This document shows, piece after piece, positions 1 to 64,000 of a DNA stretch of 64,000 nt. Numbering within the stretch: the stretch's first letter is position 1; the number at the start of each line of letters is the position of its first letter. The notes below the pieces were generated by a model. It saw only the letters and a list, made by a program, of their open reading frames with translations, made no database searches and was not told where the DNA came from. The DNA is from an uncultured Gammaproteobacteria bacterium. Its GTDB lineage: Bacteria; Pseudomonadota; Gammaproteobacteria; SZUA-229. The translations under genes were made by a program, and so were the position numbers. Location of the stretch: positions 83,022 to 147,021 of the forward strand of contig CAVQDO010000019.1 of assembly GCA_963711255.1 (NCBI GenBank), given 5' to 3'.

Positions 1-1
1 G

Positions 2-973
2 ATGGCGCACCGTAACAGCAAGCTACATAATAACTCTGACTGCTGCGTTTATTTAGGTGAGGGACTCGCCTCCTATGGTTTTGGCAATGACCACCCTTTC
101 GGCCCGCAACGCCACCATGTTTTCGAAAAAGCTTTTTATAAACAGAAGCTTAACGAAAGAACCAGCGTGCTGTCACCGGTCATGGCCGATCAGCAGCAAT
201 TACAGGTTTTTCATACAGAAGAATACATAAACAGGGTCATTGAACAGTCCAAATTTGGCCTCGGTTATCTTGACGGCGGCGATACGCCGGCATTCATCGG
301 CATGTATGAAGCGGTCCGCTATGTCGCAGGCAGTGTACTGGATGCCGTCGACCAGTTAATGAGCGGGCAGTACAAAAAAGCCTTCGTCCCTATCGCCGGT
401 CTGCATCATGCCCGCCGCCATGTCGCTGCCGGCTTTTGCGTGATCAATGACTGCGGTATCGCGATAGAAACGCTGCTTCAGAAATACCAGTTACAGCGCG
501 TCGCTTATGTCGATATTGATGCCCATCATGGTGATGGCGTTTTCTACAGTTTCGAAGATGAGCCGCGTTTGGTTTTTGCCGATATGCATGAAGATGGCCA
601 CTACCTTTATCCCGGCACGGGAATGATTAGCGAAGTCGGTGAAGGTGAGGCTGCCGGTACAAAGCTAAATATCCCGATGCCACCACATGCAGATGACGCG
701 CTATTTTTTAAAATGTGGCAGCAGCTTGAAAAATTCATCGAGAAATATTCGCCCGAATTTATCCTGTTTCAATGTGGCGCAGACAGCATTAAGGGTGACC
801 CTATTACGCATCTTGCCTATTCCGAAAAAGCCCACGCTTATGCCGCAAAACGATTAAGTGAAATCGCACAGCGGCATTGCCAGGGAAAGTTACTGGTCAT
901 GGGCGGCGGTGGCTATAACCATGACAACATAGCCAAAACCTGGACGGCTGTTGTGGCTGCATTGGCGGAGTAG
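2..973 (+). CDS. Histone deacetylase-family enzyme (AcuC/acetoin utilization-type deacetylase); N-terminus may extend beyond the window edge
   Basis: Motifs GNDHPFGPQRH, HHARRH and DIDAHHGDG are typical of the arginase/deacetylase superfamily; about 320 aa. Confidence 0.8.
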   Translation: MAHRNSKLHNNSDCCVYLGEGLASYGFGNDHPFGPQRHHVFEKAFYKQKLNERTSVLSPVMADQQQLQVFHTEEYINRVIEQSKFGLGYLDGGDTPAFIGMYEAVRYVAGSVLDAVDQLMSGQYKKAFVPIAGLHHARRHVAAGFCVINDCGIAIETLLQKYQLQRVAYVDIDAHHGDGVFYSFEDEPRLVFADMHEDGHYLYPGTGMISEVGEGEAAGTKLNIPMPPHADDALFFKMWQQLEKFIEKYSPEFILFQCGADSIKGDPITHLAYSEKAHAYAAKRLSEIAQRHCQGKLLVMGGGGYNHDNIAKTWTAVVAALAE

Positions 974-988
974 TCATAGAAAAGCTTT

Positions 989-1672
989 TTAACCGTTCTT
1001 AATTATTAAAGTAAAAACCTCACCCATCGCAGTTCGCATCTGTGAAATAGATAAGTACCTGTCATCCAGTACTGACTCCCAGTGCTGGCAGGTCATACGA
1101 AAGACATCCGGCTGCTTATCAGAGCGTAAGTACATCATGGTAGCGTAGTTAAAGACTTCACTGCGATCCAGCATACCTAATGCGTTCAATTTCCCGGCAA
1201 TAACGTGGTCCAGTGATGCCAGTTGCGTACCTTGTTGAATTGATGACGACTCAATATTATCTTCTACCTTGATGATCTCAAAACTGCCCGCCTGTACACT
1301 GCGCGGTTTTTCGTCAATGGTATAGATTTCAAATTTACAATTAGGCTGGTACTTATTAATATCTGCTTCACGCAGAACCTCCCCATTTTGCACATAGACC
1401 GCAACCTGGTCACCGGCAATGCTTATTTCTCGGTTAAGCATCAGCGTTGATCCCACCGCAACCGAATAAAAAGGGGAAGCCTCGTCCTTTACCCTGTTAG
1501 CCTCACATGCCGAAATCACTGCGGCACAGACTACGGAACAGGCAGCCAGCATCAAAAAACCGGACACTCTATTAATACCAATCATAATTACAGCTCCCAA
1601 GATAGCGTTTGTCAGCACATGTCTGATCTGTATATACTCCGGATACACTGAAACTCTGTCAATATTTTCCAC
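989..1672 (-). CDS. Hypothetical exported or lipoprotein-like protein; start codon uncertain
   Basis: Long ORF with an N-terminal hydrophobic stretch and Cys residues (LAACSVVCAAVISAC); no recognisable catalytic motif. Confidence 0.45.
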   Translation of the reverse strand: MENIDRVSVYPEYIQIRHVLTNAILGAVIMIGINRVSGFLMLAACSVVCAAVISACEANRVKDEASPFYSVAVGSTLMLNREISIAGDQVAVYVQNGEVLREADINKYQPNCKFEIYTIDEKPRSVQAGSFEIIKVEDNIESSSIQQGTQLASLDHVIAGKLNALGMLDRSEVFNYATMMYLRSDKQPDVFRMTCQHWESVLDDRYLSISQMRTAMGEVFTLIIKNG

Positions 1673-1694
1673 ATCATCATTTCATAATAAAAGT

Positions 1695-2924
1695 ATGCTG
1701 ACACATCTCTGGTTTGCGTTTTTTGCGGTTTCTTTTATTAGCGCCTGTTATCAGTGGCTGATAAACGGCCAGGCGGAGATCTTTTCGCTATTGATTCAGT
1801 CAACTTTCGACATGGCGGGTCTGAGTGTCGAAATTGCTATTGGCTTAATCGGCGTGCTGGCGCTCTGGCTGGGCTTTTTTAAAATTGCAGAACAGGCAGG
1901 CATGGTTAAGGTGTTATCCCGTGTACTGGAGCCTCTGTTTCTCAAACTGATGCCTGATGTGCCTAAAAACCACCCGTCACATGGCAGCATCACGATGAAT
2001 GTCGCCGCCAATATCCTGGGGCTGGATAATGCTGCCACGCCAATGGGACTAAAAGCCATGCAGGATCTGCAGCAGCTTAATCCCGACAAAAGCACCGCGA
2101 GTAATGCTCAAATTTTATTCCTGGTACTGAACACTTCATCACTGACATTATTACCGGTAACGATCTTCATGTATCGCGCGCAGCAGGGAGCAACTGATCC
2201 AACGGCTGTTTTCCTGCCGATATTAATGGCGACCGGGGCATCTACCCTGACCGGTTTACTGGCCGTGGCCTATGTACAGAAAATTAACCTGCTGGATAAA
2301 ACCATTGCCCTGTATTTCACCGCGCTGGCAGTACTGCTGGCCGTTCTCGCCAGCTTTTTAGTTTCACTGCCAGCCGAGCAAATGGCTGCCACTTCCAGTC
2401 TGCTTGGCAACTTTCTGCTGTTCAGTGTCATTATGCTTTTCCTCGGCTCGGGCTGGGTTAAAAAAGTAGACGTTTACGATGCCTTTATTGAAGGCGCAAA
2501 ACAGGGATTTGAAATTGCTATCAAGCTCATTCCCTACCTGCTTGCCATGCTGGTCGCCATCGGTCTGCTGCGCAGCAGCGGCGTGCTCGACGGCCTGCTG
2601 ACGATGTTCGAATACCTGTTCACCCTGCTGGGATTTAACACCGACTTTGTGCAGGCGCTACCCACTGCCTTTATGAAACCCTTAAGTGGCAGCGGCGCCC
2701 GTGCCATGATGCTGGAAACCATGAATACCTACGGTGCTGATTCATTTGCTGCGACTGTTTCTGCTATTATGCAGGGCAGCACAGAAACCACTTTTTATGT
2801 ACTTGCCGTTTACTTCGGCAGTGTCGGCATTAAAAAAGTCCGGCATGCACTTGCCTGCGCCCTGCTGGCAGACCTGGCGGGTATCAGTACAGCTATTTTT
2901 GCCGGTTACCTGTTTTTCCACTAG
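1695..2924 (+). CDS. Nucleoside-recognition (Gate) domain membrane protein, SpmA/SpmB-like
   Basis: About 409 aa polytopic membrane protein with two homologous halves resembling fused spore-maturation SpmA/SpmB nucleoside transporter-like proteins. Confidence 0.55.
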   Translation: MLTHLWFAFFAVSFISACYQWLINGQAEIFSLLIQSTFDMAGLSVEIAIGLIGVLALWLGFFKIAEQAGMVKVLSRVLEPLFLKLMPDVPKNHPSHGSITMNVAANILGLDNAATPMGLKAMQDLQQLNPDKSTASNAQILFLVLNTSSLTLLPVTIFMYRAQQGATDPTAVFLPILMATGASTLTGLLAVAYVQKINLLDKTIALYFTALAVLLAVLASFLVSLPAEQMAATSSLLGNFLLFSVIMLFLGSGWVKKVDVYDAFIEGAKQGFEIAIKLIPYLLAMLVAIGLLRSSGVLDGLLTMFEYLFTLLGFNTDFVQALPTAFMKPLSGSGARAMMLETMNTYGADSFAATVSAIMQGSTETTFYVLAVYFGSVGIKKVRHALACALLADLAGISTAIFAGYLFFH

Positions 2925-3005
2925 ATTGATTCAAGACCATTGTGCGCGGTTAAATAACTCATATTAGTAGCATTTATCGCCATAATGATTTAAAACACCT
3001 TACCT

Positions 3006-3878
3006 ATGCCTATACAATTTTCACTAAAATTAGTTAGCACCGCGTTAATCCTGTTAATGCTATCAGCCTGCTCCATGAATAGCATGATGGTAAAAATGTC
3101 CATGCCAATGATGGAAAGCGGTATCGAGGCGATGCAACAGGAATCCGACCTGCAGCTGGCGGAAGACGCCATGCCCGCCAATATAAGCATGCTAAGAGGC
3201 ATGATTCAACTGGACCCGGAAAATAGCCAGTTACACGTTTATGCTGCCCAGGCCTACTACGGTTTATCTTATGGCTTCAATGAAGACAGTGATTCAATCC
3301 GCGCAGGAAAACTTTATAAACGCGGACTTAAACACGGACTGACTGCTTTACGATTAATGGGCTTTAAAAATGCGGAAAAGCTCAAGCCGAAAGAACTCGA
3401 AAAACAGTTAAAAACACTTGGCCCGGACAGCGTTGCCGCGCTGTTCTGGACGGCCAGCAACTGGGTAAAGTGGATAGATCTTAATCGTGATGATGCGGCC
3501 AGTTTGATTCAGCTGCCAAAACCAACATCAATGATGCAGCGCGTGCTGGAACTGGATGACACATTTTATTACGGCGGCGCTCATATGTACTTTGGTGTTT
3601 ATTATGGCGCACGCGCTCCAACCCTGGGCGGCGACTATAAAAAGTCAAAAAAACATTTTGACCGGGCACGAAAAATCACCAATAACAAGCTACTGATCGT
3701 CGACCTGCTGCAGGCAGAGTACCTTGCCAGGCAAATGTTTGACCAGAATGATTTTCATCAGCGTCTAAGCAGAATCATTGAAGCACCCGAGGATCTTTCA
3801 CCGGATTTAATGCTGCTAAATCAAATAGCCAAACGTAAAGCGACCTTACTGTTAAATAAGGAAAGAAAATGGTTTTAG
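3006..3878 (+). CDS. TatT-like TPR protein associated with a TRAP transporter
   Basis: Lipoprotein signal (LLMLSACS) and TPR-like helical content, immediately upstream of DctP/DctQ/DctM genes (TPAT arrangement). Confidence 0.55.
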   Translation: MPIQFSLKLVSTALILLMLSACSMNSMMVKMSMPMMESGIEAMQQESDLQLAEDAMPANISMLRGMIQLDPENSQLHVYAAQAYYGLSYGFNEDSDSIRAGKLYKRGLKHGLTALRLMGFKNAEKLKPKELEKQLKTLGPDSVAALFWTASNWVKWIDLNRDDAASLIQLPKPTSMMQRVLELDDTFYYGGAHMYFGVYYGARAPTLGGDYKKSKKHFDRARKITNNKLLIVDLLQAEYLARQMFDQNDFHQRLSRIIEAPEDLSPDLMLLNQIAKRKATLLLNKERKWF

Positions 3879-4933
3879 CAGGAAAATTTTTTCAACTTAA
3901 AAAGTTATCGCCTGGTAAATTTATTTCCGGCCTTTCAATACTTGCACTGTGCCTTCTATGCTGGCAAAACGTAATCGCACAGGAAACTTACACCTTAAAA
4001 TTTGCCACGCTCATACCTACCGGTACCGCATGGACAAAAACCTTCGATAACTGGATACAGGACATCGAAGATAAAAGCCAGGGCCGCCTAATATTTAAAA
4101 TGTACCCTGGCGGTGTTATGGGTGATGAACCCGACGTTTTACGGAAAATCCGAAAGGGCCAGCTGCATGGCGGACTTTTTAGTGGTTACGGTATCGGGCG
4201 CATTTATTCGCCCGCGCGAATTCTGGAACTGCCTTTTTTGTTTAAAAATGCCGATGAATCTGATTACGTCAGAAACCAGTTAATGCCGGAAATAGAAAAT
4301 GGCTTTCGTGACAGCGGCTTCGAGCTGATCGGCTGGCCCGAAGTTGGTTTTATACATTTCTTTTCCAAGCACAAAATACAATCCATTGAGGATATAAAAA
4401 ACAGCCGCATCTGGTTATGGCAGGGCGACCCCCTGGGCGAAGCATTATTTGCTGCTGCCGATATTAAACCTGTACCGCTGTCGATTATCGATGTTTACCC
4501 GCAATTATCTGCCCGCCACGGCAGCATTGATACCGTCTACATGTCTACCTTTGGCGCTATTGCACTGCAGTGGTATTCAAAAGTAAATTATGCCACTCAC
4601 ATTTCGGTCACCAATGCCATCGGCGCCGTTGTAGTCAGCAACGATTTTTATAACACGCTGCCTGAAGACCTGCAGCTACTGCTTAAAACATCTGGCACAC
4701 AGGCAAGCGACCTGATCCGCAAGCAGACACGCCTGGAAAACATAAAAAGCAAACAGCTGTTAATCGATAATGGCATTGAGTTTCTATGGGACTGGGACAC
4801 TGCAAATATCGATGAATTTATTACCATCCGGGACAAGGCTGCTTCACATTTAATTAAAACAAACTATATACCTCAAGAGTTTTTCAATAAAACCCGATTT
4901 CACTTAAGCCATTACCGCGAACAGAATAAATAA
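3869..4933 (+). CDS. TRAP transporter substrate-binding protein (DctP family)
   Basis: Signal peptide and DctP-like periplasmic binding protein length; operon with DctQ and DctM. Confidence 0.75.
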   Translation: MVLAGKFFQLKKLSPGKFISGLSILALCLLCWQNVIAQETYTLKFATLIPTGTAWTKTFDNWIQDIEDKSQGRLIFKMYPGGVMGDEPDVLRKIRKGQLHGGLFSGYGIGRIYSPARILELPFLFKNADESDYVRNQLMPEIENGFRDSGFELIGWPEVGFIHFFSKHKIQSIEDIKNSRIWLWQGDPLGEALFAAADIKPVPLSIIDVYPQLSARHGSIDTVYMSTFGAIALQWYSKVNYATHISVTNAIGAVVVSNDFYNTLPEDLQLLLKTSGTQASDLIRKQTRLENIKSKQLLIDNGIEFLWDWDTANIDEFITIRDKAASHLIKTNYIPQEFFNKTRFHLSHYREQNK

Positions 4934-4939
4934 ACTATT

Positions 4940-5413
4940 TTGCTGAAGAAACTTGATCAGTTATTACAAAAACTAGAAACAGGATTTGCCGCAGGCAGCC
5001 TGCTTATGTTGCTGGCGCTCTCGCTGTTTCAAATTCTAATCAGGAATATTTTTGAGTACGGCTATCCGGAAATAGACATTATTAATCGTCATTTACTGGT
5101 GTTATGCGGCATGATGGGCGCTGTACTTGCCACCTCAAAATTTTCCCACATTAAAACAGACGCGCTGAATATTTTTCTATCTGGCGAACAAAAAAAGAAA
5201 CTGCGACTGCCACTGGCCCTGTTTGCCAGCGGTACCTGTGCAGCACTTTTTTATTATTCAATTATTTTTGTTAGTGACGAATGGCAGTACCTGCCAATAA
5301 ATGAGCGCTGGACCCTGCCGTTCACCCTGATCTACCCGCTAAGTTTTTCATTAATGAGCTTTCACTTCATCAGCAACGAAATCATTCCCGGTAAACGGCC
5401 TGCTCAAACATGA
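4940..5413 (+). CDS. TRAP transporter small permease (DctQ)
   Basis: 157 aa with four hydrophobic helices, positioned between DctP and DctM. Confidence 0.65.
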   Translation: MLKKLDQLLQKLETGFAAGSLLMLLALSLFQILIRNIFEYGYPEIDIINRHLLVLCGMMGAVLATSKFSHIKTDALNIFLSGEQKKKLRLPLALFASGTCAALFYYSIIFVSDEWQYLPINERWTLPFTLIYPLSFSLMSFHFISNEIIPGKRPAQT

Positions 5414-6669
5414 TGTTTGCTGCTGTATTTCTTCTCATTATTATTGCACTCACAGGTGCGCCATTATTTACCGCACTGGCAGCAGGCGCATTGCTGGCCA
5501 GTAATTCATTAGATATCAGTCCTGACATTCTTATCATTGAAATGAACCGGCTAGCCGCATCGCCCAATATGATCGCATTGCCACTTTTTATATTTGCTGG
5601 CGTTGTTATGTCTAATGGTGGCGCAGCAAATAGATTAATAGCATTTTACCGCGCCAGTTTTGGTTTTATGCCCGGCGGCATTGCCATTGTTGCCTTAATC
5701 AGCTGCGCATTTTTTACCATGTTTTCCGGCGCTTCCGGCGTTACCATCCTTGCCCTTGGCGGCCTGCTGTACCCTATCCTTAGAAAAGAAGGTTACTCCG
5801 AAAATTTCAGCCTGGGACTGTTAACCACATCGGGTTCCCTGGGATTGTTATTCCCGCCAAGCCTGGCCATTATCATTTATGGCATCGTTGCCAACGTCAG
5901 CATTGAACATATGTTTCTTGCCGGGCTGCTGCCAGGACTTTTACTGATCCTTTTTTTAGCGGCCTACAGTGCCTATTGTGATAAATCATTTCGCGTGCAG
6001 CGCCAGCCGTTCAATTTAAACGAAGCGCTCACAACAAGCCGACATTGCATCTGGGACCTGCTAATGCCTGTTGGTATTATCCTTGGAATATTCGGTGGTT
6101 TTGTATCCTTAACAGAAGCCGCTGCTGTTACTGCCAGCTATGTCCTGTTTATTGAATCGGTTGTTTATAGATCCATTTCATTAAAAGATAAATTGTTCGG
6201 CTTATTGAGCGAAACCTGTTTACTGTTTGGCAGCCTGATCATCATTCTTCTCGTTGCACTGGGGCTGACAAATTTATTAATAGATGCCCAGGTACCGATG
6301 CAATTACTGGCCTTTATTGAAAGCTTCATCGATTCCAAAATTCAGTTTTTAATTCTATTAAATATTTTTCTGCTGCTGGTTGGCGCACTGATGGACATCT
6401 TTTCCGCTTTGCTTGTCGTGGTTCCATTGCTGCTGCCGCTTGCCAGTCGTTATAATATAGATCCCGTTCACCTGGGTATTATCTTTCTGGCTAACCTCGA
6501 AATCGGCTACTCAACACCGCCTATAGGTATCAATCTTTTTATCGCCAGCCAGCGATTCAACAAACCCGTATTAACACTTTTTCAGTCGACTATCCCGTTT
6601 TTACTGATTATGCTTGTCTGGTTATTAGTAATTACTTATTTACCCGCACTTTCCCTGTGGTGGCAATAA
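5410..6669 (+). CDS. TRAP transporter large permease (DctM)
   Basis: 419 aa polytopic permease; 4-bp overlap with the upstream dctQ. Confidence 0.8.
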   Translation: MMFAAVFLLIIIALTGAPLFTALAAGALLASNSLDISPDILIIEMNRLAASPNMIALPLFIFAGVVMSNGGAANRLIAFYRASFGFMPGGIAIVALISCAFFTMFSGASGVTILALGGLLYPILRKEGYSENFSLGLLTTSGSLGLLFPPSLAIIIYGIVANVSIEHMFLAGLLPGLLLILFLAAYSAYCDKSFRVQRQPFNLNEALTTSRHCIWDLLMPVGIILGIFGGFVSLTEAAAVTASYVLFIESVVYRSISLKDKLFGLLSETCLLFGSLIIILLVALGLTNLLIDAQVPMQLLAFIESFIDSKIQFLILLNIFLLLVGALMDIFSALLVVVPLLLPLASRYNIDPVHLGIIFLANLEIGYSTPPIGINLFIASQRFNKPVLTLFQSTIPFLLIMLVWLLVITYLPALSLWWQ

Positions 6670-6793
6670 AATCATGCCTAATATTCATCATATTGATTTA
6701 TTTGCAAAAAATCACGAAAAAACAGATGAAAAATAGAACTGACAGCGCTATCCTTGTCTGATAGCGAGATGTTATTAAACATGGAGAAACGAA

Positions 6794-8470
6794 ATGCAAA
6801 AACCCTGGTTAAATAGTTACCCGGAAGGCGTCGAAGAATTCATTGATATCAATCAGTTTTCATCGGTAGCAGATATATTTGACACCAGTATCTCCAAATT
6901 CAGCGAACTGCCCGCTTATACTAATTTTGGCAAAACAATCAGCTATCACGAACTCGATGTTTATACGGCTCAACTAGGCGCTTACCTGAAAAATGAATTG
7001 GGCCTTGAAAAAGGTGACCGCGTTGCGGTAATGATGCCTAACCTGCTGCAAAACCCGATCGCAATCTTCGGCATTCTCCGTGCGGGCCTGGTGGTGGTTA
7101 ATACCAACCCTTTATATACCGCCCGTGAACTTCAACATCAGCTCGATGACTCTGGTGCAAAAGCTATTATAATCGTTGAAAACTTCGCCCACGTATTAGA
7201 AAAAGTTATTGAAGACACGCCAGTTAAACATGTAATCACTACAAAAATGGGCGACCTGTTATCGCCGTTCAAAGGCTTCCTTATTAACACCGTTGTAAAA
7301 TATGTAAAAAAGATGGTGCCTGCCTTTCGCTTGAAAGGTTCTGTTGGCTTTAAAAAAGCCCTTAAACTTGGCTCCCAGCATCGCTTTCAAACCGTACCTG
7401 GAACGCACGACGATATTGCCTTTCTACAATATACCGGTGGTACAACGGGTGTATCCAAAGGCGCGGTACTGACTAACAAAAACATGGTTGCCAATATGCA
7501 GCAGGCTTCGGCATGGATTGACCATTGCCTTGGCGACAAAAAAGGCACCATTATCACTGCGTTACCGCTGTATCATATTTTTTCCTTAACCGCGAACTGC
7601 CTCACCTTCATGCGCTATGGCTGGTGTAATTACCTGATCACTAATCCACGTGATATCAACGGCTTCGTCAAGGAGTTGAAGTCTGTTGATTTTAATGTGC
7701 TGACCGGTGTAAACACTTTATTTAACGGCCTGTTAAACCATCCTGATTTTAAAAAACTGGACTTCAGTAATTTCTCTTTTGCACTGGGCGGCGGCATGGC
7801 CGTGCAGCGCGGTGTAGCAGAACGCTGGAAAGAAGTCACCGGCACTACATTAATTGAAGCTTATGGCCTTACTGAAACCTCACCCGCTGCCTGCATGAAT
7901 CCTATGGATCTGAAAGAATTCAACGGCAAAATCGGGCTGCCTATTTCGTCTACTGAAGTATCTATTCAGGATGATGACTGGAATGAGCTGGAAATAGGTA
8001 AACACGGTGAAATCTGTATACGCGGCCCACAGGTTATGCGTGGATACTGGGCGCGCCCGAAAGAAACCTCCAATGTATTGAGTAATGATGGCTGGCTTCA
8101 CACCGGCGACATTGGCTTTATGGACGAAGATGGTTTTGTTCAGATTGTTGACCGCAAAAAAGACATGATCCTGGTCTCAGGTTTTAATGTCTTCCCTAAC
8201 GAAGTTGAAGAAGTAATAGCCGCACACCCGAAAGTTATTGAAGTTGGCGTTATCGGCAAGCCGGATGAGCATAGCGGTGAAGTAGTAATGGCTATTGTTG
8301 TAAAAAGCGACGATTCACTAAGCGAAGAAGAATTAAGAGTATTTTGCCGTGAAAGTCTGACAAGTTATAAAGTACCAAAATCTATTATCTTTACTGATGA
8401 GCTACCTAAAACCAATGTCGGTAAAATTTTAAGGCGTGAATTACGCGACCAGTATATTACCGGCACTTAA
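6794..8470 (+). CDS. fadD: Long-chain-fatty-acid--CoA ligase
   Basis: AMP-binding motif YTGGTTGVSKGA, TGD and GKI motifs, 558 aa, N-terminus KPWLNSYPEGV typical of FadD. Confidence 0.85.
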   Translation: MQKPWLNSYPEGVEEFIDINQFSSVADIFDTSISKFSELPAYTNFGKTISYHELDVYTAQLGAYLKNELGLEKGDRVAVMMPNLLQNPIAIFGILRAGLVVVNTNPLYTARELQHQLDDSGAKAIIIVENFAHVLEKVIEDTPVKHVITTKMGDLLSPFKGFLINTVVKYVKKMVPAFRLKGSVGFKKALKLGSQHRFQTVPGTHDDIAFLQYTGGTTGVSKGAVLTNKNMVANMQQASAWIDHCLGDKKGTIITALPLYHIFSLTANCLTFMRYGWCNYLITNPRDINGFVKELKSVDFNVLTGVNTLFNGLLNHPDFKKLDFSNFSFALGGGMAVQRGVAERWKEVTGTTLIEAYGLTETSPAACMNPMDLKEFNGKIGLPISSTEVSIQDDDWNELEIGKHGEICIRGPQVMRGYWARPKETSNVLSNDGWLHTGDIGFMDEDGFVQIVDRKKDMILVSGFNVFPNEVEEVIAAHPKVIEVGVIGKPDEHSGEVVMAIVVKSDDSLSEEELRVFCRESLTSYKVPKSIIFTDELPKTNVGKILRRELRDQYITGT

Positions 8471-8587
8471 AAGCGCTAACCACTATATCATCGCTGTCAT
8501 TTCGAGCTCAGTGATAAATCGTAAAGCTCAAAGCAAGCAAGATCTCTCAATACAGCTTTCGAGATTACAGACATATGGCTCCCTTCA

Positions 8588-9193
8588 TTATAAAAATGAA
8601 TACTTGCCACTGGCGATAAATTCCAGCTCTTCTGGTGTACTCTCTCGTTCTAGTATTTCATTTAGCTCAGGAAAACGGCCAAACTTTTCGATTACATAAT
8701 GATGACTTTTTGCAAAGCTTAGCGCGACTTCAAATGGCTTTTGATACTGTTCCGGCACATCCTTCACCAGCTGGGAAAACGCTGCCAGCGACAAGTCCTG
8801 CTTATGTAAGTCTTCCGCATGTTCCAGCGGCAAATAAAAAAAACTGCGCTCTACCGCGTGCATACGGCTATCATCACCTGCACCGATGCCTTCAATACAC
8901 AGGGCCTGTGCTTTTTCATCCTGCGCAAAGGATAAAGCGGAGCCCCGATGTATATGCCGGGAAAACTGATCAAGTAAAATAATGAGTGCAAGGCGGCCAC
9001 GAAAAGAATCAATCCAGTGATCTAACTCACCATTGATCGCCTTATCGTAGTCGACAGCGAAATTAATAAAAATCTCACTGTCATATGCCGCACCATTTTT
9101 AAACCACATATCCTGCTTCGAAACATCGGCAGAATACGGCGTAGGAAAGGCACCAAACCAGAACTCGAGAATATCTTCGATACGGTTAGTCAT
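8588..9193 (-). CDS. DUF924 family protein
   Basis: N-terminal ILEFWFG... pattern and a length of about 200 aa resemble the DUF924 (YbaA-like) family. Confidence 0.6.
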   Translation of the reverse strand: MTNRIEDILEFWFGAFPTPYSADVSKQDMWFKNGAAYDSEIFINFAVDYDKAINGELDHWIDSFRGRLALIILLDQFSRHIHRGSALSFAQDEKAQALCIEGIGAGDDSRMHAVERSFFYLPLEHAEDLHKQDLSLAAFSQLVKDVPEQYQKPFEVALSFAKSHHYVIEKFGRFPELNEILERESTPEELEFIASGKYSFL

Positions 9194-9260
9194 TAAAACT
9201 CGTTTTTATTTACCGGTCAGGAGTTCGTACATCTAATGTCGCCCCATATACCGACCTGCT

Positions 9261-9746
9261 CTAAAACTTGAGCAGCGCGTTTACCTGCAAACCATTAACG
9301 TGCTCACGCGCTACGTATTCCATCCGCATTGCAACTTTAGTATCAAACTTGTATTGCAAACCGGCACCCAGCAACAGGCCGTCATCATCACCAAAGTCAT
9401 AACCAAATCTACCCAGCAGGTCCACCTTGCTGGTCAAAGGTACAGACTCAACAACTGCCGCCCAAACACCTATGACATCACCGATGCTGCCGGACGTTTT
9501 GTAACGATCAAAATCGCCGCTATCCATGTAACCGATTTCCAGCGCGGTAGATATATCGTCATTAAGTTTAAAGTCAAAGTCGTAACCACCAAAAAACTGG
9601 AAGCCGCGCGCACTGCCAACACCCGGCAAACTGTTAAAGCCAAAGCCGCCGCCCAGGTAAAGACGCTTTGCATCAATACCTTCAGCCATCACCGGTGTAA
9701 CCACTACAGCTGACAGCAAAGCCAGTAAACCAACAAATTTCTTCAT
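9261..9746 (-). CDS. Small outer-membrane beta-barrel protein (OmpA-like TM / OmpW-like)
   Basis: Signal peptide MKKFVGLLALLSAVVVTPVMA, alternating hydrophobic pattern, C-terminal aromatic residue (KF). Confidence 0.6.
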   Translation of the reverse strand: MKKFVGLLALLSAVVVTPVMAEGIDAKRLYLGGGFGFNSLPGVGSARGFQFFGGYDFDFKLNDDISTALEIGYMDSGDFDRYKTSGSIGDVIGVWAAVVESVPLTSKVDLLGRFGYDFGDDDGLLLGAGLQYKFDTKVAMRMEYVAREHVNGLQVNALLKF

Positions 9747-9965
9747 AAATAAACCTTTCTTTTTAAAACTTAAAATTCAATTAACCATTGATGCGCTACA
9801 CTTCCAGCGCGCCTGTTGGACAGATACATTAGCCAAACGTTTCATCTATAGCTGGCATCGCATTTGACCATAGTCGGAAGCCTTAGCCAATAACAACTGG
9901 TAACAATATTAAAAATACATGAAAATGGCAGCCAGGCAAATTTATCGAGAAATAAGCAGACACTG

Positions 9966-10457
9966 ATGGCACGAATAATAATTCTCATTGCGGTAATCGG
10001 TATCGCCCTGATTCTCTGGCATAAAATCACCAGAACTAGCGGCGACGAACGTAAAAAGCTCATTTTCTGGAGTATTTTTGGCAGCATCATTGCCATACTT
10101 GGCCTCCTCGCCATTACCGGCCACCTGAATATTATTACTGCAGCTATTGCCGGGCTCATTGCATTGATCCCTCGCGCCATGCAATTGGTGAAATACCTGC
10201 CGTTCATCAGCAAGCTATACCAGCAGGGCAAGCAGGGGCCCGGACAGACCCACCAGCAGGCGCAACCGCCGCCACAGGGCAAAAACGCCATGAGCAAGGA
10301 AGAAGCCATAGAAGTACTTGGTTTAAAGCCCGACTATACAAAAGATGACGTGGTCAGCGCACACCGGCGCATGATGTCGAAGGTTCACCCGGATCGGGGC
10401 GGTTCGGATTACATGGCGGCGCAACTCAACAAAGCCAAAGATACTTTACTAGGTTAA
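9966..10457 (+). CDS. Membrane-anchored J-domain protein (DnaJ-domain co-chaperone, DjlA-like)
   Basis: Two N-terminal TM helices, a P/Q-rich linker and a C-terminal J-domain with the HPD motif (KVHPDRGGS). Confidence 0.7.
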   Translation: MARIIILIAVIGIALILWHKITRTSGDERKKLIFWSIFGSIIAILGLLAITGHLNIITAAIAGLIALIPRAMQLVKYLPFISKLYQQGKQGPGQTHQQAQPPPQGKNAMSKEEAIEVLGLKPDYTKDDVVSAHRRMMSKVHPDRGGSDYMAAQLNKAKDTLLG

Positions 10458-10766
10458 TACCCCTGATTACAGCAAAGCCCTGGGTTTCATGGCTATTTGT
10501 GCACATTAATTCCAGTAAAATACCTGCTTAAGCCAGGGCCTCAACGTAACTGGCTATGCTCGCCAAGATTCGACAAATAAAACATTTAAAAACAATCAGT
10601 TATGACACTTCATTAAAAACAGTCAAGCCTCTTTCTGCTGCTGCGGGTAGCAACAAGCGCTTGAATTATTTATCATAAGCCCTATCTAGAACCATGAACG
10701 GTAGCAAAAATTTAACACTAGCGACTCGAATCAGCCGTTAAATTATGCTTTTTAAACGAGAGAACT

Positions 10767-11057
10767 ATGCCCTTATCTGATGAGAAAAAAATCGAAACCC
10801 GTGACCGTATTAATCGTGACCCCGATTTTCGCTCGGCATTTTTAATACAGGCACGTAATATGTATAAAAAAGCGTTGCAATTTAACGCACAGCTTGAAGA
10901 TGAAGTGAACCGCTTTGAACAGATACTGGGCGCCGAACCTGACACCTATGAATTCATGGAAGGCGAACTCGATGAAATCGATATTTTTGAAAAAATCCTG
11001 GATGCGTTTGATAGCCAGACCCTGGAAGATGAAAAGAACACCAGCACAATTAACTAG
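10767..11057 (+). CDS. Hypothetical acidic protein
   Basis: 96 aa ORF with no recognisable motif. Confidence 0.35.
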   Translation: MPLSDEKKIETRDRINRDPDFRSAFLIQARNMYKKALQFNAQLEDEVNRFEQILGAEPDTYEFMEGELDEIDIFEKILDAFDSQTLEDEKNTSTIN

Positions 11058-11175
11058 TACACTTAAACAATGTCATCTTGAACGATAGTGAACAATCTTG
11101 GACACAACGTGTTTACAATTCTTCTTATGTCTAATAAGACCAAATACATTCAATCGCTAACCTAAAACAAAGCTA

Positions 11176-11832
11176 ATGATCAAACTAACATACCCAATAG
11201 CAACGCTCATCTTATCAAGCATCACTCTGGCTTCATGCACACAGCCCGCAGAAGACCCTAAAGCAGTTGCCGACCAATACTGGCAGTACATGAAAAATGG
11301 AAATCATGTCGAAGCCGAAAAGCTGATTTCAATCAATAGCCGACAGGCATTTGAACAACACAAAAATCGTATCAATACTATCGATCAGCTCTCGACCAAT
11401 GAAGCAACAACGATCGTGAGCACATCAATAAGCACAACAAACCCCAGCACCAACTACACGCATACGGAAACTTTTAACACTACGCTTGTGCTGCAGCAGG
11501 GCAAATGGAAAATAGACATAAACCAGTCACAGATTCCACCAGCACCCAGTGCAGAAGAAGAACAAATGCAACAATTGGCCGAAGAACTGTCAGAGTCCAT
11601 GCAGGAAAATATAGAATCCATCGATGACGCCATGAGCGAAGGCATGCAGCTGTTCAATGAAGCATTGCGCGAGGGCTCAAAAGAAATGGGCGACTCATTG
11701 CTACATTTAATGAACGAACTCAACAGCACAATGCACGAGTCGATCGAAAAAATGAAAAAACGCCGTGAACAGCAGCAGGAACAGTTGCCGCAAAACCAGC
11801 CTGACCCTGAAGGGGGCGAAGGCATGATTTAA
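11176..11832 (+). CDS. Hypothetical lipoprotein, Q/E-rich
   Basis: Lipobox LASC after the signal peptide; low-complexity E/Q-rich C-terminus. Confidence 0.5.
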   Translation: MIKLTYPIATLILSSITLASCTQPAEDPKAVADQYWQYMKNGNHVEAEKLISINSRQAFEQHKNRINTIDQLSTNEATTIVSTSISTTNPSTNYTHTETFNTTLVLQQGKWKIDINQSQIPPAPSAEEEQMQQLAEELSESMQENIESIDDAMSEGMQLFNEALREGSKEMGDSLLHLMNELNSTMHESIEKMKKRREQQQEQLPQNQPDPEGGEGMI

Positions 11833-12073
11833 AGCACCGGCAGATAAAATATAATAAGCGGATAACATAGCTACTTCTATTACTATCACAACACTAATAC
11901 ACACGCCGGGCACTTTTTGTAAAATCAGAAAATACCGTCCGTTGCTCTGTTAACATCAAGTAGACAAATATTTTCACACTCTCACTTTTAACTGAGTTAC
12001 TATTGTGCGAATAAATCTAATAAAAAAACAAATAACCCTTAATAATATAGGGTTAATTTGGAATCCAGCTTTT

Positions 12074-12904
12074 ATGAATAATTGTCTACGCGCTTCTGCA
12101 ATACTTTTCCTCCTGTTGTTACAGATTGCCAACCCGGTTTTTGCTGAAAAAATTTATTCCGTCGGTGTCGTTCCCCAGTTTGAAGCCCGCCGAATAGCAA
12201 CAATTTGGCAGCCTATTCTTGATGAAGTAAGCCAGCGCAGCGGGGTAAAACTTCAACTCAAAGCATCACCCAATATTCCCCGCTTCGAAGAACAATTCGC
12301 TGCCGGTGAATTTGATTTCGCTTATATGAACCCCTATCACGCTATACAGGCAAATAAAATACAGGGTTATACCCCGCTGCTGAGAGATAACGGCCGTAAC
12401 CTTTTTGGCATCATCGTGGTGAAAAAAGACAGTCCGATAATGTCGGTAGAAGAACTTGACGGCAAGACGGTTGCTTTCCCCGCACCGAATGCACTCGGTG
12501 CGGCACTACTACCACGTGCAGAGTTCAACCGGAAATTTAACATTAAAGTAAAAGAACTCTACGTCAAGAGCCATAGCTCGGTGTATCTAAACGTACTTCT
12601 GGGTAAAGCAGATGCAGGCGGCGGTGTGCAGAAGACCCTGTCACAGCAACCGGAAAACATTCGTCAGCAACTGCGAATCCTGTATAAAACAAGTATCGTA
12701 CCGCCGCATCCATTTACTGCACATCCGCGCATAGACAAATCTATCCAGGAGAAAGTAGCCGCTGCATTCCTCGAACTGGGCAACAGCAAAAAAGGCAAAG
12801 CTTTACTAAAAAAAATTCCCATGAAAAAAATTGGCACTGCCTCAATTGAGGATTATGAGCCAGTTAAAAAAATGGAACTGGACAAATACTATGTAGGCAA
12901 ATAA
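12074..12904 (+). CDS. PhnD/SsuA-like periplasmic substrate-binding protein, probable sensor-kinase partner
   Basis: Signal peptide MNNCLRASAILFLLLLQIANPVFA; phosphonate-binding-like fold proteins often precede sensor kinases; the track ORF starts at 12005 but an internal Met plus signal peptide is preferred. Confidence 0.6.
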   Translation: MNNCLRASAILFLLLLQIANPVFAEKIYSVGVVPQFEARRIATIWQPILDEVSQRSGVKLQLKASPNIPRFEEQFAAGEFDFAYMNPYHAIQANKIQGYTPLLRDNGRNLFGIIVVKKDSPIMSVEELDGKTVAFPAPNALGAALLPRAEFNRKFNIKVKELYVKSHSSVYLNVLLGKADAGGGVQKTLSQQPENIRQQLRILYKTSIVPPHPFTAHPRIDKSIQEKVAAAFLELGNSKKGKALLKKIPMKKIGTASIEDYEPVKKMELDKYYVGK

Positions 12905-12908
12905 TTAC

Positions 12909-15900
12909 ATGAACCTTCACCTGAAACTGTTTATACCTACATTATTGCTACTCGCGGCGATCGCGACAACCATTCATTTTTACTGGCTGCCTGATTATCT
13001 TACCCTGGAAATCGAAGAACAGGAAAAATATGAACTCAGCTTTGCCGACTTACTGGGCACGGCGCTGGTTCCCGACCTGCTCAATAACGACCTCGCCATA
13101 ACACACAGCACACTCGACCAGGTGCTGGAAAATCGTAAATACTGGTATGCCGTTAAACTGTTCGACCGCGATAACCAGCTCATCTATCCACTGACCGAAC
13201 CGCAACTGCCAGCAGATATTGAACTCAAAACACTGGATCACGAAATCATATTCGATGGCAACCGCATCGCCAGCTTCACCGTCTGGATTGACATCAACGC
13301 TGCGAGTTCTCAGCGTGTTGATCATATCTATCATCTCGAACATCTATTGCTGATCACACTGCTGGTGGCTGCGCTATTAGCTACACTGTTGCAGGACAGG
13401 TGGATCAGGTTTCCGTTGCGGCAACTGGCCAATTTTGCCAGCGATATTGCACGCGGCAAATATGATTCTCGCATGGAATACCAGTCCCATGATGAAGTCG
13501 GAAAACTGGTAGCCGCTTTTAACAGCATGCGCCGACAAATACGGCAGCGTGAAGCCGACCTGGTAGAAAGCCAGGCACGCCACAAGGCAGTCATTGAAAA
13601 CGCCGTTGACGGCATTATCTCGATTGACGCACACGGCAAGGTGCAAAGCTTTAATCCTGCGGCAGAAAAAATCTTCGGTTACAACCATAACGAAGTAAAC
13701 GGAAAGAATATCAAAATGCTGATGCCGCAGCCTTACCAGCGAGAACACGACGGCTACCTGTACAACTATATTGCAACAGGCAATAAAAAAGTTATCGACA
13801 TCGGGCGCGAAGTAAAAGGTCAGCGCAAAGACGGCTCAACCTTCCCGCTGGATCTGGCCGTTAGTGAAGTTGACCTGGGAGACCGCCGCCTGTTTATCGG
13901 CATGATACGCGACATCACTGAGAGAAAATTTGCCGAGCAGGAAGCAGCACGTTATTCCAATGCGCTGGAACAGCTGCACATTATTACGTCAGATATAGAA
14001 ACTGATTTCAAGCAGAAAATTCACAATGTTCTCGAACTTGGCCGCCAGCTGCTTGATATGCCGCTGGCAATCATCAGCCATATCCAGGCAGAGCGTTATA
14101 TCGTCGAACATGTTGCCAGCCCCGATGGTGCGCCTCCACCCGGCACCGAATTCGTGCTGGGTGAAACCTATTGCTGTCACACGCTGGCCACCAATACAGC
14201 CACCGGCTTTGAGCATGCAGGGGAAAGCGAAATAAACAACCATCCCTGTTATAAAAACTTCGGTCTTGAAGCTTACATCGGTGCGCCGGTTATTGTTAAC
14301 GGCGCGCTTTATGGCACACTGAATTTTTCCAGCCCGAAACCGCATGCCGGTAAATTCAGTAGCGTCGACTATAACCTGATCAGGTTATTTGCCCAATGGG
14401 TAAGCAGCGAAATTACCCGCGTTCAGGCGGAGACAGAACTCTATAATACAACAGCACTTCGGCAAGCCATTCTGGACAGCGCCAATTTCAGTATTATTTC
14501 AACAGACGTAAACGGCATAATACGTCTATTTAATCATGGCGCCGAGCGCATGCTCGGCTACAGTGCCGAAGAACTCATCGACAAGGAAAGTCCGGCGATA
14601 TTGCACGACATTGAAGAAGTCGTATCAAGGGCAAAAGAACTTACAGTAGAACTAGGACAAAGCATCGAACCAGGCTTTGACGTTTTTATCAGCAAAGCAA
14701 AAGCCGGAATTGCGGATGAAAGGGAGTGGACATACATACGCAAAGATAAAACACGCTTACCGGTAATGCTTTCTATCACCGCAGTGCATGACTCCAGTGG
14801 CAACATCGTCGGCTACCTTGGCATCGGCAGCGACCTGACCGAGCGCAAAAAAATCGATTTGATGAAAAGCGAATTTGTTTCTACCGTCAGCCATGAATTG
14901 CGCACCCCGCTTACTTCCATACGCGGTGCATTAAGCCTGGTGCTTGGCAAAGGTGCAGCCGACCTGCCGCCCAAGCTGCAACGCATGCTGGAAACCGCCA
15001 ACCGCAACAGTGAACGCCTGACATTTCTGATTAACGATATCCTTGATCTTGAAAAAATAAATGCCGGGAAACTCGACCTTCGCCTCGAAGCCGTAAACCT
15101 GGCCGCACTGGCAAAAAGAGCCGTTGATGAAAACGAAGGTTATGCGCTATCACACAACGTCAAGCTAAAACTTTCATTTGAGTCTGATGAGACGACGACA
15201 GTACGCGTGGACGAACATCGCCTGTTACAGGTTTTTGCCAACCTTATTTCCAATGCCGTCAAATACTCACCTGAAGAAGATACTGTTGACGTCGTAGTAA
15301 AAAGAACCAACGGTCGGGTACGCGTTTCTGTCATCGATAAAGGCGCAGGTATACCCGTTGAGTTCCGTCCGCGTATTTTTGGCCGTTTCGCTCAGGCCGA
15401 CAGTTCAGACACGCGCGAGAAAGGCGGTACCGGCCTTGGCCTGACCATCACAAAAGCTATCATTGAACAGCTTGGCGGCAGCATCGACTTCAACAGTGAA
15501 CCCGGCGAAGGCGCAGAGTTTTATTTCGAACTCTCCGCATGGGACCAGACCGTTGAAAACACACAGCTGGATAAATCACTGCCCAAAGTACTGGTCTGTG
15601 AAGACGACCCGGACGTTGCTTATGTACTGGTCAACCTTCTGGAGCAGGAAGGGCTTTCCGGTGACATTGCTGCAACCGCCAGCAGTGCTCGAGATTTGCT
15701 GCAAAAAAACAACTACAGCCTGTTACTGCTTGACCTGGTTCTGCCAGATGCAAACGGCCTGGAACTTGTACGTGATATTCGTAAGGCAGAAAGCACCAGG
15801 AAATTGCCCATTATCGTTATTTCCGGTCGTGCCAACGAAGGACGTAAAGAATTCAACGGAGATGCCGTTACTGTAGCAGACTGGCTGCAAAAACCGATTG

Positions 15901-16298
15901 ACCGTGACCGGCTGTCGCATGCGGTTGCCGATGCAATACATGGCAATCACCGCCCGAATATTCTACATATCGAAGATGATCTTGATGTTATACAGGTATC
16001 CCAGGTATTGTTTGAAGATGAGGCGGACTTTGAATATGCAACCTCACTGGAAGAGGCCCATAAAAAACTGGCTAAAAAAGTATATGACCTGGTCATTGTT
16101 GATATCTCATTACCTGACGGCTCGGGGCTGGATCTACTGGACGAAATCGGCCGCGACTGCCCAATCGTGCTTTTTTCCGGCCAGGAGACCCAGGCTGAAA
16201 TCAGCGATAAGGTGAATGCAACATTAACCAAGTCACTGACCAGCAATGATGAGCTGATGAGCACAGTAAAACGATTATTGAAACACAACATCCAATAA
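12909..16298 (+). CDS. Hybrid sensor histidine kinase (TM-periplasmic-TM-HAMP-PAS-GAF-PAS-HisKA-HATPase-REC-REC)
   Basis: H-box SHELRTPLTSIRGAL, HATPase G-boxes (GGTGLGL), and two C-terminal receiver domains with conserved Asp (LLLDLVLPD, VIVDISLPD). Confidence 0.85.
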   Translation: MNLHLKLFIPTLLLLAAIATTIHFYWLPDYLTLEIEEQEKYELSFADLLGTALVPDLLNNDLAITHSTLDQVLENRKYWYAVKLFDRDNQLIYPLTEPQLPADIELKTLDHEIIFDGNRIASFTVWIDINAASSQRVDHIYHLEHLLLITLLVAALLATLLQDRWIRFPLRQLANFASDIARGKYDSRMEYQSHDEVGKLVAAFNSMRRQIRQREADLVESQARHKAVIENAVDGIISIDAHGKVQSFNPAAEKIFGYNHNEVNGKNIKMLMPQPYQREHDGYLYNYIATGNKKVIDIGREVKGQRKDGSTFPLDLAVSEVDLGDRRLFIGMIRDITERKFAEQEAARYSNALEQLHIITSDIETDFKQKIHNVLELGRQLLDMPLAIISHIQAERYIVEHVASPDGAPPPGTEFVLGETYCCHTLATNTATGFEHAGESEINNHPCYKNFGLEAYIGAPVIVNGALYGTLNFSSPKPHAGKFSSVDYNLIRLFAQWVSSEITRVQAETELYNTTALRQAILDSANFSIISTDVNGIIRLFNHGAERMLGYSAEELIDKESPAILHDIEEVVSRAKELTVELGQSIEPGFDVFISKAKAGIADEREWTYIRKDKTRLPVMLSITAVHDSSGNIVGYLGIGSDLTERKKIDLMKSEFVSTVSHELRTPLTSIRGALSLVLGKGAADLPPKLQRMLETANRNSERLTFLINDILDLEKINAGKLDLRLEAVNLAALAKRAVDENEGYALSHNVKLKLSFESDETTTVRVDEHRLLQVFANLISNAVKYSPEEDTVDVVVKRTNGRVRVSVIDKGAGIPVEFRPRIFGRFAQADSSDTREKGGTGLGLTITKAIIEQLGGSIDFNSEPGEGAEFYFELSAWDQTVENTQLDKSLPKVLVCEDDPDVAYVLVNLLEQEGLSGDIAATASSARDLLQKNNYSLLLLDLVLPDANGLELVRDIRKAESTRKLPIIVISGRANEGRKEFNGDAVTVADWLQKPIDRDRLSHAVADAIHGNHRPNILHIEDDLDVIQVSQVLFEDEADFEYATSLEEAHKKLAKKVYDLVIVDISLPDGSGLDLLDEIGRDCPIVLFSGQETQAEISDKVNATLTKSLTSNDELMSTVKRLLKHNIQ

Positions 16299-16311
16299 AC
16301 GAGATGCGAAT

Positions 16312-16680
16312 ATGAAATTACTCTACGTAGAAGACGAAGCCGATATCCGCGAAATTGCCGAATTCGCCCTCGAAGACGAAGGCTTCGATATCCTTTTTTG
16401 CGAGTCTGGTGAAAAGGCAGTGGAACAGGCGGCTGATTTTCAACCGGAAGCCATCCTGCTGGATGTTATGATGCCCGGCATGGATGGGCCCACCACACTA
16501 CAAAACCTGCGAACCCTGCCTGGACTGGAATCCACACCGGTCATCTTTCTTACCGCAAAGGTTCAGCCCAATGAAATTCAAAACTTTATTTCACTCGGCG
16601 CCATCGACGTCATCCCGAAACCCTTTGAACCGATGACACTGGCTGAACAGATTCGCGAAATACTGAGCCGTAGCCGCTAA
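16312..16680 (+). CDS. Single-domain response regulator (CheY-like receiver)
   Basis: 122 aa with DE...D...K receiver signature (LLDVMMPGMDG). Confidence 0.85.
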   Translation: MKLLYVEDEADIREIAEFALEDEGFDILFCESGEKAVEQAADFQPEAILLDVMMPGMDGPTTLQNLRTLPGLESTPVIFLTAKVQPNEIQNFISLGAIDVIPKPFEPMTLAEQIREILSRSR

Positions 16681-18311
16681 TGAGCACCAGCAAACAGGAA
16701 AAATTACGCAAGCTACAGGAAAAGTACATATCCCAGCTGCCAGGAAAACTCAATGCACTAAACCGGGTATGGCTGCATTCGCTGCACCATAATGACATTG
16801 ACGGCTTAAATCAGCTTCGCCAGCTGGCACATAACCTTGCCGGATCTGCAGGCACATTCGGTTTTCCTGCCGTCAGCGTCGAAGCCAGGAACCTTGAAGA
16901 CATACTGAGAAACCTGAGTGATATACAGGATTTAAACAACATCGTCGAAGAAAATATTGCCGATGCGCTGCAACGGATTGTCAGCTACGTTGAACTCGGA
17001 CCAGAGAATGTTGAAAGTCTTACACCGCTTGATCATGAAAAAGCTTACAGCACTGCTCAGTTTGACCGTCTGATTTACGTTATTGAAGATGACGACCTGC
17101 TGGCCCGCGAAATTGCCACCCAGCTTTATTACTTTGATTACGAAGTGGAAACCTTCTCCTCCACCGCGCGAGCAATGGAAGCAATAAAACTGCGCATGCC
17201 AACAGCTATGATTATTGATATACAACTGCCGGACGGCGATCTCGCCGGCCCGGAATTTGCGAGAGTATTTAACGAATTTTCTTCCACCGCCATACCTTCC
17301 ATATTTATTTCTTCACGTGATGACTGGCATGCACGCCTTGCCGCAGTGCAGGCCAATGGCAGCGCATACCTGACAAAACCGATAGACTTCAACGACCTGC
17401 TCGAACGCCTGGAAATGCTGACGGTTAGACAAATGCCAGAACCGCTCAAAATACTTATTGTTGATGACATGGAAGTACTGGCAGAACACTATGCCACTGT
17501 CTTAAGAAACGCCAACATGGAAGTGAAAACGGTTACCGATATCAATGACATGCTTGAAGCCTTAAGTGACTTTAAGCCGGAACTAATCTTAATGGATATC
17601 TACATGCCCCAGTGTTCCGGCCTTGATGCCGCAAAAATAATACGGCAAAAAGACGAACTGCTTGGCGTACCCATCGTTTTCCTGTCAACCGAAGCCGATC
17701 CTCTGCAGCATATTTCAGCCATGGAGCTGGGCGGCGACGACTTCCTGCAAAAACCCATTACCGATGACCGTCTGCTTGTTTCGGTTAGAACTCGCGCCCA
17801 GCGCTTTCGCCGTCTGCGCAGCCATATGCTTTGCGATGGACTCACCGGCCTGCTCAACCACGTTGCCGTCAGAACCCACCTCGAATCAGAAATTTCACGC
17901 GCACAACGCCAGAACGAAGCGCTTAGTTTCGCCATGATTGATATCGACAACTTCAAACAGGTAAATGATACCTACGGCCACCCTGTCGGTGACCGGGTAA
18001 TAAAAAGCATTGCGCGCATGCTAAAAAAACGTTTACGCAAATCAGATCTCATCGGCCGATATGGCGGCGAAGAGTTTGCCATCATACTGCCGGAAACCGA
18101 GTTAAATACTGCAAAAAAATTACTGGATGATGTACGGCAGAATTTTTCACAAATTACCCAGCAGGATCACGAAACCCAGTTTTACTGCACGCTCAGTGCA
18201 GGCGTAACGCAGCTATCAAAAAGCGACTCCCTGGACAGCCTGGTTAACACCGCCGATGAAGCACTCTACGAAGCAAAACATGCCGGTCGCAATCAGGTGT
18301 GTATAAAATGA
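16680..18311 (+). CDS. Hpt-REC-REC-GGDEF diguanylate cyclase
   Basis: N-terminal Hpt-like helix bundle (HNLAGSAGTFG), two receiver domains, C-terminal GGDEF with an intact GGEEF active site (RYGGEEFAI); start overlaps the upstream stop (TAATG). Confidence 0.85.
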   Translation: MSTSKQEKLRKLQEKYISQLPGKLNALNRVWLHSLHHNDIDGLNQLRQLAHNLAGSAGTFGFPAVSVEARNLEDILRNLSDIQDLNNIVEENIADALQRIVSYVELGPENVESLTPLDHEKAYSTAQFDRLIYVIEDDDLLAREIATQLYYFDYEVETFSSTARAMEAIKLRMPTAMIIDIQLPDGDLAGPEFARVFNEFSSTAIPSIFISSRDDWHARLAAVQANGSAYLTKPIDFNDLLERLEMLTVRQMPEPLKILIVDDMEVLAEHYATVLRNANMEVKTVTDINDMLEALSDFKPELILMDIYMPQCSGLDAAKIIRQKDELLGVPIVFLSTEADPLQHISAMELGGDDFLQKPITDDRLLVSVRTRAQRFRRLRSHMLCDGLTGLLNHVAVRTHLESEISRAQRQNEALSFAMIDIDNFKQVNDTYGHPVGDRVIKSIARMLKKRLRKSDLIGRYGGEEFAIILPETELNTAKKLLDDVRQNFSQITQQDHETQFYCTLSAGVTQLSKSDSLDSLVNTADEALYEAKHAGRNQVCIK

Positions 18312-19552
18312 AACCCGCGGCCATACCGGATAATGAAGAACAACGAATTCATCGATTAAATGAGCTGGGCATTCTTGATACGCTAGAAGAACAGGCCTAT
18401 GATGACCTTACTCAGCTGGCGGCAAAAATATGTGATACACCAATCGCGCTGGTGAGCCTGGTAGATACTGATCGACAATGGTTCAAATCCCACCATGGCC
18501 TGGACGCGCACGAAACTCCCCGCGATATCGCATTCTGCGCGCACGCTATTCTAGATGACCATGTATTTGTTGTAGAGGATTCCAGCAAAGACGAGCGCTT
18601 TCATGATAATCCATTAGCGACAGGCCATCCAGATGTAAAGTTCTACGCGGGCGCACCCCTGATAATGAGCGACAATCTCAGGCTCGGAACATTATGCGTT
18701 ATAGCAAATGAGCCTCGAACGATTTCCGATACTCAAAAGGCGGCCCTTGAGGCCCTGGCACGACAAACCATAAGCCAGATGGAGCTTCGCCTTAAAGTAA
18801 AAGAACTGCAAAGTCTGGACAACGCCAAGGACGAATTCATTTCCATGGTTAGTCACGAACTAAGGACACCGCTAACATCCATTACCGGCTCGCTTTCCCT
18901 GCTTTCAAACAACAAAGTTGGCCCATTAAGCAGTAAACAACAGAATATGGTGGCCATCGCTGCACGCAACAGTGACCGGCTTCTCTGCATCGTTAATGAC
19001 ATACTCGACCATGCAAAAATGGAAGCTGGTAAATTTGAAATCAGCCGTAAACCACATAAAGTTTTTGACCTACTTGAAAAAGCACTGGAACTAAATCAGC
19101 CCTATTGTGAAAAATGTAACTGCGAAATAATTCTGAAATTTAACGATGCGGATAAAGACAGGATAATTGAGTGCGATGAAAACCGCCTGTTGCAGGTGTT
19201 AAGCAATCTTATTTCTAACGCGGCGAAAGTTTCCAGCAATAAAGATATCATAGAGCTATCTCTTGTTATAGATAGCGACAAGGCACGTTTTGAAGTTACC
19301 GATCACGGACCAGGAATATCAAAAGAACAACAGAAGCACCTTTTCCAACGGTTCAAACAAATTGAAACCTCGGGAAACCAGAAAATGCCCGGTACAGGCC
19401 TTGGCCTCAGGATCAGCAAACATATTGTAGAACTTCACGATGGCCAGATCGATTTTGAATCATTACCCGGCGATTACACTAAATTTTATTTCACCATTAC
19501 ACTTAAGAAAATAAAACACGACACTCATCCGGATCGAAACTGCCGCCAGTGA
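18308..19552 (+). CDS. Cytoplasmic GAF-domain histidine kinase
   Basis: GAF-like N-terminus, H-box SHELRTPLTSITGSL, HATPase motifs (GTGLGL); ATGA overlap with the upstream gene. Confidence 0.8.
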   Translation: MKPAAIPDNEEQRIHRLNELGILDTLEEQAYDDLTQLAAKICDTPIALVSLVDTDRQWFKSHHGLDAHETPRDIAFCAHAILDDHVFVVEDSSKDERFHDNPLATGHPDVKFYAGAPLIMSDNLRLGTLCVIANEPRTISDTQKAALEALARQTISQMELRLKVKELQSLDNAKDEFISMVSHELRTPLTSITGSLSLLSNNKVGPLSSKQQNMVAIAARNSDRLLCIVNDILDHAKMEAGKFEISRKPHKVFDLLEKALELNQPYCEKCNCEIILKFNDADKDRIIECDENRLLQVLSNLISNAAKVSSNKDIIELSLVIDSDKARFEVTDHGPGISKEQQKHLFQRFKQIETSGNQKMPGTGLGLRISKHIVELHDGQIDFESLPGDYTKFYFTITLKKIKHDTHPDRNCRQ

Positions 19553-19692
19553 GAATCACTGCCTGCTGAGTAAAGAGGCCGTTACTAGCGCCACGCCACG
19601 GGCTTAACTATTCAGCAACCCTGGCATTCTACAACAAATAGCGTATAATAGTGATCTACAGCTACAAATAAAATTTAGAACATCGTATAACT

Positions 19693-20064
19693 ATGGAATT
19701 TTTTCAAATTATTAATCACATCAAGACAGATACCGAAAAATTAAAAAATCTACTTACACTCAACTGCCTGCCTGAACTTTGCGACTCTATTGACACCGTT
19801 ACTTCTGATAATGCACATCAAGCTGAGATATATTGTCTCTGGGGTGAATTTAGTGTCATTCGCGATGAGATAAGAAATGGTGTTCGCTTCTCGTTGGTTA
19901 ATTGCCCGCATGCCCTTGCATGGACTATTACGCATCATGAGGAAGTAGAAAACATCGTCATTCACTGCACTATCGATGATATTGAAACAGATGAAGACTT
20001 TGCCGACTCGATTGAATTATTTATCGAAGACTGGTCAACAGGCGTTTCCAGGTCATTACAATAA
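19693..20064 (+). CDS. Hypothetical acidic protein
   Basis: 123 aa ORF with no recognisable motifs. Confidence 0.35.
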   Translation: MEFFQIINHIKTDTEKLKNLLTLNCLPELCDSIDTVTSDNAHQAEIYCLWGEFSVIRDEIRNGVRFSLVNCPHALAWTITHHEEVENIVIHCTIDDIETDEDFADSIELFIEDWSTGVSRSLQ

Positions 20065-20078
20065 ATACATTTATACCT

Positions 20079-20717
20079 ATGACTATCAATCCAACTCCCG
20101 CTCTACTCGACCACCTGCACCTGATAACACTGATTGCTGTTGTTGTTTCCTCTACATCCGGCGTACTTAAAGCCGGCTTTAAACAGTTCGATTTATTCGG
20201 TGTAATTATTATTGCTATTGCAACCGGATTGGGAGGCGGATCATTACGCGACATGTTGCTGGACCGGGAAGTATTCTGGATTCGTGATCAGGTGTTTTTT
20301 ATCGCATCACTTGGCAGCGCAATCGCCATCTTTATTACCGCACGGCTAATGGCAATTCCTCCTCGTTTCTTCCTGGTTGCCGATGCGGCAGGACTGGCAA
20401 CATTTAGCGTAGCCGGCACACTGGTATCACTAATGGTCGGCGCACCCTGGATGGTTGCGAGCTTTATGGGGGTAATGACCGGCACTATGGGTGGAATTTT
20501 CCGTGACATTTTAAGCAACGAACCGCCCGTTGTTTTCCAGAGCCCACTCTATGCCACTGTTTCATGGGGAGGATCATTATTCTTTATAGCCCTGCTCTAT
20601 ATTAATATCGATACCACATTTGCTGCTATTTTTGCTGGACTGAGTATTTTCATTTCCCGTTTACTCGCGCTTTATTTCAATATCAGCCTGCCCAGATTCC
20701 GCTTTAAATCCAGTTAA
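20079..20717 (+). CDS. UPF0126 (YadS/TRIC-like) membrane protein
   Basis: Two internal repeats each carrying a glycine-rich motif (GLGGGSLRD and TMGGIFRD), characteristic of UPF0126/TRIC channels. Confidence 0.7.
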   Translation: MTINPTPALLDHLHLITLIAVVVSSTSGVLKAGFKQFDLFGVIIIAIATGLGGGSLRDMLLDREVFWIRDQVFFIASLGSAIAIFITARLMAIPPRFFLVADAAGLATFSVAGTLVSLMVGAPWMVASFMGVMTGTMGGIFRDILSNEPPVVFQSPLYATVSWGGSLFFIALLYINIDTTFAAIFAGLSIFISRLLALYFNISLPRFRFKSS

Positions 20718-20887
20718 ACACGGCTTCTTACGCTTTCCTATAAAACGTCTGTATTTACAGATGAACTACTATGCCTTATTCTTAAAAAACAATTTCATAT
20801 ATTCGATTGTGCTATCCTGCTTCAATTAAATACACGATCACCTTCTTACCAGTGATGGAATAACCTACAATTTAACTATCATTTATT

Positions 20888-21334
20888 ATGAACTCGCTAA
20901 CATTAAAACGAATCGCTTATGTAAGTCATCAGGTCCATGATTTTACTGATGAAGACGTACTTGAACTAATGATTGCAGCACGACAGAAAAATACAAATCT
21001 GGAGATTACCGGCTTGCTTCTATTTGATAAACCAGTATTTTTACAATTGCTGGAAGGGCCACCAGCAGCCGTAGATAAATTAATTGCTGAAATCATCGCT
21101 GATGACAGACACAAGGATGTGGACATTATATTTTCGCAAGAAAACTGCCCTCAGCGGGAATTTCCACGATGGAGCATGGATTGTAAAATACTTGGCCATC
21201 GCAATGGCGAAGAGTACAGCGAACTAGATGCGCGAGTAAAACAGGTATTAAGTGCAGCCAAACCTAATGGCGATCTGGCACACCAGTTATTGCTGGATTA
21301 TAGAGAAGAAAAGAATTCTTCTATGGATATTTAG
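20888..21334 (+). CDS. Short BLUF-domain blue-light photoreceptor
   Basis: BLUF signature: conserved Tyr (YVSHQ), ITGLLLF...FLQLLEG and the downstream Trp/Met region; 148 aa standalone. Confidence 0.75.
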   Translation: MNSLTLKRIAYVSHQVHDFTDEDVLELMIAARQKNTNLEITGLLLFDKPVFLQLLEGPPAAVDKLIAEIIADDRHKDVDIIFSQENCPQREFPRWSMDCKILGHRNGEEYSELDARVKQVLSAAKPNGDLAHQLLLDYREEKNSSMDI

Positions 21335-21372
21335 TATATTATTCCTTACAACTCGTTTGCTATACTCATTAA

Positions 21373-21843
21373 ATGAATAATACTAATTGCTATCTAGCAC
21401 CCGTCCTGTTTGCATGCTGCGCACTATTGTATTCAACAAATGTATTGCCTGAACAAAAAGCAAAGAAATCATATACTGTCGATTTCAACAATCCTCCCGA
21501 GAAGACCGAAACACTAAACGAGATAAAAGACAGGATCAATTCAACTTTTGCAGATCAACCAAACATGCGCATGATGATTTACGGAAGAGGACTGGCGTTT
21601 TTCCTGGACCCGGGCACAATACAAAATACCAGCTTGCAATTTAACAGCAACAACCAGTCTGCTCAAAAAGAAATAGCAGACCTGAAGAGTAAAAATGTGG
21701 ACTTGATAGTCTGCGAGAAACCGGAAAACAGGTCGATAAGAAAGATAACAACAGATCTTGATGGCAGACATTTGAGTACTCACAAGCAGAACGACAGAAT
21801 AACTCACCTTAAGCAGCAGGGTTACATCTGTATCAAACCCTGA
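21373..21843 (+). CDS. Hypothetical secreted protein
   Basis: Signal-peptide-like N-terminus; no recognisable motif. Confidence 0.35.
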   Translation: MNNTNCYLAPVLFACCALLYSTNVLPEQKAKKSYTVDFNNPPEKTETLNEIKDRINSTFADQPNMRMMIYGRGLAFFLDPGTIQNTSLQFNSNNQSAQKEIADLKSKNVDLIVCEKPENRSIRKITTDLDGRHLSTHKQNDRITHLKQQGYICIKP

Positions 21844-21964
21844 GCATTACCGGCCTTATTAGCCAATTTTTAATAGATAACTGCCGGTATTTCATAAGTT
21901 ATACTTTGCGTTATAATACGTATAACTAATTAGTCATATAACTTAATCCAGCGGGTACACCCAC

Positions 21965-22180
21965 ATGTCTATAGAACGTACACTTTTCGCATTTGGCGGC
22001 ATCATGGTAATGCTAACCTCCTTACTTGCCTTATTTCATCACCCATACTGGACATGGTTCACACTGTTTATCGGTTTCAACTGTTTCCAGAGCTCATTCA
22101 CCGGTTTTTGCCCACCAGCCTGGATAATGAAAAAGTTCGGCCTGAAAACTGAAGCTGAATTAGCCACTGCCGGCAAATAA
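21965..22180 (+). CDS. DUF2892 (YgaP-like) small membrane protein
   Basis: 71 aa with two TM helices and a CFQSSFTGFCP motif, typical of DUF2892 found with rhodanese-type proteins. Confidence 0.55.
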   Translation: MSIERTLFAFGGIMVMLTSLLALFHHPYWTWFTLFIGFNCFQSSFTGFCPPAWIMKKFGLKTEAELATAGK

Positions 22181-22196
22181 TTATTTATTAAAAAAA

Positions 22197-22247
22197 TTAA
22201 GCCGCTTTTATTGCAGATTTTTGATGTTGCAATAATAGCGGCTTAAC
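22197..22247. terminator. Bidirectional stem-loop terminator between convergent genes
   Basis: Roughly 17-bp stem ttaagccgcttttattgc / gcaataatagcggcttaa, flanked by an A-run on one side and T-rich sequence on the other. Confidence 0.5.
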
Positions 22248-22262
22248 TTCTTTATCGGACAA

Positions 22263-23675
22263 TTACTTTTCTGCTTTCCAGTGAATGATTGAATTAGCGT
22301 AATAGTTGATTATTTCACTTTCAGACTTATCCATTCTATAAAGGTTATCTTTTTCTTCAACCAGTCCACGGCCTGTCATTGCATTAAGAGCGGATCCTAA
22401 AACACTTTCAAGTGCACTGGATGAAATTTCGATCGGTGCACCTGCCTGCTCTAGCTCACCAATTCGATTCAAACATTCGGTTTTAAGCTCTAGCTCACTT
22501 TTCCATTGGCCTTGATTCTTAATTAAAGTCTCGCTCATTAATGCAACCGGCATAACCGGTACCACCTTTTCGATTTCTTCCATTATAACTGCTGCCAGCA
22601 GGCCCACCCTTTCAAACCTCTGCTCCTGCTCCAGCGCACTAAAATCCAGCTGATTTTTTTCACAATAATCTTTTGCAGAAACGGGCTCACCAAAGTTAAC
22701 ACTGGCATAACCAAAACGGCGCCAGCGATTTTTTCTCGACAGCATTACGTTTTTAAAAATAAAGCTCACAGTCGTTTTTAAAATGAACCACAAGCTTCTT
22801 TTTTCTGCATCCTTATCCAGTCTGCGCACCAGGCTCCGATCTTCAATAACTCGGTCGTAATTAATGCCGACAGGGATAAATACAATATCCCGGTCAGTAT
22901 GCGGATGGTAATCCCTTAGCATATAATCTAAAAATCCGAGGCGCGGCTCTCGCATCACACCATCTTTACTTAAGCCGCCTTCAAGAAATACGGCCTGGCA
23001 AACCCCGGCCCGGGTAGACATGTTGATATAGCGCTCCAGCACTTTTCGATATAAAACATTACCGGAATTTCGTCGTACAAAAAATGCGCCCATAGCTTTT
23101 ATCAGGGTTTGCAGTGGCCATATTCGCGCCCATTCACCAACGGCATACGACAGCGTCGTTTTTTCCGCGACTAAAAACGATACCAGTACATAATCCATAT
23201 TACTGCGATGATTCATTACGAATACGACACTGGCATTGCTATCACTTTCCTTGATTTTATTATTATCATAAAAACCAACGCGCACCCGGTATACCATGCG
23301 TGCCAGTTTTTTTGCCAGCCAGTAGCCGATACGAAAATAGATATAGGCATTAAATGCGGGCACGATCTCGGAAGCATATTTATGTGCGTTTTGCTGTGCG
23401 ATTGCTTGCGGCATATCATGCGCTTCGGCATAATCCTTGATGGCATCAATCACTTTTTCATCAAAAACCAGCTGATCGATCAAGGCCTGGCGGCGGGTAA
23501 ACTGGAAGGGGCGGATTTCAATATCCAGGCGTGTATTAATTTCACTAATTACACGATTGACGCGGCGTTTTAAATACCAGCGCATGCCAGGCAGCAATAT
23601 TCGATCCAGCACCATGACTGCAGCAAATACCACCAGTACAATAAAAACCCAGTAGGGCAGAGTTATCGTTTCCAT
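22263..23675 (-). CDS. Glycerol-3-phosphate/lysophospholipid acyltransferase-family protein (PlsB/GPAT-like)
   Basis: HXXXXD acyltransferase motif (NHRSNMD), N-terminal TM helix, 470 aa. Confidence 0.65.
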   Translation of the reverse strand: METITLPYWVFIVLVVFAAVMVLDRILLPGMRWYLKRRVNRVISEINTRLDIEIRPFQFTRRQALIDQLVFDEKVIDAIKDYAEAHDMPQAIAQQNAHKYASEIVPAFNAYIYFRIGYWLAKKLARMVYRVRVGFYDNNKIKESDSNASVVFVMNHRSNMDYVLVSFLVAEKTTLSYAVGEWARIWPLQTLIKAMGAFFVRRNSGNVLYRKVLERYINMSTRAGVCQAVFLEGGLSKDGVMREPRLGFLDYMLRDYHPHTDRDIVFIPVGINYDRVIEDRSLVRRLDKDAEKRSLWFILKTTVSFIFKNVMLSRKNRWRRFGYASVNFGEPVSAKDYCEKNQLDFSALEQEQRFERVGLLAAVIMEEIEKVVPVMPVALMSETLIKNQGQWKSELELKTECLNRIGELEQAGAPIEISSSALESVLGSALNAMTGRGLVEEKDNLYRMDKSESEIINYYANSIIHWKAEK

Positions 23676-23766
23676 TATGACTACATATTACACAATCACC
23701 TGACAGAATGTTACACAAGGGTTAAGATTCACCCTCTTTAAGACAAAGTTATATAAAGGTATAGAA

Positions 23767-24744
23767 ATGAGCAAGTATGATGTTTATGGCCTGGGTAATG
23801 CACTGGTTGATATGGAATTTGAGATCAAAGACCAATTCCTGCAGGAAAACAAAATAGATAAAGGTGTCATGACCCTGGTTGATGAAAATCAGCAACATGA
23901 GTTGATTTCTCAGTTAGACGTCTTTGATGGCAACAAGGCCAGTGGCGGCTCTGCAGCCAATACCTTGATAGCCGTCAGTTCTATGGGCGGATCTTCTTAT
24001 TATTCATGCAAAGTTGCTGATGACGAGCTTGGCCATTTTTACCTGGACGATCTTAAAACCGCCGGTGTTGACTGCAACATGGATGGTAAACACAAAGGCG
24101 GCATTACCGGTAAATGTCTGGTAATGGTTACACCAGATGCCGAACGCACAATGCATACCTTTTTAGGCGTATCTTCAGAATTATCGCCTTACGAAGTTAG
24201 CGAAGAAGCAATCAAAAACGCGCAATACTGCTACCTCGAAGGCTATCTCACTACATCGGAAACAGGAAAAGCAGCCAATATCGAAGCCCGTAAAATTGCC
24301 CAGGCCAACAATATTAAAACGGCGCTGACATTCTCGGATCCATTTGTAGTAGAACACTTCCGCAATGACTTCACCGACACCATCGGCGATGGCATAGACT
24401 TGTTATTCTGCAATGAAGCGGAAGCACTGAGTTACACGCAACAAGATTCTGTCGAAGATGCTGCAAACGTTATTAAAACCTTTGCTAAAACTTTTGCCAT
24501 CACACTGGGCGCTAAAGGCGCCGCAGTTTATGACGGCAGCGAGTTGATAAGCATTGAAGCCAATCCGACTACTGCGGTTGACACCAATGGCGCAGGGGAT
24601 TTATTTGCCGGTGCTTTTATGTATGGACTGACACACGGAATGAACTACGAACAATCAGGAAACCTGGCAAGTAAAGCCTCTTCAATAATCGTCAGCCAGT
24701 TTGGCCCACGGCTGAAACTGGAACAGTATAAATCTCTGATTTAG
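23767..24744 (+). CDS. PfkB-family carbohydrate/adenosine kinase
   Basis: N-terminal GLGNALVD and C-terminal DTNGAGD ribokinase-family motifs. Confidence 0.75.
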   Translation: MSKYDVYGLGNALVDMEFEIKDQFLQENKIDKGVMTLVDENQQHELISQLDVFDGNKASGGSAANTLIAVSSMGGSSYYSCKVADDELGHFYLDDLKTAGVDCNMDGKHKGGITGKCLVMVTPDAERTMHTFLGVSSELSPYEVSEEAIKNAQYCYLEGYLTTSETGKAANIEARKIAQANNIKTALTFSDPFVVEHFRNDFTDTIGDGIDLLFCNEAEALSYTQQDSVEDAANVIKTFAKTFAITLGAKGAAVYDGSELISIEANPTTAVDTNGAGDLFAGAFMYGLTHGMNYEQSGNLASKASSIIVSQFGPRLKLEQYKSLI

Positions 24745-24848
24745 TAAGTATATAACCGTATAGCAATAATATTTTGAAGGGATTCAATTTATTATTTTCT
24801 GTTTCACTTGTTGATATTTACCAGGAAAGTTCAACAGGGAAAGAACCC

Positions 24849-26447
24849 TCAAACAGGTTGCAAATCGTCACAGGCATGATTAGCAAAGCCTGCGCCGGCT
24901 TCTGCGTATACATTGTATACTGAATCAACACCGGCCTCCTTTAACACAGCAATATTTTCATTGTGTTTTACCGCAGCAGCGATTTTACCCTGGTAGTTTG
25001 ATTGCTTTATCATTTCAACAGCAATCTTCTGTTCTTTCAGGTTTGGCATATCCAGCAAAATCATTGATACCGCATCCGGTCTTAAGCGCTCCCAGAAATC
25101 ATAATCCGTTACATCGCCAAGCATGACATTTCTACCATTTTCAACATGCCAGTCAACAACCGCCTGATCAGAATCGATACCCAGTAAGCTTTCACCAAAC
25201 TTTTCAGAAAGGTTCTGGTAAACACCGGTACCCACCCGTCCCATACCAAACACCAGCACCTGTGCACCACCTATGTCGATGGGCTTATCATCATCGAGGC
25301 GATGGTCACTTTCGAATTTACACAGCCCCTGCTCGTATTTCGCATATAATTTATGTGAATTAGCATTTGCCAGTGAAGAAAAGACAAACGTTATCGATAG
25401 AGCCATGGCAATAATAACCAGCCACTCGCTATTCATCCAGCCACTTGAAACACCAATTGCACCGACGATCAAGCCAAATTCACTGTAATTAGACAAGGAC
25501 AAACTCGTTAAAAAACTGGTACGTGTCCGCAATTTAAAACTGGTAAACAAACTAAAGAACAGGAATGCCTTTGCAAGCATAACAATGGCTAGCACCAGTG
25601 CAATAATAGCGGACAATAATGTAGGTGCACCATAAAAACCAATACTGAGGAAAAAAGCGACCAGAAAAATTTCCTTAAATGCCAGCAGGGACTTTGCCAA
25701 CTCGTCTGATTTCTCGTTACCTGCTAACAATACTCCCAGCAATAATGCACCCAGGTCTGCCTTAACACCAACGATCTCAAACAGTGAAGCGCCACCAAGC
25801 GCCAGCGCCATGCCAAACAGTATCAACAGCTCACCATGCCCTGCCCGTTTTATTAAGACTATCAGCAAAGGACGAGCCGGTATTAACAACAACAGCAGCA
25901 ATGCCCACAAGGACGGAACTTTATCTGATGAAGCCGTTAGAAAAATAACCGCAAATAAATCCTGCATGATCAATATACCAATCGCAATTTTTCCGTGCAA
26001 GGATGACATCTCTGCTTTTTCATCGAGCACTTTTACCGCAAACACGGTACTGGAAAAGCTTAATGCAAACGCGATAATGGCTGAATCAATAACGGAAAGC
26101 CCGGCGAAATTCTGCAAGCCGGTATAACTTAATGCGAATATCAGCAGGCCAAATACAACTATGGTAATGAGCATATGAATAACAGAAACCGCCCATATTT
26201 CTGCCCGCAATAAATCCCTGATATTTAACTTAAGCCCGATACTGAACAGTAAAATGGTAACGCCAACATCAGCCACCGCTGCGAGCGCATCCCCACTTTG
26301 CATATTCATCGCGCTCAATACAAAACCGGCGACAAGATAACCAACCATAGGCGGTAATGAAACCAGCTTGACAACCATACCGGACGCGAGGGCAACGATT
26401 ATCCAGACGACATCGGTAAAATGTACTGCGATCAAACTTAATTCCAT
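24849..26447 (-). CDS. Monovalent cation:proton antiporter-2 (KefB/KefC-like) with C-terminal TrkA-N (RCK) domain
   Basis: Polytopic N-terminus plus a Rossmann motif VFGMGRVG in the C-terminal domain. Confidence 0.8.
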   Translation of the reverse strand: MELSLIAVHFTDVVWIIVALASGMVVKLVSLPPMVGYLVAGFVLSAMNMQSGDALAAVADVGVTILLFSIGLKLNIRDLLRAEIWAVSVIHMLITIVVFGLLIFALSYTGLQNFAGLSVIDSAIIAFALSFSSTVFAVKVLDEKAEMSSLHGKIAIGILIMQDLFAVIFLTASSDKVPSLWALLLLLLIPARPLLIVLIKRAGHGELLILFGMALALGGASLFEIVGVKADLGALLLGVLLAGNEKSDELAKSLLAFKEIFLVAFFLSIGFYGAPTLLSAIIALVLAIVMLAKAFLFFSLFTSFKLRTRTSFLTSLSLSNYSEFGLIVGAIGVSSGWMNSEWLVIIAMALSITFVFSSLANANSHKLYAKYEQGLCKFESDHRLDDDKPIDIGGAQVLVFGMGRVGTGVYQNLSEKFGESLLGIDSDQAVVDWHVENGRNVMLGDVTDYDFWERLRPDAVSMILLDMPNLKEQKIAVEMIKQSNYQGKIAAAVKHNENIAVLKEAGVDSVYNVYAEAGAGFANHACDDLQPV

Positions 26448-26566
26448 GATATTTACATCTATAATTGGATTAGAAAAAGTCTTTCTTGAACAGGTCTTGC
26501 TATACTTTAACCATGTTTCATCTTAATTTATATACGCTCATGCCGGTATTTAGTGAGGCGAGAATC

Positions 26567-26956
26567 ATGCTGACTGCAAAACGTCTGGTGACTGCTATCT
26601 TTTTAGCGATAAGCAGTTCATCGTTCCTTGCCCATGCCGATACTGATTTTCCTGAGTCAAAACGTATTGAAGTGTATTCATTAAGCCAGAACTACTGGGA
26701 CACACAGGCTGGCGACACCCTGGGTAAAATAAGCAGGCACCTGCTACCCAATAACCCGTCAAAACGGGCATCACTCGAGCGTGACATCGTATTATTAAAC
26801 CCGCATGCATTTATCAATGCCAATCCTGAAAAGCTGCTTGCTGGCAAACGCCTGTGGATGCCGGGTTATATGAAACAGGCAGACAGCAAAGTGAATCCTG
26901 CTACAACCGCTGTTGAACGCTACTCCTGGGGAAATATTAAGCGACCTAAAAATTAA
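26567..26956 (+). CDS. Hypothetical secreted protein with LysM-like segment
   Basis: Signal peptide MLTAKRLVTAIFLAISSSSFLAHA; the QAGDTLGKIS motif resembles LysM. Confidence 0.4.
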   Translation: MLTAKRLVTAIFLAISSSSFLAHADTDFPESKRIEVYSLSQNYWDTQAGDTLGKISRHLLPNNPSKRASLERDIVLLNPHAFINANPEKLLAGKRLWMPGYMKQADSKVNPATTAVERYSWGNIKRPKN

Positions 26957-27046
26957 TACAACACACCCTGGTAAAGGTTTTTCTATTTGCTGTATATTGA
27001 CCTGTCATCTCGAACCAATGTGAGGATTGACAAAGCTATAGCATTA

Positions 27047-27718
27047 TTACAACAAACCACGCTCGGCAAATGACACGACCTCATCACCCACCACAAAATG
27101 ATCCAGCACCCGTATATCAACCAGAGCCAGCGCGGCTTTTAAGCGCTGCGTTATCTGCTCATCGGCATGGCTTGGCTCTGCCACACCCGACGGGTGGTTG
27201 TGGGCAAAGATGATCGCTGCGGCATTCTTCTGCAATGCCAGCCTTACGACTTCTCGTGGGTAGACACTGGCACCGTCAATAGTGCCATGAAACATTTTTT
27301 CAAAGGCGATGACACGATTTCGATTATCCAGAAACAGGCAGGCAAATACTTCATGCGGATAACTGGCCAGTTGCGCCATCAAGTACTGCCGTGTTTGCGC
27401 AGGACTGCATAACGCATCACCCCGGCTTAGCTGCTCAAACATATGGCGCTTTGCCATTTCCAGCACGGCCTGCAACTGAGCATACTTGGCACTACCCAGT
27501 CCTTTATGCTGGCAGAAGTCATCCTGGCTCGCCTGCAACATGGGTTTTAAACCATCAAAACTAGCCAGTAGTTGCCGTGCCAGGTCAACAGCAGAACAAC
27601 CTTTGCAACCCGTTCTTAAAAAAATAGCCAGTAATTCAGCATCAGAAAGTGCAGCAGCACCTTTATCGAGTAATTTTTCGCGCGGCCGCTCGGCTATCGG
27701 CCATTGTGATATTGCCAT
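27047..27718 (-). CDS. radC: RadC-family JAB/MPN domain protein
   Basis: ERPREKLL N-terminal motif and the HNHPSG JAB metalloprotease motif. Confidence 0.8.
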
Positions 27719-27832
27719 ATTCTCTCCCTGCCAGATTAGATACAAATTCAGTCCATTGTCTTCTGATATTAACCGTAAGCCTTATTCAGCGCAAACTGCC
27801 AGCCGATAGCTGATTCTGCTAGAATAAGGCTA

Positions 27833-29128
27833 ATGAGCCCGTTAAGTAACAAACATATTGTCATCGGCATCACCGGTGGCATCGCAGCGTACAAAAGCGC
27901 CGATCTTTGCCGTCGACTGATTGAAGCCGGCGCCGAGGTACGTATTGTTATGACCGATGCCGCTACTGAATTTGTCACCCCCCTGACTTTTCAGGCGCTG
28001 TCTGGCCACCCGGTGTTTTTTGATGCCAGCGACCCTGAAACTTCAGGCAGCAGTACCTCGGGCATGAAACATATCGAACTGGCACGCTGGGCAGATGCCA
28101 TTATTATTGCCCCAGCCAGCGCCAATACCATTGCCAAACTCGCCCAAGGCCGTGCTGATAATTTACTCACCACTTTATGTCTTGCCAGTGAGGCCAGTAA
28201 ATTTTTTGCGCCGGCGATGAACCGGATAATGTGGGACGATCTGAGTACGCAGGCCAACTGCCGTACACTGATTGATAAAAACTGGTTTCAGCTTGGCCCC
28301 GGCAGCGGCGCACAGGCCTGTGGTGAAATCGGCGAAGGCCGCATGCTTGAAGTTAGCGATATTTTAACGGCTGTTGAGCAATGCTTTACCTCCGGCGCGC
28401 TACAGGGTTTAAACCTGGTTATTACAGCTGGACCAACCTATGAAGCCATCGATCCGGTTCGCTTTATCGGTAACCGGAGCTCTGGACGTATGGGTTATGC
28501 CATTGCCGAAGCTGCTCGTGATGCTGGCGCCAATGTCACCCTGATTAGCGGCCCCAGTCATTTAGCCGCTCCGCAGGCGGTCACATTTATTGCTGTCGAA
28601 TCGGCCGAAGAAATGAAACAGTCGGTATTATCAGCGCTAAAGCAATGCCAGATATACATATCGGCTGCTGCCGTTTCTGATTATCGGGTTGAGAACATCG
28701 CCGAGCAGAAAATCAAAAAAACCAGCGACAGCCTGACCCTGCAACTGACAAAAACCGATGACATCATCTCTATCGTTGCCAAACAGAAAAGCCGGCCTTA
28801 CGTAGTGGGATTCGCCGCGGAAACTGAAGATGTCATTGCAAACGCCCAGCGAAAATTACAGAGCAAAAACCTCGACATGATCGTTGCCAATGACGTTAGC
28901 AGCAATAACTCAACAGACAAACCTGACATTGGCTTTAACAGTGAATACAATGCACTGCAGGTTTTCTGGTCCGATCAGGCACAACCAGCAACAACAAAAA
29001 ACAGGGAAATCAGCGGCCAGCAGCATTTTGATGTTGCACGTAAGTCACAGCTTGCCAGCCAGTTGATCTCACTGATAGCAAAACAATATTCACTCAACAA
29101 ACTACAACATGAACAAAATACAGCTTAA
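27833..29128 (+). CDS. coaBC: Bifunctional phosphopantothenoylcysteine decarboxylase/phosphopantothenate-cysteine ligase
   Basis: Flavoprotein N-domain ([13 protein letters not shown]) plus DFP ligase C-domain; about 400 aa. Confidence 0.9.
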
Positions 29129-29564
29129 AATTCTCGATCCCCGCATTGGCAACGACATTCCACTACCCGAGTACGCAACCGATGGCTCTGCCGGTATGGA
29201 TTTACGTGCTGCACTGGATAAGAACACCGAAATAAAACCCGGCGAAACAATATTAATTCCAACCGGCCTGGCCATTTATGTCGAAGACCCGAACATGGCA
29301 GCCATCGTTCTACCGCGCTCCGGTCTTGGCCACAAACACGGTATTGTTCTGGGCAACCTGGTGGGCCTGATTGATTCTGATTACCAGGGCCAGCTATTCG
29401 TCTCCTGCTGGAACCGTGGCCATGAGACCTTCAATATAGAAGTGGGGGATCGTGTGGCACAGCTGGTTATTGTACCGGTTGTACAAGTTGGCTTTGAAGT
29501 TGTTGATGATTTTGAAAGCACCCATCGCGGCGCGGGTGGCTTTGGCCATTCCGGAAAAAACTGA
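29109..29564 (+). CDS. dut: dUTP diphosphatase
   Basis: 151 aa with dUTPase motifs ([21 protein letters not shown]); overlaps coaBC as in many gammaproteobacteria. Confidence 0.9.
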
Positions 29565-29646
29565 ACAGGCAAATAAATAGAAAAAACCAGGGCCCGGATA
29601 CAGCCTCCCTCTAAATTAAGAATAACCACTATATTAAAATTATATT

Positions 29647-31020
29647 ATGTCAATTACAGAAGAAATTTTTCGCGCATACGATATTCGCGGCATTGTAGAA
29701 ACTGCACTAACCCCTGATGCTGTACAGCAAATTGGTCAGGCATTTGCAACCGAAGCTTTGGCGCAAAACCAGAAAACCGTTGTTATTGGCCGTGACGGAC
29801 GATTGTCCAGCCCTGAACTGGCGCAACGCTTAAGTGCCGGTCTGCGCGCCGGCGGCTGCGACGTAATAGATGTTGGCATGGTACCAACACCGGTACTGTA
29901 TTACGCAACGCACAAGTTAAAAACCGGCACTGGCATCATGGTTACCGGCAGCCATAATCCACCGCAATATAATGGCCTGAAAATGCTGATCGCTGGTAAC
30001 ACTTTATATGGTGATGGCATTAAGGCGCTATACCAGATGATTATCAATGATAAAGTCAATCACGGTGAAGGCACTCACAGCGAACACAATATATTACCGG
30101 ATTACCTGGATACCATTGTAAACGACATCAAACTGGAGAAACCATTAAACATTGCTGTGGATTGCGGTAATGGTGTAGCAGGTGTTGCAGCCACAGAACT
30201 GTTCACCCGGTTAGGCTGCAAGGTGACAGAATTATTTTGCGATGTCGACGGCACATTCCCGAACCATCATCCAGACCCGTCAAAACCGGAAAACCTGCTC
30301 GATCTGCAGAACACCATGAGAGATAATGATCTTGATATTGGCCTGGCATTTGATGGCGATGGTGACCGTGTCGGCATATTAGATGACAAACAGAATATTC
30401 TCTGGGCCGACCGCCAGATGATGCTATATGCCGAAGACGTGTTAAAACGTAAACCCGGTGCACAAATTATCTTCGATATTAAATCAACAACAAATTTGGC
30501 CATCTATATTAAAAACCTGGGCGGCGAACCGTTAATGTGGAAAACCGGTCATTCCTTTATCAAGGCAAAAATGAAAGAAACCGGTGCAGAACTTGCCGGA
30601 GAAATGAGCGGCCACATTTTCTTCAAGGAACGCTGGTTTGGTTTCGATGACGGCTTATACAGCGCGGCCCGTATGCTGGAAATTGTCAGCCAACGCGATG
30701 AAAAAAGCTCTGCTATATTTGAAAAGCTGCCAGACAGTATTAATACGCCGGAGTTACAGATTAACTTTGCGGAAGGTGAACACTACAAATTCATGGAGAA
30801 GTTCATCAAGGAGTCCAGTTTTGAGGGCGCAGACATTATTACCATCGATGGCATCCGTGTTAACTACGCAAAGGGCTGGGGACTGGTGCGTCCGTCAAAT
30901 ACCACCCCCTGCCTGGTACTGCGTTTTGAAGCAAACGATAAAAAAACACTGGACGAAATTCAAAATATATTCAGGCAACAACTGCTGGCCATCGATAACA
31001 CTTTGAGTTTGCCTTTTTAA
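29647..31020 (+). CDS. algC: Phosphomannomutase/phosphoglucomutase
   Basis: Active-site TGSHNP, metal-binding DGDGDR and the GEMSGH motif. Confidence 0.85.
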   Translation: MSITEEIFRAYDIRGIVETALTPDAVQQIGQAFATEALAQNQKTVVIGRDGRLSSPELAQRLSAGLRAGGCDVIDVGMVPTPVLYYATHKLKTGTGIMVTGSHNPPQYNGLKMLIAGNTLYGDGIKALYQMIINDKVNHGEGTHSEHNILPDYLDTIVNDIKLEKPLNIAVDCGNGVAGVAATELFTRLGCKVTELFCDVDGTFPNHHPDPSKPENLLDLQNTMRDNDLDIGLAFDGDGDRVGILDDKQNILWADRQMMLYAEDVLKRKPGAQIIFDIKSTTNLAIYIKNLGGEPLMWKTGHSFIKAKMKETGAELAGEMSGHIFFKERWFGFDDGLYSAARMLEIVSQRDEKSSAIFEKLPDSINTPELQINFAEGEHYKFMEKFIKESSFEGADIITIDGIRVNYAKGWGLVRPSNTTPCLVLRFEANDKKTLDEIQNIFRQQLLAIDNTLSLPF

Positions 31021-31962
<942 letters not shown>

Positions 31963-31996
31963 CGGGCGGCTGATCAAGGCGCGGCAGGATAATTTA

Positions 31997-32650
31997 TTAG
32001 CCGCCGCGCTCTTTCAGAATTCTTTCACGCTTTGCTCTCTGCTCGTCTTTTAAGACTTTAAAACGTTCAATATAACCATTGAACTGTTTTAAGATTTCGT
32101 TATAACGTTTTTTATGACCCTTTAAATTTTTTGTCTGCACTTCAATCTGCTGTTTCTCGCCATTAATCCTTTTATACAAATCAGGCGGTACCTCGCGACC
32201 TGTATCCTTAATCTGGGAAACCTGCTTTTGCATTGAATCAACTTTATTTGTCGAATCATCAATAATAGTTTTTGATAACTGAATTTGCGAATCAACCGCT
32301 TCAAGTCGGGAATCACGTGCCACAATCAAATCTCGCTCAGTGGTATAGGTATCCAGCAGTACGCGATCACGCTGTTTTTTCTTTTTTTCCACCAGCTCAA
32401 CTTTTTTACGCTCACGTTCAAGGCGCCGATCCTCAGCTTTTTCTTCAGCTGTTTTTGCCGCTTCTTTACGTTTCGTCACAAGCCCCTGATCATTCAGCTC
32501 CTGGTGTTCTTTGACCAGGTATTTTTCAGGTATCCTGTCACCAAAATGCATCTGACCTTCTTCATCCACCCACTTATACATTTTTGCCTGCGCAAAAAGT
32601 GGGCTTACTAATAAAATAACAGGCAGGGTATATAAAACAATACGCTTCAC
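31997..32650 (-). CDS. DUF4124 domain periplasmic coiled-coil protein
   Basis: Signal peptide followed by MYKWVDEEGQMHFGDRIP (DUF4124 signature) and a K/E-rich coiled coil. Confidence 0.6.
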   Translation of the reverse strand: MKRIVLYTLPVILLVSPLFAQAKMYKWVDEEGQMHFGDRIPEKYLVKEHQELNDQGLVTKRKEAAKTAEEKAEDRRLERERKKVELVEKKKKQRDRVLLDTYTTERDLIVARDSRLEAVDSQIQLSKTIIDDSTNKVDSMQKQVSQIKDTGREVPPDLYKRINGEKQQIEVQTKNLKGHKKRYNEILKQFNGYIERFKVLKDEQRAKRERILKERGG

Positions 32651-32726
32651 GTGCGACCTCGGATATTTATAACTGATAAGCTATGAGTATAGGCACTATT
32701 TCCCAGTAATCGAGCATATTCACGAC

Positions 32727-33476
32727 GTGGCCGAACAACTCCTTATATTTATCATTTCGCTGGTTGCCAACCTGTTTTCCGCCCTATCTGGCGGTGGCGC
32801 CGGTTTAATACAGCTGCCAGCCCTTATTTTCCTTGGCCTGCCCTTCGGACTGGCCCTCGCCACCCACAAAGTGGCGACTATCGCGCTGGGCATCGGTGCC
32901 ACGGCACGCCACCTGAAAGAAAACCGGATCGACCGTGATTTTGCCCTGGTGATGATCATTTCCGGCCTGCCCGGAGTAGTTCTCGGCGCGAGCTTTATTC
33001 TGCAAATCCCTGACCAAATCGCAAAAGTTGCTCTCGGCCTGCTTACCATGGGCCTGGGCATCTATTCCTTTCTTTCGCCCCAGCTGGGACAAACTTGCGA
33101 GTTAAAAAATCGTCATTTAAAGGGTTATATCATCGGCGGCCTGGCGTTATTCGGTATCGGTATCCTGAACGGTTCACTAACTTCGGGTACCGGGCTGTTC
33201 GTCACCCTGTGGCTAATCCGCTGGTTCGGCTTTGACTACAAATTAGCTGTCACCTATACCCTGGTTTTTGTCGGCCTGTTCTGGAATGCCTCCGGGGCGA
33301 TTACGCTGGGGCTTTTGGGTGATATTCACTGGTTATGGATTCCGGCTTTGTTACTGGGTTCTCTTATTGGCGGGTATATTGGGGCGCATTTGTCGATTGT
33401 TAAGGGGAATCGGGTGATTAAGCGGAGTTATGAGGTGGTTACTTTGTTGATTGGGTTGAAGTTGGTTTTGGGGTAG
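32727..33476 (+). CDS. TauE/SafE family sulfite/anion exporter
   Basis: 249 aa polytopic protein with an internal duplication and glycine-rich helices typical of TauE/SafE (DUF81). Confidence 0.7.
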   Translation: MAEQLLIFIISLVANLFSALSGGGAGLIQLPALIFLGLPFGLALATHKVATIALGIGATARHLKENRIDRDFALVMIISGLPGVVLGASFILQIPDQIAKVALGLLTMGLGIYSFLSPQLGQTCELKNRHLKGYIIGGLALFGIGILNGSLTSGTGLFVTLWLIRWFGFDYKLAVTYTLVFVGLFWNASGAITLGLLGDIHWLWIPALLLGSLIGGYIGAHLSIVKGNRVIKRSYEVVTLLIGLKLVLG

Positions 33477-33477
33477 T

Positions 33478-34207
33478 TTTGTTTTGTCTTTTGGTATTAA
33501 TATTTTCTGTTGTTTGCTTACTTTGGCATTGCGGTTCTCGCACCGCGGGCGAGTTACTCTTTTGCTACAGCCCAAAAGAGTAACCAGAAAAGGCCGCCGC
33601 GAACTCGATAGCCCCGGGTGAAGCGTCCGGGGAACCTGAATTTGAGGGTATCTGCTCTATTGGCGTTTGTGTTTTACGGAAATAATTATTGCTTACTTTG
33701 GCCCGAGCCGCCCCGATACGCCGTCCGGGCGTAGCGTGGCTAAATCCGCCGTCCATGGCGGATTTGCTCTACGTGTTGGCAAATTCAGCTATCGAAGGCG
33801 GGAGAGTCAAAGTCAAAAAACAGAGTCAATAGCACCAGCAGGAACACAGCAAAAAACATGGCGCGCGGCGCCATAGCTGGAGAAGCGTTTGTTTCGTTTC
33901 TTGTTTTTCTTTGTTTTTCTCCCCTTTTGTTTGCTGACTTTGGGGGCATTGGTAGAGCAAATCCGCCATGGACGGCGGATTTAGTGATGCTGCGCCTGGA
34001 CGGCGCATCAGCACGGGCTCGTAGGCAATGCGCCCAAAGTCAGGTACCCCGAGTGTTTTTCTCGGGGCAAACAAGTCGGGGCGGCATTCTTTCTGGTTAC
34101 TTTTCTTTTGCTGCAGAAAGAAAAGTAACTCGCCCGCGGTGCGAGAACCGCAAGACCTAAGTAAGCAAACAACAGTAAATATTAACGCCAACAACAAATA
34201 AAAAACG
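33478..34207. repeat. About 730 bp nested quasi-palindromic non-coding element filling the convergent tauE/pyrE intergenic gap
   Basis: Outer arm 33495-33565 is the reverse complement of 34105-34190. Inner arm 33700-33783 is the reverse complement of 33940-34040. A perfect 33-nt pair ctaaatccgccgtccatggcggatttgctctac lies at 33740-33772 and 33952-33984. A central hairpin atggcgc-gcg-gcgccat lies at 33858-33874. Confidence 0.85.
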
Positions 34208-34212
34208 CAAAA

Positions 34213-34854
34213 TCAAATCCCATACTGACTACGATAACTCTCCATCGCCGCCAGATGCTCCCCAAAAGAAGAATCCGCAGAAAGGTAATCAATCAAGTCC
34301 GCCATGGTAATTATGCTGAATACATCAATCCCATAATCACGGTTAACTTCCTGTATTGCCGACAGTTCGGTCTTACCTTTTTCCTGCCTGTCCAGTGCAA
34401 TCAGAACCGCCGAGGTGTTCGCGCCTTCTGCTTTTATAATATCGACCGCTTCGCGAATGGCCGTACCGGCGGTAATAACATCATCTACAATCAGGGCGTT
34501 ACCTGTTAAAGCAGCACCGACAATCAATCCGCCTTCACCGTGATCTTTGGCTTCTTTTCGATTGAAGGCATATGGCTTGTCAATATTATGGTTCACGGAA
34601 AGCGCATAGGCGATAGCTGCGACCAGTGGAATCCCTTTGTATGCCGGGCCGAATAAAACATCGTAGTCGATTTTATTATCGATGATACTTTGCGCGTAAC
34701 AACTACCGAGTTCTGCCAGTGCATAACCGCTATTAAATAAACCGGCATTAAAAAAATAGGGGCTGACACGGCCTGACTTCAGGGTGAACTCGCCAAATTT
34801 CAGTACCTGGTATTTTATGGCCAGTTCGATAAATCGTTTTTTATTCTGCTGCAT
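34213..34854 (-). CDS. pyrE: Orotate phosphoribosyltransferase
   Basis: PRPP-binding motif ([12 protein letters not shown]) and N-terminal [17 protein letters not shown]. Confidence 0.9.
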
Positions 34855-34947
34855 ATTTCACCTTTATTCTGCCTGCGAAGTATACGCGATTTTAAGGTAT
34901 CATAGGCGCACACATTATAAACAGAAGCTCCCATACAATACATAATC

Positions 34948-35724
34948 ATGCGAATAATTTCCGCCAACACTAACGGCATTCGTGCTGCTGCGAAAAAAGG
35001 TTTTTTTGACTGGCTAAAAAGGGTTGATCCTGATGTCGTCTGCATCCAGGAAACCAAGGCACAATTTCATCAGCTTAGCGATGACATATTTTCACCCAAG
35101 GGTTATTTTTGTGAATACCATGACGCTGAAAAAAAAGGCTACAGCGGTGTCGCGATTTACAGCAAGGTTAAACCCAAAAAAGTAATCAAGGGTATCGGCT
35201 GGCATGATATTGATCTTGAAGGCCGCTTCATCGAGTTTCAGTATGAGAAACTCAGTATCATTTCACTTTATATGCATTCTGGCTCTGCCAGTGAAGAGCG
35301 CCAGGGCGTAAAGTTTGACTTCATGGAACGCTTTATCGGCTACCTGCAAAGCCTGCGTCGTAAACGCCGTGACTTTATTATTTGCGGTGACTGGAATATT
35401 GCGCATAAAAAAATTGATATCAAGAACTGGAAAGGCAATCAGAAAAACTCCGGCTTTCTGCCTGAGGAGCGCGAATGGATGGACAGGCTGTTCGATGAAA
35501 TTGGATTTGTCGACGCTTTCCGCGAGGTTAACCAGATGCCTGACCAGTATACCTGGTGGTCTAACCGTGGCCAGGCGTGGGCTAATAATACCGGCTGGCG
35601 GATTGATTACCAGGTAATCACACCAAAACTTGCACCACTGGTAAAGACCGCTGACATTTACAAAGATGAACGATTTTCTGACCATTCACCATTGATTATT
35701 GATTACGATTACACGCTTGCATGA
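34948..35724 (+). CDS. Exonuclease III-family protein (XthA-like AP endonuclease; Crc-like genomic context next to pyrE)
   Basis: ExoIII motifs IQETK, GDWNIAH, FLPEEREWMDRL and SDHSP are present and the catalytic residues look conserved. Confidence 0.8.
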   Translation: MRIISANTNGIRAAAKKGFFDWLKRVDPDVVCIQETKAQFHQLSDDIFSPKGYFCEYHDAEKKGYSGVAIYSKVKPKKVIKGIGWHDIDLEGRFIEFQYEKLSIISLYMHSGSASEERQGVKFDFMERFIGYLQSLRRKRRDFIICGDWNIAHKKIDIKNWKGNQKNSGFLPEEREWMDRLFDEIGFVDAFREVNQMPDQYTWWSNRGQAWANNTGWRIDYQVITPKLAPLVKTADIYKDERFSDHSPLIIDYDYTLA

Positions 35725-37091
35725 ATCAGGCAGAATTAAAAAATTCATCGCAGCATAAAGGCTGGCTTGAAGCGCTAAGCGTTTATCTTCAGCCACGTGT
35801 TCTGGCGATGCTTTTTTTAGGGTTTTCCGCCGGCCTGCCACTGTTACTGGTATTTGGTACTTTATCTGGCTGGCTGGCGAGGGAAGGTGTCGATAAAAGT
35901 ACCATTGGCCATATTAGCTGGGTCGCCCTTTTATACGGACTTAAATTTATCTGGTCTCCATTGGTCGACCATATGCGATTCCCCTTGCTGACATCGCTCT
36001 TCGGCCAGCGCCGGAGCTGGATGTTATTCGCACAGGTAGGCGTTATATCGGGGCTTCTGTTGATGGCAGGCAGCAACCCGCAAACACAATTAAGCTTGCT
36101 GGTATACGCAGCGCTACTGGTCGCTTTTTCTTCAGCAACACAGGATATTGCTATTGATGCCTGGCGCATTGAAGCTATGCCAATTGAAACACAGGGCGCT
36201 ATGGCGGCGACCTACCAGACGGGTTACCGCCTGGGCATGTTACTGGCCGGTGGCGGCGCCTTTACACTGGCACACTATTACTCATGGTCGCTGGCATATA
36301 CTGTGCTCGCAATGGTTATGGGCATTGGCATCATCACTACGTTATTGATTCCAGAACCCGACCATAGCGTTTCAAGAAACACCTGGAAGCAGGAAGAAAA
36401 AGTAATCCAGTTTCTTGAACGCTCAGCACACCTGCCGAAAAGACTGCGGGATATTTATGCCTGGATAACGGGTGCGATCATCTGCCCTTTTACCGACTTC
36501 TTCATCCGTAACGGTAAATATGCCCTGATAATATTATTATTTATCGGGCTGTTCCGAATCAGCGATATCACCATGGGTATCATGGCAAACCCGCTCTACG
36601 TAGACATTGGTTACAGCGACCTGCAAATTGGACTGGTGACTAAAACAATTGGTCCCGTGATTACCATTCTAGGCGCAATTCTCGGTGGCATGATGGTACT
36701 GCGTTATGGCGTCATGCCAATACTTTTACTCGGCGCCATTCTGGTCATCGCCACCAATTTGCTATTTGCCCTTCTCGCCATCCTCCCTGCCAACACGCTT
36801 TACCTGGGGGTGGTCATTGGTGCTGATAATTTAAGTGCAGGCCTTGCCGGTTCCGCCTTTATTGCTTATCTCTCCAGTTTGACCAATCGAGCCTACACCG
36901 CCACACAATATGCCCTGTTTAGTTCACTCATGCTGTTACCGGCTAAATTCATCGGTGGGTTTTCCGGTGATGTGGTCGATGCCATGGGTTTTGTACCCTT
37001 CTTTATTTACACCGCACTGCTCGGACTCCCGGCAGTCGCACTTATCCTTTACCTGATAAAATACCCGGTTCAGACACCTGAATCGTCATGA
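35721..37091 (+). CDS. ampG: AmpG-family muropeptide MFS permease
   Basis: 456 aa 12-14 TM MFS protein with an AmpG-like N-terminus (SVYLQPRVLAMLFLGFSAGLPLLL). Confidence 0.75.
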   Translation: MNQAELKNSSQHKGWLEALSVYLQPRVLAMLFLGFSAGLPLLLVFGTLSGWLAREGVDKSTIGHISWVALLYGLKFIWSPLVDHMRFPLLTSLFGQRRSWMLFAQVGVISGLLLMAGSNPQTQLSLLVYAALLVAFSSATQDIAIDAWRIEAMPIETQGAMAATYQTGYRLGMLLAGGGAFTLAHYYSWSLAYTVLAMVMGIGIITTLLIPEPDHSVSRNTWKQEEKVIQFLERSAHLPKRLRDIYAWITGAIICPFTDFFIRNGKYALIILLFIGLFRISDITMGIMANPLYVDIGYSDLQIGLVTKTIGPVITILGAILGGMMVLRYGVMPILLLGAILVIATNLLFALLAILPANTLYLGVVIGADNLSAGLAGSAFIAYLSSLTNRAYTATQYALFSSLMLLPAKFIGGFSGDVVDAMGFVPFFIYTALLGLPAVALILYLIKYPVQTPESS

Positions 37092-37315
37092 AATGGCAGG
37101 TTTTCTAAAAATTTAACTTAAAGTTAACAATTCACGTCTCCTCGTAAGCTGTTGATAGTAAACAATATATAATTTTAAACAAAACCTAAGTTATTGAAAT
37201 AACTGACAATATGTCACCCATGTCAGTTTGATAAAAATCATTGGTAATTCCCTTTGAACTTTATAATATTAGACTATACTAATACCTTATATACAATAAC
37301 TATGGAGATTAGAAA

Positions 37316-37405
37316 TGATCTTTGACGCACTGACTTACACCATCGCTACGGTGGTATTTATATTGACGTTTACAATATTATTGCTTGCCCGCTCTAAAAA
37401 ATAAT
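37316..37405 (+). CDS. Small hydrophobic peptide (29 aa), possible leader or small membrane protein
   Basis: GGAG RBS 8 nt upstream of ATG; MIFDALTYTIATVVFILTFTILLLARSKK; lies just upstream of the rhodanese gene; not in the ORF track (below 60 aa). Confidence 0.3.
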
Positions 37406-37427
37406 ACTGAGCACGAGTAACCGCAAG

Positions 37428-37715
37428 ATGAATACTGTGAATTGTGATGTTATCCGCCAAACAATGCAATCAGGCGCGACCTTGCTGGATGTCCGTTCCA
37501 GTGACGAATTTCGCCAGGGCTCTCTGCCTGATGCAAAGAACATTCCGCTAGCTCTTTTGCCGGTGGTGGCGGACGAACGCCTGAAAAAACATGAGCCGGT
37601 ACTGATCTACTGCCGCTCAGGTGGCCGCGCAATAATGGCGGAAAGAATACTGGCAGGTATGGGCTTCACGAATGTGACCAATATAGGCAGTATCTTTCAT
37701 TATCAGCACTGCTAA
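37428..37715 (+). CDS. Single-domain rhodanese sulfurtransferase (GlpE-like)
   Basis: Active-site loop YCRSGGRA. Confidence 0.7.
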   Translation: MNTVNCDVIRQTMQSGATLLDVRSSDEFRQGSLPDAKNIPLALLPVVADERLKKHEPVLIYCRSGGRAIMAERILAGMGFTNVTNIGSIFHYQHC

Positions 37716-37847
37716 ATGATTGCAGTCGCTTACAGGAATGTTTAATAGAGAATAAGGCTGTTCCCGAAACCGAACAATATAGCTCGGAAGTGGCGCACAC
37801 CCTCAATCAGGTATTACCGTATGCCTGGCTGCTACGAGCTGTAATGT

Positions 37848-37884
37848 AAGAGGCATAACTGTTAGAGTTATGCCTCTTTTTTTT
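37848..37884 (+). terminator. Rho-independent terminator
   Basis: 13-bp stem aagaggcataact / agttatgcctctt followed by a T8 run. Confidence 0.7.
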
Positions 37885-39070
37885 GTCTCGCCAAAAATAT
37901 CCGCTCAAGAACCCCGTGAACACAGTCATTCCCTTAAGTCTTTATGTCCACATTCCATGGTGCGTAAAAAAATGCCCGTATTGTGATTTTAACTCGCACG
38001 AAAAAAATAAATCGTTTGATGAAGAAAGATATGTCGCCGCACTGCTGGCTGATCTTGATGCCGAATATGAACAGCACCGGGACCGCAGCTTAAGCAGTAT
38101 ATTTTTTGGCGGCGGCACACCCAGCCTGTTTTCAGCAAATGCTATTTTCCAGGTCATTGATCACGCCAGAAAACTGTTTAAATTTGATCGTATCGAAATC
38201 ACCCTGGAAGCCAACCCGGGAACCTTTGAACAGGAAAAATTTACTGCTTTCAACCAGGCTGGGGTTAACCGGCTTTCAATAGGAATTCAGAGCTTCAATG
38301 ATACTCACCTGAAAACGCTAGGCCGAATTCACGATAAAAACCAGGCCTTAACCGCGATTGAAACGGCAAAAAATGCAGGTTTCGATAATATTAATCTTGA
38401 CCTGATGTTTGGCCTGCCGGGGCAAACCACAACGCAGGCTATAGCCGATATAAACACAGCCTGTGATTTTAATGTGCCGCATATTTCACATTACCAGCTC
38501 ACCATCGAAGCCAATACCTATTTCTACAAACACACGCCGGTATTGCCTGAAAATGATTTAATCTGGGAGATGCAAAACCAGTGTCAGGCTATTCTGTACG
38601 ATAGAAAATATGCGCAATATGAAATTTCCGCCTACTCATTAAAAAACCGGCAATGCACACATAATTTAAATTACTGGCACTTTGCTGATTATATTGGCAT
38701 CGGTGCAGGCGCACACGGCAAACGTTCCGTGCAAATACCTTCAGCCAACGGTACTATAAAAATTTACCGGCAATGGAAACACCGTCAGCCATCGCAGTAT
38801 ATGGATCAGGCATTAAAAGGAAATGCCATATCCGGTAGAGCAGAGTTAAAACAGCAGGATATTATTTTTGAATTTTTACTAAACGCCTTACGGCTGAAAA
38901 AAGGCTGCGATGTTAAAACATTTAAACAGCATACCGGGCTTGATATAAAAACATTGAAAAACACAGTCAGTGAAATCGACCCGGTATTACTTAGCATCGA
39001 TGACAACACCATAACGACTACAGATAAAGGATTTTTGTTTTTAAATGATATTTTAGAAAAACTGCTATAA
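37883..39070 (+). CDS. hemW: Radical-SAM heme chaperone HemW (coproporphyrinogen-III oxidase-like)
   Basis: CxxxCxxC radical SAM motif (CVKKCPYCDF) and LSLYVHIPWC; the annotated start is TTG, and the real start may be a downstream GTG (37916). Confidence 0.8.
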   Translation: MSRQKYPLKNPVNTVIPLSLYVHIPWCVKKCPYCDFNSHEKNKSFDEERYVAALLADLDAEYEQHRDRSLSSIFFGGGTPSLFSANAIFQVIDHARKLFKFDRIEITLEANPGTFEQEKFTAFNQAGVNRLSIGIQSFNDTHLKTLGRIHDKNQALTAIETAKNAGFDNINLDLMFGLPGQTTTQAIADINTACDFNVPHISHYQLTIEANTYFYKHTPVLPENDLIWEMQNQCQAILYDRKYAQYEISAYSLKNRQCTHNLNYWHFADYIGIGAGAHGKRSVQIPSANGTIKIYRQWKHRQPSQYMDQALKGNAISGRAELKQQDIIFEFLLNALRLKKGCDVKTFKQHTGLDIKTLKNTVSEIDPVLLSIDDNTITTTDKGFLFLNDILEKLL

Positions 39071-39262
39071 CTATACAAAACACATTGGCAGTAATTATTC
39101 CCAACGGCTAACAGTCATTAAAAATGCTATGCAAATTCTGTCATCTCAACGGCCTTTCCAGGAGAGATCATTTTAAACCTGCAGCATGGTTTCCTGATAA
39201 GGCTATCATTCCTCGAAACATCAGATACCACAGGGCAATAGGATTTTTACAAAAAATATACG

Positions 39263-39730
39263 TTACAAGTCATTCAGCATCTTTTGCTGATCTTCATGAC
39301 GTTGCTTGAGTAGATCTTCGACACCTTTTGCATCATTCATGACTTTTTTCATGCCTTTCATGGAATACGGGCTCGGCACTTCGGCTACATCCTCTTCTTC
39401 GGGTTCTTCCTCAACTGGCGGTTTTACTGCCTTCATCAGGTTACTGTTCGGATCTAAAGTGAGCTGCTCGGTGTCATGACCAACAGGCGGTGTATTACTA
39501 AACTGCATGACACCATTCTCATCTCGCCATTTATACACCTGCACTTTTTCATTGCTAACAACACTGCTGAGATTTTTAGGCGCTTTAGCTTTCAGTTTCT
39601 TAAACTCAGACATGCCACCGCTGATACCTGAATCAAAAAACGACATCGGGTCAAATTTACCCATATATATCATTGGCATAACCGAAAGAAAACCCAGAAT
39701 TACCAGCATTGATATTATTTTGAATTTCAT
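39263..39730 (-). CDS. DUF4124 domain protein (paralog of 31997..32650)
   Basis: Signal peptide plus VYKWRDENGVMQFSNTPP motif. Confidence 0.55.
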   Translation of the reverse strand: MKFKIISMLVILGFLSVMPMIYMGKFDPMSFFDSGISGGMSEFKKLKAKAPKNLSSVVSNEKVQVYKWRDENGVMQFSNTPPVGHDTEQLTLDPNSNLMKAVKPPVEEEPEEEDVAEVPSPYSMKGMKKVMNDAKGVEDLLKQRHEDQQKMLNDL

Positions 39731-39976
39731 TATAAAGTCTCTTCTCTGTCTTCTTTATTGCTCATAAAATGCCATAAAGTATGGACTATGCCCCCGTAGA
39801 AATCAGTAAAACTCCACTAAATTTCAGGCAAATCTGCCCTTCATAAATACACTTGCTTATAAAATCACTTACAGGTAGAATTTACGCCCTGTTTTTTCGG
39901 CCTTTACTCGCCTTGATTATCTATAGTTTTAGGATAGATTTTAGGCGGATGTTTCAGGTATCGAAAATTATTATCA

Positions 39977-40016
39977 TTGGCCCAGGGGTGACCCAAAAGG
40001 GTGATCCAGGGGCCAA
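39977..40016. repeat. 40-bp imperfect palindrome upstream of rpmE (possible operator)
   Basis: ttggcccaggggtgacccaaaagggtgatccaggggccaa; shares the CCAGGGRTG core with repeats downstream of rpmE. Confidence 0.5.
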
Positions 40017-40048
40017 TAATTAACATCTGAATTACCATCGGAATAGAC

Positions 40049-40258
40049 ATGAAAGCTGATATACACCCAAAATACAACGACGTAAATGTTAAATGCAGCT
40101 GCGGCAATACATTCGCCACACGCTCTACTTATGGTAAAGATGATCTGACCATCGATGTCTGCTCTGAATGCCACCCGTTTTACACTGGCAAGCAAAAGAT
40201 TCTTGATTCTGCTGGTCAAATCGACAAATTCAACAAACGTTTTGGCAGTAAGTCTTAA
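40049..40258 (+). CDS. rpmE: 50S ribosomal protein L31 (Zn-binding C+ form)
   Basis: MKADIHPKY... with CxC...CxxC zinc ribbon, 69 aa. Confidence 0.9.
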
Positions 40259-40283
40259 CAGGGCCGTCACAGATATGCCTGTT

Positions 40284-40313
40284 AAAAAAGACGCTTTTCA
40301 GCGTCTTTTTTTA
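40284..40313 (+). terminator. Rho-independent terminator of rpmE
   Basis: agacgc-ttttca-gcgtct stem-loop followed by a T7 run. Confidence 0.7.
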
Positions 40314-40517
40314 TGTCCAGGGATGGACGGTATGTCGCAAGGAGCCAGGGATGGCGGTGCAACGATGCCAAGGAAGAGCGGTATAGCGCTTAGAGCCAGG
40401 ACGGCGGTGCGCATATGTCCAGGGATGGAGCGGTATGTCGCAAGGAGCCAGGGATGGCGGTGCGACGATGTCAGGGAAGAGCGGTATTGCGCATAGAGCC
40501 AGGACGGCGGCGCGAAC
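40314..40517. repeat. Two tandem ~102-bp direct repeats, each containing three CCAGGRATGGCGG-like sub-motifs
   Basis: Unit 1 at 40314-40415 and unit 2 at 40416-40517 are over 90 percent identical; the motif ccagggatgg[a/c]ggt recurs six times. Confidence 0.85.
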
Positions 40518-41292
40518 AATCCTGCTTACAGCCTGCTATTTAACCACCACGCCGCTGTTAGCACAAAATGCATGCACCCTTGCTGGCAACGAAGAATACG
40601 ATAAAACGGCTACCGTCAGCCAGGTCTACGATGGCGACACACTAAGACTCAGTAACGGCCAAAAAGTACGACTTATTGGTATCAACACTCCCGAAATGTC
40701 GCGCAATAACAGGACAGCAGAACCTTATGCGGTTGATGCCAAAAATGCGCTCAACGCCTTATTCAGTCAAAATAAAACCATCAAGTTACTGTATGGCAAA
40801 GAGAAAAAAGATAACTATGGTCGTATCCTGGCTCATGGCTTTCTGGCTGATGACAGGAATATACAGGCCAGCCTGCTAAACCTGGGCCTTGCCAGGGCCA
40901 TAGCAATACCACCGAATACCCGGTTTAGCACCTGTTATCAACAACAGGAACTTGGCGCACGCTGCAGTAAATCCGGCCTCTGGAAAAAACCCGGCATTAT
41001 TCTCGCCAAAAAACTTAAACCAAAAAATACTGGCTACCAGCTGCTGGAGGGGCAGGTTAAAAAAATCGACCGTAACAAACAGGGCATCTGGCTCAACATC
41101 GATAATAAGCTCACTATCGGTATCCGCCCTGAAAACCTGGCATTATTTAATGACTCAGTAATAAATGCCCTGCTAAATCAGACAATTATCGTGCGCGGCT
41201 GGGTTAATAAAAGTAACCGTTCAACACCTTATTACCTGCGTATTAAACACCCTGCCGCCTTGCAGTTAAGCCGTGATTTCGCCTGTCGCTAA
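40468..41292 (+). CDS. Secreted thermonuclease (staphylococcal nuclease/SNase-like)
   Basis: Signal peptide (RTILLTACYLTTTPLLAQNA) and the SNase core motifs DGDTLRL and LIGINTPE; the track ORF starts at 40435 inside the repeat, but an internal Met at 40468 is preferred. Confidence 0.7.
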   Translation: MSGKSGIAHRARTAARTILLTACYLTTTPLLAQNACTLAGNEEYDKTATVSQVYDGDTLRLSNGQKVRLIGINTPEMSRNNRTAEPYAVDAKNALNALFSQNKTIKLLYGKEKKDNYGRILAHGFLADDRNIQASLLNLGLARAIAIPPNTRFSTCYQQQELGARCSKSGLWKKPGIILAKKLKPKNTGYQLLEGQVKKIDRNKQGIWLNIDNKLTIGIRPENLALFNDSVINALLNQTIIVRGWVNKSNRSTPYYLRIKHPAALQLSRDFACR

Positions 41293-41407
41293 ACTACTGA
41301 TTAGTAAACCTTAGCCCATGCAGCCAACCGCTATCTGCTCGAATTTCAGCGCTAAAAATGTTATTATTCTTGCCCTTATATTCATTTTCATTATTGACTA
41401 AACGCCC

Positions 41408-42661
41408 ATGCCAACACGTTTCAAGCAAGACGCCCTGGAATATCACGCCAAACCAAAACCAGGAAAAATCGCCACCGAAATAACCAAACCCTGTGCCACC
41501 CAGCAAGACCTCTCGCTGGCGTACACACCGGGTGTTGCTGAGCCATGCCGCGCTATTCATCGTGACGAAGAAGCCGCCTATGAGTACACCGCCAAAGGCA
41601 ACCTGGTCGCCGTTATCACAGACGGCACAGCGGTACTGGGGCTGGGCAATATCGGCGCACTGGCGGGCAAACCGGTGATGGAAGGTAAAGGCGTTCTGTT
41701 TAAAGCGTTTGCCGATATCGATGTCTTTGATATTGAGGTGAATGCAGATTCCACTGAAGACTTTATTAAAACCGTAAAAAATATCGCGCCCACATTTGGC
41801 GGCATCAATCTTGAAGACATCGCCGCTCCGGCCTGCTTCGAAATCGAAGACGCCTTAATCGAGCAGCTGGACATTCCGGTATTCCACGACGATCAGCACG
41901 GCACCGCCATTATTATTGCTGCCGCATTGATTAACGCACTGGAACTTCAGCATAAAAAAATTGAAGATGTACGTGTAGTTTGCCTGGGCGCAGGTGCCGC
42001 CGGTATTGCTTCGATGAAACTGTTACAGGGGCTTGGCGCCGATCCTGAAAAACTGTTCATGATCGACCGCAACGGCATTATTCAATCAGAACGCGATGAT
42101 TTGAATAAATACAAAAAAGCGTTTGCTGTACATACCGATAAACGCACACTGGCCGATGCAATGAATGGTGCTGATGTCTTTATCGGTGTATCCGGACCCG
42201 ACCTGCTTTCATCCGATATGCTGGCGGCCATGGCGGCTAACCCTGTTGTCTTCGCTTTATCAAATCCCGACCCGGAAATTCTGCCTGAACTGGCGCACAT
42301 GACGCGTGATGATTTAATTATGGGCACCGGCCGCAGCGACTACCCGAACCAGGTCAATAACGTTCTGGGCTTCCCTTACATATTTAAAGGCGCACTTGAT
42401 GTCCGCGCCAGTTGCATCAACCAGGAAATGCAAATTGCTGCCGTTAACGCATTGGCAGAGCTGGCACGGGAACCCGTGCCCAAAGAAGTGCTAGATGCAT
42501 ACGGACTCGACACCATGGTGTTTGGTCCGGAATACATTATTCCCAAACCACTGGATCCACGTTTAATCGACACCATTCCACGCGCTGTTTCTAAAGCGGC
42601 GATTGCTACCGGTGTGGCAAAAAAATTTCCTAAAGACAGTCGCCCGGCAAAAGAAGCATAA
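41408..42661 (+). CDS. maeB: NAD(P)-dependent malic enzyme (short form without PTA domain)
   Basis: Malic-enzyme motifs ([28 protein letters not shown]-binding), 417 aa. Confidence 0.85.
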
Positions 42662-42722
42662 TATTTTTTATTAGCGCCAGAATAAGCGGCGAATTTTCAG
42701 TAACAAGCAGGGAACGTATTTC

Positions 42723-43481
42723 ATGTTATTAGATAAATGCCTGGCTGTTTTTATTACGCTGTTTATGGCAACAACTGTACTTGCTTCAGAGACACCGAGC
42801 ATCAGCTTTAAATCAGCCGATGATTTATTAATTACGGCAGATGCTTACATACCCCACGCCGCTAATGCTGCCCCGTTGATTATGTTATTTCACCAGGCCG
42901 GCTCAAGCCGCGGCGAGTACTCTGAAATTGCACCCGAATTAAACAAGCTGGGATTTAACTGCATTGCTGTCGACCAGCGCTCAGGTGAATATTCTCGGGG
43001 AAAGGATAACGAAACAGCAATACGTGCAGGCAATGCCGGGCTAGCAACACGATATGTTGATGCGCTGCCTGATATTATCGCAGCACTGCGATACGCTAAT
43101 AAAAAATACAGCAACAGCAAAATAATTGCCTGGGGAAGTTCTTACTCAGCATCACTGGTACTTAAAGTCGCCGGTGATTATCCGGAACTTGTCGATGGCG
43201 TTATCGCGTTCTCGCCGGGTGAATATTTTTCGCACCAGGGGAAAAGTAAAACCTGGATTCGTGATTCAGCACAAAAAATCAAGGACCCGGTTTTTATTAC
43301 TTCATCAAAAGCCGAAGCCAGTGACTGGGTGCCAATATTTGATGTCATTAAAGCTGAGGGAAAGACAGGCTTTATACCAGAGACGGCAGGTAAACATGGT
43401 TCAAAAGTCCTGTGGAAAAAATACCAGGACAGCAAACAATACTGGAAAGCGGTTTCTGATTTTCTGAATCAGTATAGATAA
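42723..43481 (+). CDS. Secreted alpha/beta hydrolase (dienelactone hydrolase-like)
   Basis: Signal peptide and a GSSYS nucleophile-elbow-like motif. Confidence 0.55.
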   Translation: MLLDKCLAVFITLFMATTVLASETPSISFKSADDLLITADAYIPHAANAAPLIMLFHQAGSSRGEYSEIAPELNKLGFNCIAVDQRSGEYSRGKDNETAIRAGNAGLATRYVDALPDIIAALRYANKKYSNSKIIAWGSSYSASLVLKVAGDYPELVDGVIAFSPGEYFSHQGKSKTWIRDSAQKIKDPVFITSSKAEASDWVPIFDVIKAEGKTGFIPETAGKHGSKVLWKKYQDSKQYWKAVSDFLNQYR

Positions 43482-43519
43482 ACAGTCATTCTCATAAGTA
43501 CCAATTCAATCTCTATTTA

Positions 43520-44164
43520 CTACGCTGTCTTTGCGTGCGAATGAATCAGATACTTTTCAAGCATTGATTGCAGATCAATCGATTTCCGGCCAAGCGTATA
43601 ACAATCACGATCATTCAGTGTTTCTTCCAGGCTGCGTCGATTCATTTTTTTCTCAATCATTAAATCTCTTTTTTCAATCATGTCACACAATGTATCACTG
43701 TATAAATGCAACAGCACGGTCAACCAGTTACCAACAATATCATCGTCTGCACTAATCACCAGTTCTTTTAGCCTTGCTATAAAATCTTCTTTACTCAACC
43801 ATGAGCCATCGGTGACCCAGCGGTTAGTCATAAACCAGTCCTGTGGCTGACCTTCGCAATCAATACTTAAGCCTGCCACATGCGCCCAGTCCTGATTGCC
43901 AACATCAACAAACAGGTGAAAATGGCCGTATTCAGTTGTGCATCCTTCTTCTTTATCGTGGCTATGATAAAAAACTCGCCATTTGTTTTCTGCGAATAAC
44001 ATGCCATTCTCCGGGTAACGGCAATCAAATTCGAACTGCTTTACATCTGACAGAATTTTTAATACCACATTGCTCTTTAACGTGGCCATATGCCGCATTA
44101 ACAGATACAGTTTTGAGCACCAGTAAAATTTATATTCTGAAAAATTATGTGTATATTGAAACAT
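43520..44164 (-). CDS. Hypothetical His/Cys-rich protein
   Basis: ORF with conserved-looking HSHD...HFHLF motifs; no family recognised. Confidence 0.4.
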   Translation of the reverse strand: MFQYTHNFSEYKFYWCSKLYLLMRHMATLKSNVVLKILSDVKQFEFDCRYPENGMLFAENKWRVFYHSHDKEEGCTTEYGHFHLFVDVGNQDWAHVAGLSIDCEGQPQDWFMTNRWVTDGSWLSKEDFIARLKELVISADDDIVGNWLTVLLHLYSDTLCDMIEKRDLMIEKKMNRRSLEETLNDRDCYTLGRKSIDLQSMLEKYLIHSHAKTA

Positions 44165-44196
44165 TATAATGAACAGGGTGAACCCTGCCTCCCTGG

Positions 44197-44472
44197 TTAA
44201 GAGGGTTGATTACAATCACCGCTATCTTCAGCCGGTATTACTTCACCCTCATCAATAATTATTAAAACCCTTGATGCTGCCAGTTTCTTTCCGGGCACAA
44301 CCGTTTGCTCAAACGCGGCAGTCTTTTCCACCAGGCCGGTGGTCAGTCCAATGGGTTTTTCCAGAATAATATCGTTCATTATTTCGGCAACACCGACAGA
44401 AACCCCACTGACACAGAAGTGGCACTGCCGACGTAAACTTAAAATAGACAAACCTGACATATCACGCTCCAC
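44197..44472 (-). CDS. Hypothetical small protein, apparent operon partner of 43520..44164
   Basis: 91 aa ORF 32 bp upstream of the next gene on the same strand. Confidence 0.35.
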   Translation of the reverse strand: MERDMSGLSILSLRRQCHFCVSGVSVGVAEIMNDIILEKPIGLTTGLVEKTAAFEQTVVPGKKLAASRVLIIIDEGEVIPAEDSGDCNQPS

Positions 44473-45039
44473 GATCTTTACAATCCCTTATATAAGCAAC
44501 AGGAGTTAAAGATTAACAACCGCCTTCTTGTAAAATTCTGACGACAATTTTCTCAAATTTATGCCAGGCATCGTTATTTTCAACTTTAAGCTTTGTCGCG
44601 TTGCGTTAAGCCTCAAGTGCCAGAGATAATTTTCGTTTCCTGGTTAATTTATTACCCTTGCTCATACAGTATTCAACCGCGCTGCAACTCACTTTAAACT
44701 CAACAGCCTGCGTCACAGCCTTATAGAACGGCACTGTTATCGCTAACGCCACCATTATCGACAAACTTTTCTGGATGCCATGACCTGACCTCAATTCGTT
44801 ATATAAACCCTCATACAATTTTCATTTAGCAACACTATGAATTATTAAAGTTTGATATATATCAAAGATTGCACTTACTTACTCACAGGCTTTAATATTT
44901 CCTATACAAATCATGAATTTATACAGCAATTATTATGTTTTTATATTTATTTAATTGAATTTATACTTTATACAGCAGTCGGCCGATATACGTGCTACAA
45001 GATTAATATACGGTTAAAACATGAATCAGGATTTAAATA

Positions 45040-45969
45040 ATGAATAAAATCACTATCATAGGTGCCGGTCGAGTCGGCGAATCCACCGCACAGTTTATTG
45101 CTGCCAAGAACCTGTGCAGTGAAATTGTATTGCTTGATATTAATGAAGGCGCAGCAAAAGGCGCCGCCCTCGATATTCAGGAAGTATCACCACTTTTCCA
45201 CTACGATACTCGCCTGATCGGCGGGGTTGACCACGCATTGATGGCAGACTCTGAACTTATTATTATCACCGCCGGACTACCACGCAAACCCGGTATGTCA
45301 CGTTCCGATGTGCTGGCAAGTAACATTCCTATCATGGACGGCATTATTGATGGTGCAATGAAGTATGCGCCGAATGCTATCTTACTGTTTGTAACCAATC
45401 CGGTTGATGTCATCACTTACCATGCCTACATCAAAACCGGCTGGCCGAGAAACCGCGTTTTCGGCCAGGCAGGCGTACTTGACTCCAGCCGCATGGCCAG
45501 CTTTATCGCCATGGAAACCGGTTATTCAATCATGGACATTTATGCCATGGTTCTGGGCGGGCACGGTGATACCATGGTGCCTATGTTGCGTCACTGCACC
45601 ATAGCCGGCGTTCCGATTGAGAAATTTCTTTCTAAAGAAAAAATCGACTCTATTGTCGAACGTACCCGCAATGGTGGCGCTGAAATTCTCGCACTGCGAA
45701 AAAACAGCAGCGCTTATGATGCACCGGCAGCCTCTGTGGTTGATATGGTTGATGCCATCGTGCACAACCGCCACCGTATTCTGCCGACCGTGTGCTTACT
45801 CGAAGGCGAATACCAGCTTAACGATATCGCTATTGGCGTACCGGCCGTATTAGGACGAAACGGCATTGAAGACATTATCCAGCTGGACCTGAACGAAGAA
45901 GAAAAATCCATGCTCGATCACTCCGCTTCGCTGGTTATGGAAGATATTGATATGTTGAAAGCTATGTAA
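45040..45969 (+). CDS. mdh: Malate dehydrogenase (LDH-like type)
   Basis: KITIIGAGRVG Rossmann motif, catalytic His region (GGHGDTMVP), 309 aa. Confidence 0.9.
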   Translation: MNKITIIGAGRVGESTAQFIAAKNLCSEIVLLDINEGAAKGAALDIQEVSPLFHYDTRLIGGVDHALMADSELIIITAGLPRKPGMSRSDVLASNIPIMDGIIDGAMKYAPNAILLFVTNPVDVITYHAYIKTGWPRNRVFGQAGVLDSSRMASFIAMETGYSIMDIYAMVLGGHGDTMVPMLRHCTIAGVPIEKFLSKEKIDSIVERTRNGGAEILALRKNSSAYDAPAASVVDMVDAIVHNRHRILPTVCLLEGEYQLNDIAIGVPAVLGRNGIEDIIQLDLNEEEKSMLDHSASLVMEDIDMLKAM

Positions 45970-46062
45970 CCTGAACGCTGGTATTGCATTACCGGCAACA
46001 CATTAATTTCAGTTTTTCCGCTTACTGGTCTTTGTTTGCCTGCATAATTATGCGAACATTCA

Positions 46063-46461
46063 TTGACTACTCAATACACACTCAGTTACCTTAATGAGGC
46101 AGGCAAACTCCTGCGTTATAGCATGACTTCTAATACCAAAACTAATGATACCGACGTGTTACGTGCCAGTATCAACAGTGAAACTTCACAGATAGGCTGG
46201 AATGAATTACAGCGATTTTTCGCCGGTGGCTGGTTAATTTATGTCAGCAGTTCAACCAATCTGCTTGACGTTGCCGTGGCTTTTTCGCAGGATGATAAAG
46301 AACAGGTCAGTAAATGGTTAGCCGCCGGAACCGTCGCCAAAGTAACGGATGACCAGGCAAAATTATGGCACAAAGAAGAAAACCTTTTCTGGTCAACCGT
46401 AGTAAAACCCTGGGTACTTATTCAACCCATTACAAACACTGAAAACAATAATATACATTAA
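46063..46461 (+). CDS. DUF2288-like hypothetical protein
   Basis: 132 aa conserved-looking ORF; family assignment by recollection only. Confidence 0.4.
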   Translation: MTTQYTLSYLNEAGKLLRYSMTSNTKTNDTDVLRASINSETSQIGWNELQRFFAGGWLIYVSSSTNLLDVAVAFSQDDKEQVSKWLAAGTVAKVTDDQAKLWHKEENLFWSTVVKPWVLIQPITNTENNNIH

Positions 46462-46481
46462 TTTATCTGTGGGAATGGATC

Positions 46482-47651
46482 ATGAGTTTTATAGAAGAAT
46501 TTATTAAGAAAGAATCCTCTTCCGGCATTCTGTTAATTATTGTAACAATACTCGCACTGGCATTGAAGAACTCGATGTTTAGTGAAATATATGCTGCCTT
46601 CCTGAATACACCTGTCGAAGTTCGTTTTGGACAATTACAAATCGCAAAACCATTATTACTATGGATAAATGATGGCTTAATGGCCATTTTCTTTTTGCTT
46701 ATCGGCCTGGAAGTTAAGCGCGAATTTTTAGAAGGCCAGTTATCCACACCCAGTCAGTTGGCACTTCCCGGCATCGCTGCGATTGGCGGCATGGTTGTAC
46801 CGGCATTACTATATACCTACTTCAATATGGGTGATAAAGAAGCGATGCGTGGCTGGGCAATTCCAACAGCAACCGATATTGCCTTCGCATTAGGAATATT
46901 AGCACTGCTCGGAAAACGCGTACCCTTATCACTGAAAGTATTCCTCATGGCACTGGCAATCATTGATGACCTTGGTGCAATCGTCATCATTGCATTGTTT
47001 TATACAATAGAACTGTCAACCATGTCGATTGTCGTGTCAGCATCCGCTCTAACCGTGCTAATCATTATGAATCGCATGGGCGTTGCTAAAAAAGCCGCTT
47101 ATATAATCGTTGGCACAGTGCTATGGGTAAGCGTCCTGAAATCAGGCGTTCACGCCACCCTGGCTGGTGTTGCCCTGGCATTCACCATACCACTCACTGG
47201 CAAAAACGAACAGGGTGAGAGTTACTCACTGTCAAAAGCAATGGAACACGATCTTCATTACTGGGTTGCTTTTTTTATCCTGCCTTTGTTTGCTTTCGTC
47301 AATGCAGGCGTGGATTTACGCAACGTATCACTCGATCAAATGACCACCGGTGTACCTTTAGGTATTATGGCGGGACTATTTTTAGGCAAACAAATCGGCG
47401 TCTTCGGCTTTAGCTGGGTAGCGATAAAACTGGGCATCGCAAAAATCCCGAAAGATAGCAGCTGGCTACAGCTCTATGGTATTTCTGTTTTAACTGGCAT
47501 TGGTTTCACTATGAGCCTGTTTGTTGACTCGCTGGCATTTACCGATGTTGATATTTACCATTCAGCAGACAAACTTGCCGTATTAATCGCTTCATTCAGT
47601 GCCGGGCTTGCGGGCTATCTTATTTTACGTGCCGCCAAAAATAATAACTAA
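46482..47651 (+). CDS. nhaA: Na+/H+ antiporter NhaA
   Basis: 389 aa, NhaA signature region (IIDDLGAIVIIALFYT) and FFIL/LAGI helices. Confidence 0.9.
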   Translation: MSFIEEFIKKESSSGILLIIVTILALALKNSMFSEIYAAFLNTPVEVRFGQLQIAKPLLLWINDGLMAIFFLLIGLEVKREFLEGQLSTPSQLALPGIAAIGGMVVPALLYTYFNMGDKEAMRGWAIPTATDIAFALGILALLGKRVPLSLKVFLMALAIIDDLGAIVIIALFYTIELSTMSIVVSASALTVLIIMNRMGVAKKAAYIIVGTVLWVSVLKSGVHATLAGVALAFTIPLTGKNEQGESYSLSKAMEHDLHYWVAFFILPLFAFVNAGVDLRNVSLDQMTTGVPLGIMAGLFLGKQIGVFGFSWVAIKLGIAKIPKDSSWLQLYGISVLTGIGFTMSLFVDSLAFTDVDIYHSADKLAVLIASFSAGLAGYLILRAAKNNN

Positions 47652-47848
47652 TATTTCGTCATTAACAATTGTTTGTTTTCAGATACAATGCGCTACCTTA
47701 CACATTATCAAGTAATGTATTCTTTCTCGATATGGCGGTAGTTATTATATTTGTCCCGGGATTCACCTTGGCACTAACACTGGTGGCTTACCCGTATTTA
47801 TAGGTCATATTTTTCAATATCACGGACAGTGCTCAACTGGAATTTACA

Positions 47849-48382
47849 ATGCGATTTAAACACTATCTTTTCCCTGTCCTTACTTTTGCAGCAGTATTAA
47901 TCTCATCATGCGCAACACTGACCGATGACATTGAAATCGAAACGCATGCTGACCCTGAGGCTAATTTTAATGCTTATAGAACGTACGCATGGGCCGGCAG
48001 CACACAGGTGGTATTTGACCCCATCGGACAATGGGAGCAGCCAACGCTGGACACCGACGAAGAAGTCAGGTTTGTTATAAACAGAGAACTGCGCAAACGT
48101 AATTTTATCCCTGTCGACCAGGACCCGGATCTACTGGTTACATTTGCAGCAGGGATTGATGTAACGGCAATGGAAATTAAAGAAAAACCGAATAATGGTG
48201 AGACAATGCTCAGCAATGTACCAAAGGCCGCCTTGATTATCGCTCTTATTGATGCGGATACCGGCTATGCAGTCTGGCTAGGTTATGCAATGGGCAATGT
48301 ACAGGAGCAACAAACCATTGAAAACATTCGCACAAGAATTGATTTTGCTATAACGGAAATATTTAATTCTTACCAAAGGTAA
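47849..48382 (+). CDS. DUF4136 lipoprotein
   Basis: Lipobox LISSCA and the DUF4136-like ...YRTYAW... region. Confidence 0.55.
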   Translation: MRFKHYLFPVLTFAAVLISSCATLTDDIEIETHADPEANFNAYRTYAWAGSTQVVFDPIGQWEQPTLDTDEEVRFVINRELRKRNFIPVDQDPDLLVTFAAGIDVTAMEIKEKPNNGETMLSNVPKAALIIALIDADTGYAVWLGYAMGNVQEQQTIENIRTRIDFAITEIFNSYQR

Positions 48383-48423
48383 GTCATGACATATCAAAAT
48401 ATGGCGAAAAATCAATAGTTCTT

Positions 48424-48648
48424 CTATTCGTACTGTGTTTTTTCCTGGTTCCACCATACCGCGCCATCAATTAATTTCCCGCTGACATCAGCATCACGTC
48501 GAGGCACACCACTGCGGCAGTCTTCAGCACTGACATGAAGACGCACAGGATTTCGCCGTTCGCCACCATCTCGACGATCATGCCAGTGTTTACGGCGTTC
48601 AACTTCAGAAACGTTTGTAACGTTTACTTTTTTGGACATGCCCGACAC
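48424..48648 (-). CDS. Hypothetical small basic protein
   Basis: Strong GGAGG RBS 9 nt upstream of ATG; 74 aa, Arg-rich. Confidence 0.4.
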   Translation of the reverse strand: MSGMSKKVNVTNVSEVERRKHWHDRRDGGERRNPVRLHVSAEDCRSGVPRRDADVSGKLIDGAVWWNQEKTQYE

Positions 48649-48710
48649 CTCCGATGTACGCTGATATCCTGCAAGAAATAACTCTTACTATGAAGCGCTC
48701 ATACAATGTC

Positions 48711-48756
48711 GAAGTCAAGAAAAAAGCGATTGAAGTTTTTTATGCTTCAATCGCTT
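48711..48756 (-). terminator. Rho-independent terminator (minus strand) after the small gene 48813..48992
   Basis: 12-bp stem aagcgattgaag / cttcaatcgctt with a T-run on the minus strand. Confidence 0.6.
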
Positions 48757-48812
48757 CTAATATACACGCCAGCTGATATAACTGGCACGTATTAAACAGG
48801 CATTATTAAAAA

Positions 48813-48992
48813 TTAATGCTGTACTTCTTCTTTTTCCAGCGTTTCCAGACGATCATTTAAGATCATATAATCACCACCAGTCTGAAAACGTACAACAGAA
48901 AAACCATGATTGCTAACGCGTTTCACCTCAACAATCTGGCCAGTACTTGCAATTTTTGCTTGTCCACCCTTTTGTAGTCGTTTAACTTCCAT
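48813..48992 (-). CDS. Small conserved protein (59 aa), paralog of 61968..62174
   Basis: AAGGGGA RBS; protein MEVKRLQKGGQAKIASTGQIVEVKRVSNHGFSVVRFQTGGDYMI... shares GQIVE(L/V)KRVSNHG.S.V.F.TGGDY with the ORF at 61968..62174; not in the ORF track (below 60 aa). Confidence 0.5.
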   Translation of the reverse strand: MEVKRLQKGGQAKIASTGQIVEVKRVSNHGFSVVRFQTGGDYMILNDRLETLEKEEVQH

Positions 48993-49084
48993 AATCTTCC
49001 CCTTTATAATTATTGTTATCAGGTCTAGTTATAGCACACTTTTTATAATTATTTGATAAAAGCACTATAACGTCATGAATTTTA

Positions 49085-49288
49085 TCATTTAACGCGCACC
49101 AATGTCGATACCCAGGGCAGATTTATTGCCTTTTTCCCCAGACGAACACTTTTTCCAACCTCATTTTCGTACCAGCTGCAGTGCGACAAATTAGGCTCAA
49201 CCTGAAATCCCCACCAGGTTCCGTCTTTATCCTGCGCTATCCAGCACACCCAGGCTGGAAATTCGTTAAAATCAAAATCCGCATTCAT
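49085..49288 (-). CDS. Hypothetical small Trp-rich protein
   Basis: 67 aa ORF divergent from greB; weak RBS. Confidence 0.3.
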   Translation of the reverse strand: MNADFDFNEFPAWVCWIAQDKDGTWWGFQVEPNLSHCSWYENEVGKSVRLGKKAINLPWVSTLVRVK

Positions 49289-49313
49289 ACTAATCTACTT
49301 AATTAAAAATACA

Positions 49314-49835
49314 ATGGGAAGATACCGACCACCACAACCCGTGGGATCAAAATATATCACAGCCGGCGGGCATAAGCGCCTGACTGAAGAACTTGATTAC
49401 CTGTGGAAAAAAAAGCGCCCCGAAGTCACCCGCATTCTGTCTGAGGCGGCGGCAGAGGGGGACCGCTCAGAAAATGCTGAATATATTTATCGCAAAAAAG
49501 AGCTGCGTGAAATTGATGCACGGGTACGGTTTCTGCGTAAAAGACTGGATGACATGGTAATAGTAGACCGCATACCCAGTGAAACCGGCAAGGTTTTTTT
49601 TGGCGCCTGGGTAACCATCGAAAATGAAACGGGGGAGGAAAAAACCTACCGCGTCGTTGGCCCGGATGAATTTGACGCAAAACTGGGCTATATCAGTATG
49701 GACTCGCCCATGGGAAAAGCCCTATTAGGCAAATCGCTTGATGATGATTTCAGCATTAAGGTAGATACAAAAGATAGCCAGCTGAAACAAACGTACATTA
49801 TTAATGAAATCACTTACAAGAGCGATGAGGACTGA
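49314..49835 (+). CDS. greB: Transcription elongation factor GreB
   Basis: GreA/B coiled-coil and C-terminal domain motifs (GDRSENAEY, GKVFFGAWV, YISMDSPMGKALLGK); basic N-terminus; the true start may be GTG at 49341. Confidence 0.8.
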   Translation: MGRYRPPQPVGSKYITAGGHKRLTEELDYLWKKKRPEVTRILSEAAAEGDRSENAEYIYRKKELREIDARVRFLRKRLDDMVIVDRIPSETGKVFFGAWVTIENETGEEKTYRVVGPDEFDAKLGYISMDSPMGKALLGKSLDDDFSIKVDTKDSQLKQTYIINEITYKSDED

Positions 49836-49870
49836 TAATTACCAGAAATGTGGATTATTTCTCGCATAAA

Positions 49871-49896
49871 AAAACCCTCATGAAGAGGGTTTTTTG
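49871..49896 (+). terminator. Rho-independent terminator of greB
   Basis: aaaaccctc-atgaa-gagggtttttt. Confidence 0.7.
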
Positions 49897-49971
49897 TTTA
49901 CAACCAGTGATACACGGTTCGGCTATGCACGGCCGATGCATGCAGAGCACCGGACCGAACTTACCCTACTA

Positions 49972-50403
49972 CTAGTAGCCGTATTGTTGGCGTGGAGCGT
50001 AGTATCCTGGTGGTGGACCGTATGGAGATGGTGCATTATTCGCCGGTGCGTTATTTGCAGGTGCTTGTTGCGCGGGTGCTTGTTGTGCAGGCGCAGGTGC
50101 ATAACCCTGAGGTGGCGCGTAATAACCTGGAGGCGGACCGTACCCTGGACCTGGGCCATAGCCATACCCTGGACCTGGACCATAACCGTAACCCGGGCCA
50201 GGACCGTAACCATAACCTGGACCATAGTAATCATCGTCATCATCAAACGCATCTTCCATTTCTTCCATCCAGTAACGTGGATCCCATTCGTCATAAGGGT
50301 TCCAGTCATTACCGCCCCAGCTGTCATTACCAAAGAATGCATAGCTGCTTGTTGCCGTTAGCAATAAACTCATTGCTATCGCTAATCGTACGATTGCTCT
50401 CAT
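49972..50403 (-). CDS. Secreted low-complexity Gly/Pro/Tyr-rich repeat protein
   Basis: Signal peptide MRAIVRLAIAMSLLLTATSSYA with a GGAGA RBS, then GYGYGPGPGY repeats and APAQQAPANNAP repeats; the DNA repeats create ORFs on both strands. Confidence 0.55.
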   Translation of the reverse strand: MRAIVRLAIAMSLLLTATSSYAFFGNDSWGGNDWNPYDEWDPRYWMEEMEDAFDDDDDYYGPGYGYGPGPGYGYGPGPGYGYGPGPGYGPPPGYYAPPQGYAPAPAQQAPAQQAPANNAPANNAPSPYGPPPGYYAPRQQYGY

Positions 50404-50595
50404 TATCTTCTCCATCATCAGGAATAATTGTTCTACCGCTGTCATTCTAAGACAGCACCCACCTTGCTTAAATGATCTGCGTCAATATTCCGCATTTCTT
50501 CATTAAGTTTAAAATTGCAACGTTTTCAACGACAACCACAAGGACGTGTATCGTTTATTTCTTTTTTTCCATGCTATCCAGAGCATCACCAAGAT

Positions 50596-50943
50596 TCACT
50601 GATTAATATTTTCATCGATGAAATCACGAATAAATGATAAGGACTTGGCACCACTAAAACGGGCTACTTCTTCGCCGTTATTAATCAGCAATATGGTCGG
50701 GAACCCTCTCACCTGGTATCGACCAGCCAGCTTCATGTTTTCACCCTCATCAACTTCCACCTTTGCCAGCTTTATTCCGCCTTCAAATTCTTCCACCAGC
50801 TGTTTTAATACTGGCGCAATAACCAGGCAGGGTGAACACCATTCAGCCCACAGGTCTACCAGCACGGGCGTATCATGCGAAGCAGTTAGCACCTGCTCTT
50901 CATACGCGCCGAGGTCCACATCAAAAATCCAGTCTTTACTCAT
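50596..50943 (-). CDS. Thioredoxin-family protein with atypical CSPC active site
   Basis: WAEWCSPCLVIAP active site in a thioredoxin fold of 115 aa. Confidence 0.75.
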   Translation of the reverse strand: MSKDWIFDVDLGAYEEQVLTASHDTPVLVDLWAEWCSPCLVIAPVLKQLVEEFEGGIKLAKVEVDEGENMKLAGRYQVRGFPTILLINNGEEVARFSGAKSLSFIRDFIDENINQ

Positions 50944-51034
50944 TATTACTCTAATTCAGCCAGTTTCAAATGCCGTGTATTATACATCGTGCTTTTCATT
51001 TCACGTTATAATAAGCGGCCATTAATATACGTTT

Positions 51035-51325
51035 TTGAGACCACTTATGAGTTCTATCACTATCGAACACCATGTCACCCCCGCAAAGCTGGACGTTTTA
51101 TACGTTGACGACTGGCCGACCTGGTCAAAAGGGGTTTCAGAGTTTGACTGGAGTTACGACAAAAAAGAAACTTGCTACATTATTGAGGGCAAAGCCATTA
51201 TCACGCCGGAAAATGAAGAACCGATAACGATTCAGGAAGGTGATATGGTATTTTTTCCGAAAGGCATGAAGTGCACATGGAAAATTATTGAGCCCATTGA
51301 AAAACACTACATTATCGAAGATTAG
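51035..51325 (+). CDS. Small cupin-domain protein (DUF861/EutQ-like)
   Basis: 96 aa with a cupin-like beta-strand pattern (TCYIIEGKAIIT...GDMVFFPKGMKCTWKI). Confidence 0.5.
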   Translation: MRPLMSSITIEHHVTPAKLDVLYVDDWPTWSKGVSEFDWSYDKKETCYIIEGKAIITPENEEPITIQEGDMVFFPKGMKCTWKIIEPIEKHYIIED

Positions 51326-51339
51326 GCAGGATATTAATT

Positions 51340-51525
51340 ATGGAACTATGGCAGCAGCTATTAGCAGGCGCGATCGGACTTTTTGTGCTTTTCATGTTTT
51401 TCCCCGGCATTAAAGCCACCATGGAAAAAAGCCGCAATGCAGAAGAAAAACACTGGGGAACACTGGCGTTACTGGCGATCGTTTTAATCGCGTTTGTCAT
51501 GCTGATGATTTACTCAGTGCAATAA
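51340..51525 (+). CDS. Small membrane protein
   Basis: 61 aa with two hydrophobic helices. Confidence 0.35.
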   Translation: MELWQQLLAGAIGLFVLFMFFPGIKATMEKSRNAEEKHWGTLALLAIVLIAFVMLMIYSVQ

Positions 51526-51542
51526 TTAACCCGGATATATTG

Positions 51543-52430
51543 TTACAGACTAAATCGTTTGAAATAACTCAAGCGTACCGTTAGGCCTTCATACTGCAAA
51601 TCAACATCAGATGCTTCTGATTCAAGATAGCGCGCAGACAGATCAAGCGAACTATGCAAATCCTGCACCCAGTTATAACCCAAAGTCACAAACTGGATAG
51701 TGGCATCAAGCTTGTAGGTTTGCTTATCAATAAAAACATCATCGTTCACAATATCAGGAAAAGATGCATCAATAACTTCAACACTTACATTGGAAGAGGA
51801 AGAAAAGGTATCTCCCTTCTGGATTTTATAAGTGGCGTATAGTATGTGTTTTTTAACCACTTCCCAGTCCAGGTTAAAAAAGAAAGAGCTATTCTGAGTA
51901 TCAAAAACCCGGCTTTCAGCATCACGATCCTGAAATGAAAAACCAAGACGCATACTGGTGGCATCATCAATCTGCATACCCATAGTCGCTGTTGCCCTGG
52001 CAACATTACTGTCACGCAAAAACGATTCAAACTCAATGACGCCGTATTCGGCATCAAGTGCAAACCAGGGCGCGCCGAAACCGCTGCCAAAACCAAAGGT
52101 GTAGTTTAATTTACCCGAAGCAACCAGGTTACTTAAACCATCGAAGCGCGAAAATTTATTGGCTTCCAGCAATACCTTTGCCACCAGCAGACCCGAGCGG
52201 CCTTCGAGTAACTCGTATCCACCTGTACCCGCCAGTGTTAAAAATCCATCATGCTCGATATCAACATTGGCGGCGGCACGAGTCACATTATCATCCAGAC
52301 CCAGCGTTGCCTCAAAATCAACAAAAGCTTCAGAACCGGCATGCGCCGTACCGAAAATCATAAATAACCCTGAAACTACAAAGGCTTTTGTACTTTTTGA
52401 GCGCCTGGCCATTGCTATATTTTTATCCAT
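51543..52430 (-). CDS. Putative outer-membrane beta-barrel protein
   Basis: Signal peptide ending AHA, amphipathic beta-strand pattern, C-terminal aromatic residue. Confidence 0.5.
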   Translation of the reverse strand: MDKNIAMARRSKSTKAFVVSGLFMIFGTAHAGSEAFVDFEATLGLDDNVTRAAANVDIEHDGFLTLAGTGGYELLEGRSGLLVAKVLLEANKFSRFDGLSNLVASGKLNYTFGFGSGFGAPWFALDAEYGVIEFESFLRDSNVARATATMGMQIDDATSMRLGFSFQDRDAESRVFDTQNSSFFFNLDWEVVKKHILYATYKIQKGDTFSSSSNVSVEVIDASFPDIVNDDVFIDKQTYKLDATIQFVTLGYNWVQDLHSSLDLSARYLESEASDVDLQYEGLTVRLSYFKRFSL

Positions 52431-52621
52431 TTATTTTGTTATACCTTTATACTCTAGCCTGTATTATGTGGACGGTATCACAAGTTCATAAAATTACAGA
52501 GAATACCATAGCAAAAATGTTAGCTAAATCACACCTTAAATAACGATTCGGTACATTTTTTAGCTATTATTAGAAGCAAGACAAGTTCAGGCATACATGC
52601 TGTAACCAGGAGCAATATACT

Positions 52622-53353
52622 ATGCGTCGTACACCTAAAGAAGAAATTGATGATCCACGTAGAGAATTATTAGTCAAAGCACTATCTACCGGAATGTTTG
52701 TTGCTGGCGGCAGTGCCGGGATATTACAACCCGTACATGCCATGGGAAAAATCCCAAAAGTACTTGAGCCCGGAAAATCAATTTATGACATGCGCGGCAA
52801 CGTCACTGTCAGCGGCAAAAAAGCCGATGAGAACACACTAATCACTAGCAGTGACACTGTGGTAACCGGACGACGCAGTCACGTAGTCTTTGCGGTAGGT
52901 AAAGACGCCTTTGTATTACGTAGCAATAGCCAGCTTGAACTTAGTGGTTCTGGCATGCTGATAAATACCCTGCGACTTGTCACCGGCAAACTGCTTTCGG
53001 TATTTGGCAAAACCACACACAAAATCAATACACCAAACGCAACGATTGGTATTCGCGGAACTGGCGTTTATACCGAAGCGGAACCTGATCAAACCTATAT
53101 CTGCACCTGCTATGGTGTTGTCGACCTGTTTGCCAATAATGATAAGAGCAGCACAGAAACGATTACCTCACTGCATCACGATGCGCCACGGTATATCCTT
53201 TCTAACGAGGCCAGTGGCAGAAACATTCGAGAAGCACCTTTTATTAACCATACCGACCTTGAATTGCAGGTTATCGAAGAGCTCGTTGGTCGCGAACCAC
53301 CATTTACAATGGCAGGCGGCGGATATTCAGCACCGCGACGCACTGATTACTGA
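52622..53353 (+). CDS. Tat-exported FecR-domain-like protein
   Basis: Twin-arginine signal (RRELLVKALSTGMFVAGGSAG); the central region resembles the FecR/DUF4880 beta-sandwich. Confidence 0.45.
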   Translation: MRRTPKEEIDDPRRELLVKALSTGMFVAGGSAGILQPVHAMGKIPKVLEPGKSIYDMRGNVTVSGKKADENTLITSSDTVVTGRRSHVVFAVGKDAFVLRSNSQLELSGSGMLINTLRLVTGKLLSVFGKTTHKINTPNATIGIRGTGVYTEAEPDQTYICTCYGVVDLFANNDKSSTETITSLHHDAPRYILSNEASGRNIREAPFINHTDLELQVIEELVGREPPFTMAGGGYSAPRRTDY

Positions 53354-53398
53354 TTACTGATTACGTTATGATTAGTGATTAGTGATTAGTGATTATTT
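53343..53398. repeat. Heptamer microsatellite (tgattac)x3 ... (tgattag)x4
   Basis: Read directly: ctgattactgattactgattacgttatgattagtgattagtgattagtgatta; it overlaps the stop codon of the upstream ORF. Confidence 0.8.
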
Positions 53399-53445
53399 TA
53401 TTACACTGAATACTGCGGTTAGAATAATTTAACTGCAGTAACCGG

Positions 53446-54708
53446 TTACTGATCATCTTTTAGCAGGCGCTTCGCGATAAATTTCATTGTTGGCGCCTGA
53501 ACAAACAACGAAAACATCACCACGCCAAAAGCAATAGACTGTATCGTCCACCAGTAGTCCAGGCTGGTTGGCAGGGATAATGCCAGCGCCAGTGTTACCG
53601 CTCCACGCAAGCCACCCCATACCATTAACGTCTGCGATGCAAAAGAAACTTTCAGGTTTTTGCAAAAAGCAAATAATAACATCACACCGTAGACACTCAA
53701 TGCCCTTGCCACCAGCAAGGCAACAATAGCAATTAGCATTGCCAGCCAGCGCTGCTCAAACATATCTAAAGTGATAACTGCCCCCACTATAAGGAAGACA
53801 CTTATATTCGCAACGTGTGCGAGAACCTTCCAGAAATAAATATTCCCTGGTTCAACTGCGGCTTTCCGCTTCCCCGACACATCGGCCAGGCTGTCGCCAC
53901 TAAGCATCGAAAAACTTAAAGCGGCCAGCAAGGTCGCCATAACGCCTGAAACATGAAAGAACTCGGCCAGCAGGTAAGAGCCATAGGCAACGACAAGGCT
54001 AATCATCGCCCTGACAATTAATGGCTGCATAATTTTTTGAACATAACCAAAAAATAGTCCGACACAAAGCCCGGTAAAAGCGCCACCAAAAAATATCAAT
54101 AGAAAATCAAGAATTACTTGCAGCACTGATTGAAGGTTCGTAAATGTGGCATCAGAACCCGTCGCCATTGCCATCGATAAAAACACACCAAATAACACTA
54201 TGGCCGTCGCATCATTAAACAGACTCTCACCTTCAAGCAATACTGCCATTCTTTTTGGAGCCTTCATCTCACGAAGCTTGTCGACTACCGCTACGGGATC
54301 TGTTGCTGCCAGAATAGCCCCCGTTATTAATGCAGCCAACCACGGGAACCCGCTTTCATGGGCAATACCGTAAAACAATAATATAGCCGCAATAAAACAG
54401 GTAAATAGCATTGCAACAACTGCAAGAGACAGGATTACAATTACGTTCTCTTTTAACCGCTGTTTGTCTATGCTGAAGGCTGATTCGAAAACCAGTACAG
54501 GAATGAACACATAAAAAATTATAGACTGAAAATTATCTGAACGAATCCTGGTATCAATACCTGCGTAGATCACAAGCTCTGACGCAAGAAAACCCAGAAC
54601 CACAAGAACACTGGCATAAGGTAAACGAGTCCAGCGGGAGACCGGTTGCGCAATCAATGAAAGCGTTATAATCAGGACCAGCGCCAGCATGATATGTTCA
54701 ACGAGCAT
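53446..54708 (-). CDS. Na+/H+ exchanger, CPA1 (NhaP-type)
   Basis: 420 aa polytopic protein with NhaP-like motifs (ATDPVAV, FNDATAIVLF). Confidence 0.8.
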   Translation of the reverse strand: MLVEHIMLALVLIITLSLIAQPVSRWTRLPYASVLVVLGFLASELVIYAGIDTRIRSDNFQSIIFYVFIPVLVFESAFSIDKQRLKENVIVILSLAVVAMLFTCFIAAILLFYGIAHESGFPWLAALITGAILAATDPVAVVDKLREMKAPKRMAVLLEGESLFNDATAIVLFGVFLSMAMATGSDATFTNLQSVLQVILDFLLIFFGGAFTGLCVGLFFGYVQKIMQPLIVRAMISLVVAYGSYLLAEFFHVSGVMATLLAALSFSMLSGDSLADVSGKRKAAVEPGNIYFWKVLAHVANISVFLIVGAVITLDMFEQRWLAMLIAIVALLVARALSVYGVMLLFAFCKNLKVSFASQTLMVWGGLRGAVTLALALSLPTSLDYWWTIQSIAFGVVMFSLFVQAPTMKFIAKRLLKDDQ

Positions 54709-54785
54709 GGTGTTGTGACAAACTAACCTCTCATTAATTCAGATGACTGCGAGCAAAGACAACTAGCAGACGATATTGTTAGTGA

Positions 54786-56807
54786 TTAGCTCACCTGCTG
54801 CCACTCACGCCAGTCAGAATGGTTTTGCGCAATATGAAACAGGGCGGCGATCACATTACTGTCGTAGCGTGTATCAGCCTCTGACATAAGAATTTCAAGC
54901 ACTTCTTTAATAGGCTTACCTGATCGATAGGCCCTGGCACTGGTCATTGCAACAAAAGCATTGGCAACCGACAAGATCCGGGATTCCTGTAATATATCAT
55001 CGCCAGTAACCCCATTCGGGTAACCACTACCATCCAGGCTTTCATTCTTCTGTTCCACAATCTTAATCACCGGTCCGTCGAAGTCCAGATCTTTGAGTAT
55101 ATCGACGCTATAGTTAATATTTTTACGCAGCATCAATTCTTCTTCTTTGGTCAAAGGATCAACCATGGTTAGCATTTCAGCTGGAATATATAGCTTTCCA
55201 ATATTTGCCAGTAACGCTGCCATCGCTAGCGTATCAATACGTTGCTTGGGCAAACCCATCGCCGCTGCAACGGCAACCGCAACTTCACGCGTTCTACCCG
55301 AATGATTTATACAATGCGGGTCATGTTTATCAATAAGCTGTGCAAGCGTGGTAATAACGCCTTCCATCAAACGGTTATGCCTGCCCTGCGCATCTTTTAT
55401 TTCTGTTATGTCATGCATAACATACAGGTGTGACTGGTTGTAATCTGGATGCTTTAAAGCTATCACTGACACATGATAGTCATTGCGCTTATCTTTAAAT
55501 TCAAGGCGCATTTCTTTGTTGCGCACATTCGCCTCATCGTCATTCGGTTTTATCGAAAGCAGCTTATCGGTGATCTCTTTATTAAACACATGATTTAAAG
55601 ACTTGCCACGAACATCCGCATTATCAATAGCGAATGACTTCGCTAATGCATCATTGATAAATACCAGCTTACATTTATGATCTATTAAAAATATATGATC
55701 GTTAATACTATCGCCTATAGCGTTTAATAACTCTGCCCTGGCTTTCAAACGACGCGTTGCTTTTTGCAAATGTAAACTAGTTGCATGCCGCCATATCGCA
55801 ATAAAACTGATTGTTACAACAAATACAACCAGCAAAAACACAATCAGAATAAAATTTTGATGTGCTGACGATTCCGCCATCGCTTCGCCGATATCTATTT
55901 TTTGCACCAGCAGCATATCGGTATTTCGCAGGTTTCTTGCCGTTGCCAGCACCTCTGTCTGCCGATAATCTTTCAAACTGGAAAATTCACCTACCCTTGC
56001 AGCCACAACAGATGCCGCACTGCTGGATCGTGCCTGTTTATGAAACACATTAAAACCATGCTTCAACGGGCTAAGATAATTAATACTGTTTTCATCGAGC
56101 TTAACCAGTAGTGTTTCTTCGCTACTGGTCGATATCCATTCCTTCAACAGTAATTGATACAGACTGTTCTCCGGATTAATAACAGCAACCACTGCGCCCT
56201 TATAATCACCGGAACCAAGCGATTGAACCGAACTTACGGGCACCACAATAATTAAACGCGGCTGGCTGCCGCCATTATCTGCCGCACCAAAATCACGTAT
56301 ATCAGAAATAACGATTTTCTGATTTTCCATGGCATGGGCATATGCCTTGTTTACTTCATCGTTATCGGGGAAATATCTTGTTGCCAGCAAAATACTGCTG
56401 CCATTAAAAACCGCGATGCCGTCATTTATACCATTTACAACTTCATTATTAATTTTATTAATTGGCGTAAAAACATTTGCATAATCTGCTGTCGCATTTA
56501 GCAGGTTTTTCAAATGACCCAGTTGACCACGACTGGTTTCATCAGCGGGCACATCGTTGAAATGAGACTGGCTAACAAAAATCTGCAACAGCGGATTATT
56601 CGCCAGGGAACTTAAAACATCCAGCTGCGCATCAAACCAGTCTTCGACAGAAGACTGTTGTGACTCAGCCATGATGGCCAGGCGCGCCTGCCAGTCATTC
56701 AGATCTCGCTGCTTTTCAGCAGACACATATTTAAATACCAGCCAGGTACTGCCGCCAATAAATAATAACAGTAAAATAAATGCAATAAGCGCCGGTTTAT
56801 TCTTCAC
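54786..56807 (-). CDS. Membrane sensor HD-GYP c-di-GMP phosphodiesterase (TM-periplasmic ~300 aa-TM-PAS-HD-GYP)
   Basis: HD motif (KHDPHCINHSGR) and GYP motif (LDGSGYPNG); two TM segments flank a large periplasmic domain. Confidence 0.8.
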   Translation of the reverse strand: MKNKPALIAFILLLLFIGGSTWLVFKYVSAEKQRDLNDWQARLAIMAESQQSSVEDWFDAQLDVLSSLANNPLLQIFVSQSHFNDVPADETSRGQLGHLKNLLNATADYANVFTPINKINNEVVNGINDGIAVFNGSSILLATRYFPDNDEVNKAYAHAMENQKIVISDIRDFGAADNGGSQPRLIIVVPVSSVQSLGSGDYKGAVVAVINPENSLYQLLLKEWISTSSEETLLVKLDENSINYLSPLKHGFNVFHKQARSSSAASVVAARVGEFSSLKDYRQTEVLATARNLRNTDMLLVQKIDIGEAMAESSAHQNFILIVFLLVVFVVTISFIAIWRHATSLHLQKATRRLKARAELLNAIGDSINDHIFLIDHKCKLVFINDALAKSFAIDNADVRGKSLNHVFNKEITDKLLSIKPNDDEANVRNKEMRLEFKDKRNDYHVSVIALKHPDYNQSHLYVMHDITEIKDAQGRHNRLMEGVITTLAQLIDKHDPHCINHSGRTREVAVAVAAAMGLPKQRIDTLAMAALLANIGKLYIPAEMLTMVDPLTKEEELMLRKNINYSVDILKDLDFDGPVIKIVEQKNESLDGSGYPNGVTGDDILQESRILSVANAFVAMTSARAYRSGKPIKEVLEILMSEADTRYDSNVIAALFHIAQNHSDWREWQQVS

Positions 56808-56845
56808 AATACACCCGTGTAAAACACTCGTTAATATATAAAACG

Positions 56846-57487
56846 CTAATTAGGAACATGCATCCACCAGTTACCTTCATTTACCGAGTAAACAGGCACG
56901 TAATGATAGATATCTAAATGTGATATAACTTCTTCTATCTGATTATCGAGTATAAGGATATCATTCTTATTTTGAATGGCCATTATAGCGTGAGGAATTC
57001 TCAAATTAGTATCCTGAACTACCACCACGCGCATACTTTTTACATCGACACCCAGCCATTTCATCGATAACATTTTAATAATGGCATAATCCTCGCAGTC
57101 ACCATTATTCACCAGAAACTCCTTTGGCGTCGCCCAGTAGTCAACTATCCCGTAATTTTCAATATCCAGAATATATTCCTTTTCATTGGCGTATTTATTT
57201 ACCTGCTTAATTTGCTGTAAAAGCGGAAGCGACTTTATATTTTCCAGAAAGCGCTGCCACTGTCTTAGGTGGCATTGATTAAACTGTGTCGATTGACAGG
57301 ATTTAGAATCGCTCAAATTCAGCACCTGGCGTTCAAGTACCGACAGCCATTGAGGAAACAGCGTTAGATCCTGCTTTTGAATTTCCTGATAACCAAATAA
57401 ACTGGAGGGCGTTGTATTGGCTGACCAGGCGGGGGAATTTGTCAGCAGCAACCATGTAATTATTATAGGGAGCGATTTTTTAGCCAT
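56846..57487 (-). CDS. Periplasmic bacterial transglutaminase-like cysteine proteinase (BTLCP, LapG-like)
   Basis: Signal peptide and the catalytic Cys motif NGDCEDYAIIK, with downstream His and Asp. Confidence 0.7.
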   Translation of the reverse strand: MAKKSLPIIITWLLLTNSPAWSANTTPSSLFGYQEIQKQDLTLFPQWLSVLERQVLNLSDSKSCQSTQFNQCHLRQWQRFLENIKSLPLLQQIKQVNKYANEKEYILDIENYGIVDYWATPKEFLVNNGDCEDYAIIKMLSMKWLGVDVKSMRVVVVQDTNLRIPHAIMAIQNKNDILILDNQIEEVISHLDIYHYVPVYSVNEGNWWMHVPN

Positions 57488-57537
57488 TGGCAGGTATAAT
57501 ACGCAACTTGTTCACATCCTGCACTACTTAGTTTTCC

Positions 57538-58833
57538 ATGACAAATAAAAACCATAAACCTGTTTCTTTACTCGCACTATTGCTTTCGCTGACATGCTAC
57601 ACCAACATCGCCTATGCTGCTGAAACGCCCGCTAACACAGAACTTTCAGATGAAGACGCTCAGCTGCTCTTCGAGCTTGCAATGGAGCAGCGTGACAGTG
57701 GAAAGATTTACACTGCGATAGAAAAATTTGAAGACATATTGAATCGTCGACCGTCACTTAATCGTGCACGACTGGAACTCGCTGTTAGCTATCACCGTGC
57801 CAGCCAATATGATAAAGCGCTAGCTCAATTTCAAGCTGTCCTGGACAACCCCGACACACCTGAAAAAGTTCGCCTCGCTATACTGGCCTATCTTGGACAG
57901 CTGACCAGCGACGAACTCAAACCTGCATCTGACAACAGCTTTTCATACTATACAAAAGCCGGCCTGTTATATAACAGCAACATTAACTTCGCACCATTAA
58001 GAGGAAGCGTCGAATACAACATACCGGACGGAAAGGACACAGCCTCCCCCGGACTGGACACCTTCTTCAGCGCCTCGCATCGTTACCGTGACAACAGGCC
58101 GTTTAATGTTGACGGCGCCGCCACGCATTTTGAATGGCAAAGCCAGCTATCCTGGACAGGCAACAACTACACACGCCAGAGTGATTACAATGTCAACACC
58201 CTTAGCGCCAGTACCGGCCCGGCATTTATTTCAACCGGCAGATGGCGCGGCGCGATCAACCTGCAAATCGACCAGACATTTTTTGGTAACTCAACGCTGG
58301 GCACCTTCACTTCGATCAACCCGCTGATTACTTTTGACCTGGGCAATTACCGCGGTGTTACCGTGGAAGCCTCCTACTCGAATAACGACTTCGCGCGCAG
58401 CGAAGACCAGGGACGCGATGGTAACAGCCTGCTGGCCGGCGCGGCATACTCAACCCTACTGGGCGGAGTTGATAATGGCCTTGAGACCGGTTTTCGCCTG
58501 ATGAAACAGACCGCTGATGACGACCAGTATGGCTTCGACCGGGGAGAAATTTATTTCGGCGGGTTTGCCGGCTATGACCCGAAAAGCAGTTTTTACCTGA
58601 ACATCAATTTCAAACAATATAAGTTTGACGCGGCCGATATCGTTTCAGGGACTGTCAGGGATGAAATAGAAAGCCTTTATACCATTGGTTACAATCGTGA
58701 TATTTCCGAAGGTTTGCTGGAAGGCTGGTCACTGAACACACACATTTCATTCACTAAAAACAATTCAAATGTTGATGCGTTTAGCTATGAGCGGACTCTG
58801 TTAGCCGTTAATCTGGCCCGTTATTTTATCTAA
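57538..58833 (+). CDS. TPR-containing outer-membrane beta-barrel protein (DUF560/Slam-like or BTLCP-operon TPR partner)
   Basis: Signal peptide, N-terminal TPR-like helices, C-terminal beta-strand-rich region ending in aromatic YFI. Confidence 0.5.
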   Translation: MTNKNHKPVSLLALLLSLTCYTNIAYAAETPANTELSDEDAQLLFELAMEQRDSGKIYTAIEKFEDILNRRPSLNRARLELAVSYHRASQYDKALAQFQAVLDNPDTPEKVRLAILAYLGQLTSDELKPASDNSFSYYTKAGLLYNSNINFAPLRGSVEYNIPDGKDTASPGLDTFFSASHRYRDNRPFNVDGAATHFEWQSQLSWTGNNYTRQSDYNVNTLSASTGPAFISTGRWRGAINLQIDQTFFGNSTLGTFTSINPLITFDLGNYRGVTVEASYSNNDFARSEDQGRDGNSLLAGAAYSTLLGGVDNGLETGFRLMKQTADDDQYGFDRGEIYFGGFAGYDPKSSFYLNINFKQYKFDAADIVSGTVRDEIESLYTIGYNRDISEGLLEGWSLNTHISFTKNNSNVDAFSYERTLLAVNLARYFI

Positions 58834-59373
58834 AGCCGAAAACCTATACTCTTGTTTACAGAATAAATTAGATTTCTGTCAGAAAATTGCCACATTGTGT
58901 AAATATTACCAACACTTAAGTTTGATTAAAAACTAACCATTTTCGCAATTACTGCATAAAAAATAATCAAAACCACTTCCAAGTGTAAGATTAACCGAAA
59001 AGTGTCGAGATTCATTACATCAAGAAGGTTGCTTCAGTTTTTCGCCATGTCAGAGTCTGTCGGCAACCCTATTAAAACTTTATAACCCCTTGATAGATAA
59101 CTGCTTTGCGACAATAGTAGAGTATAATGATCAGGCGGAAGTACTGTATACAGATGACAGCAAAGTCTTTAAATATTTGAACATAAGCATATAATTAATA
59201 AAATTCTTTACAGTAGTTAACATTAGCCGACGTAATTATGGCTGCAGCAACAGCTAAATCAGCTTATAATAAATTACTCAGGCGTAAGTTATTGATATAA
59301 TAACGCATGCTTTTCGATGGCACGAATTATGCATCATATAATTTGATATTAATTGGTATGTTGTTTAAATAAA

Positions 59374-59808
59374 ATGAACAAAAATATAGTTACTTTAAAA
59401 ATGCCAGCTCTGCTGACTTCAGGCTTATTGCTTGTTTCACTATCACTGGTATTTTCATCCGGCAGTGTAGCGGCCCAGGACGCTACCCCTGAGGACATCG
59501 CGGCCCAGAAAAGTGAAGCAACCGCTTTCGTTGACTCCGTTCATGAATGGGGCGCATGGGGACTTGATATTGAACCTGCCGCAGGTGGTATCCAGCCACA
59601 ATCAACTGGCCCGTTAAATGCGCGTGGCAGTAAACTATCACTGCGCACAAACAGTATTGCGGCACTGGCACCGAAACGTCCGCCAGTTCCGATCAACAAC
59701 CCTCCACAACCAACACCTGTAGCCCCACCGGAAATACCGGTAACGCCTCCGCCTCCGCCACCACCAGTAACACCCCCTGTTGGCGGACCGACTGATGGCT
59801 TATTTTAA
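59374..59808 (+). CDS. Secreted proline-rich protein
   Basis: Signal peptide, then a PPQPTPVAPPEIPVTPPPPPPPVTPPVGGP tail. Confidence 0.45.
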   Translation: MNKNIVTLKMPALLTSGLLLVSLSLVFSSGSVAAQDATPEDIAAQKSEATAFVDSVHEWGAWGLDIEPAAGGIQPQSTGPLNARGSKLSLRTNSIAALAPKRPPVPINNPPQPTPVAPPEIPVTPPPPPPPVTPPVGGPTDGLF

Positions 59809-59822
59809 ATAGTGAGACAATT

Positions 59823-60537
59823 ATGAAAAACACATACTTATATGCTTTATTCGTGATTACAGCTGCATTCAACACTGCACAGGCAGCCACTATCTTTGAA
59901 ATACAGGCTGACGTCGCGGTATACGCAAATGCTGTAACCGACAAAACAGGTATTTATTACGATCAGTCCTTCACTGGCTTTGCGTCGTCGACACCTGCCA
60001 CATTCAGCCAGTTAAATACCAGCTTATCCGGTGGCGACCTGACAACATATGGCTGGACACCAAACGCACATCTACCCTCACGTTAATGTGCCCGGCGAGC
60101 AACCTGTAGGCAACTCATATATCGATCTTGGCTTTAGCGGCAACATCTACAATGGTGATGGTGTTGACCTGGTTCTATTTTTTGCAGGCAACGGAACGAA
60201 CCTATCAACAGGCACATTTGACTATAATTTTTCTGTTGATATCGGCGCCGATGATTCTATCGAAGCATCAAATATCGGTGTAATTAGCAGCTCAACATCC
60301 AGCATTTACGGCGATCGTTTCTTCGCCTCTTACGCGATGATTGACCTCGATGACTTTGGCTTTGATCAGCATACTGCGCTGGGTGATATCAGAATTCATC
60401 TGGGTGATATCAGCATGCCAGCCCTGGCCGCCGTCGGCGCCTATCACACGACTGCTGTGCCACTGCCAGCAAGCCTCGTATTATTCGGTTCTGGCCTGAC
60501 ACTTCTTTCTCTATTTAGAAGAAAGCCACAGGCATAA
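59823..60537 (+). pseudogene. PEP-CTERM (exosortase-sorted) secreted protein interrupted by a frameshift near 60050-60086
   Basis: Signal peptide MKNTYLYALFVITAAFNTAQA opens an ORF that stops at 60086; the downstream ORF in another frame ends in the PEP-CTERM signature VPLPASLVLFGSGLTLLSLFRRK. Confidence 0.5.
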
Positions 60538-60634
60538 TCCTGGACTAATACCGGCCTGATCCAGCTCTGCCCTGGAACCAGCTCTAGCGCCCCGACTTTG
60601 CAATGATTATTTCACTGTAATAGACGGGGCGCTT

Positions 60635-60643
60635 TGGTATAAT
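60635..60643 (+). promoter_or_regulatory. Candidate extended -10 element (TGgTATAAT) for the PP-loop/TusA operon
   Basis: tggtataat lies 31 bp upstream of the ATG; no convincing -35. Confidence 0.3.
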
Positions 60644-60673
60644 AGGGGTTCACTTCCAAACCTTTTTAGCGCT

Positions 60674-61717
60674 ATGTCACAACAACGTAAAGCTGTCGCC
60701 CTCATCTCGGGTGGCCTTGATTCATTACTCGCCGCCAAATTACTGATTGATCAGGGCGTCCATGTTGAAGGCATTAATTTTTATACGGGCTTCTGTGTCG
60801 AAGGCCACACTCATGCGATACGCAAAAAAGACAAGGCTAAACCGAAACGCAACAATGCATTATGGAGCGCGGAACAGCTTGGCATAAAGCTGCACATCAT
60901 CGATATTATCGACGAGTATAAAGATGTGCTGATTAACCCCAAGCACGGTTACGGCGCAAACATGAACCCCTGCCTGGACTGTAAAATATTCATGGTCGGA
61001 AAAGCCAAACAGTGGATGGATGAAAACGGCTTCGACTTCATCATTACGGGTGAAGTTATAGGCCAGCGCCCTATGTCACAGCGCAAAAACCTGCTACCTG
61101 TTGTGGTACGAGAATCTGGTGCTGATGACCGCCTGCTGAGACCGCTTTGTGCAAAAAACCTTGCTGTGACACTGCCAGAGCGAGAAGGCTGGGTGGACCG
61201 TGAAAAACTAAAAAATTTCGGTGGACGTAACCGTAAACCACAAATGGCACTGGCTGCTGAATTTGGTTTTGATGACTATGCAACACCAGCTGGTGGCTGC
61301 TGCTTCCTTACCGACAAAAGCTATTCAGATAAACTGGTAGATTTATGGCAGGCGAGAAATAAAAAGGATTACGAGCTCGACGATATTATGCTGCTGAAAG
61401 TCGGCCGACATTTACGTCCTGAGCCACATTACAAATTGATCGTCAGCCGTGAAGACGGCGAAAATAAATTCCTGCAGGGATACCGTAAGCACTTTACCAC
61501 CATTGAAATCAAAAGCCATAACGGCCCGTTAACTTTAGTTGACGGTGAATTAAGCGATGAAGATATGAAATTTGCATCACGAATCGCTGCGCGCTTTAGC
61601 CAGGGGCGTGACGCAGAAAGCGTCAGCGTTAAAGTAACGCGGCCTGGCGGTGAAGAGCAGCAGTTCGACATTCCGCCGTTACCGGTTTCCGAAATAAAGC
61701 AGGAATGGTATGTATGA
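60674..61717 (+). CDS. PP-loop ATP pyrophosphatase of the tRNA-thiolation family (MnmA/ThiI-like)
   Basis: SGGLDS PP-loop at the N-terminus, NPCLDCK and GGCCFLT Cys motifs; translationally coupled to a TusA gene. Confidence 0.55.
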   Translation: MSQQRKAVALISGGLDSLLAAKLLIDQGVHVEGINFYTGFCVEGHTHAIRKKDKAKPKRNNALWSAEQLGIKLHIIDIIDEYKDVLINPKHGYGANMNPCLDCKIFMVGKAKQWMDENGFDFIITGEVIGQRPMSQRKNLLPVVVRESGADDRLLRPLCAKNLAVTLPEREGWVDREKLKNFGGRNRKPQMALAAEFGFDDYATPAGGCCFLTDKSYSDKLVDLWQARNKKDYELDDIMLLKVGRHLRPEPHYKLIVSREDGENKFLQGYRKHFTTIEIKSHNGPLTLVDGELSDEDMKFASRIAARFSQGRDAESVSVKVTRPGGEEQQFDIPPLPVSEIKQEWYV

Positions 61718-61944
61718 GCCACCATACACTCGACGCGCGCAACTCCCTTTGCCCGATGCCTGTCATAAAAACACAAGACGTGGTTAAAGAATTAAAGACC
61801 GGCGATACGCTTGAAGTAACCTGCACAGATCCTGGCGCACTCAATGACATCCCTGCCTGGTGCAGAATTAACGGCCACACTGTTCTGGAGCAAAGCGAAA
61901 ATAATGGGGAAGTTATTATCCTGGTTCAGGTTAACAACGAATAA
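61705..61944 (+). CDS. TusA-family sulfur carrier protein
   Basis: CPMP active-site motif (LDARNSLCPMPVIKT), 79 aa. Confidence 0.7.
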   Translation: MVCMSHHTLDARNSLCPMPVIKTQDVVKELKTGDTLEVTCTDPGALNDIPAWCRINGHTVLEQSENNGEVIILVQVNNE

Positions 61945-61967
61945 GCAAACATATTATGCTTTTCAGC

Positions 61968-62174
61968 TTACACGGAAAGCAGCGGCACCAGAAACTGGTT
62001 AGAGACAAGATAATCACCACCGGTGCGAAATGTTACCAGTGAAATACCATGATTACTGACACGCTTTAACTCGACAATCTGGCCGGTATGAGTCAGCCTG
62101 GCTTTAGCGCCAGGTTTTAATAACGATTCTGCTTTAACTTTATAACTTCCCTGTGCTATCGATTGTAATAACAT
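61968..62174 (-). CDS. Small conserved protein, paralog of 48813..48992
   Basis: Shares the GQIVELKRVSNHGISLVTFRTGGDYL core with the other copy. Confidence 0.45.
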   Translation of the reverse strand: MLLQSIAQGSYKVKAESLLKPGAKARLTHTGQIVELKRVSNHGISLVTFRTGGDYLVSNQFLVPLLSV

Positions 62175-62265
62175 TTAATTTCTCTTTTTTTACATTTAGT
62201 TAACACCCGGGGCATCCTGCCGCAGGTATTAATATTTAACGACTACTCTTTATACCTTAGCAAAT

Positions 62266-63831
62266 CTATTGGGCAATATACTTCTGTATGGTTGCCAGCT
62301 GACGAACAACAGGGCGCTGACTGTTTATATAGGCAGGCATATTTTCTGCTGCTGCCAGCGCCTGTCTTTGTGTCGCATAATTACCTGACAGTAATACATA
62401 ACTAACCACGCCATTTTCAACTACTTCAAAATAAGACAGGTTATCTTTAAGGTAATGATTATATCGTTGTGCAAGTTCATACATTGCCGCTTTATCACTA
62501 GCATATGATAATTGCAGGGTAAAATTTTCTGCCGGCAATGCAGCAATCCACTGCTTACCATGAATAACATTATCACTACCTATCTGGCTAAACGGCGACG
62601 ACTGGGTTAAACGTGCATCCACACTTTGAACCTGGTCCTGCATACTGATAATTTTGCCTTCAACCTGCTCGATCTTCTGCTCAATTTCCTGTTCTATCCT
62701 GGATTCCAGCGCAGCAATTGATTTATCTGTAAGCAGATCAGAATTAACCTGCTGCTGTTGCAGACTGTCAATTTTAATATCCACGATATCACTGCGTTCA
62801 GCAAAAATGGATTCATTAGTTACAAATTGATTTTGCTGAGCGAAATAAATAACGCCGGTAACAATTAATAAAAATATAAGGCCGGCTGTTACCAGTTTAA
62901 AATGCCTGCCTTCTCGACCTGCAAGAGCAGCAACATTGCTGGCAATATCCGAAGTCGCTTTTTGCAGACTGCCGAGCATCGTGCTGTGATTATTAACACT
63001 TTCTTCCAGGGCAGCAGCACGGCTTTTTAATGTTTCCACCTCATGCGTCATCACATTGGCGCTTAACTCCAGTTGCTCAATAGAAGCATCCATATGCTGA
63101 GCAGAAACGGTTAATTCAGCTGATGAAATTTCAAGTGTTGTGGCACGTCTGATAATTGCTTCATCAATTGATTGCAATTTCAGTATTTTTGCCTTATTGC
63201 TATCAACCGAACTGGCAATAGCTTCTGTCTTTTCAGTAGTGGTACTGGATAGATATTCTATTTCGGCCACAACCTTTTTTTCTATCTCCAGCATCATGTC
63301 AGTGGTTGACTGAATTTTCTGGCCAAGCATGTCACTGGTTAATTTCGATGTTTCAACCAGCTGATTCACCCTGGAAGCAACCTGCTGATTTTTTTGTGCG
63401 AATTCATGTGACTGAACAAGACTGGTTTGCTCAAGATTTTTAATGCCCGAGGCAGATTGTTCGGCAACGGTACTGACATCGCCATTTAATTTCTGTATAT
63501 CGCTGTCTATGCGGGAAGAAATGACCAGCAGGGATTTATAGGCGTTATCAATTTCGCCTAATCGCTTATAGGTTTCAGACACTTTTGCTGTCAGATCGGT
63601 ATCAGTATCACCTAAACGATCAAGCCCTTCTTCAACGCTATTATTAATAGTGCCCAGCTCCATACGCAGTTGCGCAAGATCGGTGTCCAGGTCTGTGATT
63701 TTTGAGTTAATGTCTTTGCCCGTTGTGACGATATTGTTTTCATCAAACTTTATTAAGTTTTTCGTTTCACTTTGAGCTGAATTTTTTTCGCTCTTGTCCG
63801 CTGCATCTGCCCGCTTATTATCGGTATTCAT
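62266..63831 (-). CDS. SPOR-domain coiled-coil membrane protein (DamX/FtsN-like)
   Basis: Long N-terminal coiled coil, one TM helix (LVTAGLIFLLIVTGVIYFA), C-terminal SPOR-like domain (FTLQLSYASDKAAMYELAQRY...). Confidence 0.6.
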   Translation of the reverse strand: MNTDNKRADAADKSEKNSAQSETKNLIKFDENNIVTTGKDINSKITDLDTDLAQLRMELGTINNSVEEGLDRLGDTDTDLTAKVSETYKRLGEIDNAYKSLLVISSRIDSDIQKLNGDVSTVAEQSASGIKNLEQTSLVQSHEFAQKNQQVASRVNQLVETSKLTSDMLGQKIQSTTDMMLEIEKKVVAEIEYLSSTTTEKTEAIASSVDSNKAKILKLQSIDEAIIRRATTLEISSAELTVSAQHMDASIEQLELSANVMTHEVETLKSRAAALEESVNNHSTMLGSLQKATSDIASNVAALAGREGRHFKLVTAGLIFLLIVTGVIYFAQQNQFVTNESIFAERSDIVDIKIDSLQQQQVNSDLLTDKSIAALESRIEQEIEQKIEQVEGKIISMQDQVQSVDARLTQSSPFSQIGSDNVIHGKQWIAALPAENFTLQLSYASDKAAMYELAQRYNHYLKDNLSYFEVVENGVVSYVLLSGNYATQRQALAAAENMPAYINSQRPVVRQLATIQKYIAQ

Positions 63832-64000
63832 TCTTTTTCTCTCAATTAAAGTGGTTCAATATTGAAGAAACAGGTAAACAACGATACAGCGACCCTGTTA
63901 ACTAACGGCGGATTGTATCATATTAGTAAAGCCTAATATATGCCGTAGGTCAATCAGACTTCCTTTGTGGCCAGGTACGGCCAGCTACAGGCAAGTGCAG

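What the first reader, a model, noticed from the sequence alone, without database searches (positions are those of the whole stretch)
12005..19552. Five-gene phosphorelay cluster ending in a GGDEF cyclase: PhnD-like SBP, hybrid HK with two REC, CheY-like REC, Hpt-REC-REC-GGDEF, GAF-HK
The cluster is tightly packed, with 1-4 bp overlaps and translational coupling at 16680 and 18308. It encodes a periplasmic PhnD/SsuA-like binding protein, a 1129-aa HAMP-PAS-GAF-PAS hybrid kinase with two receivers, a standalone receiver, an Hpt plus two receivers fused to an active GGEEF cyclase, and a soluble GAF kinase. The combination points to multi-input, branched phosphotransfer controlling c-di-GMP synthesis. 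Separate (not fused) PhnD-like sensor partners for kinases are poorly characterised.
Basis: partly seen in the sequence, partly recalled or inferred. Interest (0 to 1): 0.55.

Follow-up and report, generated by a model that had tools for sequence, protein, structure and literature searches.

The report
Binding-protein-gated phosphorelay driving c-di-GMP synthesis
[quoted passage not shown] It is built wholly from well-known parts, and its sensor type already has published precedents.

Summary
There are three corrections:
- The binding protein most likely starts at ATG 12074.
- There are five receiver domains, not six.
- Only two of the four junctions overlap.

Comparative data refine the picture.
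- **Conserved unit.** It has four genes: binding protein, hybrid kinase with two receivers, single receiver, and Hpt-REC-REC-GGDEF. It recurs in marine Gammaproteobacteria MAGs and metagenomes.
- **Accessory parts.** The GAF kinase is present only in close relatives. The kinase's GAF-PAS insert is likewise variable.
- **Sensor cassette.** The binding protein belongs to a PF12974 subfamily that has lost the STS oxyanion motif of PhnD/PtxB. In 61 of 64 metagenomic loci it is followed directly by a protein with the same N-terminal periplasmic module. That module is predicted to be a small PAS/Cache-like fold, and outputs vary (kinase, hybrid kinase, GGDEF).

Precedents are AioX-AioS and XAC2383-XAC2382. 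No characterised homologue of the relay was found.

Verdict: an uncharacterised member of known kinds, of modest interest. The ligand, phosphate route and sign of regulation remain untested.

The parts
12074..12904 (+). Periplasmic PF12974 (PhnD-fold) solute-binding protein, 276 aa from ATG 12074 (the ORF opens at GTG 12005). It has a signal-peptide-like N-terminus. The STS oxyanion loop is replaced by A-L-G.
   Evidence: Pfam 198.6 bits. NCBIfam PhnD equivalog 91.8 vs cutoff 261. AF2 pLDDT 91. Foldseek to PhnD/PtxB/ArrX/AioX/XAC2383, TM 0.65-0.78. Motif loss.
12909..16298 (+). Hybrid histidine kinase, 1129 aa: TM1, periplasmic module, TM2, HAMP, PAS, GAF, PAS, HisKA, HATPase, REC, REC. It has no Hpt.
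   Evidence: Pfam, TM scan and motifs, ortholog comparison.
12984..13334 (+). Periplasmic sensor module of the kinase (residues 26-142), predicted to be a single PAS/Cache (PDC)-like fold. It is the proposed docking site for the binding protein.
14019..14828 (+). GAF-PAS2 segment of the kinase. It is present in the window, L086 and L091, but absent from the 818-821-aa orthologs.
14862..15536 (+). HisKA (His662) plus HATPase_c kinase core of the hybrid kinase.
15588..16283 (+). Two C-terminal receiver domains of the hybrid kinase. Both keep the phospho-Asp. REC2 has Lys-Ser instead of the usual Lys-Pro.
16312..16680 (+). Stand-alone receiver (122 aa). It is the most conserved component and has Val at the beta5 aromatic switch position.
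   Evidence: Pfam, ortholog alignment, nearest PDB match RR468.
16680..18311 (+). Hpt-REC-REC-GGDEF response regulator and diguanylate cyclase (543 aa). Hpt His51, GGEEF 462-466, RxxD 453-456. Its start overlaps the stop of the receiver gene (TAATG).
18308..19552 (+). Soluble GAF-HisKA-HATPase kinase (414 aa from ATG 18308, which overlaps the cyclase stop as ATGA). It is a lineage-specific accessory gene.
   Evidence: Orthologs occur only in L082 and L083.

Best explanation
This is a binding-protein-gated, multistep His-Asp-His-Asp phosphorelay whose output is c-di-GMP synthesis.

Shown by sequence and comparison:
- A secreted PF12974-fold binding protein is encoded 4 nt upstream of a two-TM hybrid kinase.
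- The kinase's roughly 115-residue periplasmic module is a predicted PAS/Cache-like domain.
- This gene pair is a conserved cassette found with different cytoplasmic outputs.
- The kinase has an intact DHp/CA core and two receivers but no Hpt.
- The only Hpt is fused to the N-terminus of a REC-REC-GGDEF protein with intact A- and I-sites.
- A single-domain receiver gene overlaps the start of that gene in every ortholog examined.

Inferred:
1. The binding protein, with or without an unknown non-phosphonate ligand, docks on the periplasmic module and sets the kinase/phosphatase balance through the HAMP domain.
2. Cytoplasmic PAS and GAF domains add further inputs.
3. Phosphate moves from His662 to a kinase receiver Asp, then to Hpt His51, then to a receiver of the cyclase. 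That is most likely REC2, which is the best conserved and is DgcR/WspR-like.
4. Phosphorylation drives dimerisation and GGDEF activity, which the RxxD site limits by product inhibition.
5. The stand-alone receiver competes for phosphate as a sink or side branch.
6. In this lineage the soluble GAF kinase shares the hybrid kinase's DHp helix-1 type and feeds the same receivers as a second input.
For: - **Domains and residues:**
- **Operon structure:**. The receiver-cyclase overlap is conserved in L002, L082, L083 and L086.
- **Conserved four-gene unit:** found at SBP identities of about 60-80% in L002, L082, L083, L086, L088, L095, L100 and L108, and as contig-truncated copies in L098 and L099.
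- **Relay core with other sensors:** the core (HK-REC-REC, receiver, Hpt-REC-REC-GGDEF) also occurs with PAS, MHYT or GAF sensors in L003, L007 and L010.
- **SBP-to-sensor linkage:** 61/64 metagenomic loci. The reverse check gave 2/2.
- **Sensor family outputs:** among 66 family members, 48 have HisKA, 29 REC and 15 GGDEF.
- **Not a transporter partner:** there are no ABC permease or ATPase genes beside the SBP in six annotated loci.
- **Ligand pocket:** STS is lost while His is retained, and the replacement residues are invariant within the subfamily. The motif is defined in PMC5700983.
- **Periplasmic fold:**. Matches include the LuxQ and HptS sensor domains, which bind SBPs.
- **Conserved relay residues:** Hpt His, both cyclase Asp residues, GGEEF and RxxD are conserved across 11 homologues.
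- **Switch residues:** the cyclase receivers carry the aromatic switch residue (Tyr, Phe) typical of terminal receivers. The stand-alone receiver has Val (framework from PMC9981736).
- **Nearest structures:** REC2-GGDEF is closest to DgcR, PleD and WspR.
- **Shared DHp type:** the GAF-kinase and hybrid-kinase DHp helix 1 share PLT[SA]I.G[SA]L[SG]L in three genomes.
Against: - Nothing here measures phosphotransfer, binding or c-di-GMP.
- With five intact receivers and three phosphorylatable His residues, several routes are equally compatible with the sequence.
- The role of the kinase's second receiver (Lys-Ser instead of Lys-Pro) and of the cyclase's first receiver is unknown.
- The GAF kinase is missing from most orthologous clusters and is unlinked in L082, so its connection rests only on the ATGA overlap and the DHp similarity.
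- Promoter and terminator scans were no better than shuffled sequence, so the operon boundaries are inferred from spacing.
- The sign of regulation by the ligand cannot be predicted.
- By my recollection of the XAC2383-XAC2382 paper, the binding protein there inhibits its partner.
Confidence: 0.6

Rival explanations
1. The stand-alone receiver is the obligatory intermediate. The route is kinase His to single receiver Asp to Hpt His to cyclase receiver Asp, as in Spo0F. The two receivers fused to the kinase are regulatory or act as phosphate sinks, rather than being on the main path.
For: The single receiver is the most conserved protein of the unit (52-89% identity across clusters). It is always translationally coupled to the Hpt protein. 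It lacks the aromatic switch residue, as intermediary receivers often do (PMC9981736). The kinase's REC2 has an atypical Lys-Ser.
Against: Both kinase receivers keep every phosphorylation-site residue in all orthologs. Fused receivers normally out-compete free ones through proximity (established knowledge of hybrid kinases). The single receiver lacks the FATGUY-type motif that PMC9981736 describes in several intermediary receivers.
Confidence: 0.2
2. The GAF kinase is an unrelated orphan kinase that merely lies next to the relay in this lineage and signals to a receiver encoded elsewhere.
For: It is absent downstream of the cyclase in L002, L086 and L088, and is separated by a 55-aa ORF and a cation-efflux gene in L082. 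The relay core exists without it in Legionella and Pseudomonas loci.
Against: In the window it has a 4-nt ATGA overlap with the cyclase gene. It is retained near the cluster in three genomes at 61-72% identity, with the same DHp helix-1 type as the hybrid kinase. In Pseudomonas sp. NA-150 a related GAF domain is fused to the hybrid kinase itself.
Confidence: 0.3
3. The binding protein is an ordinary phosphonate/phosphite uptake component (PhnD/PtxB) and its position beside the kinase is coincidental.
For: Pfam PF12974 match and PhnD-like fold. Source annotations call homologues phosphonate ABC substrate-binding proteins.
Against: It scores far below the PhnD equivalog and subfamily cutoffs. 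The STS oxyanion motif is lost and replaced by subfamily-invariant residues. No ABC genes are adjacent. The same sensor module lies immediately downstream in 61/64 loci.
Confidence: 0.03

Closest known systems
[quoted passage not shown] 2018, J Biol Chem 293:10767)
   Same: A separate PF12974-fold periplasmic binding protein is encoded next to a membrane signalling protein with a small periplasmic Cache-type domain. XAC2383 structures (5ub3-5ub7) give the highest TM-scores to the SBP model (0.76-0.78). The output of both systems is c-di-GMP synthesis.
   Different: - In Xanthomonas the partner is itself the cyclase. Here it is a hybrid kinase, and the cyclase lies three phosphotransfer steps downstream.
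- Sequence similarity to XAC2383 is marginal (E 0.0017) and is absent from the profile search.
- I could not read the paper. Its content is from my memory, and only its title is documented, through the reference list of PMC12271599.
AioX-AioS-AioR and ArrX/ArxX sensor systems (arsenite/arsenate)
   Same: A PF12974 binding protein acts as the ligand sensor for a separate membrane histidine kinase (PMC8050422). ArrX and AioX are sequence and structure matches of the SBP.
   Different: Those are simple kinase-to-transcription-factor systems for oxyanions. Here the relay is multistep and ends in a cyclase, and the pocket residues differ (the ArrX loop is MSFSG versus NALGA).
LuxP-LuxQ-LuxU-LuxO and TorT-TorS-TorR
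   Different: The binding-protein families differ. Hpt is a free protein (LuxU) or fused to the kinase (TorS), not to the response regulator. The output there is transcription.
PleD / WspR / Leptospira DgcR response-regulator cyclases, and the divK-pleD operon
   Same: A REC-GGDEF with GGEEF and RxxD is presumably activated by phosphorylation-driven dimerisation, and the best PDB matches are DgcR, PleD and WspR. As in divK-pleD, a single-domain receiver gene lies directly upstream, and two kinases may converge.
   Different: There is an extra N-terminal Hpt. Both receivers keep the phospho-Asp, whereas PleD's second receiver is a degenerate adaptor (my knowledge). The PleD equivalog score is 238.6 vs cutoff 474. 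The single receiver resembles RR468, and DivK is not among the 60 best PDB matches shown.
ShkA-ShpA-TacA of Caulobacter (hybrid kinase with two receiver-type domains)
   Same: A DHp-CA-REC-REC hybrid kinase that needs a separate Hpt carrier (PMC6969517, abstract seen).
   Different: From my knowledge, ShkA's first receiver is a pseudo-receiver that binds c-di-GMP. Here both keep the phospho-Asp, and no c-di-GMP-binding motif was tested.

Membership tests
PhnD/PtxB phosphonate-phosphite ABC binding proteins | Match to Pfam PF12974 and a class II SBP fold like PhnD | tested here: met
   198.6 bits vs cutoff 27. AF2 model pLDDT 91. Foldseek to 3p7i and 5o2j, E about 6e-21, TM about 0.7.
PhnD/PtxB phosphonate-phosphite ABC binding proteins | Conserved STS-H oxyanion-binding motif (PMC5700983) | tested here: not met
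   STS aligns to A-L-G, and only the His is kept. NALGA is conserved across 117 subfamily members.
PhnD/PtxB phosphonate-phosphite ABC binding proteins | Curated equivalog/subfamily score and adjacency to ABC permease and ATPase genes | tested here: not met
   TIGR03431 91.8 vs 261.1, and TIGR01098 89 vs 112. No ABC genes flank the SBP in the window or in L081-L086.
Bipartite SBP plus periplasmic-Cache receptor pairs (XAC2383-XAC2382 / AioX-AioS type) | A PF12974 SBP gene adjacent to and co-oriented with a two-TM signalling protein, with the linkage conserved while outputs vary | tested here: met
   4-nt gap in the window. 61/64 metagenomic loci. 2/2 in the reverse check. Outputs are HK, hybrid HK and GGDEF.
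Bipartite SBP plus periplasmic-Cache receptor pairs (XAC2383-XAC2382 / AioX-AioS type) | The partner's periplasmic domain has a PAS/Cache (PDC) fold | tested here: met
Bipartite SBP plus periplasmic-Cache receptor pairs (XAC2383-XAC2382 / AioX-AioS type) | Specific sequence homology to XAC2383 and XAC2382 | tested here: inconclusive
   XAC2383: phmmer E 0.0017, not recovered by the family profile, but the best TM-score. No XAC2382 sequence was available to compare.
Bipartite SBP plus periplasmic-Cache receptor pairs (XAC2383-XAC2382 / AioX-AioS type) | Physical interaction of the SBP with the periplasmic domain, and ligand-dependent control of output | not testable with these tools
   Needs binding assays or a multimer structure prediction.
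Multistep His-Asp-His-Asp phosphorelay | A hybrid kinase with a catalytic core and fused receiver(s), a separate Hpt with a conserved His, and a terminal receiver with an output domain | tested here: met
   Hpt His and receiver Asp residues are conserved in 11 homologues. The kinase has no Hpt hit.
Multistep His-Asp-His-Asp phosphorelay | Demonstrated phosphotransfer along the chain | not testable with these tools
   Requires radiolabel or Phos-tag assays with purified proteins.
PleD-type response-regulator diguanylate cyclase | GG[DE]EF A-site, RxxD I-site five residues upstream, and a phosphorylatable receiver adjacent to GGDEF | tested here: met
   RKSDLIGRYGGEEF at 453-466. REC2-GGDEF aligns to DgcR, PleD and WspR.
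PleD-type response-regulator diguanylate cyclase | PleD equivalog score and the REC-REC-GGDEF architecture with no other domain | tested here: not met
   NF007135 238.6 vs cutoff 474. There is an additional N-terminal Hpt.

The most novel reading that the evidence does not exclude
The PF12974 subfamily with the NALGA / VPQF / AYMNPY / SHSSVY pocket, together with its cognate sCache-HAMP module, is a widespread marine sensor cassette for a ligand that is not a phosphorus oxyanion. The pocket has become less polar, as in the sterol-binding relative BstB. In this reading, the conserved Hpt-REC-REC-GGDEF with its coupled single receiver is a distinct relay design. The output protein carries its own phosphotransferase and a built-in competing receiver, so it could integrate two kinases into one c-di-GMP decision.
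Probability: 0.3. Interest if true: 0.5.

Novelty: new member of a known kind. Interest (0 to 1): 0.3.

Why it matters
If the model holds, this cassette links an unidentified periplasmic signal to c-di-GMP, and hence probably to the surface-attached versus free-living choice, in uncultured marine Gammaproteobacteria related to Cycloclasticus.

The practical value lies in the sensor. The sensor module has 676 cluster representatives at 50% identity, and in the loci sampled it is paired with a binding protein that has a conserved, non-phosphonate pocket. Identifying that ligand would assign a signal to all of them, whether they are kinases or cyclases.

The relay itself adds an example of an Hpt fused to a response regulator rather than to the kinase. 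That is a convenient system for asking how phosphate is partitioned among several intact receivers.

None of this overturns current understanding of two-component signalling.

Tried and rejected
- **Source organism.** Exact look-ups of the cyclase and the SBP gave no contig. The window proteins are unnamed singletons on a 191-kb contig. The nearest named relative is a Cycloclasticus MAG.
- **Word-indexed searches with sub-regions.** Searches with Hpt-REC1 and with the periplasmic module returned only a few fragments and no named proteins.
- **Literature.** Seven full-text searches found no characterised homologue of the relay or the Hpt-REC-REC-GGDEF architecture. The XAC2383 paper and the E. 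coli PhnD structure paper are not held.
- **DivK-like identity of the single receiver.** Rejected. The nearest solved structures are RR468-type receivers.
- **Promoter and terminator scans.** Counts matched the shuffled controls, so they say nothing about operon ends.
- **NCBIfam.** No equivalog cutoff was reached by any of the five proteins.
- **AlphaFold database fold search.** The library was unavailable.
- **Pocket geometry.** Model coordinates could not be inspected, so pocket statements rest on alignment to solved homologues.

Full report
**Observation**

The five ORFs exist as described, all on the + strand. Pfam gives the following.
- Gene 1 is Phosphonate-bd (PF12974, 198.6 bits).
- Gene 2 has HAMP, two PAS, GAF, HisKA, HATPase_c and two Response_reg domains, and no Hpt.
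- Gene 3 is a lone Response_reg.
- Gene 4 has Hpt (36.7 bits against a cutoff of 24.6), two Response_reg and GGDEF.
- Gene 5 has GAF, HisKA and HATPase_c.

The junctions read from the sequence are a 4-nt gap, a 13-nt gap, a TAATG overlap at 16680 and an ATGA overlap at 18308-18311.

A hydropathy scan shows a signal-peptide-like N-terminus on the binding protein. It also shows two TM helices in the kinase (residues 7-25 and 143-161) and none in the other three proteins.

The catalytic residues are intact.
- H-boxes at His662 (hybrid kinase) and His183 (GAF kinase), with N, G1 and G2 boxes.
- Hpt His51 in HNLAGS.
- GGEEF at 462-466, preceded by RKSD at the I-site position.
- All five receivers have the acidic pair, the phospho-Asp, the Ser/Thr and the Lys.

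Three details of the finding need correcting.
- The binding protein most likely starts at ATG 12074 rather than GTG 12005, because most listed homologues, including the closest, are 276 aa.
- There are five receivers, not six.
- Only two of the four junctions overlap.

**Source and context**

The window proteins are unnamed singletons from a 191-kb NCBI/ENA contig. The closest loci are uncultured marine Gammaproteobacteria MAGs. The nearest named relative is a Cycloclasticus MAG.

The flanks are ordinary chromosomal genes.
- Upstream: a TAtT-DctPQM TRAP transporter, an acyl-CoA synthetase, DUF924 and an outer-membrane beta-barrel.
- Downstream: a glycine-transporter-family membrane protein, a BLUF protein and a PlsB-like acyltransferase.

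These flanks are syntenic with locus L083.

**What is conserved**

I mapped the window's domains onto related loci. The results are as follows.
- **Four-gene unit.** It comprises the binding protein, a hybrid kinase with two receivers, a single receiver and Hpt-REC-REC-GGDEF. It is present in L002, L082, L083, L086, L088, L095, L100 and L108, and as contig-truncated copies in L098 and L099. Binding-protein identity ranges from about 60% to 80%.
- **Coupled genes.** The receiver and cyclase genes overlap by one base in every annotated ortholog.
- **Relay core with other sensors.** The core without the binding protein also occurs with different sensor regions. These are PAS repeats in L003, MHYT-PAS in a Legionella MAG (L007) and GAF-PAS-PAS in Pseudomonas sp. 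NA-150 (L010).
- **GAF kinase.** It is found only in L083, 66 nt after the cyclase, and in L082, after two intervening genes. It is absent from L002, L086 and L088.
- **GAF-PAS insert.** The kinase's internal GAF-PAS segment is also variable. It is present in the window, L086 and L091, and absent from the 818-821-aa orthologs.

The conserved entity is therefore a four-gene unit. The fifth gene is a lineage-specific addition.

**The sensor cassette**

The binding protein has the PhnD fold. The AF2 model has pLDDT 91. Foldseek matches PhnD, PtxB, ArrX, AioX, HtxB and XAC2383 at TM 0.65-0.78 and 13-22% identity.

It is not a PhnD or PtxB by other criteria.
- It scores far below the curated PhnD equivalog and subfamily cutoffs.
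- The STS part of the STS-H motif, which hydrogen-bonds the phosphorus oxyanion in PtxB and PhnD (PMC5700983), aligns to A-L-G. Only the His is kept.
- The replacement residues are invariant or nearly so across 117 subfamily members. They are VPQF, AYMNPY, PNALGA, SHSSVY and AGGG.
- No ABC permease or ATPase gene lies next to it in the window or in six annotated loci.

Instead, the binding-protein gene is tightly linked to a particular sensor module. In 61 of 64 metagenomic loci with enough downstream sequence, the next gene begins with the same N-terminal module as the window's kinase. The module runs TM1, about 115 periplasmic residues, TM2, then HAMP. Two distant members checked in the reverse direction both have a PF12974 gene immediately upstream.

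The module defines a family of 676 cluster representatives (E at most 1e-3), always at the protein N-terminus. Of 66 full-length members scanned, 61 have HAMP, 48 HisKA, 29 a receiver, 15 GGDEF and 2 EAL.

Conserved adjacency with varying outputs is the standard genomic signature of a two-protein sensor. Physical interaction remains an inference.

**The relay**

The hybrid kinase has no Hpt, and the only Hpt in the cluster is on the cyclase. The simplest route is therefore kinase His662 to kinase receiver Asp, to Hpt His51, to cyclase receiver Asp.
- Hpt His, both cyclase receiver Asp residues, GGEEF and RxxD are conserved across 11 homologues from six or more lineages.
- The cyclase's REC2-GGDEF half is most similar to Leptospira DgcR, PleD and WspR. 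Activation by phosphorylation-driven dimerisation, with product inhibition at RxxD, is the expected mechanism (established knowledge of these enzymes).
- The motif GHPVGD keeps the Asp that, to my knowledge, specifies GTP rather than the ATP/GTP mix of Hypr GGDEFs. The product should therefore be c-di-GMP.
- Both cyclase receivers carry the aromatic beta5 switch residue (Tyr, Phe). The single receiver has an invariant Val there, and the kinase's REC2 has Thr and an unusual Lys-Ser in place of Lys-Pro. Within the framework of PMC9981736, this fits terminal allosteric receivers on the cyclase and non-allosteric intermediary or sink roles for the others. It is only indicative.
- The single receiver is the most conserved protein of the unit, and its nearest solved relatives are RR468-type receivers, not DivK.
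- The GAF kinase and the hybrid kinase share a DHp helix-1 pattern, PLT[SA]I.G[SA]L[SG]L, in all three genomes that have both. That pattern differs from the PMN[AG][IV]IG type of the other hybrid kinases in the fetched loci. Shared receiver partners are plausible but unproven.

**Rivals**
- A Spo0F-like route through the single receiver cannot be excluded.
- The GAF kinase may be functionally independent.
- The idea that the binding protein is simply a phosphonate transporter component is strongly disfavoured.
- The sign of regulation is unknown.

**Comparison with what is known**
- **Separate PF12974 sensors for kinases** are documented for AioX-AioS (PMC8050422). ArrX is a structural and sequence match.
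- **XAC2383-XAC2382 in Xanthomonas citri** pairs a PF12974 protein with the periplasmic Cache domain of a diguanylate cyclase. This rests on the paper's title, seen in the reference list of PMC12271599, and on my memory of its content, because the paper itself was not available. XAC2383 gives the best TM-scores to the model, but the sequence relationship is marginal.
- **LuxPQ-LuxU-LuxO and TorT-TorS** show the same logic with other binding-protein families.
- **divK-pleD** shows the single-receiver-plus-cyclase gene pair.

I found no characterised example of Hpt fused N-terminally to a REC-REC-GGDEF protein, or of this four-gene unit. The library searched is incomplete, so this is an absence of evidence only.

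**Verdict**

The finding is correct as an annotation, and the cluster is a real, conserved signalling unit. It is an uncharacterised member of well-known kinds, namely a binding-protein-dependent sensor kinase, a multistep phosphorelay and a response-regulator cyclase. Two mildly unusual features are the position of the Hpt and the binding-protein subfamily with a remodelled pocket of unknown ligand.

A specialist would not be surprised, and interest is modest (0.3). The most useful follow-up is to identify the ligand of the binding-protein/sCache cassette, which would inform several hundred related sensors.

Noticed in passing
window 20888-21334 and 21373-21843: A short BLUF blue-light sensor protein (148 aa, Pfam E 3e-27) is followed 39 nt later by a 156-aa ORF with one N-terminal hydrophobic segment and no Pfam hit. 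The pair lies about 1.3 kb downstream of the c-di-GMP cluster. Short BLUF proteins usually act through a partner protein, which may be this neighbour.
   Followed up: partly
window 10767-11057 and 11176-11832: Two ORFs (96 and 218 aa) lie directly upstream of the cluster with no significant Pfam match. ORFs of matching size and position (96 and 220 aa) occur in the syntenic locus L083. They may be real genes of unknown function, possibly associated with the cluster.
   Followed up: partly
window 19693-20064; L083 16687-17517: After the GAF kinase the window has a 123-aa ORF with no Pfam hit. At the equivalent place, the syntenic locus L083 carries a 276-aa stand-alone GGDEF protein. The region downstream of the cluster is therefore variable between close relatives.
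   Followed up: no
L098 3-5867; L112 366-5463; L102 4626-9913: Some metagenomic contigs carry two copies of the binding-protein/sensor cassette or of the whole unit in tandem. This suggests duplication and divergence of the system within a genome.
   Followed up: no
window 15960-16283 (kinase REC2) and orthologs: The second receiver of the hybrid kinase has Lys-Ser or Lys-Ala instead of the near-universal Lys-Pro in all 13 sequences compared, while it keeps the phospho-Asp. The first receiver has an invariant Trp at the switch position and a long, conserved alpha4-beta5 insertion (EGRKEFNGDAVTVADW).
   Followed up: partly
window 3006-8470: A TAtT-DctP-DctQ-DctM (TRAP-T type) transporter operon is followed by an AMP-binding acyl-CoA synthetase-like gene. 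It is syntenic with L083.
   Followed up: no
L010 6758-9598 (Pseudomonas sp. NA-150): In this genome the hybrid kinase of the same relay core carries an N-terminal GAF domain about 30% identical to the GAF of the window's separate GAF kinase. The same input domain thus appears fused in one lineage and as a separate kinase in another.
   Followed up: partly

What the first reader, a model, noticed from the sequence alone, without database searches (positions are those of the whole stretch)
33478..34207. Convergent tauE/pyrE intergenic gap is one ~730 bp nested quasi-palindrome
The whole non-coding gap between two convergent genes is symmetric about a central hairpin atggcgc-gcg-gcgccat at 33858-33874. 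The outer arms (33495-33565 against 34105-34190) are each over 60 nt, and the inner arms (33700-33783 against 33940-34040) include a perfect 33-nt inverted pair. Further symmetric blocks are nested in between, so the region could fold as a single giant hairpin or cruciform on either strand. Its size and nesting far exceed a normal bidirectional terminator or a REP/ERIC unit. It is GC-rich relative to the flanks, and the symmetry yields the same peptide (VTRPRCENR) from opposite strands. Candidate interpretations are nested MITE/PATE-type insertions, a structured ncRNA, a long-hairpin precursor (retron-msd-like but with no RT nearby), or a recombination or inverted-duplication scar.
Basis: seen in the sequence. 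Interest (0 to 1): 0.85.

Follow-up and report, generated by a model that had tools for sequence, protein, structure and literature searches.

The report
Head-to-head TwoAYGGAY repeat-element palindrome
The 736-bp gap is a real giant quasi-palindrome, but it is one rare, symmetric copy of a widespread modular repeat element of marine gammaproteobacteria, made of two head-to-head ~250-nt folded units that each carry the known TwoAYGGAY RNA motif, whose function is unknown.

Summary
The whole tauE–pyrE gap (33477-34212) aligns with its own reverse complement and folds as one long hairpin (z about -24). It is not a one-off structure.

- **Inner arms.** They are two divergent copies of Rfam RF01731 (TwoAYGGAY), scoring 69.5 and 53 bits.
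- **Outer arms.** They are two copies of a conserved ~80-nt "A" module.
- **Half-unit.** Each half (P0/P1 stems, two GGA-loop hairpins, a small hairpin, then A) is a ~250-nt folded unit. It recurs at unrelated loci in other gammaproteobacterial MAGs, in more than 120 metagenome contigs, and in Psychromonas ingrahamii.
- **Usual form.** Most elements pair one TwoAYGGAY half with an alternative "E" half. The T/T form seen here is rare.
- **Same gap in relatives.** It is empty (52 nt), unrelated (204 nt), a mini A/A form, E/T in either orientation, or E/E.
- **Structure.** Covariation is strong (35 of 72 pairs change on both sides) and G·U pairs favour the outward-reading strand.

Best reading: a MITE/BIME-like modular foldback repeat sitting downstream of genes. 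The folded modules probably act as single strands, and the loops match the CsrA-binding consensus. The mobilising enzyme, target duplication and transcription remain unknown. I rate it as a new variant of a known kind, of moderate interest.

The parts
32727..33476 (+). Left flanking gene, a TauE/SafE-family membrane protein (249 aa). Its stop codon abuts the element.
   Evidence: ORF. Pfam PF01925, E = 8e-44.
33477..33516 (.). Left outer tail of the palindrome. It is T-rich and carries an ATTTAC-like motif. It pairs with 34166-34212.
   Evidence: Self-alignment. Inverted repeat I1. Other copies share only a loosely conserved ATTTAC...GTAAAT feature here.
33517..33596 (-). Left 'A' module. It has a GCGGT-loop-ACCGC hairpin and a GTTACTCTTTTG...CAAAAGAGTAAC hairpin.
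   Evidence: nhmmer module profile, 85.8 bits. 92-94% identical to A modules at unrelated loci L030 and L084. Covariation in helices 6 and 7.
33612..33632 (-). Left small 'h' hairpin, CCCCGG...CCGGGG.
   Evidence: Sequence. It differs from the right copy by compensatory changes. Helix 5.
33645..33690 (.). A ~45-nt insertion found only in the left arm. It is bounded by two CTKAMTTTG-type copies of the P1 3' arm and disrupts P1 of the left TwoAYGGAY copy.
   Evidence: Gap in the self-alignment and in alignments A1-A3. The left copy folds poorly on its own, z = -1.4.
33669..33796 (-). Left TwoAYGGAY (RF01731) copy, the weaker of the two. Loops AUGGAC and CCGGAC.
   Evidence: cmscan 53.0 bits against a gathering score of 43, E = 7.6e-6. 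The nhmmer T profile covers 33600-33801.
33802..33920 (.). Centre. On the + strand the left side is A-rich (GTCAAAGTCAAAAAACAG) and the right side is T-rich ((TTGTTTTTC)-like).
   Evidence: Sequence. The same polarity and the GTCAAAGTCAAAAACAG signature occur in the centres of other elements.
33850..33875 (-). Central GC-rich hairpin (ATGGCGC-GCG-GCGCCAT, 33858-33874) followed on the minus strand by TTTTTT. It looks like an intrinsic terminator for transcription arriving from pyrE.
   Evidence: Terminator scan: stem 33875->33857, tail TTTTTTGCTG. Function is inferred, not shown.
33921..34081 (+). Right T unit. It comprises the P0 stem (33921-33933 with 34068-34081), the P1 stem, the TwoAYGGAY core (Rfam hit 33928-34049; loops AUGGAC and CUGGAC) and the small h' hairpin (34047-34067).
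   Evidence: cmscan 69.5 bits, E = 1.4e-9. Its fold matches the family structure, z = -4.8. Covariation in helices 1-5.
34083..34165 (+). Right 'A' module. It has the GGTTACTTTTCTTT...AAAGAAAAGTAAC hairpin and the GCGGT-loop-ACCGC hairpin.
   Evidence: nhmmer 75 bits. The hairpin is almost identical downstream of TwoAYGGAY copies in Psychromonas ingrahamii.
34166..34212 (.). Right outer tail. It pairs with 33477-33516.
34213..34854 (-). Right flanking gene, pyrE (orotate phosphoribosyltransferase, 213 aa), convergent with tauE.
   Evidence: ORF. Homologues carry Pfam PF00156 and are named orotate phosphoribosyltransferase by their sources.

Best explanation
The gap is one copy of a dispersed, modular, palindromic repeat element of MITE/BIME type.

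**Building block.** The unit is a ~250-nt 'half-unit'. It has an inner folded module closed by stems P0 and P1. That module is either T (the Rfam TwoAYGGAY motif, with two hairpins bearing GGA loops) or an alternative long hairpin, E. A small hairpin and a conserved outer module A follow.

**Full element.** Two half-units sit head to head around a short A-rich / hairpin / T-rich centre, with the A modules facing outward. The elements lie just downstream of genes, typically between convergent genes.

**This copy.** The window carries the rare symmetric T/T form. That is why the whole gap reads as one giant quasi-palindrome.

**Shown:**
- the family and its modules;
- its dispersal to unrelated loci;
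- presence, absence and isoform variation at this very gap in relatives;
- strong covariation within each half, on the strand that reads outward from the centre.

**Inferred:**
- The element spreads, or once spread, as non-autonomous mobile DNA using an enzyme supplied in trans.
- Symmetric forms arise by exchange or copying between the two arms, or between flipped alleles.
- The folded modules act as single strands. RNA is the more likely form, because the loops fit the CsrA/RsmA-binding consensus CANGGANG.
- The centre stops transcription that enters from the flanking genes.
For: **Identity of the parts**
- Two TwoAYGGAY hits in divergent orientation form the inner arms.

**Dispersal**
- The right half (33903-34152) matches L030, L067, L040 (twice) and L008 at 75-82% identity. 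The A module matches at up to 94%. No other window gene matches those loci.
- Many contigs end inside the element, as expected for a repeat that breaks assemblies.
- P. ingrahamii has 7 TwoAYGGAY copies in the original alignment. The five shown are each followed by a similar A hairpin, and in three it is nearly identical to the window's.

**Architecture census**
- E/T about 30, E/E about 12, T/T 2 (window and L040), mini A/A 7, solo halves about 25.
- An unrelated lineage (the 'Erwinia' MAG) has two ~600-800-nt T/T palindromes in convergent-gene gaps. They are collinear with each other through the centre.

**The orthologous pyrE-tauE gap (PyrE 87-90% identical where measured)**
- 52 nt and empty (L089).
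- 204 nt and unrelated (L075).
- Mini A/A plus a DUF900 gene (L080).
- E/T with T next to pyrE (L078).
- E/T flipped, with T next to tauE (L108).
- E/E (L084, L085).
- T/T (the window).
- Sources.

**Position**
- 86 of 110 outer ends abut the 3' end of a gene.

**Structure**
- On 23 T half-units, 97.3% of cells are paired. 35 of 72 pairs change on both sides, against 14.8 +/- 2.0 in shuffles (0 of 500 as high) and 7-12 with slid partners.
- G·U cells number 85 against 10 A·C cells.
- E half-units behave the same way: 32 of 68 pairs are compensatory.
- Loop 1 is A-N-GGA-N and loop 2 is C-Y-GGA-Y, with GGA unchanged in every loop the pattern could read (38 and 39 of 48).
Against: - No target-site duplication could be defined. 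Similarity among copies fades gradually beyond '...CGCAATGCCTAA'.
- No transposase or recombinase with matching ends was found in 211 loci.
- The one RAYT seen (L171) is flanked by a different REP type.
- Copy number looks low: 7 in P. ingrahamii and one element in this 64-kb window.
- The most similar copies at different sites are only ~94% identical, so there is no sign of recent transposition.
- Many sites are shared by related contigs, which points to old, vertically inherited insertions.
- The strength of structural conservation suggests a host-level function, not just a selfish repeat.
- No sigma-70-type promoter was found. The 3' end of the half-unit has no U-tract, so independent transcription is unproven.
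- The two T units in the window are only ~71% identical overall. Neither is the other's closest relative, although they share a perfect 33-nt block and two derived characters. How the T/T form arose is therefore unresolved.
Confidence: 0.75

Rival explanations
1. The gap holds two divergently transcribed small-RNA genes. Each T half-unit would be a ~240-nt sRNA made from the centre outward. It would present two GGA hairpin loops to a CsrA/RsmA dimer, as a decoy or sponge. On this view the palindrome is a by-product of two such genes lying back to back.
For: - GGA is unchanged in every loop that could be read, 38 and 39 of 48 T copies. Loop 1 plus its closing pairs reads C-A-N-G-G-A-N-G.
- TwoAYGGAY was proposed as a CsrA-binding RNA on the basis of motif matches (PMC4333381).
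- The G·U bias and the invariant G·U pairs fall on the outward-reading strand for T, for E and for A.
- Divergent pairs recur in three lineages.
Against: - No sigma-70-like promoter was found in the gap, and I saw no conserved -35/-10 upstream of P0 by eye in aligned centres.
- No GacA/UvrY-type box was found.
- The unit ends in a hairpin with no U-tract.
- There are only two GGA sites per unit.
- The left copy is damaged by an insertion.
- The alternative E module has no GGA loops, yet it occupies the same scaffold.
- No csrA gene is present in the sequence held, which is uninformative either way.
Confidence: 0.25
2. This is a REPIN-like single-stranded-DNA element. The hairpins would be recognised as folded ssDNA by a HUH/Y1 (RAYT or IS200-like) transposase, which would cut next to the conserved GTAG and copy the element.
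For: - GTAG is invariant 3 nt upstream of hairpin 1 in all 23 aligned units.
- The elements are extragenic, lie near gene 3' ends, and are mosaics of units in inverted orientation, like BIMEs and REPINs (definitions in PMC3116915 and PMC3733652).
- G·T pairs are tolerated in ssDNA, so the strand bias fits this reading too.
- A module clusters lie next to other GTAG-tagged REPs and a RAYT gene in L171.
Against: - The L171 RAYT is bracketed by its own, different REP (GTAGGGTGGGCAC...), not by T or A modules.
- The units are ~250 nt rather than 20-40 nt.
- Copy number looks like single to low double digits, not hundreds.
- No RAYT is present in the window or next to any other copy.
Confidence: 0.15
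3. This is a purely local inverted duplication, or a recombination scar, of the tauE-pyrE spacer. On this view there is no family and no function.
For: - The two arms share a perfect 33-nt block, a derived C-G pair in hairpin 1, and a 1-nt insertion seen in no other copy. Some arm-to-arm exchange at this locus is therefore likely.
Against: - The same modules occur at more than 100 unrelated loci and in other orders of bacteria.
- Each arm is as close, or closer, to copies elsewhere than to its partner.
- Relatives carry other isoforms of the same element at this gap.
Confidence: 0.03
4. This is an oversized bidirectional terminator and 3'-UTR stabiliser for the convergent genes. Its only role would be to stop and protect the tauE and pyrE transcripts.
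For: - The outer ends strongly prefer gene 3' ends, 86 against 24.
- The central hairpin plus T-tract looks like a terminator on the minus strand. There are also weak terminator-like CTCGC...GCGAG + TTACTYTTTT sites in both A modules, each facing its own gene.
- The centres of other elements also have an A-tract, a variable hairpin and a T-tract.
Against: - Relatives manage with a 52-nt gap.
- The covarying hairpin in A is GCGGN/NCCGC, not the terminator-like one. The minimum-energy fold of the gene-sense strand does not end in a hairpin plus U-tract.
- The structurally selected strand is antisense to the adjacent gene.
Confidence: 0.1
5. This is a retron-like msd or another long-hairpin precursor, processed from a single ~730-nt foldback transcript.
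For: The full gap can fold into one long hairpin on either strand.
Against: - No reverse transcriptase, or any other candidate partner gene, is among the neighbouring ORFs.
- No protein is shared across the loci that carry the element.
- Conservation and covariation support pairing within each half, not between the arms.
- The commonest isoform (E/T) cannot form the full foldback.
Confidence: 0.01

Closest known systems
TwoAYGGAY RNA motif (Rfam RF01731; Weinberg et al. 2010, PMC2864571)
   Same: - Both inner arms score above the family's gathering threshold.
- They have the two adjacent hairpins with (A)YGGAY loops and a closing P1 stem of variable length that covaries.
- As in the original description, the motif occurs in gammaproteobacteria and P1 can be long.
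- Its function is still unknown. A CsrA-binding role has been proposed from motif matches only (PMC4333381).
   Different: - Here the motif is embedded in a larger conserved unit: an extra P0 stem, a small hairpin and an ~80-nt A module.
- It is interchangeable with a different module (E) on the same scaffold.
- It is arranged head to head in ~550-750-nt palindromic elements.
- I found none of this in the literature I could search. The A hairpin is nevertheless visible in the flanks of the original Psychromonas alignment.
- The loops in this lineage are ANGGAN and CYGGAY rather than strict AYGGAY.
REP / BIME / REPIN elements of gammaproteobacteria (PMC3116915, PMC3733652, PMC3479197)
   Same: - Extragenic mosaics of palindromic units in alternating orientation, with defined linkers.
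- Mostly downstream of genes, and variable between strains.
- A conserved GTAG lies next to a hairpin.
- The elements fold as single strands.
   Different: - The units are about ten times longer and multi-hairpinned.
- Copy number looks low.
- No cognate RAYT was found. The only RAYT seen has a different REP.
- The loops are sequence-conserved (GGA), which is not a REP feature.
Bacterial MITEs that act in transcripts (Neisseria Correia/NEMIS elements, enterobacterial ERIC/IRU). This comparison rests on my own knowledge and was not checked here.
   Same: - Non-coding, bounded by inverted repeats, and dispersed.
- Present or absent between relatives.
- Tolerate internal insertions.
- Lie in transcribed intergenic regions, where the RNA hairpin can matter.
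   Different: - The inverted repeats here are ~250-nt structured half-units rather than 20-30-bp ends.
- No target duplication has been identified.
- There are alternative inner modules.
- Accessory genes are sometimes found between the two halves.
CsrB/RsmY/RsmZ-type CsrA-sequestering sRNAs
   Same: GGA motifs are presented in hairpin loops. Loop 1 fits CANGGANG. The two sites are spaced ~29 nt apart, which would suit a CsrA dimer.
   Different: - Only two sites per unit.
- No recognisable promoter, upstream activator box or terminator.
- The unit is embedded in a repeat element, and binding is untested.

Membership tests
TwoAYGGAY (RF01731) | Covariance-model score at or above the curated gathering score (43 bits) | tested here: met
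   69.5 bits for 33928-34049 (+) and 53.0 bits for 33669-33796 (-).
TwoAYGGAY (RF01731) | Two adjacent hairpins whose terminal loops carry AYGGAY | tested here: met
   Loop 1 is AUGGAC in both copies. Loop 2 is CUGGAC or CCGGAC, which has YGGAY but lacks the leading A. Across 48 family copies GGA is unchanged wherever the loop could be read, 38 and 39 copies.
TwoAYGGAY (RF01731) | A closing P1 stem of variable length, supported by covariation | tested here: met
   In helix 2, 11 of 18 pairs change on both sides. The left copy's P1 is interrupted by a 45-nt insertion.
REP/BIME/REPIN | Short (20-40 nt) palindromic unit with a GTAG or CGTC tag at its foot | tested here: inconclusive
   GTAG is invariant in 23 of 23 units, but it lies 3 nt from hairpin 1. 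The repeated unit is ~250 nt, not 20-40 nt.
REP/BIME/REPIN | High copy number per genome (tens to hundreds) | tested here: inconclusive
   There is one element in this 64-kb window. There are 7 copies in P. ingrahamii and at least 8 T copies in one MAG. The genome of this organism was not available.
REP/BIME/REPIN | A cognate RAYT gene flanked by the same repeats | tested here: not met
   The only Y1_Tnp gene found (L171 336-881) is bracketed by a different REP. No complete genome could be checked.
REP/BIME/REPIN | Extragenic mosaics of units in alternating orientation, mostly 3' of genes | tested here: met
   Architecture census. 86 of 110 outer ends face gene 3' ends.
MITE (non-autonomous transposon) | Terminal inverted repeats, small size, no transposase gene | tested here: met
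   The A/A' arms are 86 nt at 85% here. The element is 736 nt. Its only ORFs are artefacts of the repeat.
MITE (non-autonomous transposon) | Copies at unrelated loci, and presence/absence at orthologous sites | tested here: met
   Searches show dispersal. The orthologous gap is 52 nt and empty in L089.
MITE (non-autonomous transposon) | Target-site duplication at the ends | tested here: inconclusive
   The ends fade into loosely conserved A/T-rich tails, so no clean boundary or duplication can be seen. The empty sites available are too diverged to compare.
MITE (non-autonomous transposon) | A related autonomous element with the same ends | tested here: not met
   Genes found between the halves are accessory cargo: Tae4 with a probable immunity gene, a Dcm methylase, HNH, PIN, and DHFR-like and Csp-like genes. 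None is a transposase. No protein recurs across loci. Only 211 loci were examined.
CsrA-sequestering sRNA (CsrB/Rsm type) | Several GGA motifs in hairpin loops | tested here: met
   Two per T unit, with loop 1 fitting CANGGANG.
CsrA-sequestering sRNA (CsrB/Rsm type) | Own promoter and a Rho-independent terminator | tested here: not met
   No sigma-70-like site was found in the gap, and none was evident by eye in the aligned centres. The 3' hairpin lacks a U-tract.
CsrA-sequestering sRNA (CsrB/Rsm type) | Binds CsrA/RsmA | not testable with these tools
   This needs EMSA or pull-down experiments.
Retron msr/msd | An adjacent reverse transcriptase gene | tested here: not met
   The neighbours are tauE, pyrE, xthA-like, ampG-like and argB. 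No protein is shared among element loci.

The most novel reading that the evidence does not exclude
The half-units would be a previously undescribed class of ~250-nt structured RNAs. They would have interchangeable 'heads' on a common scaffold of P0 stem, small hairpin and A module. One head is T (TwoAYGGAY, with CsrA-type GGA loops) and the other is the unannotated E hairpin. These RNAs would be carried and spread by a foldback-type mobile element that settles between convergent genes. The element would also serve as a landing pad for accessory and defence genes at its centre. That would give TwoAYGGAY a biological context for the first time: a mobile, host-tolerated RNA module that titrates a global regulator or insulates transcription.
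Probability: 0.2. Interest if true: 0.7.

Novelty: new variant of a known kind. Interest (0 to 1): 0.45.

Why it matters
TwoAYGGAY has been in Rfam since 2010 with no known function or context. The evidence here changes that picture in four ways.

- **It is part of something larger.** In gammaproteobacteria the motif is one interchangeable head of a bigger, strongly covarying unit.
- **The units pair up.** They lie head to head in palindromic repeat elements downstream of genes.
- **One site, many forms.** A single chromosomal gap can carry at least six structural forms among close relatives.
- **It becomes testable.** It points to which strand is likely to fold, which RNA or ssDNA to probe, which loops to mutate, and which protein (CsrA) to try first.

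There is also a practical point for annotation. Giant intergenic quasi-palindromes of this kind are mosaics of repeat modules, not exotic single hairpins.

Tried and rejected
- **Exact look-up of PyrE.** Looking up the window's PyrE and its 100%-identical database entry found no contig. Cluster names say only 'Gammaproteobacteria bacterium'.
- **Drum motif.** I recalled it as a possible relative of TwoAYGGAY. The 2017 paper shows no such link.
- **First collection pattern.** The hairpin-loop pattern also picked up many chance hits in GC-rich genomes. Only those confirmed by Rfam were used.
- **RAYT association.** One RAYT was found, but it carries its own distinct REPs.
- **Shared neighbouring protein.** None was found.
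- **Autonomous element.** Genes lying between the halves are miscellaneous cargo, not transposases.
- **Phage carriage.** Two patterns gave no hit in viral contigs.
- **Promoters.** No sigma-70 promoter was found in the gap, and none was evident in the aligned centres.
- **A module as terminator.** A as a canonical intrinsic terminator is not supported by folding or covariation.
- **Target-site duplication and exact termini.** These could not be resolved.
- **Simple local duplication.** Each arm is no closer to its partner than to copies elsewhere.
- **Rfam matches for A and E.** There are none. The weak RNAI, sX7 and mir-4679 hits are chance.
- **csrA gene.** None is present in the held sequence, which is uninformative.
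- **Literature on Psychromonas repeats or MITEs.** Nothing relevant was found.
Full report
**1.
The gap between the TauE-family gene (32727-33476, +) and pyrE (34213-34854, -) is 736 nt long. The repeat finder reports nested inverted repeats:
- outer arms 33476-33561 / 34121-34206, 86 nt, 85% complementary;
- inner arms 33708-33772 / 33952-34016, 65 nt, 86% complementary;
- several smaller pairs.

A global alignment of 33477-34212 with its own reverse complement scores 404, against -252 +/- 30 for shuffles. The central ATGGCGC-GCG-GCGCCAT hairpin lies at 33858-33874. A perfect 33-nt inverted block is present. Either strand folds as one long hairpin with z about -24 to -26.

The symmetry has two interruptions. 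One is a ~45-nt insertion in the left arm (about 33645-33690). The other is a ~120-nt centre that is only weakly symmetric. The gap is 49.5% GC, above the window mean of 44.9% but below tauE at 52.1%.

**2. What the arms are.**
A gathering-threshold Rfam scan of the whole window gives exactly two hits. Both are TwoAYGGAY (RF01731): 33928-34049 on the + strand (69.5 bits) and 33669-33796 on the - strand (53.0 bits). They are divergent and coincide with the inner arms.

TwoAYGGAY was described in 2010 from gut metagenomes, Clostridiales and gammaproteobacteria, with no function assigned. A later motif-matching paper proposed that it binds CsrA. I found no experimental follow-up.

The outer arms are two copies of an ~80-nt module that I call A. 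It has a GCGGN-loop-NCCGC hairpin and a GGTTAC...GTAAC hairpin.

**3. The half is a unit, and it is dispersed.**
A loop-pattern scan of one genome per species, filtered by Rfam, found true TwoAYGGAY copies in several gammaproteobacterial MAGs and in a Roseburia MAG. blastn shows that the window's right half (33903-34152, T plus A) matches L030, L067, L040 (two copies) and L008 at 75-82% identity. The A module matches at up to 94%. No other gene of the window matches those loci.

The original 2010 alignment, which includes flanks, shows that the five Psychromonas ingrahamii TwoAYGGAY copies displayed are each followed by a similar GGUUACUUUUCUUUUGCUG...AAAGAAAAGUAAC hairpin. In three of them it is nearly identical to the window's. 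Seven copies are listed for that genome.

Viral contigs gave nothing.

**4. Anatomy of the family.**
I built nhmmer profiles from the alignments and mapped the modules on all loci. The repeated building block is a ~250-nt half-unit:
- a P0 stem encloses a P1-closed inner module plus a small hairpin;
- the A module follows.

The inner module is either T (TwoAYGGAY) or E. E is a ~120-nt long hairpin with no Rfam match.

Two half-units sit head to head around a centre. The centre has an A-rich signature (GTCAAAGTCAAAAACAG), a variable hairpin and a T-rich stretch.

The architecture census gives:

| Form | Count |
|---|---|
| E/T | about 30 |
| E/E | about 12 |
| T/T | 2 (this window and L040) |
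| mini A/A | 7 |
| solo halves | about 25 |

Many contigs break inside the element. The window's left half is a complete T half-unit. Its own P0 (CUUCGAUAG / CUAUCGAG) differs from the right-hand P0 (UUUUGUUUG / CAAACAAG) by compensatory changes.

A different lineage (a MAG labelled 'Erwinia') has two ~600-800-nt nested T/T palindromes, both between convergent ORFs. They are collinear with each other through the centre. The same MAG also has solo copies elsewhere.

**5. The same gap in relatives.**
PyrE homologues at 87-90% identity led to syntenic contigs. L108 came from the metagenome scan and was recognised as the same gap from its flanks. The pyrE-tauE gap there takes these forms:
- 52 nt with no module (L089);
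- 204 nt of unrelated sequence (L075);
- a mini A/A palindrome next to an extra DUF900 gene (L080, L081);
- E/T with T next to pyrE and a further insertion in the A hairpin loop (L078);
- E/T in the opposite orientation, with T next to tauE (L108);
- E/E (L084, L085, where the contigs end inside the element);
- T/T in the window.

Sources for these are.

The element is therefore an insertion relative to the short gaps. Its interior flips and becomes symmetric over short evolutionary distances.

How the window's T/T form arose is unresolved. The two T cores share a perfect 33-nt block, a derived C-G pair and a 1-nt insertion seen nowhere else. Overall, however, the units are only 71% identical, and each is as close or closer to copies at other loci. 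Exchange between the arms, or between flipped alleles, is the most economical reading. This is inference.

**6. Position and neighbours.**
Of 110 outer A ends with a callable neighbouring ORF, 86 face the 3' end of a gene and 24 face a 5' end. The ORF calling was crude and some loci are orthologous, so this is indicative only.

No protein family recurs next to the element. In five loci, genes lie between the two halves:
- a Tae4 effector with a probable immunity gene (L040);
- a Dcm methylase with a partner gene (L171);
- HNH and PIN proteins (L195);
- DHFR-like and cold-shock-like genes (L150);
- a small YCII-like gene (L144).

None of these is a transposase. One RAYT (Y1_Tnp) gene lies beside an A cluster in L171, but it is bracketed by its own, different GTAG-tagged REPs.

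**7. Structure.**
I aligned 23 non-identical T half-units and took the RNAalifold consensus of 72 pairs in 7 helices.
- 97.3% of cells are paired.
- 35 pairs change on both sides, against 14.8 +/- 2.0 in column shuffles (0 of 500 as high) and 7-12 when partners are slid by 1-3 columns.
- G·U cells outnumber A·C cells 85 to 10, or 39 to 10 in variable columns.
- Two G·U pairs are invariant.

The strand that folds is therefore the one reading from the centre outward, antisense to the adjacent gene. E half-units behave the same way: 32 of 68 pairs are compensatory, with many G·U pairs on the outward strand.

The loops are conserved in sequence. Where the loops could be read (38 and 39 of 48 copies), hairpin 1 is GCC-A-N-GGA-N-GGC and hairpin 2 is CC-Y-GGA-Y-GG, with GGA unchanged. 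From my own knowledge, the CsrA/RsmE consensus is CANGGANG.

The right T unit folds into the family structure on its own (z = -4.8). The left one, which carries the insertion, does not (z = -1.4).

One caveat applies. In palindromic DNA, arm-to-arm repair can mimic compensatory change. The strand bias and the conserved loops argue for real single-strand selection, but they cannot distinguish RNA from ssDNA.

**8. How it most likely works.**
*Shown:* the gap is a member of a dispersed modular palindromic repeat family. Its halves are independently folded, structurally constrained units, and it is polymorphic at this site.

*Inferred:*
- It is, or once was, non-autonomous mobile DNA of MITE/BIME type.
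- It is tolerated mainly between convergent genes.
- Its centre carries terminator-like hairpins. Here that is a clean minus-strand site at 33875-33857 followed by T6.
- Its T modules act as folded single strands, most plausibly RNA presenting two GGA loops to a CsrA-type protein.

*Against a simple sRNA-gene reading:* there is no recognisable promoter or terminator.

*Against a simple selfish-repeat reading:* copy number is low, no recent copies are seen (the best cross-site identity is ~94%), and conservation is strong.

*Still missing:* a target duplication and a mobilising enzyme.

**9. Comparison and verdict.**
The inner arms are members of TwoAYGGAY, and every defining feature tested was met. 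The composite behaves like a BIME or MITE, but it fails or leaves open several membership tests: unit size, copy number, cognate RAYT, target duplication and an autonomous partner.

I did not find the following described in the literature I could search:
- the larger half-unit;
- the alternative E head;
- the head-to-head pairing;
- the multi-allelic behaviour at one site.

I therefore class the finding as a new variant of a known kind, of moderate interest. It is much less exotic than a 730-nt single hairpin would be. It does give a 16-year-old orphan RNA motif a concrete and testable context.

Noticed in passing
L108:3148-3266, L085:3909-4024 and 4116-4230, L139, L144 and many others. Not present in the window.: The 'E' module is a ~120-nt long hairpin (CCCATTTAGCC...CATGCTG...TGTCTGAGCGTCTTTTGCGAG...CATGATAAC...GGCTAAATGG). 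It occupies the same scaffold position as TwoAYGGAY. 32 of 68 pairs are compensatory across 28 copies, and it has no Rfam match at E<=0.1. It looks like an undescribed structured element.
   Followed up: partly
L078:~4740-4905 (minus-strand view), L155, and the other loci with an 'A- A-' architecture (L097, L121, L167, L171, L197, L202).: A further ~70-150-nt module is inserted in the loop of the GGTTAC hairpin of A. It carries its own hairpin, GAATAACATGGATGTTATTC, whose loop ACAUGGAUGU matches the loop sequence of the TwoAYGGAY consensus. This is a true nested insertion, and it defines a sub-family.
   Followed up: partly
L171:253-288, 888-923, 954-985 (REPs) and 336-881 (gene): This is a RAYT-type Y1 transposase gene (PF01797). 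It is bracketed by inverted GTAGGGTGGGCAC...GTGCCCACGC REPs, a classic REPtron arrangement. It sits next to further REP types (GTAGGTTGGGTTAGCGTAACCCAAC; CGTTCCCACGCTCCTGCGTGGGAACG) and to A modules, so several palindromic repeat families cluster together in this lineage.
   Followed up: partly
L040:6025-7468; L171:1717-3985; L195:4228-7002; L150:774-1723; L144:9605-9925: Accessory genes lie between the two half-units of some elements. They include a Tae4 T6SS amidase effector with a probable immunity gene, a C5 cytosine methylase with a partner ORF, an HNH endonuclease, a PIN toxin, and DHFR-like and cold-shock-like genes. The centre of the element may be an insertion hot spot. Alternatively, the halves may simply mark the 3' ends of genes.
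   Followed up: partly
L030:3138-3878 and L195:8396-9133: A different, non-orthologous TauE/SafE-family gene also has one of these elements directly downstream of its stop codon, as tauE does in the window. This is probably coincidence, but I did not test it.
   Followed up: no
L108:~3290-3400; L008:~200-270: Short tandem repeats occur in the T-rich side of the element centre. L108 has about six copies of TTGTTTTTC. L008 has (TTTAG/AGTTTT)n. This suggests slippage-prone, length-variable centres.
   Followed up: no
window 33517, 33638, 33692, 33783 (-), 33934, 34035 (-), 34158 (-): Seven copies of a CTKAMTTTG-like 9-mer mark nearly every module boundary in the gap: the P1 arms, the outer tails, and both sides of the 45-nt insertion. 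The 14-mer TTGCTTACTTTGGC occurs 4 times with up to 2 mismatches, against 0.9 expected in the window. It could be a recombination or target motif.
   Followed up: partly
L080:3655-4776, L081:3655-4767: In some relatives a 370-aa DUF900 (PF05990) gene sits between pyrE and tauE next to a mini A/A palindrome. The gap is therefore also a site of gene gain and loss.
   Followed up: no
L015:668-1448 and L017:6416-7033: A MAG labelled 'uncultured Erwinia sp.' has its own sequence-distinct version of the same design: nested outer arms, two divergent TwoAYGGAY copies and a 143-nt centre. Both copies lie between convergent ORFs. Solo copies occur in L039, L055 and L069.
   Followed up: partly

What the first reader, a model, noticed from the sequence alone, without database searches (positions are those of the whole stretch)
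40314..40517. Two ~102 bp tandem repeats with six CCAGGGATGGCGG-like motifs between rpmE and a secreted nuclease gene
Two near-identical units lie directly after the rpmE terminator, at 40314-40415 and 40416-40517. Each carries three copies of a roughly 14-nt motif ccagg(g)atgg[a/c]ggt(g), spaced about 30-50 bp apart. The array overlaps the predicted start region of a secreted SNase-like thermonuclease gene. A related 40-bp palindrome containing CCAGGGGTG / CCAGGGGCC lies just upstream of rpmE at 39977-40016. Arrays of a repeated GC-rich motif in an otherwise AT-rich intergenic region suggest a regulator-binding array, a REP-like element family, or a variable-number repeat that affects nuclease expression.
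Basis: seen in the sequence. Interest (0 to 1): 0.6.

Follow-up and report, generated by a model that had tools for sequence, protein, structure and literature searches.

The report
Terminator-hugging GGA-hairpin repeat array
The repeat is real: it is four copies of a 51-base, two-hairpin element from an apparently undescribed family that lands right after transcription terminators in sulfur bacteria, a Desulfotalea plasmid and phages, and here it sits inside the start of a nuclease gene.

Summary
The tandem repeat is real (40313-40517). It is best read as four head-to-tail units of about 51 nt, not two of 102. Each unit forms two hairpins whose loops show A(G/U)GGA(U), and compensatory changes across 61 distinct copies support both hairpins.

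It is neither a locus-specific regulator array nor a coding repeat. The same unit occurs in about 33 unrelated gene contexts in metagenome contigs, on a Desulfotalea plasmid and in phage contigs. In roughly half of those contexts it starts at the base after an intrinsic terminator's T-run (0.4% of random positions).

Copy number at the rpmE-nuclease site runs from 0 to 4-5 among relatives. A second site that carries six or more units in a relative is empty in this window.

In relatives without the repeat, the nuclease start codon lies upstream of the rpmE terminator. In the window the array was inserted after the T-run, and a +1 base now breaks that frame, so the nuclease must start at an ATG inside the array.

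No Rfam family or paper matches the element. The loops match the CsrA/RsmA binding motif. The most likely reading is a mobile, expandable RNA module that binds a CsrA-type protein in read-through transcripts. A purely selfish DNA element is the main rival.

The parts
40049..40258 (+). rpmE (ribosomal protein L31), the upstream gene. Its terminator is the insertion point of the array.
   Evidence: Pfam Ribosomal_L31, E = 1.1e-33. The rpmE-to-nuclease gene order is conserved in 79 of 80 related loci.
40275..40277 (+). Ancestral start codon of the nuclease, upstream of the terminator. In the window it now opens a 73-codon frame that ends at TAG 40494-40496.
   Evidence: Translation. Relatives without the repeat read M..KKDAxxRLFLC + signal peptide straight through the terminator.
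40284..40312 (+). rpmE intrinsic terminator, symmetric in form: A6, 6-bp stem GACGCT/AGCGTC, loop TTTC, T7. It lies inside the ancestral nuclease reading frame.
   Evidence: Inverted repeat I1, sequence, terminator scan.
40313..40364 (+). Unit 1 (52 nt). Hairpin A is at 40315-40328 (GUCCA-GGGA-UGGAC). Hairpin B is at 40334-40364 (outer stem, AGGA internal loop, inner GCCA-GGGA-UGGC).
   Evidence: Model R1, 75.9 bits, E = 8e-17. Fold.
40365..40414 (+). Unit 2 (50 nt). Hairpin A is degenerate (CCAAGGAAGAG). Hairpin B has loop AGGAC.
   Evidence: R1, 52.7 bits. Fold.
40415..40467 (+). Unit 3 (53 nt). It carries one extra G (about 40430) relative to unit 1, which shifts the ancestral frame. It contains the in-frame nuclease ATG at 40435-40437, preceded by GGAG.
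   Evidence: R1, 71.1 bits. Alignment A2. Translations.
40468..40517 (+). Unit 4 (50 nt). Its first three bases are the second in-frame nuclease ATG (40468-40470). Native sequence resumes at 40518.
   Evidence: R1, 52.1 bits. Translation. Comparison with empty sites.
40435..41292 (+). SNase-family nuclease ORF as it stands in the window. The signal-peptide hydrophobic core starts about 40516, with predicted cleavage after AQNA.
   Evidence: ORF list, Pfam SNase. An identical 285-aa protein is on record (P0001). N-terminal comparison.

Best explanation
The stretch 40313-40517 is a four-unit array of a short structured repeat. The repeat belongs to a dispersed, expandable family.

**The unit.** Each unit of about 51 nt folds into two hairpins, A and B. 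Both loops display A(G/U)GGA(U). A third (A)GGA often sits in the internal loop of B, and an invariant GGUAU linker joins the hairpins.

**Where the family sits.** Family members usually lie immediately 3' of the T-run of an intrinsic terminator, on the strand of the upstream gene. They grow and shrink by whole units.

**What happened at this locus.** The target was the rpmE terminator, which ancestrally lies inside the 5' coding region of the downstream secreted nuclease, in the positively charged N-terminal part of its signal peptide. The insertion, plus a +1 base in unit 3, cut the old start codon (40275) off from the gene. The nuclease must now start at ATG 40435 or 40468, both inside the array.

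**Why the array is in the nuclease mRNA.** The nuclease can only be transcribed by read-through of the rpmE terminator, so the array forms the 5' end of its mRNA.

**Inferred mechanism.** The GGA-loop hairpins match the binding motif of CsrA/RsmA. I infer that a CsrA-type protein binds them in read-through transcripts. Here that would occlude the embedded start codons and the GGAG just upstream of the first, making nuclease translation dependent on CsrA and on copy number.

**Confidence by step.**
- Dispersed, non-coding repeat family: about 0.9.
- Terminator-directed placement: about 0.8.
- RNA-level binding of a CsrA-type protein: about 0.4.
- Real effect on the nuclease: about 0.35.
For: **Structure.**
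- 91% of cells pair in 61 distinct units.
- The covariation score is 0.225, against 0.115 in shuffles (0 of 500 reach it).
- Slid registers give 12-51% pairing.
- Stem variants GUCC/GGAC, GCCC/GGGC, GUAC/GUAC, GCAC/GUGC and GCUC/GAGC all occur.
- The unpaired GGA loops, the GGUAU linker and the GG bulge are nearly invariant.

**Dispersal.**
- R1 hits lie in about 33 distinct contexts.
- These include sulfur-globule-protein, cytochrome c/ccmA and aminotransferase loci.
- They also include the Desulfotalea psychrophila plasmid NC_006139 and phage contigs: portal-to-scaffold, protease-to-capsid, and inovirus coat-to-g3p positions.

**Terminator abutment.** 15 of the first 30 contexts have T>=5 directly upstream with a stable hairpin before it. 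Only 0.4% of random positions have such a T-run.

**Mobility and expansion.**
- 0 to 4-5 units sit at the orthologous rpmE site.
- L201 has six identical units.
- The window has an empty site at 49875-49889 where L201 is filled.

**Not coding.**
- Translations appear in different frames in different species.
- The frame is broken here.
- L002 has stop codons and a separate start after its array.

**Strand.**
- In hairpin A, G-U pairs outnumber A-C by 15 to 2.
- The GGA strand is the sense strand in the inovirus and in phage late operons.

**CsrA link.**
- The loops CAGGGAUG, CAGGAUG and CAUGGAUG equal the CsrB-type repeat.
- Phage versions have quite different B stems but keep CAGGAG or AUGGAG in the loop.
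- The window carries two TwoAYGGAY RNAs of the Csr/Rsm clan with near-identical loops. That family is predicted to bind CsrA (PMC4333381).
- The array has 12 GGA in 205 nt, about the density of CsrB and RsmZ (my own knowledge).
Against:
- An element placed after a terminator is transcribed only by read-through, which is an odd place for a sponge.
- Some copies lie between convergent genes or antisense to the neighbouring gene (L161, L244, L201b), where no role as a 5' leader is possible.
- The exact junction T-run|ATG and the cross-phylum and phage spread look more like a property of an insertion mechanism than of an RNA function.
- The overall G-U versus A-C count is only 25 to 17, and both strands fold equally well.
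- In this genome only one array was seen in 64 kb.
- The +1 G could be an assembly error. If so, the repeats would be translated as part of a long, cleaved signal peptide.
Confidence: 0.5

Rival explanations
1. The array is a purely selfish DNA-level element. The hairpins and invariant bases are recognition features for a transposase or recombinase that acts in trans on single-stranded DNA, as with REP/RAYT or IS200/IS605-type elements. Sites after terminators are simply safe landing places. The array has no RNA function, and the nuclease tolerates it because the cleaved signal peptide is forgiving.
For: - The junction is exact: T-run|ATG in most contexts, and a T before the element in all 45 copies listed.
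- Two independent empty sites both read T7-ATG.
- Only two symmetric A6-hairpin-T7 terminators were found in the window. They are the two array sites, and both are followed by ATG.
- Sites differ in presence or absence, and some arrays hold identical tandem units.
- The element spreads across phyla, a conjugative plasmid and phages of 41-62% GC.
- It has a mosaic build, with a second module X inserted between A and B.
- All three frames are open, so insertions into coding DNA can survive.
Against: - No transposase gene was seen next to any copy.
- Units are head to tail, never in the inverted pairs typical of REP doublets.
- There is no GTAG/CTAC flank.
- GGA is kept in the B loop even where the B stem is entirely different. 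That points to selection on the loop triplet rather than on a hairpin shape.
- Orientation follows the upstream gene in chromosomal contexts.
Confidence: 0.3
2. The repeats are a coding N-terminal extension of the nuclease. The extra G near 40430 is an assembly error, and the real protein starts at 40275 and carries two 34-residue repeats in a long signal-peptide N-region.
For: - Removing one base restores a single ORF from 40275 into the nuclease.
- In 13 of 23 array-bearing homologues, the called ORF is open from the ancestral start through the array.
- Units of 51 nt preserve the frame.
Against: - The same units are read in other frames in other species.
- They occur in intergenic DNA, between convergent genes, and in a phage on the strand opposite an ORF.
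- L002 has stops and its own start after the array.
- The compensatory stem changes would alter the peptide.
- 13 of 23 open frames is close to what three open frames and mostly 51-nt units would give by chance.
Confidence: 0.07
3. The functional strand is the minus strand. On this view the array is the body of a small RNA with UCC/CUCCUU (anti-Shine-Dalgarno-like) loops, and it ends at the symmetric terminator used in reverse.
For: - Most host terminators have an A4-A6 run upstream, so they could terminate minus-strand transcripts right after the array.
- The minus strand folds with the better z-scores (-4.4 and -3.4; -2.9 for the whole array).
- A weak Rfam sRNA hit (27.5 bits) is driven by the terminator in that orientation.
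Against: - There is no conserved promoter at the far end of the arrays, and the far flanks are unrelated.
- In the window the promoter would have to lie inside the nuclease gene.
- The element is on the only transcribed strand of an inovirus and of phage late operons.
- Hairpin A shows G-U over A-C by 15 to 2 on the plus strand.
Confidence: 0.06
4. The array is a set of double-stranded DNA binding sites for a transcription factor or nucleoid protein that controls the nuclease gene.
For: Repeated GC-rich motifs at regular spacing lie next to a gene start.
Against: - No promoter-like site lies between the terminator and the gene.
- Compensatory changes keep the hairpins, not a fixed duplex sequence.
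- The same units occur in unrelated contexts, including after the last gene of an operon.
Confidence: 0.03

Closest known systems
REP/BIME elements of enterobacteria and pseudomonads (mobilised by RAYT transposases)
   Same: Both are short, GC-rich, hairpin-forming extragenic repeats. Both are dispersed, often sit at the 3' ends of transcription units, occur in clusters of variable copy number, and are mosaic in build.
   Different: - Units here are head to tail in one orientation, not inverted pairs.
- There is no GTAG/CTAC flank.
- The element abuts the terminator T-run at an exact junction.
- GGA is conserved in the loops.
- No RAYT gene was seen.
- The element is also found in phages and on a plasmid of another phylum.
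Csr/Rsm sponge RNAs (CsrB, RsmY/Z) and the TwoAYGGAY RNA (RF01731)
   Same: Both show repeated GGA in hairpin loops and between hairpins, at about 6 per 100 nt. Both have two-hairpin units with A(Y/R)GGA(Y) loops. Two TwoAYGGAY genes with near-identical loops lie 6 kb away.
   Different: - The array has no promoter or terminator of its own and sits inside an mRNA or read-through region.
- No Rfam model matches it.
- It is a dispersed repeat, not a single-copy gene.
BOX elements of Streptococcus pneumoniae and Rickettsia palindromic elements (RPE)
   Same: - Like BOX, it is modular, with a variable number of internal modules and stable RNA-type folds.
- Like RPE, it can sit in frame inside protein-coding genes because all frames are open.
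   Different: It shares no sequence with them that I could test, occurs in different taxa, and shows a terminator-abutting placement not described for either. This comparison rests on my own knowledge.
Class C bacterial group II introns
   Same: Both show a preference for inserting just after intrinsic terminators. This is my own knowledge, used only as a precedent for such targeting.
   Different: Those introns are ribozyme retroelements of about 2 kb with a reverse transcriptase. This is a 51-nt unit with no coding capacity.

Membership tests
REP/BIME (RAYT-associated) | Short imperfect palindromes dispersed in many extragenic sites of a genome | tested here: inconclusive
   The element is dispersed across about 33 contexts in metagenome, phage and plasmid DNA. 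Some contigs carry 2-3 loci within 5-12 kb (L138, L167). In this genome, only one locus was found in 64 kb.
REP/BIME (RAYT-associated) | Conserved GTAG/CTAC tetranucleotide at the foot of the hairpin, and inverted REP pairs | tested here: not met
   Units start with AUG and are always head to tail on one strand. No GTAG flank is present.
REP/BIME (RAYT-associated) | A RAYT (Y1 transposase) gene flanked by the repeats in the same genome | not testable with these tools
   Only 64 kb of this genome and flanks of up to 20 kb elsewhere were available. No transposase domain appeared among the neighbours examined.
Csr/Rsm sponge RNA | Many GGA motifs presented in hairpin loops or single-stranded linkers | tested here: met
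   The array has 12 GGA in 205 nt. Both loops of the consensus unit carry GGA, and 36 of 61 units have a third in the internal loop.
Csr/Rsm sponge RNA | Independent gene with its own promoter (GacA/UvrY-dependent) and terminator | tested here: not met
   The array begins at the base after the rpmE T-run and runs into the nuclease coding sequence. No promoter-like or terminator-like site flanks it.
Csr/Rsm sponge RNA | Binds and titrates CsrA/RsmA | not testable with these tools
   This needs binding assays. No csrA gene was found in the DNA held.
TwoAYGGAY RNA (RF01731) and other Rfam families | Match to the family covariance model | tested here: not met
   There was no hit at gathering score or at E <= 10 over the array, nor in the phage loci. 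The true TwoAYGGAY copies at 33669-34049 score 53 and 69.5 bits.
Protein-coding tandem repeat | One conserved reading frame, with conservation at the amino-acid level | tested here: not met
   Frames differ between species. The frame is broken in the window. Copies occur in non-coding and antisense positions. Variation follows base pairing.

The most novel reading that the evidence does not exclude
The unit is a portable CsrA/RsmA-binding module that homes to the DNA just after intrinsic terminators and moves between phyla, plasmids and phages. Wherever it lands, it would put the read-through transcript and the next gene under Csr control. Downstream of very highly expressed genes (rpmE, sulfur-globule proteins, cytochromes) it would act as a read-through-dependent CsrA sponge. 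That would be a mobile element that rewires a global post-transcriptional regulon.
Probability: 0.2. Interest if true: 0.85.

Novelty: new variant of a known kind. Interest (0 to 1): 0.62.

Why it matters
If the family is what it appears to be, it adds a new kind of bacterial interspersed repeat. This one has a defined two-hairpin RNA-type structure and an unusually precise preference for the base after a terminator's T-run. Its range takes in uncultured sulfur-oxidising Gammaproteobacteria, a cultured sulfate reducer's plasmid and several phage types.

Three consequences follow.
- **Annotation.** Gene callers routinely fuse these arrays to neighbouring genes. Many nuclease homologues in public databases carry spurious N-terminal extensions of 50-120 residues.
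- **The local gene pair.** rpmE and the nuclease are arranged with the terminator inside the nuclease reading frame, and the insertion moved the nuclease start codon.
- **A testable hypothesis.** CsrA-type regulation might be spread by a mobile RNA module. Desulfotalea psychrophila LSv54 is cultured and carries a copy.

Tried and rejected
**Searches that found nothing**
- Rfam at gathering score on the whole window, and at E <= 10 on 39700-40800 and 40300-40530: nothing matched the array. There was only a terminator-driven STnc50 hit on the minus strand and a chance snoRNA hit.
- Exact-protein look-ups of L31 and of the nuclease (P0001) for the source contig: not on record.
- blastn of the array against GenBank phages: no match.
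- Literature: no paper links CsrA to REP elements. No paper contains the module A sequence except as unrelated primers. Searches on terminator-adjacent repeats and on Beggiatoaceae repeats and MITEs described other elements.

**Ideas considered and dropped**
- The upstream palindrome as a relative of the repeat: rejected.
- Module X, seen inside arrays elsewhere: absent from the window.
- Search of the protein database with the translated array, as a survey of contexts: only 23 small hypothetical ORFs, useful only as handles to fetch contigs.
- Most of the 120 metagenome pattern matches were chance hits in GC-rich contigs and were set aside.
- A dif/XerCD site, an integron attC site, a sigma-54 promoter and a small conserved peptide (MSRDGRY...) were compared by eye and dropped.
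  - The XerD arm and the attC core do not match.
  - The stem covariation changes the peptide.

Full report

Yes. Tandem Repeats Finder reports 40312-40514 as 2.0 copies of a 103-nt period (93% matches). It reports the same stretch as 4.0 copies of a 51-nt period (74% matches).

The array begins at the base after the rpmE terminator. That terminator reads A6 at 40284-40289, a 6-bp stem at 40290-40295/40300-40305, and T7 at 40306-40312. The array runs into the ORF 40435-41292, which carries a staphylococcal-nuclease domain. It is an island of GC 0.585 with GC skew +0.35, in flanks of GC 0.34-0.47. The perfect and near-perfect matches are all here.

**2. Anatomy of the repeat**

The natural unit is about 51 nt. 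A covariance model built from 21 hand-cut units (R1) finds four units in the window:
- 40313-40364 (75.9 bits)
- 40365-40414 (52.7 bits)
- 40415-40467 (71.1 bits)
- 40468-40517 (52.1 bits)

Nothing else in the 64 kb scores, even with filters off.

A unit reads: AUG, hairpin A (GUCCA-GGGA-UGGAC), linker GGUAU, hairpin B. Hairpin B has an outer stem NNCGCA/UGCGNN, an internal loop A(A/G)GA, an inner hairpin GCC-AGG(G)A(U)-GGC, and a GG bulge.

On 67 units (61 distinct) from 33 sources:
- 91% of cells pair.
- The covariation score is 0.225 against 0.115 in shuffles (0 of 500 reach it).
- Slid registers give 12-51% pairing. The hand alignment gives the same picture.

Caveat: the large alignment was fitted to the model. 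Even so, stem variants such as GUCC/GGAC, GCCC/GGGC, GUAC/GUAC, GCAC/GUGC and GCUC/GAGC are plain in the raw sequences.

The unpaired positions are the most conserved. These are GGA in both loops, the linker GGUAU (A and U in 61 of 61), and the GG bulge.

**3. The local gene arrangement**

rpmE followed by this nuclease is conserved in 79 of 80 related loci from many Gammaproteobacteria. In relatives that lack the repeat, the nuclease ORF starts a few bases after the rpmE stop codon and upstream of the terminator. The terminator hairpin itself encodes the positively charged start of the signal peptide (M..KKDAxxRLFLC), and the hydrophobic core follows directly. Of the 120 best homologues, 53 show exactly this with no repeat.

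It follows, by inference, that the nuclease is expressed only from transcripts that read through the rpmE terminator. A ribosome starting at that ATG would sit on the 5' arm of the hairpin.

In the window the array lies exactly between the T-run and the resumption of native sequence at 40518 (compare L015 and L091). The old start at 40275 still opens a frame that runs through units 1 and 2. One extra G in unit 3 shifts that frame, and it stops at 40494-40496. The nuclease frame has ATGs at 40435 (4 nt after a GGAG) and at 40468. Either gives a plausible signal peptide. If the extra G were an assembly error, the repeats would instead be translated as a long, cleaved N-terminal region.

**4. The repeat is not coding sequence as such**

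N-terminal extensions of homologues contain the same unit translated in different frames: CPWMDGIPQGARKAVR, GPYVARSQGWRCDEC, MSRDGRY. Sometimes the frame switches within one ORF. L002 has four and a half units followed by stop codons and a separate start codon. All three frames of the unit are open, so gene callers extend ORFs through it. Among 23 clearly array-bearing homologues, 13 are open from the ancestral start and 10 are not.

**5. Copy number varies**

At the orthologous rpmE-nuclease spacer, the 26 closest genome loci carry from 0 to 4-5 units:
- L002 has 4 units plus a partial one.
- L025 and L056 have 3 each.
- L012 and L019 have 2 each.
- Several have 1.
- At least 11 have none.

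**6. The unit belongs to a dispersed family**

Across 630 kb of rpmE-nuclease loci, the model hit only that spacer. A pattern scan of metagenome contigs, followed by the model, found the unit in at least 20 low-GC contigs with no rpmE or nuclease nearby. Some carry two or three separate loci within 5-12 kb (L138, L167, L198).

Neighbouring genes include sulfur-globule proteins, an M18 aminopeptidase and aminotransferase pair, cytochrome c/ccmA, and a multihaem cytochrome. Arrays reach seven or more units (L248). L201 has six identical 52-nt units, a sign of recent expansion.

A second module X (about 50 nt...TTGCTCCNTGCA...) is often inserted between A and B, giving a mosaic build. It is absent from the window.

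L201 is syntenic with window positions 45-50 kb (GreA is 86% identical). Where L201 has its array, between a Gly/Tyr-rich secreted protein gene and greA, the window has an empty site: terminator 49875-49889, then T7, then ATG on the minus strand.

**7. Range beyond this clade**

Hairpin A with its linker (ATGNNCAKGGATGNNCGGTAT) occurs in phage contigs of 41-62% GC:
- between portal and scaffold genes of T7-like phages, upstream of what look like two phage-polymerase promoters (my reading of the sequence) (L240, L241, L243)
- between protease and major capsid genes (L234, L235)
- between the major coat and g3p-like genes of an inovirus (L236)
- in further phage contigs

A copy also lies on the large conjugative plasmid of Desulfotalea psychrophila LSv54 (NC_006139, R1 40.6 bits). 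In these distant copies hairpin B has a quite different stem but still shows CAGGAG, AUGGAG or AGGAC in its loop.

**8. Placement after terminators**

In 15 of the first 30 independent contexts, the first unit starts directly after a run of five or more T that is preceded by a stable hairpin. Two more contexts are borderline terminators. A T-run of that kind precedes 0.4% of random positions in the same DNA. In all 45 copies listed, the base before the element is T.

The terminators belong to the upstream gene and exist at empty orthologous sites, so they are targets and not part of the element. Both empty sites read T7-ATG. A crude scan of the window found only two symmetric A6-hairpin-T7 terminators. 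These are the rpmE site and the empty site, and both are followed by ATG.

**9. Which strand matters?**

Both strands fold. Three observations favour the GGA strand:
- Hairpin A has 15 G-U against 2 A-C pairs. The total over all helices is a weaker 25 to 17.
- The element follows the direction of the upstream gene in chromosomal contexts.
- It lies on the only transcribed strand of an inovirus and of phage late operons.

A minus-strand small RNA ending at the symmetric terminator is conceivable. But the far ends of arrays share no promoter.

**10. What it most likely does**

Shown:
- a structured, non-coding, expandable repeat of a dispersed family
- placement after terminators
- insertion here into the 5' end of the nuclease gene, with the working start codon moved into the array

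Inferred:
- The loops CAGGGAUG, CAGGAUG and CAUGGAUG are the repeat of CsrB and the core of the CsrA selection consensus (my own knowledge).
- There are two such loops about 30 nt apart per unit, and 12 GGA in 205 nt.
- The same window holds two TwoAYGGAY RNAs (33669-33796 minus strand, 33928-34049 plus strand; Csr/Rsm clan) whose loops, CC-AUGGAC-GG and CC-UGGAC-GG, nearly equal those of hairpin B. That family has been predicted to bind CsrA (PMC4333381).

I therefore favour binding of a CsrA-type protein to read-through transcripts. At this locus, that would cover the start codons at 40435 and 40468. Translation of the residual 73-codon frame from 40275 would both oppose termination and open the hairpins.

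The main rival is that the hairpins serve only an insertion machinery and the array is neutral here. The evidence does not separate the two, and both could be true.

**11. Comparison with what is known**

No Rfam family matches, and no paper found describes the element.
- **REP/BIME:** it works like these in being a dispersed, hairpin-forming, 3'-end-associated repeat. It fails their defining features: there are no inverted pairs and no GTAG flank, and no RAYT gene was seen, though that last feature could not be properly tested.
- **Csr/Rsm sponges:** it resembles them in motif content. But it is not an independent gene.
- **BOX elements:** it shares their modularity.
- **Rickettsia palindromic elements:** it shares their ability to sit inside coding regions.
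- **Class C group II introns:** it shares their terminator targeting.

I classify it as a new variant of a known kind, namely interspersed structured repeats.

**12. Limits**
- Only 64 kb of the source genome was available.
- Collection scans were capped, and hits were selected by exact patterns, so family size and range are lower bounds.
- The contexts are biased towards units close to the consensus.
- No expression or binding data exist.
Its relatives are uncultured Gammaproteobacteria, some labelled Thiotrichaceae, that carry sulfur-globule protein genes.

Noticed in passing
window 33476-34206: A roughly 730-nt imperfect palindrome. The outer arms are 33476-33561 and 34121-34206 (85% complementary). 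The inner arms are 33708-33772 and 33952-34016 (86%). It holds two divergently oriented TwoAYGGAY RNAs (RF01731; 33669-33796 minus strand, 53 bits; 33928-34049 plus strand, 69.5 bits). The plus-strand copy is followed by a terminator-like hairpin. These are probably this organism's Csr/Rsm-type small RNAs.
   Followed up: partly
window 49836-49971 (terminator 49875-49889): An empty counterpart of an array site. The syntenic contig L201 (GreA 86% identical) carries six identical units plus a composite unit here, between a Gly/Tyr/Pro-repeat secreted protein gene (window 49972-50445, minus strand) and greA (49314-49835). The window has only the symmetric terminator, followed by ATG.
   Followed up: yes
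window 53342-53395: Heptamer direct repeats, ACTGATT x3 then AGTGATT x4, between convergent genes. They are one mismatch from the TAACTGA intergenic repeats described in marine Beggiatoaceae (PMC4679880).
   Followed up: no
window 39853-39900 and 39976-40017: The rpmE promoter (CTTGCTT, 17 nt, TAGAAT) and the first part of the leader (..CCCTGTTTTTT..) are conserved in most close relatives (visible in L001-L025 and L056). The strong hairpin at 39976-40017 in the leader (-30 kcal/mol, z = -5.2) is specific to this genome and unique in the window. Its origin is unknown.
   Followed up: partly
window 40275-40312, and loci L006, L008-L010, L015, L021: The rpmE intrinsic terminator lies inside the reading frame of the downstream nuclease, so the nuclease can be made only from read-through transcripts. 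A ribosome starting at the nuclease ATG would cover the 5' arm of the hairpin. That suggests translation-coupled escape from termination.
   Followed up: partly
L141, L171, L091, L096, L121, L140, L001, L003, L201-L203: A second repeat module of about 50 nt (consensus CAGAWAWTTGCTCCNTGCAWWWTCYGCACTTCCNCC..GG..GGTCG) is inserted precisely between hairpin A and hairpin B of units, sometimes in several tandem copies. It has its own hairpins and UCC-type loops.
   Followed up: no
L240, L241, L243 (T7-like phage contigs): Downstream of the element lie two tandem copies of a roughly 25-nt sequence ending in CCCCACAGGGAGAG, just before the scaffold gene. They look like promoters for a phage-encoded RNA polymerase, so the element sits between a terminator and the next promoter.
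   Followed up: no
protein database hits P0006-P0011, P0023, P0055, P0068, P0077, P0099, P0106 and others: Many public nuclease homologues are annotated with N-terminal extensions of 50-120 residues. These are translations of the repeat array, the rpmE terminator, and even the 3' end of rpmE in another frame. This is a systematic gene-calling artefact.
   Followed up: partly
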